Shown here: positions 1-64,000 of the stretch, piece after piece | How positions within the stretch are numbered: position 1 is the first letter of the stretch | Layout of the letters: the number at the start of each line of letters is the position of its first letter | Origin: Epithemia pelagica | Lineage: Eukaryota > Protista > Bacillariophyta | Reading direction: 5' to 3' | Length of the DNA: 64,000 nucleotides | NCBI GenBank assembly: GCA_946965045.2 | Contig: OX337229.1 | Coordinates: 3,348,001 to 3,412,000 of the forward strand | Made by a program: the position numbers and the translations under genes | Notes under the pieces: model-generated | Told to the model about the DNA's origin: nothing | The model's database searches: none | What the model saw: only the letters and a program-made list of their open reading frames with translations

Positions 1-1038
1 AGTCCTTTCCTCGGTGAGCCATGTTTGGTTAGCCCTTCTTCTTCCTGTGATTCCACATCAATTAGCCCTTCCTCTTCCTGTGATTCCACATCGATTAGCC
101 CTTCTTCTTCCTATGGTTCCACATCGCCGTTGTCGGTAACATCTCAATGGTTGAAGGAATCGAATGCTTTCTTTTCATCGAAAAAGCTCACGGAAGCACT
201 AGAAAACCCACCGTCTGATTGGTCAACATGGCACAAACTCTTGAACAAAGCACTAACATTTGTTCCAGGATTGGCCGATCTTTCAGAAGCCAATCTTGAA
301 CTTTCGGCTTTTCCTAATCTGTCACCAGAGGAAATTCAAGAGAGATGGGACAAGATCCTGTTTCTACTCAAGTGCGCCTACGCCATTCAAGAGCTTTTGC
401 CCCTTCCTGTCTTGTCCGAAGCACCGAACGGTGCCCTCCATGCCGTCTTGGGTCTGGTTCGACCCAAACGAAAGGGTAATTCTTCTGAGGCGGTCTCGAT
501 TTCATTGATTGTACAGCGCCTCATTCATGACCATCCAGTCGAACTCTACCGGCTTCAAGAGTCGACTGGTCGTTTGCCACTTCACGTGGTCTGCGCAGCT
601 CCCTGTAACAAACTGCGACAAAGTCTGGTATGCGCGGTGCTCCATGCCAACCCGGATGCAGTGACTCTTCGAGATGACCAGGGAATCTATCCATTGCATT
701 TGGCCTGCCAAGCCGGGTACCCATTCGAACCAACACTGGAATTACTCTGGGCAACGGCACCCTACGTGTCCGAACTTCCTTGTCCATGTTGCCCCCCACA
801 GCTCTTGGCGCAACATGAAGAAATGAAGTCTCTTTGCTGCAGCAGCAGCAGCTGTAGTAAATCTACGACGACATCGTGCACCCAATGCACCGACGTTGTG
901 AGTTTGGAGGAAAATGACGAGGACGATGGTTCAGATGGGGGCCTCAGCACGTCTTTTGAAACAGTCTACACGGTGCTACAGTCCGACCCGTACATTTTGG
1001 CGTTTGGGCAAGCCCACCGATGTGGCGCAAATTCGTAA
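1..1038 (+). CDS. Ankyrin-repeat-like protein, diatom type (5' end lies upstream of the window)
   Basis: Frame is open from base 1 (AGT CCT TTC ... TTG GTT) with no ATG before the listed ORF start. Ankyrin-like motifs GRLPLHVVCA and GIYPLHLACQAG; Ser-rich N-terminal repeats; Cys-rich C-terminal region. Confidence 0.7.
   Translation, partial: SPFLGEPCLVSPSSSCDSTSISPSSSCDSTSISPSSSYGSTSPLSVTSQWLKESNAFFSSKKLTEALENPPSDWSTWHKLLNKALTFVPGLADLSEANLELSAFPNLSPEEIQERWDKILFLLKCAYAIQELLPLPVLSEAPNGALHAVLGLVRPKRKGNSSEAVSISLIVQRLIHDHPVELYRLQESTGRLPLHVVCAAPCNKLRQSLVCAVLHANPDAVTLRDDQGIYPLHLACQAGYPFEPTLELLWATAPYVSELPCPCCPPQLLAQHEEMKSLCCSSSSCSKSTTTSCTQCTDVVSLEENDEDDGSDGGLSTSFETVYTVLQSDPYILAFGQAHRCGANS
29..126 (+). 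repeat. 33-bp coding tandem repeat x3 (11-aa unit, SISPSSSCDST-like)
   Basis: Units TTAGCCCTTC(T/C)TCTTCCT(G/A)TG(A/G)TTCCACATC start at 29, 62 and 95. Confidence 0.95.
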
Positions 1039-1296
1039 ATAGGGAGACAAACAATACAAAAGCAAGAGTGAAAATTCATTGCTCTTCTATTACGTACATG
1101 AGCAGAGTTTGCGCAGATCCTCGTTTTCTGAAGCGTTTTGTATCTCGTTTCAGTTATGTCACGAATGAATAGGTTCCAACTAGTTTGCACGTATATATAT
1201 CGTGTGGACACGCAAAGGTTGACGGAAGCATTTGAGAGTCACATAGAGAACCCGAGCCTGGAAAAACCACTTGGTTCAGCAAAAGCGTAGGCAGTC

Positions 1297-2718
1297 TTAA
1301 TTGTCCTTCTTTTCTTCACTGACTTCATTGGGTTCTCTTGGTTTCGTCATCATTGCCGTTCCGGCTGCATTGTTGGGAGACGACGACATTGGTGGTTGTG
1401 TTGCAGCAGCAGCATCTTGTGCTTCCCCCTGTTTGTGTTCTGACAAGTCGTGGCATTCATTCTTTCGCAAAAAGGTGCCAAAGATTTGCAAAAAGATCAC
1501 AAACCAGGCCAAGTGAAGGAGAATCAAGAGTCCCAAAAGCACGTAAAAGAAATGCCGATAGTGCACATAAAGCAAGACTGGAAAACCGTCCTCCACAACA
1601 TAGTGCGATTGCGTCAAAATGGACCGGTAAATGATAAAGGGTAGGACATAGAGCCGTGTCATCATCCAAACAACCACCATGGAAAAGAAACAGGCCAAGG
1701 TCGTCCATTTCCATTTCAAGAAGTTGGCCAATTTACTCAAATCTACTGGTACGTCGGACAAATCGTGCACCAAAAAGACCATGGATCCAATCCGTGTGAC
1801 CCGACACAGAGAGGATCCAATCACCAGTAAATTGGTTACAATGTGATGAATCATCATCTCCTGAAAATCTCCGCGAACCGTCGGGCTCCATGCGAGCCGT
1901 ACAGGCATTTGCACTTGGACTTGTCCAGTTTTGGCATTTTCTTGTAAGGGACTTTGGATCTTTACTGTAAATGATATGAGCAACAGGCTGAGCATGGCAT
2001 CGAAATTGTAGGCCCCTTGAAACAGGTAGTACCAGGTCATGCCAGGTTGGACTGGGTGATTGGGAAAGCCTTGGTAGAGAGACATGGTTCCATTGGGACC
2101 GGACCACCATTCGGCGTCCCAAAAGTAATAAATGCCCAAGACCGAAATGGAACTGTGGAACAATAACCGAAAGACGTATTCCCCAAATTTGGCAATGCGC
2201 TCTTCATTGGCGGCTTCCCATTCCACACCGTGCGTACGACGACCCATCTTTCGACCAACCGAGGAGAAGAGAGGCAGCAATATGGACTTGATACAACGAA
2301 GCAGCAAGACCAAGCACAGTAATACTAGCAATGCGGTAGGGGTTGTCAAATCACCCAAGGCTGTCGATGGTGTTTCAAAGGCATACTTGTACATATAATC
2401 CCAGAGCGTCGACGGGTCCTTATCGGTTGATTCGATTGGTTGACCAGACAACTGAAATGACGACAATGACAAGCCTTGATCGTCCAAATATTCATCAAAG
2501 GATGGATAAGTGGGCATGTTTGCCATTAACGAGGGCAACTTGGCAGCCAGGTTGGAATCGTTTGGAATACCCATCGAATCTCGCCATTGTCTGCACTGCA
2601 GTGGAATGCACAAGGTATCTGCCAAGGCCGTAAACCATAAAACGGGGGCAGGAGGGTAACCACTCAAATCGAGTTGTCCATTCATATCAATTGGTGATGA
2701 CGACGATACATCCGTCAT
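1297..2718 (-). CDS. LAG1: Ceramide synthase (TLC domain, LAG1/LAC1 family)
   Basis: 473-aa ORF with several TM segments and a Lag1-type motif (DFQEMMIHHIVT...GSMVFLVHDLSDVPVDLSK). Confidence 0.9.
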   Translation of the reverse strand: MTDVSSSSPIDMNGQLDLSGYPPAPVLWFTALADTLCIPLQCRQWRDSMGIPNDSNLAAKLPSLMANMPTYPSFDEYLDDQGLSLSSFQLSGQPIESTDKDPSTLWDYMYKYAFETPSTALGDLTTPTALLVLLCLVLLLRCIKSILLPLFSSVGRKMGRRTHGVEWEAANEERIAKFGEYVFRLLFHSSISVLGIYYFWDAEWWSGPNGTMSLYQGFPNHPVQPGMTWYYLFQGAYNFDAMLSLLLISFTVKIQSPLQENAKTGQVQVQMPVRLAWSPTVRGDFQEMMIHHIVTNLLVIGSSLCRVTRIGSMVFLVHDLSDVPVDLSKLANFLKWKWTTLACFFSMVVVWMMTRLYVLPFIIYRSILTQSHYVVEDGFPVLLYVHYRHFFYVLLGLLILLHLAWFVIFLQIFGTFLRKNECHDLSEHKQGEAQDAAAATQPPMSSSPNNAAGTAMMTKPREPNEVSEEKKDN

Positions 2719-3452
2719 GATGATGATGATGATGATGAGAGTTTGTTGGTTTGCTTTTCTCGTAGAGTTTTCTTTTGTGGAGATGTGCTTTGGCGTGTGC
2801 GTTACGACGTGGCCAACTTTGGCCGTAATACAAAACTCTGCAGTGACCTTTCACTGCAACTAAAGTGTCGAAACAAAGCGAAGTAAGATTGCACACGTTG
2901 TTCTTGCTTCTTGTACAAGAATCTGTTCCTTTTTCCGTGTTGTGTGTTGTGTGTGCGAGGTGCGAGGTGCGAGAGAGGTTCTCCAAGCTCCAAGTCCCCT
3001 TTGCTTGCGTTCCGCGCCGTCCGATTTGTATTTCGAGCAACGTATTGGTATTGCTACTACCGCAAAGAGTGCGTGTTGACACAATTCGTTGTGTGATGAG
3101 AATCTCTATTCCCGCTTGTAATTCCGGGACATGGACGGCCGCGCGCTCACCAAAAGGTATGCCGGAGATCGGAGATGCGACGGACGCGCATCGATTGGCG
3201 TCACCAACCACACGAAACCTACCTTACCTAGCCTTGCTCCTCGAACGACCATATCATAAAAGTAAAGTCCATGACCTTCTTTTCAATCTAGAAGTAGAAG
3301 CATTCATGCAATACCATGCGTCGATATTTGGCCTGAAATAAGTGGTTCTTCCCTTTGTCTTTCCAACTGGTGCATACGATATTGCATGTGGACAGGCATG
3401 TGCAACACAAAATGATACAATCTACCTAGTAGAAGAAGCACGGACGGCTATC

Positions 3453-4850
3453 TTAACAATGAACGTAATCGGGTCGTTCGAGGAGGGTGAACCATATATA
3501 ATTGGCCTTGTGGGCTTCGTCTTCCCAGGAAATTTGCGACAATTTGGCCAACCATTCAATCCACTTGACTCGAGAGGCAAAGGATCCTGATTCCCCCAAA
3601 AACTGTAACCGGCCATGAATGTTGTTCATGGATCGGACCAAATCAAACGTGGCTTGCCATGAAGCATCATCCACTTTGACCAGTCCCATGCGTTGTTTTT
3701 GAAACAAGACATCAAAGAGTTGATTCCACCCATGAGTGGATACTGCTGGGTTTTTTGTGAGACTCAAGAGATCTCCCGCCTTGCAGTGCTCGTGGGACAT
3801 GGCTTGGGCTAAAACCTGGCAATGGGAGTCGTCCAAACCCACACCATCCAACCCCAAGCGCCACCATTTAGGTTTGTAAGCCAATACTTGGGCGAGACAG
3901 GATGATGTAATGAGAGGGACTGGGGAAGGTGCCGTACAACACAGTCGACATTCGTCCAGTTGCGGCAATTGGGCTACCGTCTCTAAGAGGGGATCCAACA
4001 AACCCTGTTGTATTGTGTCAATGTGAATCCCCAACAAGTTGAGTTGCTTCAAGCGGGATGCACCACTCAAAACTTGAACCAGGGACGCAATCTGATCTGG
4101 TGTGGATATCGACATTTGACGTAATTCCATTTCGGTCAGATGTAGATTATTATTATTTTTGTCTGGTATGTGCAAGGGAGAATGCAATGCCGGCGATTCC
4201 TCGGGCAGCTGGTGTGGTGGCTGCAACAACGACATGTGCAATACGGAAACAAGACCTTCCACATCTATCACATGGGGAGGACAGTCATCGGAACCCAATT
4301 TGAGATAGGTGAGTGTGGCAGCATGTCGAGTCCACAAGGCTTGAAACAAACGTTTTTGGTCTTGTCGTGGAATGCATTGCAAAAAATTTCCTCCCAAAAT
4401 CACATGAGTCAGACCGGCAGCATGAGATTGAATGGCGGCAGACAAGTCGTGAACCAAGGTTTGGGGACGCATGTCCCCCTCGAGCTGTGTGTGGCATTCC
4501 GAATCGGGTACCTTGAATACTTTGGAATTTGTCAAGGCATGAATAAACTCTTGCCATTGCATGTGAGGAATCTCATGTCTCGCATCATGGACCGTGTCAA
4601 TGTCCATGGTAGCTTGTTCTTCAGCGGCCCGACGATTGGCCAGTTGCATTTGTACCATGAACAAGGAACGTTGAGTCGATGCGGCCATTTCTTCTAATTC
4701 GGTTTCACTGATGTCATCCAATTCTGCGTCCTCGTCGTCCTCGTCGTCAAAGTCCTCATCGTCGTCCTCTTCTTCGTCGTCGTAACTATTCAACTCTTCA
4801 TCGGATTCCAGAATTTCGTCTTGGTCGTTGTTGTTGGCGTCCTCATCCAT
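3453..4850 (-). CDS. RNI-like leucine-rich repeat protein with acidic N-terminus, function unknown
   Basis: 465-aa ORF; Asp/Glu tract followed by LxxLxL repeats (LTHVILGGN, LTYLKLG, LKQLNLLGI, WRLGLDGVGLDDSHCQVLA). Confidence 0.7.
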   Translation of the reverse strand: MDEDANNNDQDEILESDEELNSYDDEEEDDDEDFDDEDDEDAELDDISETELEEMAASTQRSLFMVQMQLANRRAAEEQATMDIDTVHDARHEIPHMQWQEFIHALTNSKVFKVPDSECHTQLEGDMRPQTLVHDLSAAIQSHAAGLTHVILGGNFLQCIPRQDQKRLFQALWTRHAATLTYLKLGSDDCPPHVIDVEGLVSVLHMSLLQPPHQLPEESPALHSPLHIPDKNNNNLHLTEMELRQMSISTPDQIASLVQVLSGASRLKQLNLLGIHIDTIQQGLLDPLLETVAQLPQLDECRLCCTAPSPVPLITSSCLAQVLAYKPKWWRLGLDGVGLDDSHCQVLAQAMSHEHCKAGDLLSLTKNPAVSTHGWNQLFDVLFQKQRMGLVKVDDASWQATFDLVRSMNNIHGRLQFLGESGSFASRVKWIEWLAKLSQISWEDEAHKANYIWFTLLERPDYVHC

Positions 4851-5260
4851 GGTTCAGTAGTAACCCACTCCTGCACGTCTCTTGGAATTGTGTGAGGAAA
4901 CAGAATCCATCCATCACCAAAAACCGAGATCATTTCATCCAAGGTTATCGTGGGATCGTACGACTACCTACGATTACCGCAAGAGGTGTCAATTCCAAAT
5001 TCCAAAATCTTTCGTGTCTAAAACGCGACTGAAGTTGCAGTAGGAGCGGGACCACGACCATGTGTCTGCCCCTCGTCCGTCACAGAAGATGAGCCACACA
5101 AAGATACCATCTGCGCTCTGCGATGTATCTTTCTCTCACCGCGGTTTGACTTCGACGGTCTTTGTGTGCATACAAAGAGGGACAGGGAGGGTAGGTCCAC
5201 CTTTGGTTCGATCGACAAGGTAACAACACTACAGCAACAAACGAAGACTATCAATCCGTC

Positions 5261-8200
5261 ATGAGCCGTCTCTTGACTCAGGCAACCACTGTGCGTTGGA
5301 AGCATGTTCATCCTTCGACTTTTGGTTATGGCCGTGCTTCATTCATTCCAACACAAGGCTTTCCACCATGCCTGTTGTTTCGACGAGACACAAAGGTCCA
5401 CCCGCAAACGCATCGATCCCTCTTCCAGGCAGCGTTTTTACGAAAGGATGGACAAGGTGTTTCGGCATGGTCGACTGCCACCAGCCTTTCGCCGCAAACA
5501 ACGACAACAAATGTTGGATCGAGTACCACGTCTCTGCATGGCCACCATGCTTCTAATGACGACAATCTGACCGAGCCAGTTTCTTCGTTGCGACTACTCG
5601 AAGATCCCTTTTATCAGCATGTGCGATGGAGGCGTAAGGATGGTCACCGCTTCTTTATGAAACCACGTCCACCGTCCAAAAAGCAAAAGCGACGATACCA
5701 GCGTCTCAAACGGAAACAAGAACTGGAGGCCCAAAAACATGGTGCACCCGGATCCAAGGCGGGAGAAAAGCGACAAATGCTTCGAGAATCCACCAAAGAG
5801 TTTTTGGAACCCTTGCCTCCCTCCAATTCTTCGCCCGAATCGTTGGAATCCTACAATGCCGGTGATGCCGCTCTCGAATCGCTCGTGGGCAACATGAAAG
5901 AAGGTATCCCCACACCGATTCCCCGATTTTTGGGTCATCGACAGGAAACCCTCTATCAACGAGTTGCTGGGACCATGAAAACGTTTCGGCGAGATATGGA
6001 TGCCCTGGGTGGAGGGAACAATCCCATGACCCACCAAATGCTCAAGCTCAGTGATGGAGGTGCAGAATCATTGGCACAGGGGGACCAAACTCCCAATCTT
6101 GCACAATCACTCGTGTCGGACAGTGCCCTCACGACCGATCCTTCCGAAATTGAACTGCCCAAAGACAAGGATATTGCGCTGGCCGTACGAGCCTTTCGAG
6201 ATCGGTATGGGACACGACAAAGCCCGGTCGGTCTGGCCAAGGCACTCAGTCATGTCTTGCAAGACATGGGAGTTCCCTTGTCATCTTTGGGGGATTACAG
6301 TTACAATGCCCTCATGGCTTGTGCCAAAACACCGAATGAAGCTCGAAAAGTCATGGACTTGATGAAACAACAAGGTCATGCCATTTTGCCTCATTCCTGG
6401 GCCATATTGGTGGATGTTCATGCCAAGGCGGGAGATTATCAAGGCTGTGTAGCGGTTCATGAAGAAATGGCCACACATGGCTTGTCTCCCGTCTTGCCAT
6501 CCTATACGTCTCTCTTGGCAGCCTGTTACAAAGTCTGTGCCAATCCATCTCTGTCCCATGCCGAACGAGCCCAAGCACACAAGGTGGCCTGGGAAAACTG
6601 GAAAGAAATGAATATTATTGGGATTGAACCCGATGCAATGGCATTTGGTGCCTTGCTTCGTATTATTGCTACCAAGGGCATGCCGGAACGGGCCTTGAGT
6701 ATTTTGAACGAAATGCATGTCCGCAAGGTCCGTCCCACCACCTTGTGTTTTACCAGTGCTTTGCGTGCCGTGGCGCGGAGTCATGAAGTTGCCATTCGCT
6801 TTGAACGAGGATCCCGACGAAAACAAATGCGACGAGAACAAATTGCGGCTCATCATGGTAAATTGGCGCAAGAAATTCTTATTTTGGCCGAAAATGCCGA
6901 CGTGGAACATGATGATGGCTTTATCGCGGCGCTCATTTCCTGTGCCGCCGCGGCCGGCGATGTCGCCACCGCCAAGGCTATTTATGTGGCGAGTCAAATT
7001 CGAAGATTGGATCAATTTCGAACCATTGGAGACAATGACCATTTGGCGCGCTTGCGAGGAGAACGTGTGGACGATCCCGTAGACGACGACCATGCGGCAC
7101 CCCATCAACTAGTCGAGGGAGGTGGTGGTGGTAGCAGCAACAGTGGTCTCAGTACGGTTGGTCCTAGTTCCAGAGAAAGGGTGGACGAAAACAGTGTACG
7201 TATTCACAATAATGCTGTCCATGCCTTTGGAGAACGGGAATATGGTAAAGATACCAGAGTGTTGACTGCCATTGCCCGGGCCTGTGCCGGTGCTGCTGGG
7301 AAGAATGGGATTGGAACCATGTGGCAGGGACGAGAAAATGAAGGATTCTTGTGTATCAATTCACTCCGACTACTCAAGACTAGGGGGGTGCCCAACTATA
7401 CCGATACCTCCATTCCTGGTGAATCGCGCGGAGATTACTGGCAAGAAGAAAAAGATACCATTGAAGGTAGAGAACATGAATGGGGCCGGAAACATGGACG
7501 ACCATACAAAGGGCTTATCCCCGAAGATAATCCACAAACAAGTATTTATGATCTTGATGGAGAGATGCGAGACATGATTTTGGATGAGCATGGTGACAAA
7601 AAGCCAGAATTCCGCAATATGAACTTTGAAGATGCTTGGAAACTGAAATATGGGGCCAGTGACCGAATGTTTCTTGAAGTTAAAAGAGCCAAGGGCTTTA
7701 TTCTTGGTGAGGCTGATATGGCCAAACTAGATGCAGGAGGAAACTCTTCTGTGTTACCCCTGTCGGCAGGGTCCCCCGACGAAGCGAATAGTAGTGAGAG
7801 TGACGGAGGGACCTCGAGTGGAATCGGTGAGTTTGCTGTGTCGAGTGGCGTGGGAAATGGCACCCCTGTAGGTGGTGACGAGGAAGGACTTGAATTTAAC
7901 TACACAACCATGACATGGGAAACAAAATCAACCTCATCATTGAAAGACTCGAATACCATGAACAAGAACGTTGAGGTAGAAGAGGAAAGCATGAGTGGAA
8001 CGCAAAGTCAAGGAGTAGAGGAAGATACGGAAACAAAGTACTATGATACTCCCAACACAAGCCACAAATCGACGTCAGTTGTGGCACGTTTGGAAGAGAG
8101 CACCACGACGGCCGTAACTCCAGCAAAAGATCTTGATGACCTGGAGCAGTCAATGTTCGGACGAATCGAGAACACCAAGGGAAAACGACCACTAGGGGGA

Positions 8201-9665
8201 AATTATGAGGTAAGTTTCTCGTGTAGCGAGCACTTTTTCATACGCCATGCAAGCACGTTACCAGAAGTTCGGATCACCTTGCGATGTCAAGATTCCACGG
8301 ACTTTTCTCTGGATCGACGCCTGGCGAGAGTATTGCATCAATAAAGTCTATTGTTTAGTGGTGTTGCCTTTCGTCCGTTGCCATCATGATTAACAACTCA
8401 TATGATGCAAAACTCGCTCACCTTTATCACAACAGAGTACGGAAAAAGATGCCGGCAAGAATCAATCGACAAGGACCGTCAAAAGCTTCGAAGAGTTCTA
8501 TTCGGAGCTCAAACAAGACTTTGCGATTGCAGGGCTTTCAAATGACATTCCCGACGAGGTAGAAGCACGCGCTATGTTTTCAATCCTTCGTCCAGGTTTG
8601 GCTAGTAAAAAGAACACGAATGAGTCGGAAGAAGGCGTAGACACGTCGAGCACAGTGAATGAATCGCGTGCTCGTGATATCCAGTCACCCACGATCAATG
8701 TTGATGGAACTTCCTTAGGTATGACTCAGTCGCAGGGAAGTTTGAGAACACTTGATCTAGAGTTGCCGAATTTGGAAACCGAGCAAGATGGCAGCTCTGG
8801 GGATAACTTGCCCTTGAGCGATCTGCAATCGGGTGAAGTTGATACCATACAGGATGGGCTCTCCAAATCTGGTACTTCGGACATACAACAAGAGACCGAA
8901 GAGGCCGAAATGATTCCTGAAGAGTTAGAAGAGCTACGGGAGATTCTACCCATGTTCTCTGATAAGCGACTAAAACGGATCCTTGCCGTGTTTCATACAT
9001 CCCTTGGTGACCCTTCGATGTTGGACCTGGTCTTAGTCGTACGGGAAAGAATGCCGGACTATATCGACAACGCATGGTTACGAAAAATGAGCAATTTAAC
9101 AGCATCATATCTTATGGCGGAAGCAGAACAGAAGGACCATGTTGACACACATTTCTTGAACTCAATCTTATCCTTGATTGCTTCATGTGGACGAATAAAC
9201 GAGGCTCTACAGTTCCATCAGACTGAATTCAAGAAGCGAAATTTGGAGCCCACAGTACACAGTGATCGATTGGTGTTCGAAATGTTCCTTGCACAGAATA
9301 GGTTCCAGAGAGCAATGGCGTTTAAACAAAAACTTGCAGGTCAGTCTCGAAAGATCGACATCAAGTGCTACGGAACACTGGTCGAGTATTGCGCCAGGCG
9401 ACGACAGAGCGGATCCGCGTTAATGCTAATCAGAGAGTGCATGAAGGTACATGGAACACCTCCGGATGAATCGGGACTACGGTTTCTACGAAAAGTACTC
9501 AATCATCAAGGAATCGACGATGATCCAGAAGTGTTGAGGATGATCGGTCAGGATCCAATGTATTGGGTAAAGCGCAGTGGACAGGAAGCACAACTCACTA
9601 ATCCCAGAAAAGGATACAAGCAACACATGGTCAGACAAATCCGAAATGCCCCGCTTCGTGGCTGA
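5261..9665 (+). CDS. Pentatricopeptide-repeat (PPR) protein, probably mitochondrial; join(5261..8209,8436..9665), ~1392 aa
   Basis: PPR motifs (YSYNALMAC, HSWAILVDVHAK, SYTSLLAACYK, MAFGALLRI, CFTSALRA; second cluster HFLNSILS, KCYGTLVEYCARR). Donor GAG|gtaagt at 8210 and acceptor caacag| at 8435 join both ORFs in phase 0. Basic, Ser-rich N-terminus resembles a mitochondrial presequence. Confidence 0.85.
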
Positions 9666-10268
9666 GTTAATATGTATGTCTTTCGAGTATTGTCTCTGAC
9701 AGATCATACCATGCCTTCCGACTTTCCGCCAACTTACACCACAGCGGACGTATTGACAGTATTGCAGTATCCAGATCGTTTAAACGACAGTTTGTTGCGG
9801 CGGGAAAAGAATGCGTCTGATGTAGTGAATCGCATTTCTGTAAGTATTACAGTCATTAGCGTTTATAAGACTGCTTTACAAAGTTTAGCACTTCGTTCTT
9901 CAGATTCTAGAGAGGAGTCCATCGCTACAGGAAGGGGTAACACGTAGTCCTTGGTCGCCCGTTTACGAAGATACCGCAAAAGTACAACTGCAGTAGTATT
10001 CTCTCACGTTTTGAAACGGCCATCCAAAGTGTTGTCCATGAGTGGTGCAGGGGAGAACAAGAAGAGCAGCCCGGGTGATGCCTATTGCGATATGCATGTC
10101 CACTTATGCCATTTGATTTCGCGTCGCATATGCGTCATTTACATCAATTGTACTCCTCCTCTTACGAGAGGTATAAGAAGGGAGCTCGGATGTAGTGAAA
10201 GAATCATTTTTCAGGTCTGAGTGTGCATGTATTGAGTTTCTCCCTCTATCATTATGTTTCTCCATTCA

Positions 10269-13200
10269 TCAGAAGGTGAGATTTAGAGGTATTCTGATCC
10301 CAATAACACTGCCATCATCATTATCATCGACTTGTTCATAACATTCCTTCAGCTGCAAAAGAACTCTTTGGAATGCTGCCAGGGTTGTGTCCTTTTCGCC
10401 GTCCCGGTTCCGGCTTATGTCGCAACTTTTCCGGTATTCACGTAAGATAGCTTCCGGAAGTCCTCGAATAGTAACGACGATCTCCTTCGAGGAAAGTAAA
10501 CAGTGACACCGATCGAAAACCAGTGATAGAAGATTTAAAACGTTTGTCAAGCCCGTTAGATGTTCTGGAATCAGACGGCCAGCTATGAAAGATGAACTTA
10601 GCCATGCCAAAAGGCCGACCTTGCGGACCAGGTGTGAAAGACCATGCTGCCCGCAACGTTCAACCACTCGAGACACCGCCGACACCAGCATATCAAACTC
10701 TGCTGCGTTTAAGACGGTGGATACTTCCAATCGTGTCAGCAGGAGCTCAAACGCATGGCATCCCATCATCGGACGAAAGCAAGCCTCATTGATGAACCCG
10801 TCGCGAAAAGTTTCAACAGCCCAGTACCGCTCTTTGAACGCAATGTTTTCCGTGGTTGTCGACGAACAAAACAATGGCACGAAGCATGGGAATCTGTGAA
10901 TATCCTGTACAGCGCCGTGATCGATATCAATCCGTAGAAAGTAACGGTTCAGGCTGGGATACAGGTCATCCCGAGGCGAAGACAAAATCAGTGAAGCTTT
11001 TGCAAGGAAAATAGCACAAGGAGGGGGAACCATGACAACGTGACTGGGGACGGGAAACACTTCTTCGAGTGATGTTGAAGATTCCATGGCCTCCCGTAAG
11101 AGGGCCCGCCGAGTTGAATCCAAGATCAATTCAATCTGAGGTCGATCTCGCCACGACGACAATTTTTGCGCGTTTTCACATCGTATCAAAACAGATGCAT
11201 ATGAAAGGACTGCGACAGCTACCCGCCGAACATCTGCACACTCGCAACATAGCGATGCAATAGTCAACGCCAAAACTCCCTTGTCGCAAAGCTTCTGCAA
11301 AAGGCGACATTGATACTCTTCTCTTTTTGTCGGATAGAAACCAGTCACATCACTCTCTGGTGCTGCCTCCAACGCCGAAAGCGCCAACGGTAACAAGAAT
11401 CCAGGTGAATACCGTATATCTTCTTCCTCTGCATCTTCCTTCACAGACGCAACTGGTAAAGCAAGGTTGTCGGATGACACAGGTTCCAATGTGTCTGTAT
11501 ATGGGAATGATTCAAGAGTTGCGTGAACTCTAGACATGTCGATCGAAAACGGGAGCCATTCCCAACTGTCTCTGTTGTCATTTTGGCGTCTTCCATGTGA
11601 CCCCCAACATACATTGCTCATCCGACAAACGTCGTTCTTGCTGTCAGTCTTACTGTAAACGTACAATATTCTCCGAGTCAGACGGTCCGGAAGAGACATG
11701 CTGGCTGTATATCCCGACAAGATCGAGGACCAAACCTCTGGTTCGAACGGGACGATTATTGTAGAAGATAGAGAGGTTAGGAGGATACGAAGTATTGACA
11801 CTTTCAGTGAAGACGACGTATTTTGAGATAAAGTGTCTCTGAAACTTGAATGTGAAGTGATCCATTGGAACACTAATGAGTTATATGATCTTCCCAAAAC
11901 AACAGATATCTGACAACTGGATGGGTCCATAACAGTTAATAAGACCAGACGAAGACATTGCTGTCGGCTGGATTCATCAGGGTACCCTTCATTTTCCTTT
12001 CCCATTGCATATTTCACAGAGCTCCGCACAAGTCGCACCAACGGTGCAACAATTTCCTCTGAAACGATATTGATCTTTCCGTTACTGAGACAGTAGGTCC
12101 AAAGACCGCATAGTGATTCAAGACAGTCTAGTGATAAGGCCGAAATCCGGTCTCTCTTATCCTTGCGCAGACTCTTCTCGGTGGTGGTGCACAGTGTTGA
12201 CAGGACATTCGCACCCAACAGGTCCATGGACTTGGAGTTCAATTGTTTTGTACGGCAAACAATGAATGTTTTCGAGGCTAATTTGATGACTGCCATAGTA
12301 GAACCTGAAGAAGCACGAAGCAAAGAAGACAAAGTTCGCCCAAGTTCTTCCAAGTCGCTTTCTGGGCAAAGAGAAAGAGTCTCTACACTGAAGCAGAGAA
12401 GTGCGTCACACAAGACGCTTTGCGCCAACTTCCAGTGATGGTCGGAGCTCGATGACGCCTTCAAAATTACAAGCGCAGCGTTCTGCTTTTCTTCAGTTGA
12501 TTCTAGACACTTGATCGCAGTTGGCAACGTCTTTGATGAGAAAAGCGCTTCGTCAGTATTTTTCGCGTCTTTCGACATGAGCATGTTCACGACAGCCGAC
12601 GAGTAGCGAACAGAGTCAGCCTCAATCAGAAGTTCGGAAAACAATTTTCGTGAACCCTTCGATTCCGGGGCCCGCATGTGTTCAATTGTCAGAGCTCTAG
12701 CGACAACACTTTCCGACGGAGCTGATTCCATAAGTAGACACAGATCATTTGACATTTTCGATCTGGATTGTAATATCGAGCCGAGAGCATCTTGAATTGA
12801 AGTCAAGACATCTATATTTTCCTTTGTATGAAGACGTTCCCAGGCACGAAATAATGCATCGGCAAGATTGCGTTCTTTCTCTTCGTGTACACCAGGAATG
12901 GCTTGTGCAATAAAGGATTCCAAATGACGGACTATGCATGGGGCGATCATGGGATTGATAGAGGTCAGAGTAGCCATATCTGAAGATAGTATCGATAAAA
13001 GACGTTCCAGCAGCGACCTGTATGAGCAAAATGAGGCGCTCACAAACCATGTCAGCACCTCTTCCAGGAAGCTAGATTCAAAGGAGAGATCGCCATGTTC
13101 AATCTTTTTGTCCTCTTGGCATGAAGAAATGATAAGAAAAAGTGTCAACGAAGACTTCTTCGAAGTCGAAGTCTCGCTAGATGTGTTCATTAAATACCGA

Positions 13201-16200
13201 AGAAAATAAGAGTGGCCCGATGCTTCGTAGCACAGAAGGGGTATGTACAATTTGCGATAAAGATCGACACACGACGGAAAATTTCGAGAAACCGCGAGAC
13301 AGTGCTCCATGTACCTCGAGGCAAAAGTGTAATCTTGTTGGTCAAGGCGACGGTTTCCTGCAACTGTCACATTGGAACAAATTGTTTGCCGTAGCCATGA
13401 GTCATGCCATATGAAGTGGGACATGAAATCGAGAACATCAGAGAGCACGATGGATCTCTTTGATACAAGCGCAGTACAATAATCTCTCAACGGTTGCACA
13501 TTCACCCGATCCATAGAGTCCCCCTCTGCATTACCTAGCACGTCTTTCATCCGGGATGCTATAACCGCAGATAAAGGTATAGGTTCCATTCGAAACAAAA
13601 TGGACCTCGCTGCAACCTGACATATGAGCTCCATAAAAATAGGTGACGCCCCGCCGCTCATAGTGCGTAGAGAATGCAACAGAAGGGACGATGCCGGAAC
13701 CGAAGCAGACACTTCAACTCTCGTTTCTTTCCATATTTTGGCACATTCCATCCATTCTTGAATTCCGAACGACGTGCCCGAGGTCAACCGAAGGGCATCC
13801 AAAAATTCATCGAGGCAGTCACTGTGAAGTCCATCAATCCAGCAAAATGCTTCATGCTCCAGGTCCTCGATTGGACACCCTGTCGAAGTATCCCGTATTG
13901 ACAATATGAGCACCAGAGTCTTTCTGGTTACGTCATACACCGACCTCGACTTGGTCTTGAGAAGAAACTTGAAAAGTGGTGTAGCTGACATGACGGACAC
14001 GGATGACTCGTTCCTCGGGTTAACATTTAACAGTTCGTATAAAGTGTGAAGTAGCTTTGATTGTAGGAAAGTCGACGACCGGAGTAGTTGTTCCTCATTT
14101 GGAATAAGTTTCAACCAATCATAGTTTGCCTCGGCTACCCATGAAGGGAAAAGGTGAGACGCTTGTACCAATGCGTCGGCCGCCCTTGCAAAGAGGATGG
14201 GGTTTGGTGACATGCTTGCCGGTCCATGTTCCTGGAACAAGACTACGATGGAGCGTATCTCTGGCATTCTTTCTTGAGTCACTTTTTCCATAATTGTTGC
14301 CTTTAGAGTGTCTTGTTCATCGTCCTGATCTTTACTCCATTCTTTCAGGCGCCGAAGCATACCAATAATCATGCGAAGCACCTCAGCAACCACCAAGAAA
14401 TTCGTACTCCGCAACAGTTTGGTAACAAGGTTCTTCTTGCACACCGACGGGACCAAGGCTTTCAGTGTTTCGATTGGACCCACCTTTTTAAAAAAGCACT
14501 GTTCTAGTGGGGGAGCTCGCAAAAGTATTTTGGACATGAAATGAAGCCTTGTCACGGTCGCGATGTGATTTTTTGGATCGGGTAGGGTAAGCTCTGACAA
14601 AAAGTCTGGGACAAGTGTTGGAGAGATTTCCAGACAGTGTTGTACAAAGTTGTGTTGCGACAGTCCACTTTTAGTCCCATCCACAAGGGCAAGCAACATC
14701 CGCACTAGCGACTGGCCGGTTTTTCTGGAATGTAAGGGATCATATTCGATTGCTTGAAGAAATGGAGATTCCTTTTTGTTCATGGCCACTGTGTAGAGAA
14801 AGCCCTGTGCTGTCTCTGCAATACATTTGATCGGATCCATAGGACTCGTCATGTCACTGTCTATTGTTTCCGTAATTGCATCCAATTTCCTTGGCATGGG
14901 AGATAGTAGGGACAGATGAACCAAATGTACAACAAAATCTCCAGATACTAACATGCGTGTATGGTTCTTCCTCATACCAGGACGAGTCTGTCCGTGTAAG
15001 TTTTGCTTGATTAATCGTAGAATCAATGAAAGATAGAAAGATAGTTTTGTTTCCGTGTTTGAATAAAGAGACTTGTTTAAGCCAAAGGCTTCTTTGCAGA
15101 CCAAGTACAACAGCCCGGATGGGACTATGGCTTGGTTGCCACGACTTCCCGGGGAGGAGATGCATGTGAGAATCATGGAATCTTGATAGGACAACAAGAC
15201 AGTGACAAGTTTTACCAGTTGAACTCGGGCCATGTCACGAGCCGTCGTCGTGTTCTCGAGTGGGAGTTTGTACGGCGATCGGATCAAAAAGCGCAAAATC
15301 CCTTCGCGGAGGCGTTCTTGTTCCAAGGAACGTGCCAAGTGCCGTGCCGTCGAAAGATTGGTTTGCGCCAAATGGACGAGCAGGGTCATGATATGTGGTG
15401 TCAATGGCCCGCATCCACCTTCTACCGTACTTTTGCCCTTTCCACCACCCGTTTCTTGTTGCAGCAAGTGAAAGAGATCTCCCAGTCGTCGTTTCAAAAC
15501 ACTGGACACAAGAGCAGTGTACGATGACGATGAGACGGAACCAGGTCCCTCCAATCCTTCTTTGTCCTCTTCGTCATTTTCCTGATACAACATGTTACGG
15601 AGACGTTCGATAGGAATTGCGCACGATACAATTTCTACCAATGCCTTGAGATAGTATTCGGAGAGTTTGGCGGCAAGTTTGAACTTTTTCTGCCGCATGA
15701 ACAATGTATGAATGGGCCCTGATTTCTCGAGACCAGGGACCAAGTGATCCTCCACAAATTCGGCAGCATTGGGTGACTTTTCGAGATACGCCAATAGTAG
15801 ACCACAGGGCCATTGATTCTTGACAATTCGTCCCTTGTCTTTGGCTGATGATATCGACGTACCAACGAATGGTACATTGTAGTTTGCAGTATCTTCCTTC
15901 CACGATTCGTCGTCTTTCTTGGATCGTTTCTTTCCAGTGCGTTGCGACTCTTTCATCTCATCATATTCGTCGTCGTCGTCATCGTCGTAGTAGTTGTCAT
16001 TTTGCGGATTAGACTCAAAGGCGGCGGCAAGGCTCCCCAAGGCCAGCGTTTTTTCCGATTGAACAATCGTCACAAAGCGACGAAGCACTTTGAGAATGGC
16101 TCTGGGATCGTCCCCATTCAGAATGGAACAAAGCTCTGTCGCTCCCAGTGGCGTTGGTGGTGCATTGGGTATTCCTGCAGGAGAGTCGTCGTCCGATGGC

Positions 16201-16217
16201 CTTGGTCGTTTCGACAT
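10269..16217 (-). CDS. URB1: Nucleolar pre-ribosomal-associated protein 1 (Npa1/URB1)
   Basis: Intronless 1982-aa helical protein; C-terminal NopRA1-like segment (YSPGFLLPLAL...KGVLALTIASL...DVRRVA...LNRYFL). Confidence 0.8.
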   Translation of the reverse strand: MSKRPRPSDDDSPAGIPNAPPTPLGATELCSILNGDDPRAILKVLRRFVTIVQSEKTLALGSLAAAFESNPQNDNYYDDDDDDEYDEMKESQRTGKKRSKKDDESWKEDTANYNVPFVGTSISSAKDKGRIVKNQWPCGLLLAYLEKSPNAAEFVEDHLVPGLEKSGPIHTLFMRQKKFKLAAKLSEYYLKALVEIVSCAIPIERLRNMLYQENDEEDKEGLEGPGSVSSSSYTALVSSVLKRRLGDLFHLLQQETGGGKGKSTVEGGCGPLTPHIMTLLVHLAQTNLSTARHLARSLEQERLREGILRFLIRSPYKLPLENTTTARDMARVQLVKLVTVLLSYQDSMILTCISSPGSRGNQAIVPSGLLYLVCKEAFGLNKSLYSNTETKLSFYLSLILRLIKQNLHGQTRPGMRKNHTRMLVSGDFVVHLVHLSLLSPMPRKLDAITETIDSDMTSPMDPIKCIAETAQGFLYTVAMNKKESPFLQAIEYDPLHSRKTGQSLVRMLLALVDGTKSGLSQHNFVQHCLEISPTLVPDFLSELTLPDPKNHIATVTRLHFMSKILLRAPPLEQCFFKKVGPIETLKALVPSVCKKNLVTKLLRSTNFLVVAEVLRMIIGMLRRLKEWSKDQDDEQDTLKATIMEKVTQERMPEIRSIVVLFQEHGPASMSPNPILFARAADALVQASHLFPSWVAEANYDWLKLIPNEEQLLRSSTFLQSKLLHTLYELLNVNPRNESSVSVMSATPLFKFLLKTKSRSVYDVTRKTLVLILSIRDTSTGCPIEDLEHEAFCWIDGLHSDCLDEFLDALRLTSGTSFGIQEWMECAKIWKETRVEVSASVPASSLLLHSLRTMSGGASPIFMELICQVAARSILFRMEPIPLSAVIASRMKDVLGNAEGDSMDRVNVQPLRDYCTALVSKRSIVLSDVLDFMSHFIWHDSWLRQTICSNVTVAGNRRLDQQDYTFASRYMEHCLAVSRNFPSCVDLYRKLYIPLLCYEASGHSYFLRYLMNTSSETSTSKKSSLTLFLIISSCQEDKKIEHGDLSFESSFLEEVLTWFVSASFCSYRSLLERLLSILSSDMATLTSINPMIAPCIVRHLESFIAQAIPGVHEEKERNLADALFRAWERLHTKENIDVLTSIQDALGSILQSRSKMSNDLCLLMESAPSESVVARALTIEHMRAPESKGSRKLFSELLIEADSVRYSSAVVNMLMSKDAKNTDEALFSSKTLPTAIKCLESTEEKQNAALVILKASSSSDHHWKLAQSVLCDALLCFSVETLSLCPESDLEELGRTLSSLLRASSGSTMAVIKLASKTFIVCRTKQLNSKSMDLLGANVLSTLCTTTEKSLRKDKRDRISALSLDCLESLCGLWTYCLSNGKINIVSEEIVAPLVRLVRSSVKYAMGKENEGYPDESSRQQCLRLVLLTVMDPSSCQISVVLGRSYNSLVFQWITSHSSFRDTLSQNTSSSLKVSILRILLTSLSSTIIVPFEPEVWSSILSGYTASMSLPDRLTRRILYVYSKTDSKNDVCRMSNVCWGSHGRRQNDNRDSWEWLPFSIDMSRVHATLESFPYTDTLEPVSSDNLALPVASVKEDAEEEDIRYSPGFLLPLALSALEAAPESDVTGFYPTKREEYQCRLLQKLCDKGVLALTIASLCCECADVRRVAVAVLSYASVLIRCENAQKLSSWRDRPQIELILDSTRRALLREAMESSTSLEEVFPVPSHVVMVPPPCAIFLAKASLILSSPRDDLYPSLNRYFLRIDIDHGAVQDIHRFPCFVPLFCSSTTTENIAFKERYWAVETFRDGFINEACFRPMMGCHAFELLLTRLEVSTVLNAAEFDMLVSAVSRVVERCGQHGLSHLVRKVGLLAWLSSSFIAGRLIPEHLTGLTNVLNLLSLVFDRCHCLLSSKEIVVTIRGLPEAILREYRKSCDISRNRDGEKDTTLAAFQRVLLQLKECYEQVDDNDDGSVIGIRIPLNLTF

Positions 16218-16455
16218 GGTCGGTTTCCCGGGCGAGGTTCATGGTCGGGAATCCTCCTCCCTTTGGATCTTTGATGGGTGTTCTAACAGGTTATGAGGAC
16301 CATACAACTTTTTACGCCTTAGCATTCATGGGTGTGATAATAAAATGAGTGTATCAAATTTAGGAATCCCTGAATGCTAGAAAGTTTTAAATTGCATGAC
16401 AGATGGAACCTTTGCGTAAAAAGGAACACGACGCAGAACAAAATTGCAGCCGACA

Positions 16456-18639
16456 ATGGCAGAAGATGGATCGCTGCTGCAAGAAGCTCTGAAACACAAC
16501 AACAATGACTCCAATCGGAGCGCCTTGCTAGTCGATGTGTATTTGTTAAGCAATGAGGAAGACGAGAAATTCTCATTGGCCCATCATTTGCAGGCTCTCG
16601 CCGAGACGTGTGGTGACTTGAACCGTTCCCTTCAAGGTCGAACCTATCCATGGTTTCAAGGCGGCGATGGACCCGTCTTTGGGATTCATGTGTCTTCGTT
16701 ACCAGAAGGTACCAAAACAGTGCCTCATTTGCGAGCTCAGTGTCGGTATGGATCCTCGGTTGCCGATGAATGGACCATGATTGAATTCTTGTTGGACTAC
16801 ACCACCAAAGCCACAACCGCCACTAGACCATTCTCACTGGTCGTGGAATGTACGGATGTGGAGGATGGACAAATTCTGCTGATTCAAGCGGCAGAGTACC
16901 TGCCGAGCTGGGTCGATCACATTGGTTCGGCCCTTTGTCAGCATCGATGTTGGATCATGGACGGACAGGTACATTTGATTGAACCAGAGGCATGCTCGCT
17001 CCAGGAGTTTCCTCGCGACCAAACACAAAAACTGTTGCTCCATTTGGATCAAGCATTGACATTGATAAAAGAGCGATCCAAACTCGTACAACCCAATTGG
17101 GCCATTACGGATTGTATCCATCGAACGGTAGCCGCCAAAACAACCAACCAGTGCCACCTTCACAAGGCCGCCATTGCCGTTCCTCGTCCCCTGAAACATG
17201 TTTTGGAGCGTCGACCGGATTTGTTGGCTGTCCTTGTCCAGGCCTTTGCCAATCACTGTCATGATACACTTCCCAAATCCAAAATGGATCTTTCTTGCTC
17301 GGAAGAATGGGTCTGGATGACCCATGAGTTTGGTCGAACCGGCTATGCCATGCTTCGTTCCATTGTTGCAACACCGGCTTGGAAAACTGAATTTAGCATT
17401 CCTCCTCGATACCAGGCGCCACAAGTGAAACGCCTACAACGACAATGCCAGAACCAAACCACTCCACATCTCCGTCATGGTCTCGTGCTGGGTGTTCGAT
17501 TGGTGGCCGGTGTCGATGCCCTCTTGCGTGTCCAGCAGGACCAACAAACAAAGAAGAAGGATCCCAACATCCGTAATAATAATACGCCACAAGAAATCAC
17601 CCCGGATCAACGAGTGAACCAATTATGGCCTGCCATTGCCCAACTCTGTCAACGTGGCCGTGGTGCAAAGAACGAAAGTGTGGGTGAACAAATCCAAACT
17701 GCCTGGAGGGAGGGACCCAACAAGGCTGATTTGGACCTGAGTCCGTTTCTCAAGTGTCCGATTTATGCATTAGAGGTGGAGGACGCTGTCACACCCTTGT
17801 CGAATCCAGGACTCTCGGTCGTGGACCAGATTCAACAAGAGCTACGTCGGTCGACAGCGGCGGCTGATGATTCCGACGCGGGTAATTTTTTGTCGAGTCC
17901 TCCACCGTCAGCCCAAGACGTGGACGGGGACGATTGGATGACTCTTCCCACTCCGGACGAAATGGAAGAACAAGTACGATTGGATCCGTCACCTAAACAA
18001 AAGGTGTCCGACGTCAAGGAAGCAACCGGACCAGACCTGGGGAAAGATTTCCGCAACATGTTGGATAGTGTACAAACATTCATGGCCAATCGCAGCTCCT
18101 ACGAAGGAGTATCCAACCTTGCCCAAAATCAAACCACAGTGGAGCAATCTGACAAGGACTGGAGTATCAATCCACGAATCTTTCTCAATCTTTTGCACCG
18201 TACGCTGCAGGCGAACACAGGACAAGAAGTGGAGGACATGTTATTGCAATCGAATCCAACACAAGTGGGGGGAGATGAATACTTTTCTTCTCAAGACTAC
18301 GACATGGTGACGGACGACAATGACGACGACAGCGAAAACGCCAAGGATACCGACAAGGCGACAGTGGAAATGATGCATGCCATGGACCAGGAACTGGAGG
18401 GGAAACAAAACATGGGTCGTACTCAAGACACCTTTGGAATTGAAAGTGGCACAGACGACGAAGGAGTCGACATTCACCTCTTGTCCAATTTGTTGAAATC
18501 CCTGGAAGCGAGCAGTGGAATGCCAGGGCCAGTCAACAGTCTCATGACACAAATGGGCCAGGTACCTCCCTGGATTCCGCCACCATCCGTGGAGGTGGAC
18601 GACAGTGACAATGACTCATCCGACACTCTTGGCGGTTGA
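16456..18639 (+). CDS. ECD: Ecdysoneless/SGT1-family protein
   Basis: N-terminal LRAQCRYGSSVADEWTMIEFL and EDGQILLIQAAEYLPSW motifs; C-terminal LLSNLLKSLEASSGMPGPVNSLM; first ATG at 16456. Confidence 0.88.
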   Translation: MAEDGSLLQEALKHNNNDSNRSALLVDVYLLSNEEDEKFSLAHHLQALAETCGDLNRSLQGRTYPWFQGGDGPVFGIHVSSLPEGTKTVPHLRAQCRYGSSVADEWTMIEFLLDYTTKATTATRPFSLVVECTDVEDGQILLIQAAEYLPSWVDHIGSALCQHRCWIMDGQVHLIEPEACSLQEFPRDQTQKLLLHLDQALTLIKERSKLVQPNWAITDCIHRTVAAKTTNQCHLHKAAIAVPRPLKHVLERRPDLLAVLVQAFANHCHDTLPKSKMDLSCSEEWVWMTHEFGRTGYAMLRSIVATPAWKTEFSIPPRYQAPQVKRLQRQCQNQTTPHLRHGLVLGVRLVAGVDALLRVQQDQQTKKKDPNIRNNNTPQEITPDQRVNQLWPAIAQLCQRGRGAKNESVGEQIQTAWREGPNKADLDLSPFLKCPIYALEVEDAVTPLSNPGLSVVDQIQQELRRSTAAADDSDAGNFLSSPPPSAQDVDGDDWMTLPTPDEMEEQVRLDPSPKQKVSDVKEATGPDLGKDFRNMLDSVQTFMANRSSYEGVSNLAQNQTTVEQSDKDWSINPRIFLNLLHRTLQANTGQEVEDMLLQSNPTQVGGDEYFSSQDYDMVTDDNDDDSENAKDTDKATVEMMHAMDQELEGKQNMGRTQDTFGIESGTDDEGVDIHLLSNLLKSLEASSGMPGPVNSLMTQMGQVPPWIPPPSVEVDDSDNDSSDTLGG

Positions 18640-18941
18640 CGAAAATTGCATCTTTGTTGTTGACATAAGCTGTTGCATCTATATTGTTGACATGGTCAAG
18701 GTAGCTGTTGGGCAGGCTCAAGAAAAGTCGAGACATTGGCAGGTTCAACAGCAGCCTACCTAGATTTATTTTGGGTTGGCTCAAATGCGCTTAAGAAGCA
18801 CATAGTGGTCTACCTCGCTCCATATCAGCATCGTCCTCAAAAGGTTGGCTGAACGAATAAGAACCACGAATCGAGCTATTACGACATGTGACTCTTGTCT
18901 TTGTTCACGTCCCAGAACTGCAGGTTGGTTGTGGACACGTA

Positions 18942-20003
18942 TCATGGAATCCCTTTAACGCGGTAAAACCTTTGAATTGCTTTGGTAGTTTCTCTTGCTT
19001 GTTCCCAGGGTAGGACATTTTTGCCTTGCAGTGTTTGAAGGGTGCAATCTACCATGTACTGGGCATAGTCGAGTCTCTTGGGAATGCGTGCCGTATCGAG
19101 AGAGCCTTGCAAAATCAGTGTGGGTTGTGGGAGTGATACCAGCTCGGCTTGGTACGACCGGTGAAACAAGAATCCGGCATTGAATGCTTGGACCGGAGGC
19201 CTCGCTTGTTGGCAGGCCTCGGTGAGTGCCTCGTCCAACCACATGTCGTCACAGGGGTTTTCAAACAAAAAGAGATTGGAAAACCATTGGATGGCGGTTC
19301 GTGTTTCAATGCAGGACAAGGCCAGTCCACCCAAGGGGGACCGTAAAAAGTGGTAATTTTGACCCAATTCCCGTTCCAGTACGGCCGTGGTGACCTTTTC
19401 CCATTGGGGTGGTGAAGTCAAGACCAGTGTTTGAACCATGGTAGGATTGCGAGCCGCCAACAGAATCCCAATGGGAGCCAAACCACCTTGGACGACCACG
19501 GAATACCCTCCTGGCGGAGCGTCGTCCCGTTTGGACGATTGAGATGCACTTGCGATTTGTTGTTGCATGAGAGCTTCGCCTGCCTTGACCCAGGTGAGTG
19601 GAATGGACATGCCTCGTTGATCTGGATCCCAGGCATCTCCACCATGTTGGATGCCACACCCAATGAGATCCATGGCAACCAGAGCCGGTCCTTCCCAGGT
19701 TTCCATGAATCGATTCCAGAACCACGACGAAAGTCCAATCCCAACAGGGTGAATCAACAATGTTGGCGGACGACTTTCAAAGCCCTTGGAGGGAGGCTTG
19801 TATTGGTATGCCACAGTCCATCCGTCAAACTCAAACGAGTGGATGGAAGTAGTGCCAGTCGTCTCTGCATTCGAAGTGGCCCATACCGAAAAGCTGTATT
19901 TGCTACGAATTCTCTGCGGAAACGTGAAACTAGCTACAGGGGAGGGCCATAGAAGAAGTATCCCCACGAAAGTGAAGAAGAAAAGTGAAAAGGACGAGAC
20001 CAT
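18942..20003 (-). CDS. Alpha/beta-hydrolase fold protein, probably plastid-targeted
   Basis: LLIHPVGIG, DLIGCG and PTLILQGSLD motifs; hydrophobic signal peptide followed by VASF (ASAF-like). ATG at 20003 preferred over 20027. Confidence 0.78.
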   Translation of the reverse strand: MVSSFSLFFFTFVGILLLWPSPVASFTFPQRIRSKYSFSVWATSNAETTGTTSIHSFEFDGWTVAYQYKPPSKGFESRPPTLLIHPVGIGLSSWFWNRFMETWEGPALVAMDLIGCGIQHGGDAWDPDQRGMSIPLTWVKAGEALMQQQIASASQSSKRDDAPPGGYSVVVQGGLAPIGILLAARNPTMVQTLVLTSPPQWEKVTTAVLERELGQNYHFLRSPLGGLALSCIETRTAIQWFSNLFLFENPCDDMWLDEALTEACQQARPPVQAFNAGFLFHRSYQAELVSLPQPTLILQGSLDTARIPKRLDYAQYMVDCTLQTLQGKNVLPWEQARETTKAIQRFYRVKGIP

Positions 20004-20439
20004 TGTGTATCTGCACTCTCTACACATCTGAGATGCAGAAGATCTTAAAGATCCTCTTCCCGCGTTCGGAGTTGGATCGCATATCGTATCGCGTTACAAT
20101 CGTGTATCATGATCTCTGGTCGCTGAAATTAGACCAATCACGATCACAGTGCAAGTTCTTCGGACATTTCCCGAGTCGCCTGATTCGCTGGATCTTGCTG
20201 CAATCACCTGCTTCGTCTGCGACTGCGTGTCCGTCCGACTTCCGGTTCTTGCTTCCGTGTTCGTCGAGGAATGGTTCCCGGCGCACTGCCGATGAACACT
20301 GCCGAATGGTTCTCATCCAATGAATCCCGCCAAACATGACGCATGGATCGTAGATTGGGCTGGTCTCACAAAATACAAACACGAATAAATCACTCCATCT
20401 CCATCCATCAACAACCACAACAGAACTACCTAGGTAGCC

Positions 20440-21231
20440 ATGCCGTTCCTACGAAGACAAGGCAAACAAAAAACCGCAAACAACGAGACAGGAAGAAGCA
20501 GAACGGTCGATGGTGTCCGACGAAAAGACGGTGCGGGTAAAAAGTCTCGGTCGTTGCAATTGCATGACGCCAAGCCATTTAGTGGCGTGTTTGTCAGTGA
20601 ACGAACGCTCACAACCCTCACTCCTCCCACCTCTCTGGCTTCTGTACTATCATCATCATCTTGCACCAGCTCGGAATCCCAAGAATCGGCCCTCATCCAT
20701 TGGAAATCTTCGGGCGCCAAGGGTCATCACCGGAATTCACCACTTATTGCTCCAGACCCTGACCGACTCGACGACACTGATAACAATGACAACAGTAACA
20801 ACACGAATATCGATGAGGCACAACGGCTTGGTATGGCCATGGCGCGATCCAGACATTTACCAGATACCTGGTATTACAGTTCCAATCATATTCTGGTAAA
20901 CCAAGAACGAGCCAAACGTACCGTGGCACCGCTGACACGGATGCGAGGACTGGACGAGATTGCTCGATTCCATGCCCAACAAATGGCGACAACGAATAAA
21001 CTCCATCACTTGGACCTAGAATCACTACGTCATGCACTCAAAGACTTGAATTGCCGACGCGTCGGGGCCAACGTACAACGAGGAGAATCGATTCGAAGTA
21101 TTCATGACGTCATGATGAATGCCCTTTCCAACAAAAACAATATTTTGGATAGAAGATTCACGCACATGGGAATGGGAACCGCCCTTGGACAAGATGGACA
21201 ACTGTACTTATGCCAAATATTCAGAGGATAA
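20440..21231 (+). CDS. CAP (SCP/PR-1-like) domain protein
   Basis: LVNQERAK...LDEIARFHAQQMA...NILDRRFTHMGMG...YLCQIF signature; low-complexity N-terminus without a signal peptide. Confidence 0.85.
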   Translation: MPFLRRQGKQKTANNETGRSRTVDGVRRKDGAGKKSRSLQLHDAKPFSGVFVSERTLTTLTPPTSLASVLSSSSCTSSESQESALIHWKSSGAKGHHRNSPLIAPDPDRLDDTDNNDNSNNTNIDEAQRLGMAMARSRHLPDTWYYSSNHILVNQERAKRTVAPLTRMRGLDEIARFHAQQMATTNKLHHLDLESLRHALKDLNCRRVGANVQRGESIRSIHDVMMNALSNKNNILDRRFTHMGMGTALGQDGQLYLCQIFRG

Positions 21232-21323
21232 AGAATGCTTCTGCGATGTAATATGTTAAAATAACTGTATCTCAAAATTTTGGTTCATATAGATTGTGAT
21301 CGTTTTCCTTGATCATTTCACTA

Positions 21324-24300
21324 TCATGGAATATCATTGCTTACTTCTTCGATGCGATAGCTTCGGTTGTCGACCACCGCGGTAGTCTCCGTGACTTCGC
21401 TTGTGGAAAGAAAGTCGCTCGAAAGAAGATCTTGCCGCAAGTCATTTCCTCCATACTGATTCGCGTTGCTGTCCCCACGAGACAAATACCAGGAAGCGAT
21501 CCTACTCCGTCTTCTGCTGGTTGGTTCGGGTCGTATCACGTCGGGTGGTGTGTAAAGACGCAACGACAAACTGCTCAATACAACACTCACCGAACTAAGA
21601 GCCATGGCAAGGGCTGCTACCGTGGGGGGTAACCGGCGCTGGACAAGGGGATAGAATGCACCAGCTGCCAAGGGAATACCAAGGACATTGTACAAGAGAG
21701 ACCAAATCAAATTGAGCTGAATGCGACGGAAAATGGCTCGGCTCAAATGTAAAGCAGTGCATACGTCTTCGACGTTGCCCTTGACCAAAACCAAGTCAGA
21801 AGCCTCGGCGGCAATCTCCGCCGCGGTGCCAACAGATATTCCGACATCTGCCTGAGCCAGCGCAGGGGAATCGTTAATTCCATCTCCAATCATGGCAACA
21901 AGTCGATCCTCATCTTGAAGTTTCCGAACTTGCTCCAGTTTGGCGGCCGGCAGAGCCTCAGCGATGACTCTTTGTGTGGGCAAACCTAGCTGCAACGCAA
22001 TCGCCCGCGCAGTCCTTTCATTGTCTCCAGTGACCATCCAAACATCAACATGCATCACGTCACGCAGATACTCGATTGAATCTCTGGCACCCGGTTTCAG
22101 ATCGTCCGACAAACCAAGCAGAAGAACCACCTTTTCATTGACGGCTACAAGAATTGCTGTTTTGCCCATTAACTCCATGTCTTGCATTGCCTTCTCAGCG
22201 CTTCCCGGTACATCGAAGTTACAGATTGCTGCAAACGATCTATTTCCGGCCGCAATCTTCACAGTACCAGATACGACTCCCGAAGCTCCTCGCCCGGTCA
22301 GTGCGCGAAACTCTGTGGGCTCAACAAATGGCTTGTCGCGTAGGTAGCCATCCGGAAGCTTGTCCTCCGCATAGCTCACAACTGCTTTTGCCAGTGGATG
22401 TTCAGATGTTCGTTCCAGGCACCCCAAGAGCCACAGCAGAAGTTCGTCCGTGAGATTGTCGTCGGTATCGACTCTGACAAAGTCTGTGATTGCTGGTTTC
22501 CCCCTGGTCAACGTGCCAGTTTTGTCAAAAATGACGGAGTCAACTTTGGATGCTACTTCAAGAGCCTCTCCACCTTTCATCAATACACCCAACTTTGCTC
22601 CTTGACCCGTTCCAACCATTACTGCTGTCGGTGTCGCCAAGCCCAAGGCACATGGACAGGATATGACCAAGCAAGCAATGCCGAACATTAAGCTGAATGT
22701 CACGGGGTCTTCTCCCAGGTCCTCATACCAAGAAGCAGGTACAACTTTGGACTTGCAAAGGGCATACCATGTCATGTAAGTCAAGAGTGAAATAAGACAA
22801 ACCGAAGGCACGAAAATGGACGAAACGGTATCGGCAAACGTTTGTATCGGTACAGATCGTGTTTGAGCATCTTGAACCAGTTGAATGATTTGAGCCAAGG
22901 CAGTGTCCGAACCCACACCTGTGACTTGCACAAACGAAGCTCCCACTGACGAGTCATGGGCTCCTGATTCATCACTTTCCACGCAAATGGTGCCGCCCAG
23001 CACATCGGATCCACTGGTTTTGAGCACCGGCATGCTTTCACCTGTTACCATACTTTCATCCACCGACATGGCACCAAATAAGACCCGCCCATCCGCTGGA
23101 ATGGACGATCCGCGAATCACCTTGATAACATCCCCTTTCTGTATTTCCTGTATGGAAACGACGGCTTCGGAAAAGGGATCCACCCATGGATTGAAGCCAG
23201 CACTAGGATCCTTCGAAAGTGGAGTCACTTTGACGGCCGTTTTACTTTGAAGTTGCATCAATCTCGTCAAGGCTTCACTGGTTCGTCGGACCGCCGACGC
23301 TTGTAGCCACTTTCCAGCCAAAACAAAGCAAATCAAGACGGCGGAGGTTTCAAAGAAATTTGGCGACATGGAATCACCCGATATGGCGCCTACAACAGCG
23401 TATCCATAAGCCGCCGTCGTTCCTAGCGCTACCAGTACATCCATACCTGCTCGACGACTGCGTAAATTGTAGTAGGTCATCTTGTAAAACTCAAAGCCTG
23501 CAATGAATTGTACGGGAGTGGCCAACAGCCAGAGAATAAATGCTTTGAGTTGCACACTGTGTCCAGCGACGGTGATACTATGATACAAGAATCCGTGGTG
23601 TAGCACGTGGTCGATTCCCATGGTGATGATGAGTATAGGAAGTGTCCCCACAAGACTCCACTGAAAGGCGAGACGTTTCTTTTGCACCTTTTCGGCTTGT
23701 CGTCGACTGATGCGCTGCCACCGTTCTTCCATCCCCTCGCTGATGGTGGGTCCATCAGTGGGTAGGGCTGACTTGGAATGGTGCGGAGGTGCCTGTGGAT
23801 ATTCGACTCGCTCAACCTCATATCCAATGTTTTCAATCGCTTCCGTGATTTCTTCAATCGTCGTGACTTGGCCGTCCCATGTTACATGAGCTATATCGGT
23901 TGCCAATACCACAGAGACCTTTTCCACACCCGATACGACGCCCAGCGCATTTTCAATGGCCTGCGAACACATACTGCATGTCATACCTCCTACATGAATC
24001 TCAGCTTCAATAGGCTTTGGTAGTTCCTCTTGCTCTCCTGAAACCGACAAGGGGTCCATTGTTTTTGTTTTCCCTTCCTCTAAGGTGGAGGACAATACAT
24101 TGATATGCTCGACCGAGTATCCAACAGACTCAATGGCTTCTTGAATTTGAGAAGGAGATATATTCGTGCTCTTGTCCCAGCTCACATTTGCAGAATCCGT
24201 GCCGAGGTTGATAGTTACCGACAGTATCCCCTCTAATTGCCGTACGCTACGTTCGATAGAATTGGCACAATTGATACAAGACATGCCATCAATTGAGAAC

Positions 24301-24584
24301 TCAGCCTCAGCGATACTGGAGCTCATGATCCCAGTTGTCGAAGCAGTCTGAGTCTGAGGCAGAGAAAGTGGATCAGTACCAGAACGAGAAGGGGATCGTC
24401 GTAAGTTGGATTCCTGCACTTGTTGTGGCTGTTGTGTTGAACCATCAACAGTGGAGGAAGGGAGAGATTGGATCACGGACGATGCCAGCGAGCAACAAAG
24501 CTCATCGGTGCATTTACAATCGACGCATTTACATGTCGGTGATCCACAAGCTGGGCAATTTGATCCACCTTGTTCTGATGCCAT
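21324..24584 (-). CDS. ATP7: Copper-transporting P1B-1 ATPase (ATP7/HMA5/RAN1 type)
   Basis: Two HMA domains (GMSCINC, GMTCSMC), TGES, CPCALGLATP, DKTGT, SEHPL, GDGINDSP, YNVLGIP and MALSS motifs. Start placed at Met 24584 (MASEQGG); in-frame ATG at 24677 is possible. Confidence 0.95.
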   Translation of the reverse strand: MASEQGGSNCPACGSPTCKCVDCKCTDELCCSLASSVIQSLPSSTVDGSTQQPQQVQESNLRRSPSRSGTDPLSLPQTQTASTTGIMSSSIAEAEFSIDGMSCINCANSIERSVRQLEGILSVTINLGTDSANVSWDKSTNISPSQIQEAIESVGYSVEHINVLSSTLEEGKTKTMDPLSVSGEQEELPKPIEAEIHVGGMTCSMCSQAIENALGVVSGVEKVSVVLATDIAHVTWDGQVTTIEEITEAIENIGYEVERVEYPQAPPHHSKSALPTDGPTISEGMEERWQRISRRQAEKVQKKRLAFQWSLVGTLPILIITMGIDHVLHHGFLYHSITVAGHSVQLKAFILWLLATPVQFIAGFEFYKMTYYNLRSRRAGMDVLVALGTTAAYGYAVVGAISGDSMSPNFFETSAVLICFVLAGKWLQASAVRRTSEALTRLMQLQSKTAVKVTPLSKDPSAGFNPWVDPFSEAVVSIQEIQKGDVIKVIRGSSIPADGRVLFGAMSVDESMVTGESMPVLKTSGSDVLGGTICVESDESGAHDSSVGASFVQVTGVGSDTALAQIIQLVQDAQTRSVPIQTFADTVSSIFVPSVCLISLLTYMTWYALCKSKVVPASWYEDLGEDPVTFSLMFGIACLVISCPCALGLATPTAVMVGTGQGAKLGVLMKGGEALEVASKVDSVIFDKTGTLTRGKPAITDFVRVDTDDNLTDELLLWLLGCLERTSEHPLAKAVVSYAEDKLPDGYLRDKPFVEPTEFRALTGRGASGVVSGTVKIAAGNRSFAAICNFDVPGSAEKAMQDMELMGKTAILVAVNEKVVLLLGLSDDLKPGARDSIEYLRDVMHVDVWMVTGDNERTARAIALQLGLPTQRVIAEALPAAKLEQVRKLQDEDRLVAMIGDGINDSPALAQADVGISVGTAAEIAAEASDLVLVKGNVEDVCTALHLSRAIFRRIQLNLIWSLLYNVLGIPLAAGAFYPLVQRRLPPTVAALAMALSSVSVVLSSLSLRLYTPPDVIRPEPTSRRRSRIASWYLSRGDSNANQYGGNDLRQDLLSSDFLSTSEVTETTAVVDNRSYRIEEVSNDIP

Positions 24585-24938
24585 TTTCTTCGTTGTTTGT
24601 CGTCCAACCACACGATCGGAGATCGGAGACGATCTCTCCCTGTAGTCCTTTCTTTTTTCAATTCTTTTCAGAGACAAGATACGGAATACGGATGTCTAAA
24701 CGAATGAGAGCGAATAGGCAGCCGTACAAGGTTAGGGATATCAACAGTGGTACTGGGTCGCTCTTGTAACGCTGAAAAGCAAAAACGTACGACCCGGAAG
24801 TTGAAGTGTTGTGTGGGCCCATCATCAATCCATCGCGATATCCAAAAAATAGATGACGCGTCCCGAGTTGGAGAACAACATTCGAGAAAGCGAACAAGTT
24901 ATCGTCTCGACGTCCATTGTCCATTGCACAAGTAGAAC

Positions 24939-26183
24939 ATGAAATCGAACGCCCTCCTTTTCCTGGCCCACACCATTGCGGTGGAGAGATTTGGTATTGT
25001 CACCGGATGGCATGTTTCTAGTTTGACACAGCGCAACTCCCCACGAACCGTCCTGGCTTCCGTGGCAGTTCCGACCGAGACGACGTCCGTACGTGGCTCC
25101 GTGAAGGAACATTCTCATTGCCAAGAGCCGGGAGATCGCGACATCCTTGTACGCGCTGCTCGAGGAGAGAAAGTCGAACGAACACCGGTTTGGATGATGC
25201 GACAAGCAGGACGATACATGGCCGCCTTTCGCGCCTATTCCGACAAGATCCCCTTTCGCGAACGCAGTGAAACTCCGGATTATGCCGTCGAATTGTCTAT
25301 GCAATGTCATCGGGCCTACGGAATGGATGGAATTATCATGTTTAGTGACATTTTGACTCCTTTGCCAGTTCTTGGTGTTGATTTTGATGTCGTCAAAGGC
25401 GTTGGCCCCGTGATTTCGACATCGATTCGAACTGTAGACGACGTGAACAACTTGCCCGAGCACACCTTTGATGAAAAGGTGCCTTTCATTGCTGAAATTT
25501 TGAATCGTCTCAGCAAAGAAGCCGAAACTGCCAACACGTCGTTGATTGGATTTGTTGGAGCACCTTTCACCCTGGCCGCCTACACGATTGAAGGAAAATC
25601 GTCAAAGCACTGTTTGGAGGCCAAGAAGCTGCTCATGGCCGACGAAACTGACGAGAACAAGTGTATTTCACTCTTCCTTGAGAAATTGGCCAACATGATT
25701 GGTGCATATGGCTGTCATCAAATTGAGAATGGCGCTCAAGTGATTCAGGTGTTTGAGAGTTGGGCCCATCAGCTTTCACCCTATTGGTTCACCAAGTACG
25801 CCAAGCCGGCGGCTCAAAAGGCAATCTCGATTATCAAAGAAAAATACCCTGATGTTCCCGTTATTTACTTTGCGAATGGCGGTAGCAGCTATTTGGAGCT
25901 TCAACGTGACATGGGATGTGATATGATCTGCTTGGATTGGGCAGTGGACATGGCGCAGGCAAGGACAATTCTTGGTCCAGACGTTCCAGTCTCAGGTAAC
26001 CTTGACCCCTCTGTTTTGTTCGGAACAAAAGAACAAATTGAACAAGCTGTGCGAGAGTGCATCGACAAAGCTGGTGGACCGGGTAACCACCTTCTGAACC
26101 TGGGTCACGGTGTCGTGCAAGGGACACCGGAGGAATCTGTCAAATGGTTGGTTGATGAGGTGAAGCGCTACAGGGGAGATTAG
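24939..26183 (+). CDS. hemE: Uroporphyrinogen decarboxylase, plastid-targeted
   Basis: PVWMMRQAGRY, IMFSDIL, LIGFVGAPFTLA, QVFESWA and LNLGHG motifs; signal peptide plus transit-like N-terminus. Confidence 0.97.
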   Translation: MKSNALLFLAHTIAVERFGIVTGWHVSSLTQRNSPRTVLASVAVPTETTSVRGSVKEHSHCQEPGDRDILVRAARGEKVERTPVWMMRQAGRYMAAFRAYSDKIPFRERSETPDYAVELSMQCHRAYGMDGIIMFSDILTPLPVLGVDFDVVKGVGPVISTSIRTVDDVNNLPEHTFDEKVPFIAEILNRLSKEAETANTSLIGFVGAPFTLAAYTIEGKSSKHCLEAKKLLMADETDENKCISLFLEKLANMIGAYGCHQIENGAQVIQVFESWAHQLSPYWFTKYAKPAAQKAISIIKEKYPDVPVIYFANGGSSYLELQRDMGCDMICLDWAVDMAQARTILGPDVPVSGNLDPSVLFGTKEQIEQAVRECIDKAGGPGNHLLNLGHGVVQGTPEESVKWLVDEVKRYRGD

Positions 26184-26496
26184 ACAATTCAGGGGGAATT
26201 CGGACCGTTTTGTTGTACTGAAGACTTCCTCATCCTTTATCTGCCATGCTGACAACCGGAATGCTTTGTTCCAATTGCTGTTCTGTCTCAGCTCAAGCTT
26301 CCTTGCTACCTTCAAGAAGCTTTTACGCACATTTCAAGAAATCCCAAGGCCAACATATGGAATAGAATGTGTCAAACTGTATGCTCTAACAATTTCTATA
26401 TTTATTTCTAGTCTTGGAATTCTGGAATGGGTTCACCCTCTTCTCTCTTTCACATCTCTATACCGTGGTTTGCGCGTCCTTCAAAAAATTGGAAAA

Positions 26497-27449
26497 TCAG
26501 GCATCCTGGACCCACCAACGCCTCCGCAAAGGTGTTTGCGATGCCGTATTCTGAGGGCGTGCGGCAGATGTTTTCACCTCAAACGCTCCAGAGAGATTGG
26601 CCTGTGCCGAGTGAGGGGAGAACTCAGCAGGAGGATTTGCCAAAACGGTTTTCTTGATAAGCTCAGCGCCCTGCTCAACCGTGGCAGCGAAATCCATATC
26701 TTTCCCGGAAAGCGTTACAAACTGATTGACAACATTTTCCACCTGACTAAACTTTTTAGCTGGGACAGACACTTGTGCTACCCGACGACCTTTTGAGTAG
26801 AGTTGCACCGTTGGCAGCTTGGTGATACCAAGAGACTTACAGAGGGCTTCGCTTTTGGACCACTCAATGGACGCGATCCGAATATCGTTCTTTTTCACCA
26901 GTTGACCATTGCGGGCATCTACCCAATCGGCTTTCCGCGCAGCAAGTTTCGAGAAATGTAGACCGAACTTTTGACAAGATTTGCACCTATTATTATTTCG
27001 ACGGAACACAATAGTAAGCAATGATTGACGAATGACAAGTATAGGGAAACATATTTTGTAACTTACCACGAAGCATGGAATTTGATAACGCATAGTCGAT
27101 CATCTTCATTGAGGAATTCCAGAAGCTCAGCTTTGGATTCGATAGTACGCGTTCTTGCTACAGCTCCATCTGGAAGCTTTGTTGCCACATCGGTAGTTCT
27201 TGGCCGAGGAGCAGGTTCGACATACCACTCGGAGGATTCGTCCAAATACATGGAGAGTGATGAAGAAGGTCGGAAACTGCCCATCTCATCCAGTCTTCGG
27301 TCCCAGGCTTGTGAGGGATACGCACTGGTCCGGACAGTTCGTTCCAAAATCGGACCTGAAAAAGCCGTAACACATGATGTGCTTATGGAGAGAGCTATCA
27401 AGAAGGCCGCGACAATTGGTGCCACTTTGGTATAGCAGGATGCTGACAT
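26497..27449 (-). CDS. Thioredoxin-like protein (WCKSC), plastid-targeted; complement(join(26497..26986,27067..27449)), ~290 aa
   Basis: An 80-nt GT-AG intron (26987..27066) splits the Trp codon TG|G of KFHASW-CKSC; downstream GITKLPTVQLY is Trx-fold; signal peptide followed by VTAF. Confidence 0.85.
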
Positions 27450-28998
27450 TTCTATTCCAGTTTAATGAATTGAACTCTTTCGTCGTGAAGGTGCAAAGGC
27501 GGTTTTGCTTGACCTTGAGTGCGATGCGGAGGAAATGGGACCATGATTCAGGTTCATCCGTTACATGTATACTCAATACTCAAAGTGTTTGTCGTGTAAG
27601 CAGGAAAGCGAAGTCATCAAAATTGCAGGTCGGAATCCAGTGTTGATACCGTATTCTCATTCTTGATTGTCCCATCGCCCAAATGAGTGTGGATCGCAAT
27701 AGTACGCAAGATGTTCTGTTCGCACAAAGAAGAACAGAACTTGCAGTGTCTTGGTCGGGCTTCTTCACGACCACGACACTTCTTGAGCTGACAATGGAAG
27801 CAGGTCCCAATCAGGGACAGACACCAACGGACAGACATGACATGTCAGGTACATGTCTCGTCTGTCAACTGCCAACTGCCAACGTCAAACGTCAACCGTC
27901 AACTCTCTTGGCGTTGACCAACGGGACACATGGTTACCCAAGCTATAGAGTAGGAGTAACTCAAACCTCAAACTACACTACTCCAAGTTGCTCTTTTCGT
28001 CTTCCAGTTTCCAGTGGATTTGGATGAAGTCCATTCTGAAGAAATAAGCACCATTAGGCATGACTCTTTACATCTTTTCGTATAGCGTAGGATTAAGAAT
28101 ACCCCTAAGGTAGTCCATGATGAGGATGAGGGATCAAGGTAGAGATAGATAGATACTCCTACGGAGGAGGAGAAATGGGATGGTGACCTTAGCTCTCTGC
28201 TTTGCCACTTGCCAAAAGAAGTGCGATTGCAACAAACGTACACCTGAACGTGGGAGCGTTTTACCAGCCCCCAAAAATCCCATTGATCGTCAATGGCAAA
28301 GACCAAAAGACCCTGCTGTGACCAGGAATCGACCGCTCGGTAGTGAAATGAAAAAATGTGACAGCGCTATGTAGGCAATAGCAGCGTCCCAATGGCCGGG
28401 AGCCGGGAGGTCTTGATCATCCAAGTAATCGAAAGGGAGCTCCACCGGAAAACCTACTCTTGACCTCTTCAGAGACGATACACCCACCCTTTCATTACTC
28501 ATCTGCTGCTCGGCTGACATACCAAGAACGCTTTGAACTTGACAATTTGCGTTGTGGAAGTCGCGGTCGGTGGAGTCCTATCGACAAGCACCAATCGAAC
28601 CTTCACTACTAATCCTTCAACCGATCCAAGGTGACTGTTCAAGCATCCCGTAGTTGACCTCTCCATCCGAGGTGACGCGTCGTACAACGAAGAGCATAGA
28701 CGCAGAACATTCTCCCGAGCTCCGGCCGGAAGAAAACTCCGTAATCATTATCGGTAACGGCGAAATAAGCGACAGCGACGACGAGCAGAGCTTGGACGCA
28801 AGTGCCGCCTTCCTGAGTGTGAGCGCAGGCGGAGGATCCAACGTCGAAGAAGGCGATTTGGAGGACGTTCTGCCAGAGGATATCCTGCCCGAATCGCTAG
28901 ACGGAACGATTGACGATACTATCGATTCTACGAACGATCTGGATTCAACCATTCTATCGACCGCTAGTGATCCAGAGACGGAAGAATTTGCAAAAGCA

Positions 28999-30075
28999 AT
29001 GTCGTCTTATCACTTGGAGCTTGGGCAGACACCAATGCCGAATTCGGAAAGTGGAATGCGATTCGATGAATTGTACCGCTTAAAAGGCGTACTCGGAACT
29101 GGCGCATTCTCAACCGTACGCGAAGGTTATCATCGCAGCAACGCCGATCTCAGTTATGCTGTAAAATGCATCAACAGAAAGAAGTTGTCAGAAGAAGATG
29201 AAGCTGCTCTGTTAGATGAAGTTGCGATCTTGAAAGAAATGAAGCATGTTCATATCATCCGACTGTACGACTTCTTTGATGAGGCAAACACGTACTACTT
29301 GGTTATGGAGCGCATGCGTGGGGGAGAACTTTTTGATAGAATTGTGGCGAAAGCCTACTACAATGAAAAGGAAGCTCGTGACACTTGCAAAATTTTGCTT
29401 GAGGCAGTTTGTTACATGCACGATAACCACGTAGCTCATCGAGATTTGAAGCCCGAGAATCTCTTGCTTCTGTCGGAAAACGACGACTCTGCTGTAAAGA
29501 TCGCCGATTTTGGATTCGCCAAGAAAGTCTATGACCATAATAGTTTGACGACGCAATGTGGAACTCCTGGATATGTTGCTCCGGAAATTTTGGAAGGTAC
29601 TCCATACGACGAGAGAGCGGATATGTGGAGTGTTGGTGTGATTTTATATATCCTCCTCGGTGGTTACCCACCTTTCATAGAGAGCACACAGCGCGATCTC
29701 TTTAAAAAGATTCGAAAGGGAGAATATGAATTCCATGAAGGTAAGGAGATGTCCTGCAACATAGTATTGTTGTTAACAGCACTGATCTAACATTCTATAA
29801 TTCTCTCAACAGAGTATTGGGGCACCGTCACTGGTGAGGCGAAGGATCTTATCTCTTCATTGTTAACAGTTGATGCGAATCTCAGGCTCAAAGCCGATGA
29901 TGCATTGGAAAATGGATGGATCATGGGAGATGGCGAAAAACTGGCTAAGAAGGATCTGGCGCCGAATCTAGACAAACTGAGAAACTTTAATGGGAAGAGA
30001 AAATTGCGTGCCGCTGTATCGGTAATCATTGCCACTCAACGATTGGAAAACTTGACTAAGGCATTCTCGGAATAG
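28999..30075 (+). CDS. Ca2+/calmodulin-dependent protein kinase; join(28999..29740,29813..30075); true N-terminus may be longer
   Basis: LGTGAFSTV, AVKCI, HRDLKPEN, DFG, CGTPGYVAPE motifs; 72-nt intron restores EEYWGTVTGEAKDLI; C-terminal autoinhibitory/CaM-binding helix NFNGKRKLRAAV. Confidence 0.92.
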
Positions 30076-30205
30076 AGAGAAGTTATTTATCTGTGTCATT
30101 ATTCAAGCCGAATAGATGACTCTGAGGTTACACAAGGAGTTCTACCTCCGCTAGAGAGGCTACGGACTACGGATATTCGTAGTAGACGTAGGAGTCGGTC
30201 ACTGA

Positions 30206-31420
<1,215 letters not shown>

Positions 31421-31437
31421 TTCCAATAGTTCTTAGA

Positions 31438-31830
31438 TCATATGAAGCAACAGTCACAGTCGAATGGGCACTTGTCTGTTGTTCCTGCGTCGGGCTTGTT
31501 TAGAACATGCGCTTTGAATATTTTTACACCGTCTTCAACTCTTCCAGTATATCCTTCTGCGTTGTATTTCCCTCCTAGACCATCGTCAACCCATCCTGGT
31601 GCAAGGCCTTGATCTTTACTTGATTTCGACTTAGTTCGATGTTTGGTTCGGGCTTTCGAGCCACCGTGTGGTCCGGCCTTCCGTTGTTGAGCTTGATCAG
31701 CTTCTTCTTTGAGTTTAGCCTTTTTCTCATCAAAGATTTGCTCTATATCATCCCAGCCTCGCTTAACTCCAGCTTTCTTACAAGATATTTTAGCGCTCTC
31801 CTCGTTTTTCGAATCAATAGGTTTTGTCAT
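31438..31830 (-). CDS. DUF1764-like small eukaryotic protein
   Basis: Lys-rich body; C-terminal GYTGRVEDG...CPFDCDCCF motif; first ATG at 31830. Confidence 0.8.
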   Translation of the reverse strand: MTKPIDSKNEESAKISCKKAGVKRGWDDIEQIFDEKKAKLKEEADQAQQRKAGPHGGSKARTKHRTKSKSSKDQGLAPGWVDDGLGGKYNAEGYTGRVEDGVKIFKAHVLNKPDAGTTDKCPFDCDCCFI

Positions 31831-32111
31831 CTTGTTGACCTTTGGACTTTGGAATAGGAGGAGCAAATGCCGCTCGGAAGGGAAGAGAGTGGTTGGCTTA
31901 TGTCAGTGGCACGTCGAATGGACAAACGCTCGGCTCGCGGAGGAAGGTCAAAATGCTATGTGAGCTACCTACTCCCCTAGCTAGGACAAACCAGCTTTCT
32001 CTACTCAATGTTCTATGGAAGGGAAAAAGGAAAGACTGGTTCCTCGGACAATTGGTCCGTAGACCTTACGATTGTGCGTGTCCGTACTTAGGAGGCCGAC
32101 ATTATAAATAA

Positions 32112-32273
32112 TAACAGGAGAAAGAAACAAGTATACGCGTGGTCACTCTGGCGTAATTTCAGCCGGACGACCGGTCGTCTATCAGCGTGTTAACAGGAGA
32201 AAGAAACAAGTATACGCGTGGTCACTCTGACGTAATTTCAGCCGGACGACCGGTCGTCTATCAGCGTGTTAAC
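32112..32273. repeat. 79-bp direct tandem duplication (2 copies plus 4 nt), intergenic
   Basis: Units start at 32112 and 32191 with one mismatch (CTCTGG vs CTCTGA); each carries the perfect palindrome GACGACCGGTCGTC (32166-32179, 32245-32258). Confidence 0.97.
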
Positions 32274-32421
32274 CATGACAACGAGCTCGTAAGGTTTTTT
32301 GAATTTCGAACGGAATCTGTGGCCTATCGAGCGAATCTGCTTCATTACATATTTTCATTTGATTTGTTAACCTGTTCCTTCGTGACCATAGTGCTATAAA
32401 ATGGCAATAATCGAAGGGAGC

Positions 32422-33897
32422 TCACAGTTCATCCGGATGTTTGTAATGGAACTCTTTCATCAGTCTATGGTCCAAATGTTTTTGAGCAAAAATCAAATCC
32501 TGTCTCGTCATGTTGTGAATTCTTCGTCCGTGATCTTGGCCATACTTGATTATGGCAGAAATCATGCTGCTCTGTGGTTTGATGTCATCTGTGGGGACAC
32601 AACAAAGAAAACGAGCCATCCAATGAGTGGTGGTTTCTCCACTGCACGAACGCACCAAAACTTAAAACACACACACGTCGTACCAAAATACTTTTTTCCT
32701 GCCTTGGATGATTGTGTTTGATACCGAAACTGATCATGTTTCCAGTTTGCACCCACGCACTCCCGTATAGATTCCATAACTTCAGGTGTATGAAACAAAA
32801 TATCTGAGAAATATAAGACGCCATTGTCGCGTGTCGGCCAAAGAGAGAATGAGGATTATTTCTGGTGTCTTCGCAATGTCGTAACTCCAAAACACGTGAA
32901 CAAACGTACCTTCAAACCGGATCATGAGGCGTGGAAAGTGGGCATCGTAGTATTCTCCATACCATTCGGACCAGACATGGACCAAGGAATCCCACGTTCG
33001 TTTGTACTGAAGAAGGGGGCCCAACGCCAGTTGGGCGGGGACACTGGTTTGTCGATCGTCCACGAGATTGGGGCAATGAGACTTGTCGTGATTCCACTTA
33101 AGTAAATAAGGACTTTCACACATAGACTGGAACCATTGATAGGGATCTCGCACAATGACAACCGGCAAAACCGATGAGTGATCATTAGGCTGGCGGAAAA
33201 AATGTCGTCCTCGTAAGGCGACCCACTGGGGTTCGATCCAAGAGCACACCAATTTGAGTGAGTTAGGTAGAAAGCGCAAACGAACAAAGCAGAAGGTATC
33301 ACTCACTCCATGTTTGTGCCAGGGAACATTCGCGAGGATGCCCAACTTAGGGTTGTCGGGCATGGCGAGATTTTGAAAAAAGTATTGTGCCATGGCGTTG
33401 GTGCCCGTGTTGAACATACCTGCCACTGCGGCACTCCGGTTTTTGGATCGATGCATGGATCGAAACTCATGACAACGTTCCAGCCCCAAAATCACAGGCT
33501 TGCCACCGTATAATTTAGTTACATCTTTCCATCTCGGAATCCGAAGCAAGAGTTCCAGGTCAATTTTAATGCCAGCATTTTCCAAAATGTCAATCACCTT
33601 ACGACGCTGATCAATGGCGTCTTGCCAGTATACGGGTTTTCCTGCAACGTGCGTAGTGTTTCGAAGATCGGTCAAGTTGTTCAAAGCCACGACCGGGGTT
33701 TCGGTGGATATTCGACTCAGCGAAATCGAGCCAATGTGGTATTTTCTCTCGCCTTGCTCCTTCCGAGAAAGTTGGGGTGGAGCTTCCAAGCATAGTTGCA
33801 CTGCCATCACAATGGCTGCGAACGCGAGCAAACGCAAGGCCACCTCTTTCAGGCTCAAGGCTCGGCCGGTTTCTTTGGTTCTAGTATTGAGCTTCAT
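32422..33897 (-). CDS. Sulfotransferase-like type II membrane protein, diatom family; complement(join(32422..32588,32684..32803,32910..33225,33307..33897)), ~397 aa
   Basis: N-terminal TM anchor; PAPS-loop-like AGMFNTGTN, then PWHKH, VVIVRDPYQWFQSMC and LMIRFE|D motifs; three GT-AG introns (81, 106, 95 nt) keep the frame through LDHRLMKEFHY. Confidence 0.75.
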
Positions 33898-34183
33898 TGT
33901 CTCAGATACTTGCTCAAATGGAGAGAGACATGGACTTGTTTCTTGTTACATGGCCTGAACTCCAATGACATCCATTTCAGTCGCACAAATTAACGGAAAA
34001 ATTAAGACGCGCGTGAAAAAAAATGCGCGAGACGCGAGATGTACGGGTATCTTTTTGGGGTGCGATCTTTGCGCTCGATTGACACATGGCAGTTGATGGC
34101 TTGAGTAGAGACTCTCATTCCACTTGAACGAGACTGTTCGTAGAGTTTTGATTTACACGGCGGAACGAAGGAGGAGAAAGAAT

Positions 34184-34897
34184 ATGAAGCGCTTTCTTGT
34201 TCATGGCTCACTTCTTGTGGCAAGCTGCATGGGCTTTGTCGTCTTGCCCAATGCAAGATCGCTTCCATCACGGCAACATCATTCGCGCAACACGCCGCCC
34301 ATGGATTCTTGCTTGAACGCTCAACGGAATGCCTTTGAGTCCGCGAAAGCAATTACGATGGCTGGTTTGATTGCTGCATCCTCTGTCTTTTGGAATCCCT
34401 CGGCACCCGCATGGGCCGAAGGGGCACGAGTGGTTGGATCCATTCAAGGTTCCGGATTGGTCTTTAAGGACACTCTTCAAATTGAGTCTTTTGAAGATCC
34501 CAAAGTCAAGGGTGTGACTCTCTATGTGAGCAACTTTCAACGCCCCCTCACGGAACGTCTGACCAGCAATTTCTTGGCCGATCCCTCCTATGCCTCTGTG
34601 GCCTGTGCCAAAACAGGGCCTGTCGCAATTGCCGACAATATTGGCAAGGGAAAGGGAGGGGAACAAGTATTTGATGAATCTCGAAGCTTGTTTTTTAAAA
34701 CTCTCCGTGTTCAACGTCTTTACGATGAAGATACCAATACAGTTGTCTATGTCAGCTACAGCACCCGCCTCGACAAGGGTGATGATACCAATAAGAGCCG
34801 CTTCAAAAGTAGCTTGTGTGCCGTGAATCTCAATGAAAGCGGCGGAGTCAGCAGCAAACCGACCCCTGCGTCCCCTCCACCGCCGTCGGCAGAGTAA
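34184..34897 (+). CDS. CreA-family protein, probably plastid/thylakoid-lumen targeted
   Basis: IESFEDPKVKGVTLYVS, DPSYASVACAKTGP, SLFFKTLRVQRLYD and VYVSYS motifs; signal peptide, transit region and hydrophobic stretch ending APAWA. Confidence 0.8.
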   Translation: MKRFLVHGSLLVASCMGFVVLPNARSLPSRQHHSRNTPPMDSCLNAQRNAFESAKAITMAGLIAASSVFWNPSAPAWAEGARVVGSIQGSGLVFKDTLQIESFEDPKVKGVTLYVSNFQRPLTERLTSNFLADPSYASVACAKTGPVAIADNIGKGKGGEQVFDESRSLFFKTLRVQRLYDEDTNTVVYVSYSTRLDKGDDTNKSRFKSSLCAVNLNESGGVSSKPTPASPPPPSAE

Positions 34898-35155
34898 ATA
34901 AAGTTTAGGCAAGTGTGGTGACGAACTAACGTTACAGATAAAAAAGAGTCTTGTTTCATCAGTGTTACGGATTCTTGTAATTAGACATTTTAAGGACACC
35001 AATCAACAAATGACACCAAGAGATGGTGTCATTCCCTTGCACGATACCAACTTGAACAGGTGTGGTAAGAGTGCTTCTTCAAGTGTCTCTACGAAGTATG
35101 TATTTGCTCGGTTCTACCGAACCGGTTGGAAGATTTGTAGGTGTGTGCATGTGTT

Positions 35156-37261
35156 TTAGAAACACTTGTCGCAACAAGTGCACCCCACAGCACAGTCCAC
35201 GGAAAGAAATTTGAGTCGCTCAAAGGATTTCAAATTGCACACCTCTTGTGGGACATTCCCAGTGATGGAATTTCCCTCCATTCGAATCGTATGGAGCATC
35301 TTGAGTTCCCCCAGCTGAGTTGGCAAGTTTCCCATGATTCGATTGTCATCCAGGTACGCATAATGCAAGGCCGCACATTCACCCAATTCGGCAGGAAGGG
35401 GACCCGAAATGCTATTGTTACTCAACCACAACTCCTTCATGGCCTTCAATTGGCCTATATTTGGTGGGATTGGTCCATGAAGCTTGTTATTCTGCAAATG
35501 AAGTACTTCCAGTTTGGGCATATTGGTCCACTCGGTGGGAATGGCGCCTGAAATCATGTTGTTTTGCATGTGTATCGAACGCAAGTTTGGCATATTTCCC
35601 GCTTGGGAAGGAAGCGGACCTGTGAGTTTATTGTCATTCACACTGACACGCTCCAGGTTGCTGTTCAAGTAAAACAATCCGTTTGGAAACCGTCCCGTGA
35701 TCTGGTTTTCGTGAGCCGAGAATACCATCAAGTTGGCCAAGGTTTCCATTTCGGGTGCAATGGTACCTCCAAATTTGTTCTTCTCGATATAAATCTCTCG
35801 TACTTCTATTAGCTGGGCGAGGCTAAAGGGCACGGTACCGGTGAATCCATTGGATTCGAGATGAAGAGTCTTGAGGTTAGACAGGGAACGGATCGAAGGG
35901 AACTGGTTGTTCAAGAGGTTTTCGGACAGGTCCATGACACGAAGGTTGGAGAGACGATTAATTTCGGTGGGAACCGAACCCGAGAACTTGTTCTTGGACA
36001 AGATAAGTTCGACCGTACTCTGCAAAAAACCAATCTCCGGTGGGAGTTCTCCCTGCATGCGGTTCTTCGTCAAATGAATATACTTCAGTTTGGGCAAGTG
36101 ACGCACCACTGAAGGAAAGTTCCCGCTCAAACGGTTTTTGGACAAATCCAATCGTTCAATGGAATTGAGAGCTTTGATTTCAAAGGGAAAACTGCCCCAT
36201 ACGTAGTTGTTGGTGAGATTGAGCGCGTAGATGGGGGCATTGTCATCGTAGGTACGCATATCGATTCCGTCTACCGTTCTCATTTCACATTGCACTCCGT
36301 ACCAGGAACAAAAGCCCTTCTTGGAAAGCCAATTTTCTTGGACATACCATCCTGCGACGGGAACTCCTTCGAACTGATCGTCTGCCGTTTCAATGGGCTT
36401 TTGTTTCCCAGTCGATCTTTCATAGAAGGCGAACGAGTTGTAAAAGAAAACAGCAAGGGAAAAGCGCTGAAGAATCATTGGATCATCGTGTGCTAGCCTT
36501 GCTTGGTCCGAATAAGCAATCCATCGAAGGGCTCGTGCCTGAGGTGATCTAGAAGCGAGGAAATGTTTGGGATCGGATACCCCATTCATCACAATGTGAT
36601 CCATGATATCGTTAAATCGTTGCGAGTTTTGTGCGCGAAGAATCTGCTCCGGAGAAAGGTCGGACGTCGAGGTGAGAGCATGGAATGTGAAGAAGCCAAT
36701 AATGAAAAATGCAAATACAAGCACCAGAATGGACAAGAAACGTTGTTTGGATTTGAAAAAAAGGTAACGCATACGGCCGCAAACAGGGCCAAACATCGAG
36801 GAGGTCCGAGAGGCCCGTTGATCCCCTAGATACAGCTCTGTATCAGCAGCAATTGCATCATGTTCCGTGTTTGTGTGGTGGTCCTCGCCAAACAGGAATC
36901 GTTTCGTCCGTCCAAAGAAGCTATTGTCCTGCTGTGTGTAAACACCGGCCTGATGGTCCATCAAGTTCACCGCTGTGGTTTGAGAGACTTTGGAGGCAAA
37001 ACCACCAGCTGATGTTGTATTCCTGGTGGTAACGGTTTGCTGAAGTGCCTCGTCTTCATCGTAGAGGAATCGACGGGCCGTTTCTTGATTGCGTTGTCGT
37101 ATTGATACAAATCGGCCCTCACTATCAACAGAGTTGCTGTCCAGCTCTAACGAAGCCGAAGTGCCAGAAGCTGCTGCTTCCATCATATCCAGCTGACGCT
37201 GGCGCGCCGCTCTCCGTTCAAATCTCGACTTGGCAGGTTTATTTGAGCTCATCGTCGACAC
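35156..37261 (-). CDS. Leucine-rich-repeat receptor-like membrane protein (plant-type LRRs, no kinase domain)
   Basis: 701 aa; single internal TM (FLSILVLVFAFFIIGFF); LRRNT-like CSWYGVQC; many LxLxxNxxxGxxP repeats; Cys-capped C-terminus. Confidence 0.9.
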   Translation of the reverse strand: MSTMSSNKPAKSRFERRAARQRQLDMMEAAASGTSASLELDSNSVDSEGRFVSIRQRNQETARRFLYDEDEALQQTVTTRNTTSAGGFASKVSQTTAVNLMDHQAGVYTQQDNSFFGRTKRFLFGEDHHTNTEHDAIAADTELYLGDQRASRTSSMFGPVCGRMRYLFFKSKQRFLSILVLVFAFFIIGFFTFHALTSTSDLSPEQILRAQNSQRFNDIMDHIVMNGVSDPKHFLASRSPQARALRWIAYSDQARLAHDDPMILQRFSLAVFFYNSFAFYERSTGKQKPIETADDQFEGVPVAGWYVQENWLSKKGFCSWYGVQCEMRTVDGIDMRTYDDNAPIYALNLTNNYVWGSFPFEIKALNSIERLDLSKNRLSGNFPSVVRHLPKLKYIHLTKNRMQGELPPEIGFLQSTVELILSKNKFSGSVPTEINRLSNLRVMDLSENLLNNQFPSIRSLSNLKTLHLESNGFTGTVPFSLAQLIEVREIYIEKNKFGGTIAPEMETLANLMVFSAHENQITGRFPNGLFYLNSNLERVSVNDNKLTGPLPSQAGNMPNLRSIHMQNNMISGAIPTEWTNMPKLEVLHLQNNKLHGPIPPNIGQLKAMKELWLSNNSISGPLPAELGECAALHYAYLDDNRIMGNLPTQLGELKMLHTIRMEGNSITGNVPQEVCNLKSFERLKFLSVDCAVGCTCCDKCF

Positions 37262-37669
37262 TGGTTTCTATTTTCTCTGTCAACCAAGGCAAAGACGAAC
37301 ACCACTCAAGGACTCGATCGAGCGAAGGAATGTCAGTTGAGGTCCTTTTGCAATTCGTTCGATGACCTCTATTCGTACCCACGATGTGATTGGGGGAGAA
37401 ACTTGGGGTATGGTAGGGATCGTGGGTAAACCGCGTAGCTGGTTGGGCAGTCACAAAGAATGACCATTGATTGGGGCTTTATCTCTCCTAAGGTTCGGGC
37501 TCTCAGACAGCGCGCACCCTGTCCACTTCTACTGCCCTGCGCGCCCGCAGCTCCGTTGTCCCTTTTTCATGACAAATGATCCCAAAAATCCAAGACATCA
37601 AGAAGAATCAAGATTGTCGAGGAGGTATTTGTTTTTTGAGACAAAGGGCTAACGATCAACAACATCAAG

Positions 37670-37672
<3 letters not shown>

Positions 37673-37706
<34 letters not shown>

Positions 37707-37716
37707 AGAAGAAGAA
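37673..37716 (+). repeat. (AG)15 microsatellite followed by an (AAG)n run in the 5' region of the transporter gene
   Basis: AG repeat 37673-37702, then AAGAAGAAGAAGAA. Confidence 0.95.
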
Positions 37717-37765
37717 ACTTCCAAAACACCAGGTGCTTCTCTGCAAGTTTTGTATTGGATGACTC

Positions 37766-39757
37766 ATGAGTGTCGAAACGCCGCAGACGGCCCCACCGTC
37801 GCCCTTTTTTGAGCCCTCAACGCCGGTGGTAACAGTGACACAGCAAACACCTGGTGGAACCAAGCGGAAACTCAAGCAGAAGGCAGAAATTGCAGAGCAC
37901 AAAACTGGTTTGTTTGGATGCACTGCCAATCTGGTCAATGCCATTGTCGGTTCGGGAATTGTCGGTATTCCCTATGCCATGAAACAAGCTGGCTTCCTAG
38001 CAGGAGTTGCCTTGATCATACTTTGTGCTGTATTGACGGAAAAGTCGCTTCGTCTGTTAGTGGCCACTGCCAAGCATGTGCAATGTCCTTCCTACGAAAC
38101 TGCAGCTGAAGCAGCCTATGGGCCACTGGGATTCCGATTTGTGGCTCTAAATATGCTGATCCTTGCTTACGGCGCGATGTTGTCCTACCTTATGATTGTC
38201 AAAGACTCTTTCTCTTCACTCTTTGGCGTGGAACCTGACAATAAACCTTTACGAAGAGCAATTCTTCTTCTTGTGTCACTCATGGTCATGCTCCCTCTCG
38301 CCTGCAAACGAGACATGGCTGATTTAGCTTTTACAAGTCGAGTCTCGGTTGCAATTGACGTGTTTTTGGTTTTCTTGGTGGCCCAGCAAGCTCCAGTCGC
38401 TCCATCGTTTGAATCCATTGGAGGATGGGAAGGCCTCCTTCATCGCACAGTTCACTTTGATACCCTTTTTGTCGGGTTGGGCGTCTTGTCCTTTGCCTTT
38501 GTTTGTCAGCATTCAGCGTTTATCATTGCAGGAAGTATGGAAAAACCGACCAATGCGCGCTGGTCCGTTGTGACACGAACTGCTTTGCTATCCTCCTGCA
38601 CTTTGGCCCTGGTGGCTGGGGTCTCCGGCTACCTCGGGTTCCTCGAGAACACAAAGGGAAATGTACTCAAGAATCTGGATACGGAGAGCTTGGCAGGTAC
38701 TGCTGCTCGGACCATGCTGGGTATAACAATGCTTTTTGTCTTCCCACTCGAATCCTTTGTGGCTCGTCATGTGTGTGTCGTCCTTCTTTTTGCAGGTCGA
38801 CGTGCCCATGAAGGTGACGACACAACAATCCTCAATCGCCGTGATCGACGGATTGGTCTCACCACTGTCTTGTATATCTTGGCCCTGGTTCCGGCGGCAG
38901 TCTTTGACGACTTGGGCCCCGTGTTGGCAATCACCGGTGCCGTGGGAGGATCTTGCTTGAGCTACATTGGGCCAGGGCTCATCTACTTGGGAGTGCATGG
39001 TGGTCGATTTTTGGAACTGGTGGATCAATCATGGCTTGGGAGCATTGCCACCCGGAGAAGACAAGGGGGCACAGCTGGTGGCACGCCGAGAGAACAAACT
39101 GGTCGGGCCAACGAGACGACCCGACTGGTAAGCCAGACAACTGCTCCGGCAGCTAATTCGAACGCTTCAGAGATGGTATCCGAGTCCTCCTTCGTCATTA
39201 CGACATTGAACCAACTGGTTTGGTTTCTGTTGGGGATGCCCTTTTGGTGCTTTCTTGCGAGTGAAGGCAAGACTGGACTTGAACGACATAATCTCGAAAT
39301 GGCCCTGAAATCACCTCATCCTATACGGATTGGAGATGTGAGAAAAGCCCGATCCGCCGATGTGGAGCGACAACAAGATCACCGAACGACCATTGACTCG
39401 AGTAGTGCCGCCCTGATGATTGCTCCTGGAGAACAACTGGTACGGCACAACTCCTTTTCCACACCATCACCTTCAGGAACTACTGGAGTGAGCACAATCG
39501 GAGGACTACCGCCTCCCTCTCCTTCCACTATTCGGACCAACAACGTGCCAAGGGGTGTGGGTATTAACGAGATGCTGGGGAAGCAACTAGTACAGAAACG
39601 GAAGTTGCAGGAGCAAGTTTCCGTTCTGGAACGAGACCAACAAGAAGCCCCTGCTGGATGGTGCGAGTTTCTCGTTGCAATGTTTTATGTTTTGTTTGGA
39701 ATGTTGGCACTATTCGCTGGTGTTCTATCCCTTGTTCAAGAAAAATCGGAGGATTGA
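37766..39757 (+). CDS. Amino-acid transporter (AAAP/SLC38, Aa_trans family)
   Basis: NLVNAIVGSGIVGIPYAM and FAFVCQHS motifs, about 11 TM segments; long C-terminal loop before a final hydrophobic helix. Confidence 0.9.
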   Translation: MSVETPQTAPPSPFFEPSTPVVTVTQQTPGGTKRKLKQKAEIAEHKTGLFGCTANLVNAIVGSGIVGIPYAMKQAGFLAGVALIILCAVLTEKSLRLLVATAKHVQCPSYETAAEAAYGPLGFRFVALNMLILAYGAMLSYLMIVKDSFSSLFGVEPDNKPLRRAILLLVSLMVMLPLACKRDMADLAFTSRVSVAIDVFLVFLVAQQAPVAPSFESIGGWEGLLHRTVHFDTLFVGLGVLSFAFVCQHSAFIIAGSMEKPTNARWSVVTRTALLSSCTLALVAGVSGYLGFLENTKGNVLKNLDTESLAGTAARTMLGITMLFVFPLESFVARHVCVVLLFAGRRAHEGDDTTILNRRDRRIGLTTVLYILALVPAAVFDDLGPVLAITGAVGGSCLSYIGPGLIYLGVHGGRFLELVDQSWLGSIATRRRQGGTAGGTPREQTGRANETTRLVSQTTAPAANSNASEMVSESSFVITTLNQLVWFLLGMPFWCFLASEGKTGLERHNLEMALKSPHPIRIGDVRKARSADVERQQDHRTTIDSSSAALMIAPGEQLVRHNSFSTPSPSGTTGVSTIGGLPPPSPSTIRTNNVPRGVGINEMLGKQLVQKRKLQEQVSVLERDQQEAPAGWCEFLVAMFYVLFGMLALFAGVLSLVQEKSED

Positions 39758-40606
39758 TTCGTTGTCCAACCATGTAGGAATATTCCACAACGGATGAACC
39801 GACGTGGATTGTATGAAGCCGTCTTATTTGTTTTTTGTATGATAGCATGATGGATTTGACCGATGGAGAGATCAATTCATGTAATAAAAGTCAATGCACC
39901 CGTGTACTATATGACAGCAACGGACAGAACCAAATGAGTTGGAATCCGTTGGAGGTCTTCACTTGGCGTTTGTGTACACGGTAGTTGTGGTTATTAGGAA
40001 AAAGTGAGACAAGGATCCTGCGGCTGCGGTTGGTGGTGGAGGGAGCTGAATGAGACACGGCTGGCGACATGGCCACGTGCGCACTTATAATGACGGACGA
40101 CCGCGTGGAAGGGACTTGATGAAACTGTAGATCCACTTTCTAGTCTACAGACTCGCTTAAGTTTCTGGGCTTAATCAATATTATTATGCCCCTCACCTCC
40201 ACTCGCAACATTGCTTCGCAGTTCGTTTTTCAATCAACTCTTTTGTGAGGGAGACTTGTGGTGTTGTTGTTGCTTTTGTGGGTTTCATTGTCCCATCGAG
40301 ACTTCATGCACATGTACATGTCTTTTTTTGTCATGTTTGACAAACGCGATAGAAAACAAACATCACTTTCATAAAAGCAGATGCGATTGGACTGAAAACT
40401 GAGTTTTGAAGGAAGATATCAGTGAAGTCCATACACATCAGTCCAAACACTTCGCCTCTTGGATCGAGGCGAAACAGTTGTGGTGTTGTCGTTTTCGAGC
40501 GTGGACGAATCACATTCCTCGCCGTTGCAATTTTCGTATCGTGGAACTGTCCAACGAGAACGTGGGTCTGGAATTAAATCTGCTCCACTTGTATCATTTT
40601 TAAACG

Positions 40607-42742
40607 ATGCAGCGTCTTGGAGAAAATGCAATGTGGTTGCGGGAGGACAATCTCTCCATCAAAAATGAGATTGTGATACCCTACGACAGTGAACTGGCGC
40701 TATGGGATCGTCCATCCTGGGTGGACTCTCTTTTGCGATTACGGTGGTGTTTTTGTCCAACATCGCCTTCCGCCCCATCCACCACACTCGAGAACACCGG
40801 TCTACTCAAGTCCAACAAGAAAAGCAAAAAGAAGAGAAAAAAGCAGCAGGCCTACCAGAACCGACAACGCGGAGGATCCACGTACTATGCCTATCAACAC
40901 CCACGCTATGACATACCTCCCCCACCACCACCGACCCCCTATGAATACCGACACCATCATAACGTGAAGTATGAAAATTACGGGCATTTTTCCTTTGCCG
41001 AATATCATTACCAAACCCACGGGTACAACTATCCACACCAGTCACAGGCGGACCACATTGGTTTTGTCCAGCCACATTCACATGCTGCCACCCACCACCG
41101 ATACAACCCAGTTATCAGAGATTCTTCCCAGGATCATTCTGGGTATGCGAACTATGATCATTATGCGCTAAGTTCCTTATCAAGCGCAGGAAGTGCCGAG
41201 CTCCTCGCTGCGGTGGTAACACCCGCAACGGAGGACCGAATGTCGCATCCAGCGGTGAATAATGGGGAGGGAATATCCGCGGCCGCCGCGGCTGCAGGAA
41301 ATGCAGCTGCTGCGGCTCTCAAACGAACGACAGAGAAAAGAGAAGTCGAGAAACGAGAAACAGAAAAGCCATATCAGCAACAAAGGCTTTCTACGTCGTC
41401 CAGAAACCCAAATCTACCTCCCCTCGTTCATCGTGCCCCTTCACCACTTCCACATGGTCATTCACATCAACAGGAAACGACGGTTACACCGTCATCGTCA
41501 GCTGTAGGAGAAAAGCCCCCTTTGCCGGTACCTTCACGGTCTGTGAGTCCTTCGTCGGTAACCCGACCAGTTTTACAGATTCGACCTTCGTCGCCATTTT
41601 CAGATCGACCGAGACTACATTCAGACGGTTCGAAACGAAGTGTAGGCACGGGGAGTACGAGACATCGACGAAAAGCTCATGAAACATTTGAGTTCAGCTC
41701 CAACAGTTTACAGCAAATTGTCAAGCACGAACAGGAACTCCCTCGTACGTCCCCTCCGAAGTACATTGAGTATCCAAGTCAACCTGCGATTGTTGATTGG
41801 CCTGCACTCGATTCCAAACATTTCGATGATGATGATAACAGCACCACCAATCTGTCTCTGGATGAAGAAATCAGACACTTGGTGTCAAGAGCTTCCAAGT
41901 TACCTAAGACGGTTGAGTACATGTCTCCTGTGGAATCTTCTGACGATGCAAACACTCTTGAGCGCAGCACGAATCTTCCGGCATTGTCTTGGTTGAATTC
42001 GTGGTCCGCCCAGGGCGACGATGCTGCGGGTAACCCAGCTCAAGAGCCTCAGCTTACAGAGTACCTGGCCATTAGCAGATCCGTTCGAATGAAGGAGAAA
42101 GTACCATTGTCATTGTCAAAACACAGGTTCAAGGAAAACAATAAGATCGGCGCGGAAACACCCGTCTATATGCCCCGATGTAAAGCATATGACAGACCAT
42201 TACGGAAGGCAAAGAACCGGGTGGTCGTTTCTGGATGGGCTGCTGTTTCCTTGTCGGACAAGTTACGAAACAGATTGGTTGTGATGGAAGGTCCCCTTCA
42301 ATTAAAGCACTCTGATATCTCATACATCCAAGTGATTCAATTTTCGGATCGATCCAAGCGTCCTGTATTGAGAATCAAACAGGAATCAGGAGATCATGAC
42401 GTTGAGCTGAAATCGCGGTATGAGCAGCAGTTCATAAGTCAGGACGTTTGTGGTCGTGCAGGCCGTTGTGTGTGTCTTGTGGATGGCACCACGAGAGAAG
42501 CCTTGGCGACAATTTTACCCGTGTCCTTGCCGAAATACTTTTTCCGCAACGATAAGCTTGTGGACGGAGCGTCGTTTGACAACTGGCAAACGGCTCTTTT
42601 CACTCCCTTTGTGAAAACACCACCTCGATCCAGCCGTGAACATGCGGATCGAGGAGCCGAGTTCTTTATGAATCGATATGCCCCCGATGAACAATACGAC
42701 GCTGCCACGCATCTGTTGTTCTCGGCGGATTCTTTGTTGTGA
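40607..42742 (+). CDS. Uncharacterised 711-aa protein (His/Tyr/Pro-rich low-complexity N-half, folded C-terminal domain)
   Basis: Long uninterrupted ORF; no family motif recognised. Confidence 0.65.
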   Translation: MQRLGENAMWLREDNLSIKNEIVIPYDSELALWDRPSWVDSLLRLRWCFCPTSPSAPSTTLENTGLLKSNKKSKKKRKKQQAYQNRQRGGSTYYAYQHPRYDIPPPPPPTPYEYRHHHNVKYENYGHFSFAEYHYQTHGYNYPHQSQADHIGFVQPHSHAATHHRYNPVIRDSSQDHSGYANYDHYALSSLSSAGSAELLAAVVTPATEDRMSHPAVNNGEGISAAAAAAGNAAAAALKRTTEKREVEKRETEKPYQQQRLSTSSRNPNLPPLVHRAPSPLPHGHSHQQETTVTPSSSAVGEKPPLPVPSRSVSPSSVTRPVLQIRPSSPFSDRPRLHSDGSKRSVGTGSTRHRRKAHETFEFSSNSLQQIVKHEQELPRTSPPKYIEYPSQPAIVDWPALDSKHFDDDDNSTTNLSLDEEIRHLVSRASKLPKTVEYMSPVESSDDANTLERSTNLPALSWLNSWSAQGDDAAGNPAQEPQLTEYLAISRSVRMKEKVPLSLSKHRFKENNKIGAETPVYMPRCKAYDRPLRKAKNRVVVSGWAAVSLSDKLRNRLVVMEGPLQLKHSDISYIQVIQFSDRSKRPVLRIKQESGDHDVELKSRYEQQFISQDVCGRAGRCVCLVDGTTREALATILPVSLPKYFFRNDKLVDGASFDNWQTALFTPFVKTPPRSSREHADRGAEFFMNRYAPDEQYDAATHLLFSADSLL

Positions 42743-43191
42743 ATGTATAATGATTCTCCACACTTGTCTTTGCTTCAGTGAGGGGAGAAAACGCTACGAA
42801 TGTTCTCATTGTCAGACAATTTGCGTTCAGTTCGTCACTCAACGCATGAATACTACTAGGTGCTAGTCTCTAATAACGAACTGACCTGTTTGCAATGGTC
42901 TTTTAACTCATTCAGAATAAATTACTTCACAGTAGGTACTTTATAGCTACAGAGTGACGGAGGCCTAAAAGTAGGTCCTCCATCCATTCAATGGGTTCAT
43001 TCTTGGTTGAGAGTCCCGTCGGAGGTCACGATTGTTTGAGAAATTGGTTCCAACTCTAGGTAATGCCAGACCGACCATTGCAGTTGCGTGTAAATACTAA
43101 CCAAAGGACCAGTCGACAAGGGCAAATTAGAGCGCAAGAATAGAATCATGACACGTAGTCTGACCAAGATAAGCAAAATGCAGCGAGAAGG

Positions 43192-43693
43192 TCACTGTTC
43201 CGAATCGGATTTGCCCTCCTCGTTCATTTTCTCTTCCTTGAGATATTCATCCAACAGTTCTTTGGCCCGAAACACTTTGGATTGTAGATAAAAACTTCCG
43301 CCTTTTGAAATGTCGTTCGCAGCCATGTACTTTTCGTATTGCTGTATGTGTGAATTGTTGGTTTAGGAATTATTGGTGTCCATGGAAACGAACAAAACAT
43401 TGAGAGACAACATACAGGAGGGTACCAAAACACCCACGAAAGATAGGACTGACCTTTTGGACTGCTTCCAAGGTTACTTCTGTTTCGCTCAAATTCAACA
43501 CTTGCAGCGCTTCCTGCTTGCTTATGGTTCTTCGTAGGATCGATGAGGCCGCAGACGCAGTATTGGCATCCATTCCAGCCTTTCGAGCATTTTGAAGAGC
43601 CTGTTGGTACGCCGCTGGGAGGGCCCGAGCTAGGACTGCCACCAAGGGAACAATCACTTGAGCGATAATTCTTGCAAATGGACCGATTGCCAT
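43192..43693 (-). CDS. PAM16: Mitochondrial import motor subunit Pam16/Tim16; complement(join(43192..43341,43454..43693)), 129 aa
   Basis: [17 protein letters not shown], then after a 112-nt intron [26 protein letters not shown], the J-like domain signature. Confidence 0.93.
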
Positions 43694-44148
43694 TTTTTTA
43701 AACAAACGTTGAGATAGAATGGAATGGATCAGTTGATAGATGATATTCCACTGTGTGAAATCGTATCGTCGACACAGAGACACTTCATTCTTCATTTGCG
43801 ACCTTCTGGCGCGAATGGCGAAATGGATGGAAGTCGCACGAGCGAGAAAGAAAATCGCAAGGCAGACAGACATGGGGACTGACATGACGTCATATCGTGC
43901 AGCAACCATATTGTAGCGTAATGACCGTGTGCACCGTGAACTCGGAGACGAAAACTAATGACGTCATAGACTTTATTGATAGACCAGGGACACCCGGAAA
44001 ATCTTCACACGCGACCAATCAAACAAAATTCTAGAAATCTCGTATTACAGTACAATGATCTTAAGTAATCTTGAGAAAATCTAACGGTCGCGTATGCATG
44101 GACAGGAAAGTAATCTACTTAAGGATTTTGCACGCACGCATAGCACTA

Positions 44149-44336
44149 GGAAAATTCACATCATATGCGAATTTTCCCATCAGATATGAAAATTCACATG
44201 GAGGTGCGATTCTTCACGTGAAGATTCGCACCTCTCATGTGAATTTTCACATCTCATGTGAAGAAAAAATTTCTTCACATCTTCTTCACATCGTCTTCAC
44301 ATCGTCTTCACATCGTCTTCACATCATGTTCGAACG
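44149..44336. repeat. Left TTCACAT / GAAnnTTC motif array with 11-bp tandem (TCTTCACATCG-type) block
   Basis: GAAnnTTC dyads at 44150, 44169, 44188, 44220, 44241; tandem CTTCACAT copies ~44272-44325; ends in TTCGAACG. Confidence 0.92.
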
Positions 44337-44867
44337 ACCTCGGGATCCACAGAATTTGTCGTCGTCATCATCTCATCATCATGTTGGATGCTCTCGACTC
44401 AAGATTGGTTGCGGGCTGAATCAGGTTTGGTCCAAGGCATTTCGAATCGACACCACCTACCAATCACACTACACCACCTACCAATCACTACTACTACAGT
44501 TGTTGTTTTTGTTGTCCTTGGGACGGCAAGATTTGATGGAAACGACCAGTTGATTGGATCCCATTGCCAAGATGGCACGGACTTGGGACGTCGTGGCCTT
44601 CATTCAAAAACACCCTTGCTCAACGCCAATGTTGTTTTGAGCGACAATGGCATTCTACCCGACCCCCAAGCCAGGATAACCACCAACCAACCAGTGACAA
44701 CCACCGCAACCACAAGTTTGCGAGTGCGACACCCTCCAGCAGCACAACAACAACAACAACGACGACGACATCTACGACTGATTCACCGTGGCACTGTCCT
44801 GGTCAAGTCCATTGGGAATTGGCCTTTCAATTGGAACGGTTGGTCCAACAATTCAACAGTATCAAGA

Positions 44868-44906
44868 GTCCCTCGTCCCTCGTCCCTCGTCCCTCGTCCC
44901 TCGTCC
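44868..44906 (+). repeat. 7-bp minisatellite (GTCCCTC)x5.5
   Basis: Five full units plus GTCC, read directly from the sequence. Confidence 0.95.
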
Positions 44907-45304
44907 TGACCCAACAACCAACGCTGCAAGAGCAGCAACATGCCCATGGCACTCATAGTCTCACTTGTGAAGGATCAACACAACCATCTAATCCCTGGTT
45001 GTTGTGGAATGCCAACAACAATTGTTTTCGTACACCCAGGTACGAACGATATTGACACTGGTTTGGTCAAGACGGCATGCTTTGTTCTCACAAGAATACC
45101 CAGCCTACGGACAACAAGACAAAACCAGATGACAACAACAATTACAACAAGGATCTGGTCGGGGCTGCTGGAAACACAACAACAACAACAGCTCCAAGGA
45201 ATCAATGAGGTCCTGGTCCCGGAGGATCAGGAGAAACAGCAACACTAGTAACTACTTTCTATAGTCCTTTATTCTCCCATTTTTCTTTCATACTCTCATT
45301 TTTG

Positions 45305-45509
45305 TTGTTTTCACATTGTCTTCACATCTCCTTCACATCTTCTTCACATCTCCTTCACATCGTTGATGTGAATTTTCACATATTCATGTGAATTTTCACA
45401 TGAAGTGTGAATATTCCTATCGCCACTTTTTTCTTCACATGACAGATGCGAAATTTCACATCGACGATGTGAAATTTCACATGAAGTTTCCTTGAAGTAA
45501 ATTCGAACG
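45305..45509. repeat. Right TTCACAT / GAAnnTTC motif array with tandem CTTCACAT block
   Basis: Tandem (C/T)TTCACAT copies ~45310-45360; dyads at 45370, 45390, 45409, 45450, 45471, 45483; ends in TTCGAACG. Confidence 0.92.
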
Positions 45510-45821
45510 CCGTCCTGGTTGATCTTTTTAGGTTACTTAAAGACAAGAGAAGGCATGCGTGATAACAAATGAATACTTAGATGACTGGTACAGTACTATG
45601 CAATTCTCTAAAATGTCAACCTTCAGTCCTCGTCCTCTGTGAGGATTTTCCGGGTGTCCCCGCGCGTACTCAAAGCGCCAGAGTTGAATCTCACAGACCA
45701 CGTACCACAACGAGCATTGGTCCTTATCGCGACAAGCACACACTCTTCCGTCGACGTTCGCATAGTCTTTTTGCATTCGACGACGATCGCCGTTCGACGT
45801 ACATATATTATAGAGATCACC

Positions 45822-46890
45822 ATGGCTCCTACTGGTCAAGCTTTGTTGGCGCCGTCCCCGGCTGGAAAGGCCTATGACTTTTCCTACTATCTTAAGGGAG
45901 CTGCCGCTGGAGGTATTTGCTGCTCCATCACTCATGGTGCTCTTACCCCCGTCGACGTCGTCAAGACTCGTGTGCAGTTGGATCCGGTCAAGGTGAGAAA
46001 GCTTTTGACTAAGCTGTGCAGATATCCAAGAGCTGGAATGGATTTGTGTAAATGTCAACAATGAGCCTTGTATCTAACATTATGCTTGGAAACTTTAGTA
46101 CAACCGAGGTTTGATTGGTGGTTTCCAACAGGTCGTCGCCGAAGAAGGAGCGATGGCCTTGACGACCGGTCTCGGTGCGACTGTGATGGGTTATTTCATC
46201 CAAGGATGGTTCAAGTTCGGTGGAGTCGAATTCTTCAAGATTAAGGCTGCCGAATACTTGGGTGAACAGAAAGCCTGGGATAACAAGACCAACATTTACC
46301 TTGGAGCCGCTGCTGGAGCCGAGTTCATTGCTGATCTTTTCCTCTGCCCTCTTGAAGCCGTTCGTATCCGTTCTGTGTCCGACCCAGAATTTGCTGACGG
46401 TCTGGCAGATGGTTTCGTGAAGATGGCCAAGACTGAGGGTGTCATGGGATTTTACGCCGGTCTTGTCCCCATCCTTTTCAAGCAAATCCCTTACACATGC
46501 GCCAAGTTTGTGGTTCAAGGAAGTGTTGCTGATTCCATCTACGCCAGCATGGGTAAATCGCCAAAAGAAGTCGGAGGATCCACAGCCATTGGAATCTCTC
46601 TTTCGTCCGGTGTGGTTGCTGGTGTTGCCTCGGCCATTATCTCTCACCCCGCCGACACCCTCCTTTCCAAGGTGAACAAGAAGGGAGCTGGTGGTGACGG
46701 TCCCATGATGACTCGTCTTATGAAAATTGCCGGTGAAATGGGTATGTGGAACCTCTGTACCACCGGTTTGTTCGCTCGTTGCGTCATGATCGGAACATTG
46801 ACGGCAGGACAATTTGGAATCTTTGATACCGTCATGGGTGCCCTTGGTGCCAGCAAGTTCCACTTCCACAACCCAGCAGCTGACCATTAA
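45822..46890 (+). CDS. MIR1: Mitochondrial phosphate carrier (SLC25A3/Mir1); join(45822..45992,46099..46890), 320 aa
   Basis: THGALTPVDVVKTRVQ, YFIQGWFKFGG, CPLEAVRIR, KQIPYTCAKF and SHPADTLLS carrier motifs; 106-nt phase-0 intron. Confidence 0.95.
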
Positions 46891-47287
46891 ACTACTAGAT
46901 TCGCCTGTATGAATATTCATATCACATCTCTACATACGATATCTATAATCCATTAGTAAGGAATAAGGTGCAAGAGAATGCTTGTTGATGAGGCAGTAAG
47001 CAAAGAGTTTCCTTCCTATGAGAGAATGTAGCACTATAAAACTCCTGGAGTACCGGTATCTTTAATGTCGAAAAGTCAGTGGTGTTGTTGTGTCCATATC
47101 TACATGCCCAGGAAGTCTACACAAAGCAGAAGCAATGACGTGATGATATGCCACAACCGATTCTCATGTAGGAGTATCGAGCTGAACCTTTTTCATCACA
47201 GCGTGCGGTTAACTTTGTTACTGGGCGATTTGCCATCCTTTCAAATCGACAACTGTGGACACCATTCTTTGGTTGGAATATGCTCGA

Positions 47288-48506
47288 TTAGAAAATCCCT
47301 GTTACCCAAGTCCGGGCCAGCATCATCATCAGCTTTAATCGATGAGCTTCATGAAGAGTAGGGTCAAGAACATCGAAGTTCGAGTTCTCCAATCGAGATA
47401 GATAGAGAAGAGATGGGACAACTGGGAGCAACGACGAACGTGCTGATCTCGGAACCTTCCCTTGTCTATCTCGGGCTTCTGAAAAATAGGTCGATGCGGT
47501 TAAGGCCATTGTTTTGACCGCTTCCCGCCATTCCTTGGAATCTTCCTCGCTTAGGACTTCCTCGCCACCTAGACTATCGCGTAATTTTTGGTATGGGAAG
47601 ACTGGAGAGAGCAGGTTTCCTGGTATTGTAACTTCTCCATCAATCAACCGAAAAGGTGTGCCTCTCAGAGCAGTTGTAAGGCCAATCCCAACTCCGGCAA
47701 AGGATGCTACTTCGTCTGCCGCATCATCTCGTACCTGTCAGTAGGGCAAAAATCAGACAACCAACATCTAGCGTAACGTATCAAATCCACCAAAGCTCAC
47801 ACTCACCCCATTGCATTCAAGCGAAAGATACAAGAGACTAGATACACTTTGCTCAGCGTAGTTCGCCGCTTCCTCCATTGTGCCGAACTGACTGAGTTCC
47901 AGATCACTCTGACGTGCCTCGACAAGACGTTCTAGAAATCTTCGTGTTAAATTGGACTCCTCGTTCGCAGCGTTCAATGCCCGCACAATGGGACTTTTCC
48001 AGCAGGACACGGAAAGATTGGCCAACGCCGGATCAGAAATATGTGGAGGTGGATCGCCATAAATTTGTGCTATGGCATCTGTCCACCACTGCAGTCTCAC
48101 TTGAAGCATATGCGTTTTTGTTGATGAATCTTGCGTGCCCGTCGATTCTCGTGATCGAGTATGATGTCCACCTTTAATGGACGCAATCTCAGCGTTGAAG
48201 GCACGAATGGCAAAGAAAGCCTTCTGGACCCTATGAGGCATCAAAAGGCCGCAATCTTCCCATTTTGATTTTCAAAAATTCGACTCAGTTTAGAATAAGA
48301 GACTTGACTCTGAATCATGACCCATTGAAATACTTACAAAATCCCTCCCTATCACGGTCTCGAACAACACCGATGCAATAATCGATATCTTGCTTCGTAT
48401 GTTGACGTTCGTCAGGATTTGATGAACGAGTCACCAAACTCCTCCATTGATTTCGCACTAGACTTCGTCGAAAGCAGCGTAACTGGGATCCAGATGCCAT
48501 CGCCAT
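47288..48506 (-). CDS. NDUFAF6: Complex I assembly factor 6 (squalene/phytoene synthase fold); complement(join(47288..47734,47807..48255,48338..48506)), ~354 aa
   Basis: YCIGVVRDRDREG, AIRAFNAEIA, RLQWW, LERLVEARQSDL, YAEQSVSSLLYLSLE and G.G.GL..ALRG motifs; mitochondrial-type N-terminus; two GT-AG introns (82, 72 nt). Confidence 0.9.
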
Positions 48507-49549
48507 TGTCTGTCTCTGTTCTCATACAAACGCGGCTGGTTGACAATCTGACTTTTTCTATTGCCGCCATGGCCAATCGGAACATGACCCATCAATCTGA
48601 CGTCACAGGCTCGCGCCATCGATCTTCTGTGTGCCCGGCTCGCGCGCAACCGGATCTTTAACTTTTTCTTTGCCCGTTGGTCACAAAATCAAAGTCAACG
48701 GGTGGGACGTCCATGGTCCTGTGGCGGTCCTTGCCAAATAATTTTCATCCCTACGAATATCGCACTGGTTGCAACTTGCAACTTAACAAGGCTCAGGTGA
48801 AAGTGCTGCGTGAACGAGTATCGCGTTTCTGAAAGCTGATCAGACTGTCTAGAATCTAGAAAGGAACTGGACGATGCAGCTTGAACGATTTCTGACTTCA
48901 GCGGACTTTTCTCCACGCAATCTCGTCAGAATCTGCGAGATACATGTTCCATCTCTTACTGTCTGTCAACAAGCCCATCTTCCCAGCTCAAGCGATGAAA
49001 TCAGCGAGATGGTTGATTTGGAAAGTCTCCACCAAAAGGCGAGATCCAGGACTTCCACCAATGTTGCCATGGCAAAGGCTTCTGCAAGTGTTGGCACATC
49101 GTGGACTTCAAAACCTCACAACACGATGAGAGCTGAGAGCGACCAAACAACAATGGAAGGCTTGGAAGTCAATGAGGATCAACTTCTACAGAGTGATTAT
49201 CACTTCAAGAGGGTATGAATCTCTTACACTCTATGACTTAGTCCTGTGCTGTCAAACCTTTTGTCAACAAAGAATTGTGGTTTGTACGTTCTGACATGCG
49301 GATAAGGGTGTTGAAAATGCTTCCTTATCCCGTCCCAAGCTCTCAGATTGCCAAGTGCTGCTCTGGGCCAGAAAGACACTTTCGATAGTTTTGTGACTCC
49401 ACTGAAATCACGGCGATATGTGCAGGAGTGATACTACATACTCTTCTACAAATGCTTCGACCATCCACATTTCGATAGAATGCCCACACTTTGTGAACAA
49501 GGGAAGACCCGGTGACAAACACAATATTGTTTAATTAGGCTGCTTACCT

Positions 49550-50350
49550 CTAAGTCTTCATAAGTAATTTCTGGTATCGCGTCAACCGTGCCCTTCTCTC
49601 TTCCATGCATTCTTCGTCACGTCCCTCATTCTCCGGGAAATACACAAGGGTGAGGCCACCTTTCAGCTGCTTCTTTTTCAGCTCTTCTGGTGGTTTACTT
49701 AAATTCAACGAAATTGCAGGAGGTTGGGTATTCGAGAACTGAGAGGTACTTACAGCGGTAGCAGCTGATACAGCCGTCGCAACAGGGGCTCGATGTGCTT
49801 GCAGCTGTGGCTGTGGTATTTCAACAGGTCCGAGTGAAGGAGCTGTTGGGGCATCGATCAAAACTCCGGGAGCAACTCCATGAAGAGACTGGAAACCCGG
49901 CAGAGGAACACCAACCGGAAGTGGTGGTGGAGGAGGGGGCGGCGGTGGTGGTACATCATCTACAGGAGCTTCCACTAGACAGTCATCGTCAAGAGGGAAA
50001 TTGCGATATCCATGGGCACCTACCAGAGAGAACGCAGCTCGAACAGCACAATCAATTGCCGCGTCCTGGGTCTTTCCACGGCCCCAACCCAAATCAACGC
50101 CACCAACACGCGTGGAAAACACAAATGGTTTTTCAGGGGTGACGCCTTTTAACCAACGTACGTACGATGCGTCCAACATTCGATGTGATTTCGTGTACTT
50201 CACAAACGCTTCCATGGCAGCAGAACTTTTTTCCGCCCGGTATTTCTTTACAAGGTAAGATTCACTGGTAGCTGGTTTTGCCTTCTTCGACGCCAAATTC
50301 GAGTCGCCACTGACCTGGTTAGGATTGCTTCCTCTCTTCTTTCTCCCCAT
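49550..50350 (-). CDS. Putative dsRNA-binding-domain protein with poly-Pro linker and ZNF207/BuGZ-like C-terminal motif
   Basis: Alpha-beta-beta-beta-alpha pattern ending GRGKTQDAAIDCAVRAA; C-terminal LVY...MEERRARLTRYQ. Confidence 0.6.
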   Translation of the reverse strand: MGRKKRGSNPNQVSGDSNLASKKAKPATSESYLVKKYRAEKSSAAMEAFVKYTKSHRMLDASYVRWLKGVTPEKPFVFSTRVGGVDLGWGRGKTQDAAIDCAVRAAFSLVGAHGYRNFPLDDDCLVEAPVDDVPPPPPPPPPPLPVGVPLPGFQSLHGVAPGVLIDAPTAPSLGPVEIPQPQLQAHRAPVATAVSAATAVSTSQFSNTQPPAISLNLSKPPEELKKKQLKGGLTLVYFPENEGRDEECMEERRARLTRYQKLLMKT

Positions 50351-50745
50351 CTCGAATCCAGCGGACCAGAGTACCCACGAGGTGAAAAGGGTCTGTAACT
50401 TGCTATTGGTTTTCTGCTGTTCGTATGTTGTTTCCCGAAGGGCGTCCCATGTCCCATGGTGGTGTGGTGATTCGGAGGAAACGTACTACCGAACGTGAAG
50501 AGATGTCCTTTCCTTCTATACTCAAAATCATAATATTGGAATGCGTTGCTCGGGTGTAATAGAAGTCACTCTGATGTCTGAGCGACATCGTACGTTGGTC
50601 CGTCCGTCGCTGGTGTCGTTGCGATCCACAGAACCATGCCGAAAACAAACGGAGTGTTCTTATTCATGCCCTTGGGAACAAACAGACGAAGATCCCAAGG
50701 GTGGTCACTTGCCGCTGAGTTATCTATGAGGAGGGTGACTTGAAC

Positions 50746-51573
50746 ATGATGAAAATGCAATCCCTGGGCTTCATGCTTGTGCTACTGCTTGCACCGGTCT
50801 CAGGCCTGGTTCACCCCACTACTCGTCAAAGATACCGCTCGACGGCGTCGCCTTTGTACCAGACATCTTTCGGGATACCGACGACATTAGATACCATGGA
50901 AGTTGGACAGAGTTTCCGACAAGAATCTCTGGTCATTGAGAAAGTCTCTGCTCGGCCTCCGATTTTTGTTTTACGAGGTGTTCTGGGAAAAGAAGATTGC
51001 GAAACTATAATGAGATCAGCTTCTCGGCTTGAGCCTGCACGAACTCTTTCGGCGGAGAGTGATGATGATATGTACCGGAAGTCATGCTCCGTTTGTTGGC
51101 TTGCAAACGACGAAGATTCACGAGTACGCTCAATCGCAAATAAATGTCATTCAATCTTGATGCCCAACCAGATATTTGACGCTGAACGAGGAGTCGAATC
51201 TTTGCAGGTTGTTCGTTACGAGACCAAAGGAGAGTATGTTCTCCACCACGATAGCAACAAGCGGTTTTTGACAGTACTGTATTATTTAAATGGGAAGGGG
51301 GAAACTTGGTTTCCTTTGGCTGATTCCCATGACGGTCCTAGTCCACGGAATAGGTACTAAGCCCTACAACTCTGCAAAGACAGGACGGCTTCAGAGTCAG
51401 GTGTACTAGTTTCCTGTGAAGGTAGAGGAACTCAGGTCCAGCAAGGCGACGCAGTGGCTTTTTTCAGTTACTCGTCTGAGATGAATGCCGACTGGATGGC
51501 GATTCACGCCGGAATGCCTGCATCCACAACCAAATGGATTGGGAACCATTGGGTAAGACCACGACGGCGTTAA
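50746..51573 (+). CDS. Prolyl-4-hydroxylase-like 2OG-Fe(II) oxygenase interrupted by an in-frame TAA (51358-51360); intact, spliced or pseudogene status unresolved
   Basis: Signal peptide; PPIFVLRGVL..EDC, QVVRY...YVLHHD and TVLYYLN..GET before the stop; GDAVAFF, AIHAG and KWIGNHW in the same frame after it. Confidence 0.75.
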
Positions 51574-52352
51574 GCAAATGCTTTGAAAACAGCGGAAGAA
51601 TGATCAGCGCTCAACATATCTTTGCCTGTCCTTCTTGTGCAGTTTCATTACGTCCCCTTTACTTTCTGAATTTCGGGGTCGAAAAAGTGCTCCACACGGG
51701 TGTTTTTAACTTAGGCAGGAAAGATTTTTGAAACAGGCTGACGAATTCAAGTTTGTAAACAAGAATACGCAGCGTTTCATCGTGTACTGGTGCATGAATA
51801 ATGGCATACGAAGCCTCAAATCGTTTGCAGATGTGCAATTTCTCAACGGACGGGTAGAAAAAGTGGGAGGGGTGCTCGAGCACATACAAAAAGTGAGGCT
51901 CGGTGCGCTTTCGTCCACTACAATCGAATGTTCATGCGCGGCTCAATGCTTCACTCTTTCTAAGTATTTCAGTGTTCAGTGTGACTTTTTATGTTGAGCT
52001 ATTTAGAATCAAATAGGACATAATACTTAAGTAAGTTTGGACCAAGCAGTAAGTCCATCCGTTAGAGCGTGGGCTATTATATTGTCAAAATTTGGCTGGT
52101 GGCTCCGACCAAGCAACGCCGCTTCATTGGACGCATAGAGATTTGCCTTTGCTTGTTATCTCCGTTTGCTTCTAGCTCCATGGAGAATTGAAAAGGATAC
52201 CGTTGACCTGATTTCAATCCACCTTGAAGCATCGACTAAACGAATCCATACCAGTGATCGCTTTAATCCGAGGCTTGGAGACCATCCGTATCCATCTTTT
52301 GACGTCAAAGGTTATTAAGAGGCGCATTTTTCTCCCGTGACAACATAGCACC

Positions 52353-52925
52353 ATGTCATCAAAACATCGATTGACTAGGTCTTTCCGGACGATCTCGGCG
52401 GTTTTATACTTGGTGAGTTAAGTGAACTTAGAAAATCCTCTCGTCATTTGCATTGAGGATGCAAAGACGAACTCACTGTCGATTTAATGCTGTCTTTGCT
52501 TCTCAATGATTCATCAGTTGAACGTTGCGGTATCTATTCACTTTGCTTGGGGAAAGCACTATTTACACATCCTTGTTGGTGCCACAACAGCCTTGCTGTC
52601 TCTTCTTATGCTTGTTGTCGCAATTGAAAGCCCGAAAGCAATCGTGGACAAACTTGAGAGGTCCTCTGTGGGAATCCAACTCTTCACATTCCGCGGCAGA
52701 TACATGGTCGATCTCTTTACCTCCCTTTATTTGTTTGCAATGCCTCCATGGGGCTTTATAATGGGTTCTATCACACTTCTGCTGATTTTCGGGATCCGCT
52801 TTTTGGGAGTCAAACAGCCGGACGCATTCAATGAGATTTTTCGACAATCCGATATCGAGACTCAATCGGCCGACAGCTATACCATGGAAAGTGAATATGA
52901 TACGCCCGTTGCAGAGAGACAGTAA
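52353..52925 (+). CDS. Small multi-pass membrane protein, COPI-associated-like; join(52353..52412,52518..52925), ~155 aa
   Basis: TTG|gtgagt donor and catcag| acceptor in phase 0; about four hydrophobic helices; FTFRGRYMVDLF resembles the COPI_assoc F...GRG motif. Confidence 0.55.
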
Positions 52926-53323
52926 ACAATTTTCGAGACACTCAAATGGGGGTTTGCGGTATTGCAGTCTGAACTTATATTCTCTGTTGCCTCCGAATTC
53001 GCATTGGTCAGAGACGCGGTCAAATATATTATGATGCACACCCTCTTTCATTGTATCAATCTAGCCTTTCCTGTTTCATATTATCTCTGGTTGCTTCATC
53101 AATAATCTCATTGGGCCATGATGTTGCTTCACCTTTGATGATGATTGATCATCAAGAGGTTACAATTAGGGATACCTACACCCCTCTAGATCTAGATCGT
53201 ACTATATTGGGGTAGCTTCCGTACCTGCCGATACCCGATCTGACTCGTAATGGCGAACTCTGACGAAGTGTTTTTCCTGCGACCATTTCCCCACGAACAC
53301 AAACCAATTGATCTCAAACTACG

Positions 53324-54640
53324 ATGAGCGATCGTATCTCAGCTGCAGCAATCTCATCAGACGCGCAGGCAGCGGGAGCCAGTGATGATAGAGAAGAAGG
53401 CGGTCAAATATGGTTTCAAGAAGACGAAAGATGGGAACTTACATGGCCGATCTGGCACATGCTTCCCCGGCATGAACGGAAGGCCTTGGCTATGAAACAC
53501 GGATACAAAACTATTGGCGAATTTGAGGAATATATGACATTACAGCGAGGCCTTACAGATTCGACGGAATCTTCTCAGTTGCCTTATGATAATTCGCTCG
53601 CTTATTTGCCATCGACATCCCCAACGAAAACATTGGAGGCTACCCATGCGGGATACAACCCTGTGGAAGAAGACGATGAAGATGTATCGGATTCGGACGA
53701 GAAAATGGGAGCTCTTCTAGACGCACAGGACAGTGAATGGGCTGACTCGGAGCAGTTGTCCACCGAGGAGCTTATTCGGCAAGGAGGAAAGTTATTGATT
53801 TTGCCAGAAGAAATGTTGCATCGTGTGTTCGAGTGGCTCCCAGTTGATGCATATGCCACGTTGGCACTTGTTAGTCGTCACTGGAAATCTTTCACCAGAA
53901 CAGAAGCTGTCTACAAAAGACTATGTGAACGGTTGTACCTGAATCAATCCAAGAGACGCGCTCTGCATGTGGGCCGATTTGGAAACTCGTACCGCAACAT
54001 GCTAGAGAAGCGACCGAGAGTACGTGCCGGAGGAGGCGTGTACGTGATGAAGCATAGTAAGTATCTTGTAGGTCGACTTGAAGTGTGTGGGCCACATGAC
54101 TGACCCTTACCAAATGAATGCCGGTTTCCGTCCATCAGCAAAAGTAAAGCCCATCCAGAGAGACATGTGGACTGAGGTAGGTACTGAGAACTTAGGTCAG
54201 TATCCTGCTGCTTGACTCTGACACGATTTGATCAGGTACCTGTTGGAGCGGTTTTGGAAATGGTTTATTATCGTTACATTTATTTCCAAGAGGACGGAAG
54301 TGTGTTCTATGCACTGACTGCCTCTCCACCGCACGAGATGTTTCGTCGCTTTCTCAAAGCCAGTCTCAATCCACATCATTTTGAAGACCCTGCGATTGTT
54401 TTGGGGACCTACCAAGTGCAAAAGACGCAGGTTACAGTACATGCAAAACAGCAGTGGCAATTTGTGCGCCTGGACTTGTCTATTCAACCTCAAATTCTAT
54501 ACCATGGTCGTTGGGGTTATCTTTCGTTCGATGGTCATTGGACCAGTGCCACGGACAACTTTGAAGAGTGGTCTCCTGATCGCACTGCTTTTGATGTGCC
54601 AGATCAACCCTTTCGGTTTGTCCGTGAGAAAAGACTGTAG
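53324..54640 (+). CDS. FBXO9: F-box protein, FBXO9-like; join(53324..54056,54139..54176,54236..54640), ~391 aa
   Basis: F-box (ILPEEMLHRVFEWL...LALVSRHW), then RPRVR.GGVY and YYRYIYFQEDG motifs; a 38-nt internal exon supplies TKVKPIQRDMWTE. Confidence 0.8.
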
Positions 54641-54695
54641 GAAATTGTATTTAGTTAACCATGAATCTTTCTGTTGGTTAAACTGCAAAGATTGG

Positions 54696-55649
54696 TTAAA
54701 CTGCATCCTTGAGCATTAGAGCCGTCGTATCGATCTTATTGTTTTTCCCAGCAATATGAGCGATTAAATCGCCTTTGTGGTATTTTTCTTCATGCATATA
54801 CCACTCCTGTTTCTCAACAGGGGTTTCTTTCACCTGTTTGTACTGCTCTTGCGTGAGGAACACAGTAACGCTGTTGAAAGTGCAACGTGCTGGCACTCCA
54901 ATGTGTTGATCAAATTCTTTTGGATCCATACCCCGGAGGTATGCTTTGAGTGCAGCGTTGTCTCCAGATGTTGAGAGGCCCTTTGGTTGGACGTACTCTT
55001 TCATATTCCACCAATGATCGAGGAATTGACGGGACCAGTCCGTGTTCTTGACAATCCAAGCTCCAGCGTTATAGCTTCCGCCCTTCTGCTCAGTTATGAG
55101 CATATCTTTTCCACGTGGTAGAAAATCCTCTATTCTTTTGGCGGAGTTCATCACAACCGTATCAGCATCCCACCAGACAACCCATTCGCACTGCTCTTGG
55201 GTCAACAAGCGCTGCGCAGCACGAATCTTTGACCAAGATGGAGGTCGGCTTGTATCTAATGTATCGCTTTCGTCGAAAAGGGAATATCCGTGCTTCTTTG
55301 CATAAGCCTTTTTATTGGGCCATGTCATTTCCAATAGGTTGTCAAAATTGCGCCATCGCACTAATCTCTGAAGGGCATCCGCCTTCTTGGCATCTGTTAA
55401 CGTACATATGCAAATCTTTCGTGCTTCAACATCATTGCGGCCAATCAGGTCATATTTGGGATTGGGGCATTCGCGCACCACGTTGCTGATTGGAGATTTG
55501 ATCAATGTCGTTGTGTTCATCATATGGGAGGCCAAGCGATGCGAAATGTACACGAAGACCAAGAAAACCACAACGAGCAGGTGTTTTCGATTCGTTGGCG
55601 ACATTGCCCGCACAATCAATGGAACATTACTCGCTGATCGTTTCTTCAT
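54696..55649 (-). CDS. Glycosyltransferase family 34 (GMA12/MNN10-like), type II membrane
   Basis: N-terminal TM; NKKAYAKKHGY, PPSWSKI, WWDADTVVMN and YNAGAWIVKN motifs; start placed at Met 55649. Confidence 0.88.
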   Translation of the reverse strand: MKKRSASNVPLIVRAMSPTNRKHLLVVVFLVFVYISHRLASHMMNTTTLIKSPISNVVRECPNPKYDLIGRNDVEARKICICTLTDAKKADALQRLVRWRNFDNLLEMTWPNKKAYAKKHGYSLFDESDTLDTSRPPSWSKIRAAQRLLTQEQCEWVVWWDADTVVMNSAKRIEDFLPRGKDMLITEQKGGSYNAGAWIVKNTDWSRQFLDHWWNMKEYVQPKGLSTSGDNAALKAYLRGMDPKEFDQHIGVPARCTFNSVTVFLTQEQYKQVKETPVEKQEWYMHEEKYHKGDLIAHIAGKNNKIDTTALMLKDAV

Positions 55650-55995
55650 ATTTCGCGTAGATGATCCATGTACGTTGTCTGTCAAAGTCTCTTTCGTTAT
55701 TCTCGAGTCCTTGTAGTTGTAGTATGCTGTATGCTCACTTGTGGGAGAATCGAGAATGATGAGATGATGGAATCCCGGACTATCCAAAGCATGACTCAAT
55801 ACTCTCAAGAGTCCTTTCTTTCTCCTGGTATATAAATAATTAGTACTTTTAGTTCATCGATCGACTATGACGGTGTGCGGCGTGAAGGACCACGGACCAC
55901 GCCACAATGTATCGTTGTCACTCTGTCCACCGCCACATTCCAATTAACTCCTTGCACCAGGATCTCGATCGGAGCAAAAGGACCACCCAGCCATT

Positions 55996-57150
55996 ATGAG
56001 TGCCGCCGCAGCTCGACGTCGTAAGCAGCTCGCTGCACGCAAAGCGTCCGAAGGTGAAGACGGGGTTAACCTACAGTTGAAGAAACTCTTGTCTCCGGAT
56101 GAAACGTTGGATGAGGCAACGGCCTACGAAGCATTGCAACTTGCTCAAAGCCAGGTCCGCAAGAAGGTTCACGCCGGAGACTTTGGAGGCGCCTGTGAGT
56201 TGGCCTTTCAAGCAAGCTTGTCTTTGCTGAAGAAGGAAAGAGTGTCAGTGGCAAGTCAACTTTTGACATTGTTGGTTGAGGTTCTTCGAGAAACGCACAC
56301 CCCGGATAGCGAAGACTGGGTGACTCGCTTGGTGGAGTTGAACCAAGCTCATGGTGCGGCAATGGAGGGCCAAACTGGACAAGAAGCGACTCGCCTTCAT
56401 CGATTGCAGCGAGATTGGTTGCGGTCGTGCACTGGTTGGAGTTCGGAACTAGGGACCATTAAGTACGGAAATAATCGCTTGCAGGAGGTGATTGGAGAAC
56501 AGTGCTGGAAATTATCGAAACTCGAAGAAGAAAGTGAAGAAGTCGTTGATTTGCAGTGTGATGCGGTGCAACACATGTGCTTGGCTGAAAAACCGGATAA
56601 AATTGCTGCTTGGCTTAAGAGTCTTCCTGCTCCAACGGAAGAGGAAACTAGGAGTGGCCATACCTGTCCTCCCGCGGTTAGGGATGCCCTCCTCACACGA
56701 TCCTTGCTTCTGCTTTGTGCAATGGAAAACTTGCGTGATGCTAACGTCCTTCTACGGTCATACATTGGCGACGTGGAGGACCGAGATATCAAAGTGTTGG
56801 CCGAGTCCTATACAAAGAAAGATGATGGCCAAGCACCATCTCATGCAATTTTCGGATGCATGCTTCTTCGCATTTGTGAAAAGGATACGCGCACAGGACC
56901 TCTATACAGCTGGTTGCTGCGCTCATTCAAGAGAGAACTCGATCGATTGCATAATCCGTCGGTTGTTATCGGCTATTCCACCAAGATTGGCAAAACCTTT
57001 TTTAACATCCAACCTCCACCAAGCATGCTCAACATGATGGAGAACATGATGAATATGATGGGTGGCGGAGGTGCTGGTGGTGCTCCCGCCATGAATCCTG
57101 CAATGATGCAAGCTGCAATGGCTCAACTGCAGCAAGGAGGCATGATGTAG
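55996..57150 (+). CDS. GET4: Golgi-to-ER traffic protein 4 (TA-protein targeting)
   Basis: YEALQLAQS, LLTRSLLLLCAMENLRDAN and IGKTFFNIQPPPSML motifs; Gly/Met-rich tail. Confidence 0.8.
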   Translation: MSAAAARRRKQLAARKASEGEDGVNLQLKKLLSPDETLDEATAYEALQLAQSQVRKKVHAGDFGGACELAFQASLSLLKKERVSVASQLLTLLVEVLRETHTPDSEDWVTRLVELNQAHGAAMEGQTGQEATRLHRLQRDWLRSCTGWSSELGTIKYGNNRLQEVIGEQCWKLSKLEEESEEVVDLQCDAVQHMCLAEKPDKIAAWLKSLPAPTEEETRSGHTCPPAVRDALLTRSLLLLCAMENLRDANVLLRSYIGDVEDRDIKVLAESYTKKDDGQAPSHAIFGCMLLRICEKDTRTGPLYSWLLRSFKRELDRLHNPSVVIGYSTKIGKTFFNIQPPPSMLNMMENMMNMMGGGGAGGAPAMNPAMMQAAMAQLQQGGMM

Positions 57151-57484
57151 AAAGTAATCCATACATTGGAGAATAGGAGTAACTATTAGGATGGCCAATG
57201 TCATTTTTTCTGCCTCTCTCATGCCACATGCCATAAGTAGCGACTGCTGTCATCGTTGCTGTAGCTTCCCCGGATTCCCCAATTATACCTGGACCGTCAC
57301 TGAGGTCCATAGACCATAGACCGGCGCTGGATGTGTCCCTAATCCGTAGATCGAGTTAGTTTATTCGTTACACGTGGAAGTTCGACGCCACATCTTCCGA
57401 CCCATCGCCATGTTATCCATCACAAAAAATCTAAAACAGACATCAAGATCCTGGTGTGATTACCCAAGACAACTTTTCTCGATC

Positions 57485-60295
57485 ATGAACGCAAAGCTCT
57501 TGATCCTCGGTCTCCTGCTTCAGCTCATACCTAACTCAAACTCTTCGGCAGTCAGCGGTAGTGGGAACGCCAACGCATTGGGTCGAATTGACCAATCTCC
57601 CTCATCTGTGAAAAAGAACGCGACTGGAAAGAAAAAGGTCAAGAAACGCAAGTCACGAAAATATGAGGAACCCAACTCCAAAATGCAAGCGAAAGAGTTA
57701 CCGAAGGCTGAAGACGGTCAACGCAAAGAAAAAAGCAGGAAACGCAAAAGAAAGGTGAAGGTCTGGAAAAAGGTATCAAAATCTGATGCCAACGATATCG
57801 TTGACACAAAAAATCTACCTCAGGAAAGGCATGAAAGATCCCTCAAAAGATCTAATACAACAGGTGCTTCTCGGCATAGAAGGAAAAAGATACCAAAACG
57901 TGAAAGTTTCGCGACAATGAATGACGGGGACGTGCACTCGGAGCTCCCTATCATTCGGGACGCCGTGGGTACCAGAAAGAAGATTATCATCAAGAAAAAG
58001 AAAAAGCGAAAGAGTGTTGTCGTCCGACCAACGTCGCCACCGGTTGTCATCGAATCGAAAGAAGACATAGGAAATGCAAGTGTTCGAAAAGAGGAAAAGA
58101 CCGAAGGAGCCAATGAAACTCTACTGACGGAAGACAATCCACCGCCTTCAAGGCAAAACATTACAAAAATGTTTCGGGAACAACCTGAGAAAGATTCAGA
58201 AGTAACAATGTCCGAAATTGTTTCGACCAGGATGAACGTTTCGACTTCTACGAATGTGAACAGTGATATAATTCCTGATGAGAGGAACGTCACTAGTATG
58301 TCCATTGGTCCACAAACTGATGATGAACGGCCTTTGGATTTCCTCGAGAACTTTACAAAAGAGCACGTTGCAACAAAATCCCTCGAGAGACTTGATGCTG
58401 AGACTGGAGTCCAGTTCAATCAAACTGCGTCGAATGAGCCAAAACAAGAAGCTCCTCTTGATTCAAACGATGCTAGAGCTTTCGTCCAAAACATAACGGC
58501 AAATCCTGAATCGAGGAGTTCTCCCGCGGACATGAACAGCACGTCCGTTGTCCCTATCGGTGAAGCGAATTCAACTTATGAAACTTCATCGATAGTTGTA
58601 ACAACGAGTTTGAGCCAAAATAAGTCAGTCGATTCGAGCACATTCGATCAGCTGCCGAGTGGCAGCTCGATTGACATTGGAAGTGAACCGATAAAAGCAG
58701 ATGAAAGCAATATTTCTGAACCATTTAAAGAACAAGACCTTGTTATTCTGAACGGAGGAAATCAATCAGATATTGCTCTTACTGACTCAGAAGAGTCGAT
58801 CAAAGTCAACACCACAAGTAGAACAAGCGTTGAAAAGGCGGGACCACGAGGCCTCTCTTTCCCATGGAACAGGAATCCCAGGTCACGAACCATATTGGAG
58901 ACGAAAGCAACCAACTCATCAAACAATATCACCGGAGTTCCTCTGAACCATACTCTTATCAATTCAGCATCATCTATGGGTGGTGTTGGGGAAGCAACGT
59001 GCAGCTTTGACGAGAGCTCGTCAAACGAAACTTGTCTACTTTCGAATGAGACCATTGGTGAGGTCGACTCGAAACAGGACGAGGCGCTAAATTCTCCGAA
59101 ATCAGTTGCAAAGCCCCATAGTACGGTTTGCGCTGTGCAAAAAGTCGCTGCGAAAGCAGCACTCATTGGACTACGCAAAGAATTGATATCATGTGAAGAT
59201 GACGATACAGATATGCATGTCTCGGTCGTGACATGGAATTTAGCGGAAGAGTCGCCAGAGGAGGAAGACGCCAAATTTTTCAGGAGATTCCGCAAATCCG
59301 GTATGGACAGAAATAGTAGTGATTTTGTCTTGATATCTGGGCAAGAATGTGAGAACATCAAGCCTCGACGTACGGAAGGTCATCGTTCACGAGAGTTTCG
59401 CCGTCTCATGATCAAGATGTTGGGCAGAGACTACGCACCTATTGCCATGCACCTTTTGGGCGGCATACAATTTGGTCTCTTTTGCCGAACGTCTGTTCTT
59501 GACGATATTGAACACGTATCTGTTGCCGACGTCACTTGCGGTATAGGAAATGTGTTTCATAACAAGGGCGCCATCGGTGCGTTTGTCCAAATGAAAGCAC
59601 GGAACGAAAAAAGTAATCCTGCTATCCGGCGATCCAAGTCACTCCGAATGCTGTTTGTGACGGCACACCTAGCCGCCCACGTGAAGCACTTCGAAGCTCG
59701 TGATTCGGACTTTTGGCGCATTGTATCGGAACTGGAAGCCCAGGCACCTGAAGACTTCCTTCCCCGTCGGGATAATGAGGAATCGAGTAGTAAGGTTCTC
59801 TTGAACGCCATGGATAGAATATTCTTCTGTGGAGACTTGAACTACAGAATGGACCTTCCTCGAGAAGTGGCTGAAAACACTGTCCGAGAAATGGGCCTTA
59901 CTCAAAAAGTCGGAATAAAAGAAGATCTCCGGGCTTCCCTGTTACGATATGATCAACTTCATTCTTCTATGGCAGATCGAAGAGCGTTCCCGTCGTTTGC
60001 AGAAGGCAAAATCAGTTTCCCTCCGACATTTAAGTTTGACAAGGACTCTGATGATTATGACACATCACACAAACAACGAATACCAGCGTGGACAGATAGA
60101 GTGCTCTTCAAGCCTGTCGGTACACGAGTGGTCGAGTACAAGTCCGTGGCGACTGCTCGGCATTCAGACCACCGCCCAGTTCATGCCACTTTTCGTGTCA
60201 ACTCCAGAGGACGAATACTGCCTGAACTTCGTAAGAAAGCCACAAAGATGCGACGAAAGGGAAAGACGAGCAAGAAAGGGCATCCGAAGAAATAG
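57485..60295 (+). CDS. Inositol polyphosphate 5-phosphatase with signal peptide and long low-complexity N-terminal extension
   Basis: VVTWNL, ISGQEC, GNKGA-like HNKGAIG, FVTAHLAAH, FFCGDLNYR, FPPTFKFD, PAWTDRVLF and SDHRPV motifs; start placed at Met 57485 (MNAKLLILGLLL). Confidence 0.92.
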   Translation: MNAKLLILGLLLQLIPNSNSSAVSGSGNANALGRIDQSPSSVKKNATGKKKVKKRKSRKYEEPNSKMQAKELPKAEDGQRKEKSRKRKRKVKVWKKVSKSDANDIVDTKNLPQERHERSLKRSNTTGASRHRRKKIPKRESFATMNDGDVHSELPIIRDAVGTRKKIIIKKKKKRKSVVVRPTSPPVVIESKEDIGNASVRKEEKTEGANETLLTEDNPPPSRQNITKMFREQPEKDSEVTMSEIVSTRMNVSTSTNVNSDIIPDERNVTSMSIGPQTDDERPLDFLENFTKEHVATKSLERLDAETGVQFNQTASNEPKQEAPLDSNDARAFVQNITANPESRSSPADMNSTSVVPIGEANSTYETSSIVVTTSLSQNKSVDSSTFDQLPSGSSIDIGSEPIKADESNISEPFKEQDLVILNGGNQSDIALTDSEESIKVNTTSRTSVEKAGPRGLSFPWNRNPRSRTILETKATNSSNNITGVPLNHTLINSASSMGGVGEATCSFDESSSNETCLLSNETIGEVDSKQDEALNSPKSVAKPHSTVCAVQKVAAKAALIGLRKELISCEDDDTDMHVSVVTWNLAEESPEEEDAKFFRRFRKSGMDRNSSDFVLISGQECENIKPRRTEGHRSREFRRLMIKMLGRDYAPIAMHLLGGIQFGLFCRTSVLDDIEHVSVADVTCGIGNVFHNKGAIGAFVQMKARNEKSNPAIRRSKSLRMLFVTAHLAAHVKHFEARDSDFWRIVSELEAQAPEDFLPRRDNEESSSKVLLNAMDRIFFCGDLNYRMDLPREVAENTVREMGLTQKVGIKEDLRASLLRYDQLHSSMADRRAFPSFAEGKISFPPTFKFDKDSDDYDTSHKQRIPAWTDRVLFKPVGTRVVEYKSVATARHSDHRPVHATFRVNSRGRILPELRKKATKMRRKGKTSKKGHPKK

Positions 60296-60373
60296 ATTGC
60301 TACATAAGGAACATCTCATAGCTACAGCAAACTAAGTGGTTTTGCCTAAAGAAGTAAAGGTACCCTAGTGTTC

Positions 60374-61700
60374 TCAAGGTTCAAACTTGAACATAACAAA
60401 GTCGTGGTATTCTTCTTCGCCCTCTTCCTGCTCGGTAGCTTCTACGTTCCCGAGATGCTTGTCAAGGGCATTTACAAGCTCTGAATCTTTTCCGTAGTTC
60501 GCTTTGTAGAGAACCGCTGTGAAATCGACGGGAAGACCGTACCGAAGTACACTCTCAACAAAGACGCGGATTACCTTAATATGCATCCAGGCAACATAAC
60601 TGTCACCATAATGATTTTTGCACCATCGCATGAGTGCCGACCTCATGCCGTCAACTTCTACCGACATTTGTTCCAATGCCATGGCTGATTTGTTCGCTTG
60701 GCTTGGATCATACTGAAATTCACGTACAATAAAGCGCTTTTCCTTGCATGCCTTTGTGAATTCTTCCTCAAAATCGATCTTTGCGCCTGGTTGAAACTCG
60801 CCATTTTCGTAGTAGCCCGCTTCGTATTGACCCTTGAGGATGGTGACTGTATAGAGCATTGAGTCCTCGTCACTATGAACAACCTGCATAGATCCCGGTA
60901 CAACGGGAGATCCACGAACCTTGTGGCGGTCGACGTGTGATCCAAAGCTGACAGGTTCACCAAGTTTCGTAGAGTCTCGTGACCAATCTGGACCTCCATA
61001 GCCAACCAAAGTGTTGCCCAATTTTTCGAGACTGCTCTCAAAGTTTTCCTTCAGTGCTTTGGGCACAGCGATGAAAATGGTTTTGAGGTATTCCGAATCA
61101 ATCACCTTAACCTTCCTCATGATATCTTCAGTAAGTACATCATTGAGATCAGCAACAAGAAGATTTCCTTGCTTCTTTCGCTTGGCATCCTGCAATGCTA
61201 CCTGTTTGTCACCGTAGGACTGAAGCAACTGTTTGAGTTCTTCTTCGATAGCCACAGCTCCTCCAGTAATGAGGGAGACAAGCTCTTTAAGAGGCCGCCG
61301 GCTAGGGTATTTTGCTGAGTCCCACGCAAACTGTTGAATGTATCGAGTGGCGGGGACACCTCCAACCGACAGCTCGACTCCTTTACGTTCTGACAGCTCG
61401 GCGGCTGTCTTTTCAATTTTTCGGACGATCTGTTCTACTAAAGAGTCGGTTTTGCCCATTTCGTCACTGAGATTCATGAGAGTATCCAAGGTACCGACTG
61501 TCAACGAGGGAACCTCGAATTTGAACATTTCTGAACCAGTCTGAGTGTGAGAAGGCAGTCCGATACGATCGCATTGCTCGTGTCTACGTATACATACCAC
61601 CAAAAGGACGCTCTGGACAAGCAGCCGCAGACTGCATTTTACGGTAGGCTTGCTCTGGGGCACCGCCAGCATTAGCTATCGCAGCGATTACGTAACTCAT
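60374..61700 (-). CDS. VMA5: V-type H+-ATPase subunit C; complement(join(60374..61530,61598..61700)), 419 aa
   Basis: VPSLTVGTLDTLMNLSD, FAWDSAKYP, FIVREF and WMHIKVIRVFVESVLRYGLP motifs; 67-nt intron (G|gtatgt ... ttcag|AA). Confidence 0.95.
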
Positions 61701-61985
61701 GATGAAAATGGTGAGAGCAACGTTGAACACAGTCGTCGATCCACAGGACGAGAGCGCAACACAACAGCAATTCACTATGTCGGTTGGAAAACAAAGTCCA
61801 CCATCAAAACCTCCTACAAAAGCGATGGCACTTGTACATATAGATCCACTCTCGTTCCACTCGCCGATCCGTCTTTGGCTCGACCGGCGCACGTAAAGGG
61901 TGAGTGGAGCTACCTTAGTGCGACTACGTTGGTTGCTGGTGGGTGTGGAGCCCAAACACAGGGTCAGTCCTATTGTCCCCTCAAG

Positions 61986-64000
61986 ATGGATCTAGGAAAC
62001 GACGATGATGACTTGTTCGCAAGTCTCGGAGGTTCTCTGATGAAGAACCTCCTTGCAGATTTGAATGACGAATCGGGAACGGGAGGGCTGCTGTCGCTTG
62101 AAGAACTTGAACAGGAGTTGGCTCATTTTGAAGATCGGGCTGCTCCAGTCAGCGTGGCAGCATCTCCCGCTATGAATACAACCACTGCCAACACGGCAGC
62201 CTCCATGGTTGTTCGTGCACAAGAGCAGATCCAAAACGCGAGCGCTAATCAGAATGATAGCTTTCCAAATACCATGGGAACTCCGCCTCTGGATGCTTGG
62301 AGCCTTTCGCTGGAGAAGTTCACAGCGGCTTCGCTACAAGAAGATTTTTTGCTGGCTGATTCAGAGAGAAAGGCAAAAAGTTCAGGAAAACCCGCGGCAA
62401 AAATGGAGGATAATTCTGCACTCTTTAGTACTGCAGAGGAGTACGATGTATCCGAGCCGATGCTTGTTTCTCCTCCGCCCGGTCTTGCAGCGCGGAGCAG
62501 TGATAGTGCCGCCGAAAGTCTTGTTCAGCAGTTAACAACAAAGCTGGAAACAGTAGCAGTTGTGGATAGTTCTTCCAAACCTTCTTCGGAGGAGATTGCC
62601 TCTCGACCACCGGTGCCTCATCGCCATAACTTGCCTCGAACACCACAGAATTCACTGAATCTCAATCTCCCCAAACCACCGCCGCCGACGCCACAAAATT
62701 CGGTTAGCGTGAACTTGGGAGTTTCGCCAACAAATAGCTCTTCGGAAGCTCTTGAAAACATTCCCATTGTCCGTGAGGAGGCCTTGCAGAATAGACACGT
62801 TTTGGGAGAACCGCCAAGTTCCATCCCTCCGCTTTCCCATGTAACTGGTTCGCCAGAGCCCAAGGTTGCAAATCTTGTCAAACCGATTGTTCCACAGGTT
62901 TCTTCCCCACCTCCAGCTGCACCTAATGCATGGAACAGACCTCCAGCTCACCCCATGAGCTCTCCTATGGCGTCACCACCACCACCACCGCAGCCTGTCA
63001 GTGCCCCACAACCACGAACGATTCTCTATTGCAACCCTCGTCCGGATGCGAAGACTATACCAGCCACTGCCATTGCGGCAAATTTTATGTCGGCTCGCGA
63101 TATTTCCTACGTCGTTCATTCGATCTTGAAGCCTATTCTTAACCATCAGCTGCAAAATCCAGTTTCTCCGTTTGACTACGATCGAGCATTTTTGCAGAAA
63201 ACCATGGGAGTTCAGCCATTGGCGCCCACTGTGGCTGGTAGAAATCAGTCGAAAGCCTCTCCGGGCGGACAACAAGGAAAGTCGTTGCAGGAAGAAATGG
63301 AGAGTCGTGCGGCCAAGGCAAAAAACTGGTCCGTCGAGAACTCCGTGTTAGGCCGAACCACGAAATCTCAGGTTACGCGCCCTCGGGCCCTGATTGCACA
63401 ACCGACCAAGGAGGAACTTGAAGAGGCCAACAATAATTCTGAGCAACGTCAAAGACAGGCGCTGTGGAAGGCTCGAATCTATTGCGACCAAGCATATCAG
63501 GCGTACATGAATGTGGTACAAACCTGGCACGAAGTTGCGGCTTCACCCAACAGTGCCATGACACCTTCGGCTGCCGCAACTCTTCAACCACATTTGTTCA
63601 AGTTACTGCGATGCCTGGGATTGTCCCGAAGTGACAATAGTCAAGATGTGGAATTGACAAAAGAATCTCAGCAGCAGCTATCGTATGTCGTGGCGAACGA
63701 ATCGGCCTTGCCTCTTTTGACCAAGTTGCCAAAGGGACGCATTCTTTTGGCCCGTGTGTTGGATCAAGCCTTGCTCCCACCCGCTGCTGTCGCGGTATTG
63801 TTGCCCTCTTTATTCAAGACCATGTACTTATTACCCATGCCCAATATTCCAGCGTCGACAACTCCGACAGACCAAAACATGGCCGATATCTACAGCGCGG
63901 CGGCCGCTCAAGAACAGGCGAATGATCGCGTGTTCGCCGCAGCCACCCGTGTCCTTCAAACCTTGCCGGAGATTCCCCAAACCGAAATCCTCAAGGCTTT
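61986..64000 (+). CDS. PAT1: mRNA-decay factor Pat1-like protein, truncated by the window end (absent from the ORF track because it has no stop in the window)
   Basis: Read from ATG 61986 (MDLGNDDDDLF); acidic N-terminus, Pro-rich middle, FMSARDISYVV, LGRTTKSQVTRPRALI and KLPKGRILLARV resembling Pat1 mid and C domains. Confidence 0.7.
   Translation, partial: MDLGNDDDDLFASLGGSLMKNLLADLNDESGTGGLLSLEELEQELAHFEDRAAPVSVAASPAMNTTTANTAASMVVRAQEQIQNASANQNDSFPNTMGTPPLDAWSLSLEKFTAASLQEDFLLADSERKAKSSGKPAAKMEDNSALFSTAEEYDVSEPMLVSPPPGLAARSSDSAAESLVQQLTTKLETVAVVDSSSKPSSEEIASRPPVPHRHNLPRTPQNSLNLNLPKPPPPTPQNSVSVNLGVSPTNSSSEALENIPIVREEALQNRHVLGEPPSSIPPLSHVTGSPEPKVANLVKPIVPQVSSPPPAAPNAWNRPPAHPMSSPMASPPPPPQPVSAPQPRTILYCNPRPDAKTIPATAIAANFMSARDISYVVHSILKPILNHQLQNPVSPFDYDRAFLQKTMGVQPLAPTVAGRNQSKASPGGQQGKSLQEEMESRAAKAKNWSVENSVLGRTTKSQVTRPRALIAQPTKEELEEANNNSEQRQRQALWKARIYCDQAYQAYMNVVQTWHEVAASPNSAMTPSAAATLQPHLFKLLRCLGLSRSDNSQDVELTKESQQQLSYVVANESALPLLTKLPKGRILLARVLDQALLPPAAVAVLLPSLFKTMYLLPMPNIPASTTPTDQNMADIYSAAAAQEQANDRVFAAATRVLQTLPEIPQTEILKA

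Follow-up and report, generated by a model that had tools for sequence, protein, structure and literature searches.

Within the PIF/Harbinger-ISL2EU-Spy (PHIS) transposons, the NuwaI group is defined by CWG target-site duplications; it has been reported from animals only, its terminal repeats are 12-61 bp long and usually start with GGG, and its members carry two genes (Han et al., 2015; PMC4482050). Ping/mPing and other PIF/Harbinger elements come with Tourist-like MITEs (PMC2836001), and Pack-TYPE transposons (Pack-MULE, Pack-CACTA, Pack-Harbinger), which carry captured host coding DNA between terminal repeats, have been described in plants (PMC8903248). According to the summary of Sinzelle et al. 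(2008) given in PMC9710019, zebrafish Harbinger3_DR has a Myb-like partner protein whose binding site is a 9-bp subterminal motif. Here we describe a relative of these systems from a diatom, found in the window (the whole 64,000-nt stretch of DNA that was analysed). We consider it very probable that positions 43988-45659 are a 1672-bp non-autonomous PIF/Harbinger (PHIS) transposon with a CWG duplication, which derives from a 5.6-kb element, had its genes replaced by a captured and since decayed fragment, was presumably mobilised in trans and landed in the promoter between PAM16 and MIR1.

The initial annotation had singled out a 1480-bp cassette running from one TTAA (44061-44064) to another (45537-45540), and had compared it with piggyBac, of which TTAA is the target duplication, and with foldback elements among others, no known family fitting cleanly. 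Both TTAAs are indeed present, yet they do not bound the unit, as homology continues on both sides of them in all copies: the left TTAA is kept in all copies, with the 60 bp leftward of it conserved in 8 of the 8 copies compared, and the flank outside the right TTAA is likewise conserved among copies. Homology among the genomic copies stops only at 43984-43987 on the left and at 45660 on the right. The cassette is thus the interior of an element that spans 43988-45659, and the TTAAs sit 73 bp and 119 bp inside its true ends. Each terminus consists of a 22-bp terminal inverted repeat, GGACACCCGGAAAATCTTCACA, of which the left one (43988-44009, plus strand) starts where the copy homology begins, and the right one (45638-45659, minus strand) shares 21 of its 22 bases. 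This repeat pattern occurs at 15 termini genome-wide, versus none for a reversed control pattern, and a scan of metagenome contigs with the 22-bp repeat gave no hits. We also considered hAT-like ends (a CAGGG.. start and an 8-bp duplication), which were rejected as the flanks carry no 8-bp repeats.

A genome search with both arms of the cassette, as had been proposed, matched 8-9 places for each arm in the 60.5-Mb genome (G000), and the copies define the ends at the 22-bp repeat. Of the nine copies present, four measure ~1.65 kb and two 3.25-4.2 kb, and the remaining three belong to the 5.6-kb type. The flanks are unrelated at every insertion site and the termini are sharp; together with an exact empty site (see below), this bears out the earlier suggestion of a non-autonomous DNA element.

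The real target duplication is a 3-bp CWG, perfect in five of the seven complete copies in G000. In the window it reads CAG on the left (43985-43987) and CCG on the right (45660-45662); the insertion is shared by the second haplotype of this locus (L043), where the duplication is perfect (CAG/CAG), and the CCG therefore reflects a later A-to-C change. For the long type, both a filled and an empty allele were found. In the filled allele (L039; ENA ERZ21939226, ctg1296l), a 5637-bp element lies between two CTG trinucleotides and the flanks, whereas at G000 C5:1587037-1587039 these flanks (96-98% identical) are joined by one CTG, so that the filled allele exceeds the empty one by the element and a second CTG. 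ERZ21939226 represents the same organism, as L038 and L042 match G000 at 100% identity. The long type is polymorphic between haplotypes, and the family therefore moved recently. The empty-site check suggested by the initial annotation succeeded for the long copy on ctg1296l, with the empty allele on C5 and with CTG instead of TTAA. For the short copies on C4 and C5, no clean paralogous empty site was found, the flanks being unique or lying in a nest of other CWG-inserting repeats.

The 5.6-kb type shares these termini and encodes a transposase of the DDE_Tnp_4 (PIF/Harbinger) family, the sole transposase in these relatives. The window element thus belongs to PIF/Harbinger, and the earlier view that no known family fits cleanly is not supported; the transposase-coding element with the same termini, which it had been proposed to look for, does exist. 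One long copy (L021:3179-4438) contains an intact 419-aa ORF that matches Pfam DDE_Tnp_4 (PF13359; E 8.6e-13, 48.6 bits versus a cutoff of 24.8) over profile positions 1-157 of 158, and the transposase of another copy (L018) matches at E 4.7e-9. The autonomous type has about four genes, and none of the copies seen has every gene intact: a 2-bp insertion affects the transposase of the uninterrupted C8 copy, L021 holds two nested insertions, and the transposase of L039 is broken. Both key genes are intact in at least one copy each, the transposase in L021 and a partner gene in L028 (positions 3392-3970). No Pfam match above threshold was obtained for the remaining ORFs of 144 aa and 482-549 aa in the 5.6-kb element, nor for the internal ORFs of the window copy, and the 549-aa ORF gave only scores below 0.8 in the atlas search; all searches were run without joined spliced gene models. 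The short type (1627-1672 bp, four copies) shows K2P distances of 0.8-3.5%. At its ends, identity to the long type reaches only 81-90%, which leaves present-day cross-mobilisation between the two uncertain.

The middle of the short type has another origin. Positions 44394-45190 (plus strand) correspond to residues 108-390 of a 541-aa ORF on C18 of G000 (L030:3117-4742, minus strand; tblastn against the window), spread over three frames with two stop codons. This fragment is restricted to the four short copies, and the C18 locus is devoid of terminal repeat and arrays and is single-copy outside the elements. The middle of the window copy is thus a frameshifted fragment of a paralogue of the C18 host gene, acquired by Pack-type capture. 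With an identity of only 70% between the fragment and the C18 gene, a lost or foreign paralogue may have been the true donor. From 45189 onwards the sequence is again homologous to the 5.6-kb type, and a remnant of the 3' partner gene of the autonomous element follows (45195-45248, plus strand), consisting of its last 17 codons and stop (..GINEV..EDQE..Q.. in translation, before the stop). In a second subfamily (L019/L017), a stretch of 2.5 kb matches a host locus on C11 at 92% identity; host-gene fragments have been captured twice independently within one family. Neither the C18 donor-like gene nor the 623-aa gene on C11 matched a Pfam family.

The subterminal arrays are common to the short and the long (autonomous) types. 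On the left, a block of palindromic dyads of the GTGAAnnTTCAC type, with the half-site TTCACAT (44147-44262), is followed by an 11-bp tandem array of 4.9 copies of TCTTCACATCG with 97% matches (44272-44325, plus strand); on the right, an 11-bp array of 4.7 copies (45310-45361, annotated as far as 45363, plus strand) is followed by a block of palindromic dyads spaced 20-21 bp apart (45354-45498). The half-sites are arranged as 11-bp phased direct repeats and 2-bp-spaced palindromes. TTCACAT/ATGTGAA occurs 23 times in the 1.67-kb element versus 12 times in the remaining 62.3 kb of the window, an enrichment of more than 50-fold. Among copies, the spacer base of the left array is variable while TTCACAT is kept, and the right array differs in unit number; column conservation of motif versus spacer is 0.94 versus 0.79 on the left and 0.97 versus 0.94 on the right. 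The sequence features that had been noticed in this layout were all reproduced: the exact inverted matches of 16 bp (44254-44269 / 45427-45442) and 14 bp (44150-44163 / 45364-45377), a 13-bp match that lies within a 16-nt, 94% complementary pair, and the common direction of the tandem monomers, with TTCACAT on the plus strand in both 11-bp arrays. The weak inverted similarity beside the TTAAs was recovered as well (local score 31 versus 17.1 +/- 3.6 in 500 shuffles, the best of which reached 37).

We propose that these TTCACAT arrays bind a 193-aa partner protein encoded by the element, a putative role suggested by genomic association and predicted fold. In a cross-tabulation, 38 of the 43 loci matching this protein lie within ~3.5 kb of a Harbinger transposase match. 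The protein is helical and made of two repeats (AlphaFold model, pLDDT 92.7). The second repeat is similar in fold to DNA-binding domains of the homeodomain, SANT and Myb types, with Z 4.7-5.7, a range below the tool's safe level for helical proteins. Its nearest language-model clusters in the atlas are MADF and Myb_DNA-bind_4, with scores of 0.82-0.85, under 0.9. No Myb, SANT or MADF hit was obtained in Pfam, Foldseek comparison of the model with the PDB returned nothing at E <= 0.001, and a profile search of PDB sequences returned nothing. The family of ~190-aa two-repeat helical proteins lies outside Pfam coverage and comprises 834 representative clusters. A broader idea, which we put forward as speculative and rather unlikely, is that diatom CWG-type Harbingers may use such proteins instead of a recognisable Myb/SANT ORF1, reading TTCACAT half-sites in phased arrays and dyads, and that in a bidirectional promoter such as that of PAM16/MIR1 the 23-site array could be a portable binding platform that rewires its neighbours.

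The element separates two divergent genes, PAM16 (43192-43693, minus strand; ATG at 43693, 291 bp from the insertion; the orthologous genes carry Pam16 Pfam labels) and the mitochondrial phosphate carrier gene MIR1 (45822-46890, plus strand; ATG at 45822, 159 bp from the insertion), and the insertion is present in both haplotypes. Without the element, the spacer measures 453 bp. In two related diatoms, the orthologous spacers (363 bp in ERZ25042306, 568 bp in Epithemia clementina) contain neither arrays nor terminal repeat. The native bidirectional promoter has two TGACGTCA palindromes (43885-43966), which both lie on the PAM16 side of the insertion, and the pair is also found in the orthologous spacers (L032 and L033).

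The window copy derives from a 5.6-kb multi-gene element of the same genome, of which it retains ~350 bp of the 5' end and ~470 bp of the 3' end. Both the terminal inverted repeats of 22 bp and the subterminal arrays lie in these parts, and in place of the genes there is the captured host-gene fragment, which later decayed. The DDE_Tnp_4 transposase and the 193-aa partner, supplied in trans by long copies, would recognise these ends. The TTCACAT half-sites would be bound by the partner, with phased repeats and palindromes presented on one helix face, and the transposase would then cut at the terminal repeats and paste the element into a CWG. The window copy landed in the ~450-bp bidirectional PAM16/MIR1 promoter, where it may still be mobile and might influence the neighbouring genes.

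Several other explanations of this locus were weighed. The arrays could be a native, immobile regulatory platform of PAM16 and MIR1, for example heat-shock-element-like GAAnnTTC dyads read by a host factor, and the 11 such dyads in the two arms as well as their location between divergent genes would fit; we regard this as very improbable, however, because the arrays belong to one bounded element that is found at nine or more unrelated loci, and because the orthologous spacers in both related diatoms lack them. A canonical heat-shock element consists of at least three contiguous alternating nGAAn units, and the element has no such run: neither GAAnnTTCnnGAA nor TTCnnGAAnnTTC occurs in it, and at one mismatch there are two matches, both outside the arrays. 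The initial annotation, which had itself raised a symmetric DNA-binding platform, named single-copy arrays, their presence in orthologous spacers and the lack of an empty site as signs of a native region; the nine copies, the spacers without arrays and the existing empty site point the other way, and the arrays travel with the element. Host factors could still make secondary use of the arrays once inserted. Even less credible is a foldback-type element moving by its own arm structure. Foldback elements have long arms of subrepeats in inverted orientation, and the modular arms with dyads outside and a tandem block inside, as well as the weak inverted similarity beyond the terminal repeat, recall them; yet the 11-bp arrays of the two arms run in the same direction, and a gene-bearing Harbinger element has the same ends. 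Moreover, apart from the terminal repeat and dyad block there is little alignment between the arms, which are identical at only about half of the left-arm positions (mean column identity 73% in a gapped global alignment). A piggyBac-like or other TTAA-inserting element bounded at 44061 and 45540 can be practically dismissed: TTAA is found at both positions, but both sides of each are conserved in all copies with homology running to 43988/45659, the empty site places a CTG duplication at the outer ends, and the relatives carry DDE_Tnp_4 rather than a piggyBac transposase.

A possibility that we take more seriously, though we judge it less likely than not, concerns only the present state of the window copy, which might be an immobile fossil of the same family, its arrays being relics and its only role that of a spacer by which the promoter elements native to this locus were shifted 1.67 kb from MIR1. 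Its presence in both haplotypes, the 81-90% identity of its ends to the long type, the lesion in every long copy seen and the existence of only four short copies, at K2P distances of 0.8-3.5%, would agree with this. On the other hand, the terminal repeats are near-perfect (21/22) and the half-sites conserved, the haplotype polymorphism of the long type attests to recent movement of the family, and the transposase and the partner gene are intact in L021 and L028, respectively.

Taken as a Harbinger derivative, the locus receives a clean and fully bounded annotation in place of an 'undescribed foldback/piggyBac-like cassette', which should keep the arrays from being taken for a native regulatory module or for heat-shock elements. 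The filled and empty alleles are direct proof of recent movement of a CWG-duplicating Harbinger lineage in a diatom, a branch previously described (2015) from animals only, and capture of host-gene fragments by CWG Harbinger elements is documented in a diatom. For the Harbinger transposases of diatoms, a large unannotated protein family also emerges as the probable source of their DNA-binding partner, and its candidate binding motif is defined well enough to be directly testable.

The element fits the CWG-duplicating NuwaI branch of PHIS, as a candidate member. It shares with NuwaI the 3-bp CWG duplication with its empty site, short G-rich repeats (22 bp, within the range of 12-61 bp), and a DDE transposase without other recognised domain accompanied by a separate small partner gene. 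Unlike the animal NuwaI elements, it resides in a raphid pennate diatom, and its autonomous type has about four genes instead of two, with a partner lacking a detectable Myb/SANT Pfam domain. Its repeat starts with GGA (GGACACCC) instead of GGG, the first base being fixed by the empty site, and reads GGG only when the G of the duplication is counted in; this is no bar to membership, since GGG is given as the usual start only (PMC4482050). As in Ping/mPing, a non-autonomous element has kept nothing of a two-protein Harbinger but its ends, would depend on mobilisation in trans, and is inserted near the 5' ends of genes; it differs by its CWG rather than TWA target, its 1.67 kb and four copies (versus under 0.8 kb and hundreds of copies), its long subterminal arrays and the foreign DNA in its middle. 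Tourist-like MITEs are short (under ~800 bp) and reach high copy numbers, and with 1627-1672 bp and four copies the short type was not classified as one. Like Pack-TYPE transposons, it is a non-autonomous terminal-repeat element whose interior is captured host coding DNA, although here the captured fragments are decayed; no description of Pack-type elements in diatoms was found in the literature searched. With piggyBac, the TTAA tetranucleotides are the sole likeness, as they are internal here, the duplication is CWG and the transposase family is different. Finally, the model of a small helical partner that binds subterminal motifs and recruits the transposase, putative in the diatom, is that of zebrafish Harbinger3_DR as far as the published summary describes it, with the difference that the motif here would be TTCACAT half-sites, 23 per element, in tandem and palindromic arrangement.

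The initial annotation described a foldback-like cassette of ~1.5 kb at window positions 44061-45540, bounded by TTAA. Searched against the whole 60.5-Mb Epithemia pelagica assembly (G000), each of its arms matches 8-9 places at 87-98% identity, and the unit is thus not single-copy. The cassette is real but was wrongly bounded: the two TTAAs are indeed present (44061 and 45537), yet the 60 bp outside each of them are conserved in every copy, which makes them internal. A BLAST of window 41000-49000 showed homology ending at 43984-43987 and 45660 in all fetched copies; a 22-bp terminal inverted repeat (GGACACCCGGAAAATCTTCACA) lies at both limits, and the flanks past it are unrelated between copies. 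The genome contains 15 instances of this repeat (versus 0 for a reversed control pattern). Homology limits and terminal repeat together define the element as 43988-45659 (1672 bp). The inverted similarity noticed beside the TTAAs exists (local score 31 versus 17.1 +/- 3.6 in shuffled sequences), but scores among the 500 shuffles went up to 37.

With the element start set at GGACACCC, the outside triplets read CTG/CTG in three copies, CAG/CAG in two, CAG/CTG in one, and CAG/CCG in the window copy. As CWG is self-complementary save for its middle base, such flanks alone do not allow a duplication to be told apart completely from an extended terminal repeat, and an empty site was therefore sought. 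An exhaustive protein search retrieved a protein identical to the product of the family's 3' gene in the ENA assembly ERZ21939226, which represents the same organism: its stretch L038 is 100% identical to G000 contig C6 over 10.85 kb, and L042 to the window over 12.7 kb. A further stretch of it, L039, carries a full-length 5637-bp copy flanked by CTG/CTG at a site unoccupied in G000, where the left and right flanks (96-98% identical) meet at a single CTG (C5:1587037-1587039). Comparison of these filled and empty alleles, an exact pair, defines both ends and demonstrates the duplication of 3 bp (CTG). At the window locus, the second haplotype (L043, 99.36% identical) shares the insertion, flanked there by CAG at either end, and the CCG of the window copy is thus a later point change; the insertion between PAM16 and the mitochondrial phosphate carrier gene MIR1 is present in both haplotypes of the isolate. 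The short copy on contig C4 (C4:718914-725301; stretches L024, L037, L035 and L036) is embedded in a cluster of nested repeats that likewise end next to CTG/CAG, e.g., GGGTATCC followed by CTG, or CTCTCC, CTG and GTCGGACC in succession, which suggests several CWG-inserting families landing at each other's duplicated sites.

The alternative of a native regulatory region, with arrays expected in orthologous spacers, was examined in assemblies of two related diatoms (ERZ25042306; Epithemia clementina, GCA_051400955.1). Both have the divergent pair formed in the window by PAM16 (minus strand, ATG at 43693) and MIR1 (plus strand, ATG at 45822), and arrays and terminal repeat are absent from both spacers (363 and 568 bp, respectively), which argues against this reading; without the element and one duplication copy, the window spacer measures 453 bp. 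Native to the bidirectional promoter are two TGACGTCA (CRE/bZIP-type) palindromes (43885-43892 and 43959-43966), a pair also found in the ERZ25042306 spacer when the orthologous spacers (L032, L033) were compared. The transposon inserted between these palindromes and MIR1, 159 bp upstream of its ATG, and now parts them from this gene, whose closest named carrier proteins (86-88% identity) come from Epithemia, Entomoneis and Amphiprora, which places the host among the raphid pennate diatoms. A non-autonomous DNA transposon, as initially proposed, is right in kind; the family and the TTAA target site were wrong, given its DDE_Tnp_4 relatives and the CTG duplication at the empty site.

Nine copies of the family are found in G000: four short ones (the window copy on C2 plus one each on C4, C5 and C13; 1619-1672 bp, K2P distances 0.008-0.035), two of middle size on C5 (L019 and L017, 3.25 and 4.17 kb), and three of a 5609-bp type. 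Of the latter, L018 on C8 has no interruption, a second C8 copy has grown to 28.8 kb through two nested insertions, and the C6 copy is 5'-truncated with a nested Copia-type retrotransposon inside. Short and 5.6-kb types share only window 43987-44340 on the left (88-89% identity) and 45189-45660 on the right (81-85%), that is, the array-bearing ends. The longer type encodes a transposase, intact as a 419-aa ORF at L021:3179-4438 (Pfam DDE_Tnp_4, E 8.6e-13) and frameshifted by a 2-bp insertion in L018; at least 100 Harbinger-type transposase matches from many families occur in the genome, three of them belonging to this family. Two more conserved ORFs lie on the opposite (minus) strand, of ~480-550 aa (L018:4693-6342; L039:6147-7595) and 144 aa (L018:2845-3279), with neither a Pfam family match nor an informative atlas neighbour.

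The insertions splitting two of the three 5.6-kb copies measure 8.4 and 14.7 kb (C8:1764889-1773273 and 1775770-1790516), the former beginning just past the transposase stop codon, and 6.9 kb (C6:1519331-1526198), the last being the Copia-type element, with its RVT_2 gene at L038 482-3694. The L017 copy (C5:1272123-1276296) contains a nested element of ~820 bp (C5:1273582-1274399) with inverted ends of ~42 bp, whose dozens of genomic copies (93-99% identity) suggest an abundant MITE-like family. The left tip of this L017 copy is aberrant, with TGTGTCCCCGG instead of the expected GGGACACCCGG (L017 ~6091-6097, 1900-1923), as if the first 7 bases had been inverted locally; at the right end the copy adjoins GGGACACGGGGG, forming a palindrome that spans the junction. 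Aberrant end processing may have left this trace.

The interior of the short copies holds captured gene sequence. Window 44341-45188 is common only to the four short copies and one C18 locus (70% identity), where an intact ORF of 541 aa begins with a signal-peptide-like sequence and neither terminal repeat nor arrays lie nearby. Residues 108-390 of this ORF align by tblastn with window 44394-45190 in three frames with two stop codons, from which the short type is classified as a Pack-type element with a decayed gene fragment; with no more than 70% identity to the C18 gene, the fragment may have come from a paralogue that has since been lost. The L019/L017 subfamily carries an independent 2.5-kb capture (L019 2310-4804; L017 2383-5695), which matches a C11 host locus (L031 2986-5485; C11:622485-624984) at 92% identity and comprises, with 2 stops, nearly the whole of a 623-aa ORF (residues 24-623) and the 3' part of the adjoining membrane-protein gene, whose product is weakly DsbD_2-like.

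The TTCACAT arrays are common to short, middle and long copies. In the window, 11-bp tandem units of the TCTTCACATCG type occupy 44272-44325 and 45310-45361, and TTCACAT lies on the plus strand in each array, the direction being the same on both sides as first described; the exact inverted matches listed in the initial annotation also exist, and palindromic dyads of the form GTGAAnnTTCAC are situated between the outer regions and the arrays. A reading of the GAAnnTTC dyads as heat-shock elements does not pass the three-alternating-unit test. The element contains 23 instances of TTCACAT or its complement, versus 12 in the other 62.3 kb of the window. The number of units differs between copies, and column conservation is higher in TTCACAT than in spacers of the same zone (left, 0.94 versus 0.79; right, 0.97 versus 0.94). 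Spacings of 11 bp and 20-21 bp put the half-sites on one helix face. We read these arrays as a putative binding platform for the family's partner protein, since the only PIF/Harbinger element studied biochemically has a Myb-like partner that binds to a subterminal motif of 9 bp (summarised in PMC9710019), and transposition requires both proteins (PMC2836001).

The candidate partner gene is the 3' gene, intact at L028:3392-3970 (C6:1527691-1528269) and encoding 193 aa. Genomic association lends its partner role good support: 38 of the 43 matching loci in G000 lie within ~3.5 kb of a Harbinger transposase match by cross-tabulation, a transposase thus adjoining nearly every locus of this ~190-aa two-repeat helical family. 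The protein has 834 relatives among representative clusters of public data (E <= 0.001), with no Pfam domain in any of 59 sampled members. In its confident AlphaFold model (pLDDT 92.7), a repeat made up of three short helices and a long one is present twice; similarity to homeodomain, SANT and Myb DNA-binding domains is seen for residues 98-177 (Z 4.7-5.7) and to FF domains for residues 1-93 (Z 5-6), values that may reflect a mere common helical arrangement, as the tool warns. Foldseek returned nothing significant with this model, and language-model neighbours (MADF and Myb_DNA-bind_4 clusters, 0.82-0.85) serve as leads only. By analogy, this protein would bind TTCACAT.

Three of these observations merit modest follow-up: a CWG Harbinger has moved recently in a diatom, gene fragments have been captured, and a partner-protein family that lacks annotation has a clear candidate motif for binding. 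Within PHIS (PIF/Harbinger, ISL2EU, Spy), the NuwaI group, described from 16 animal genomes, is defined by a 3-bp CWG duplication, and has terminal repeats of 12-61 bp that usually start with GGG, a DDE transposase and a Myb/SANT partner gene (PMC4482050). The window element resembles NuwaI in its CWG duplication and repeat length, but begins with GGA instead of the usual GGG.
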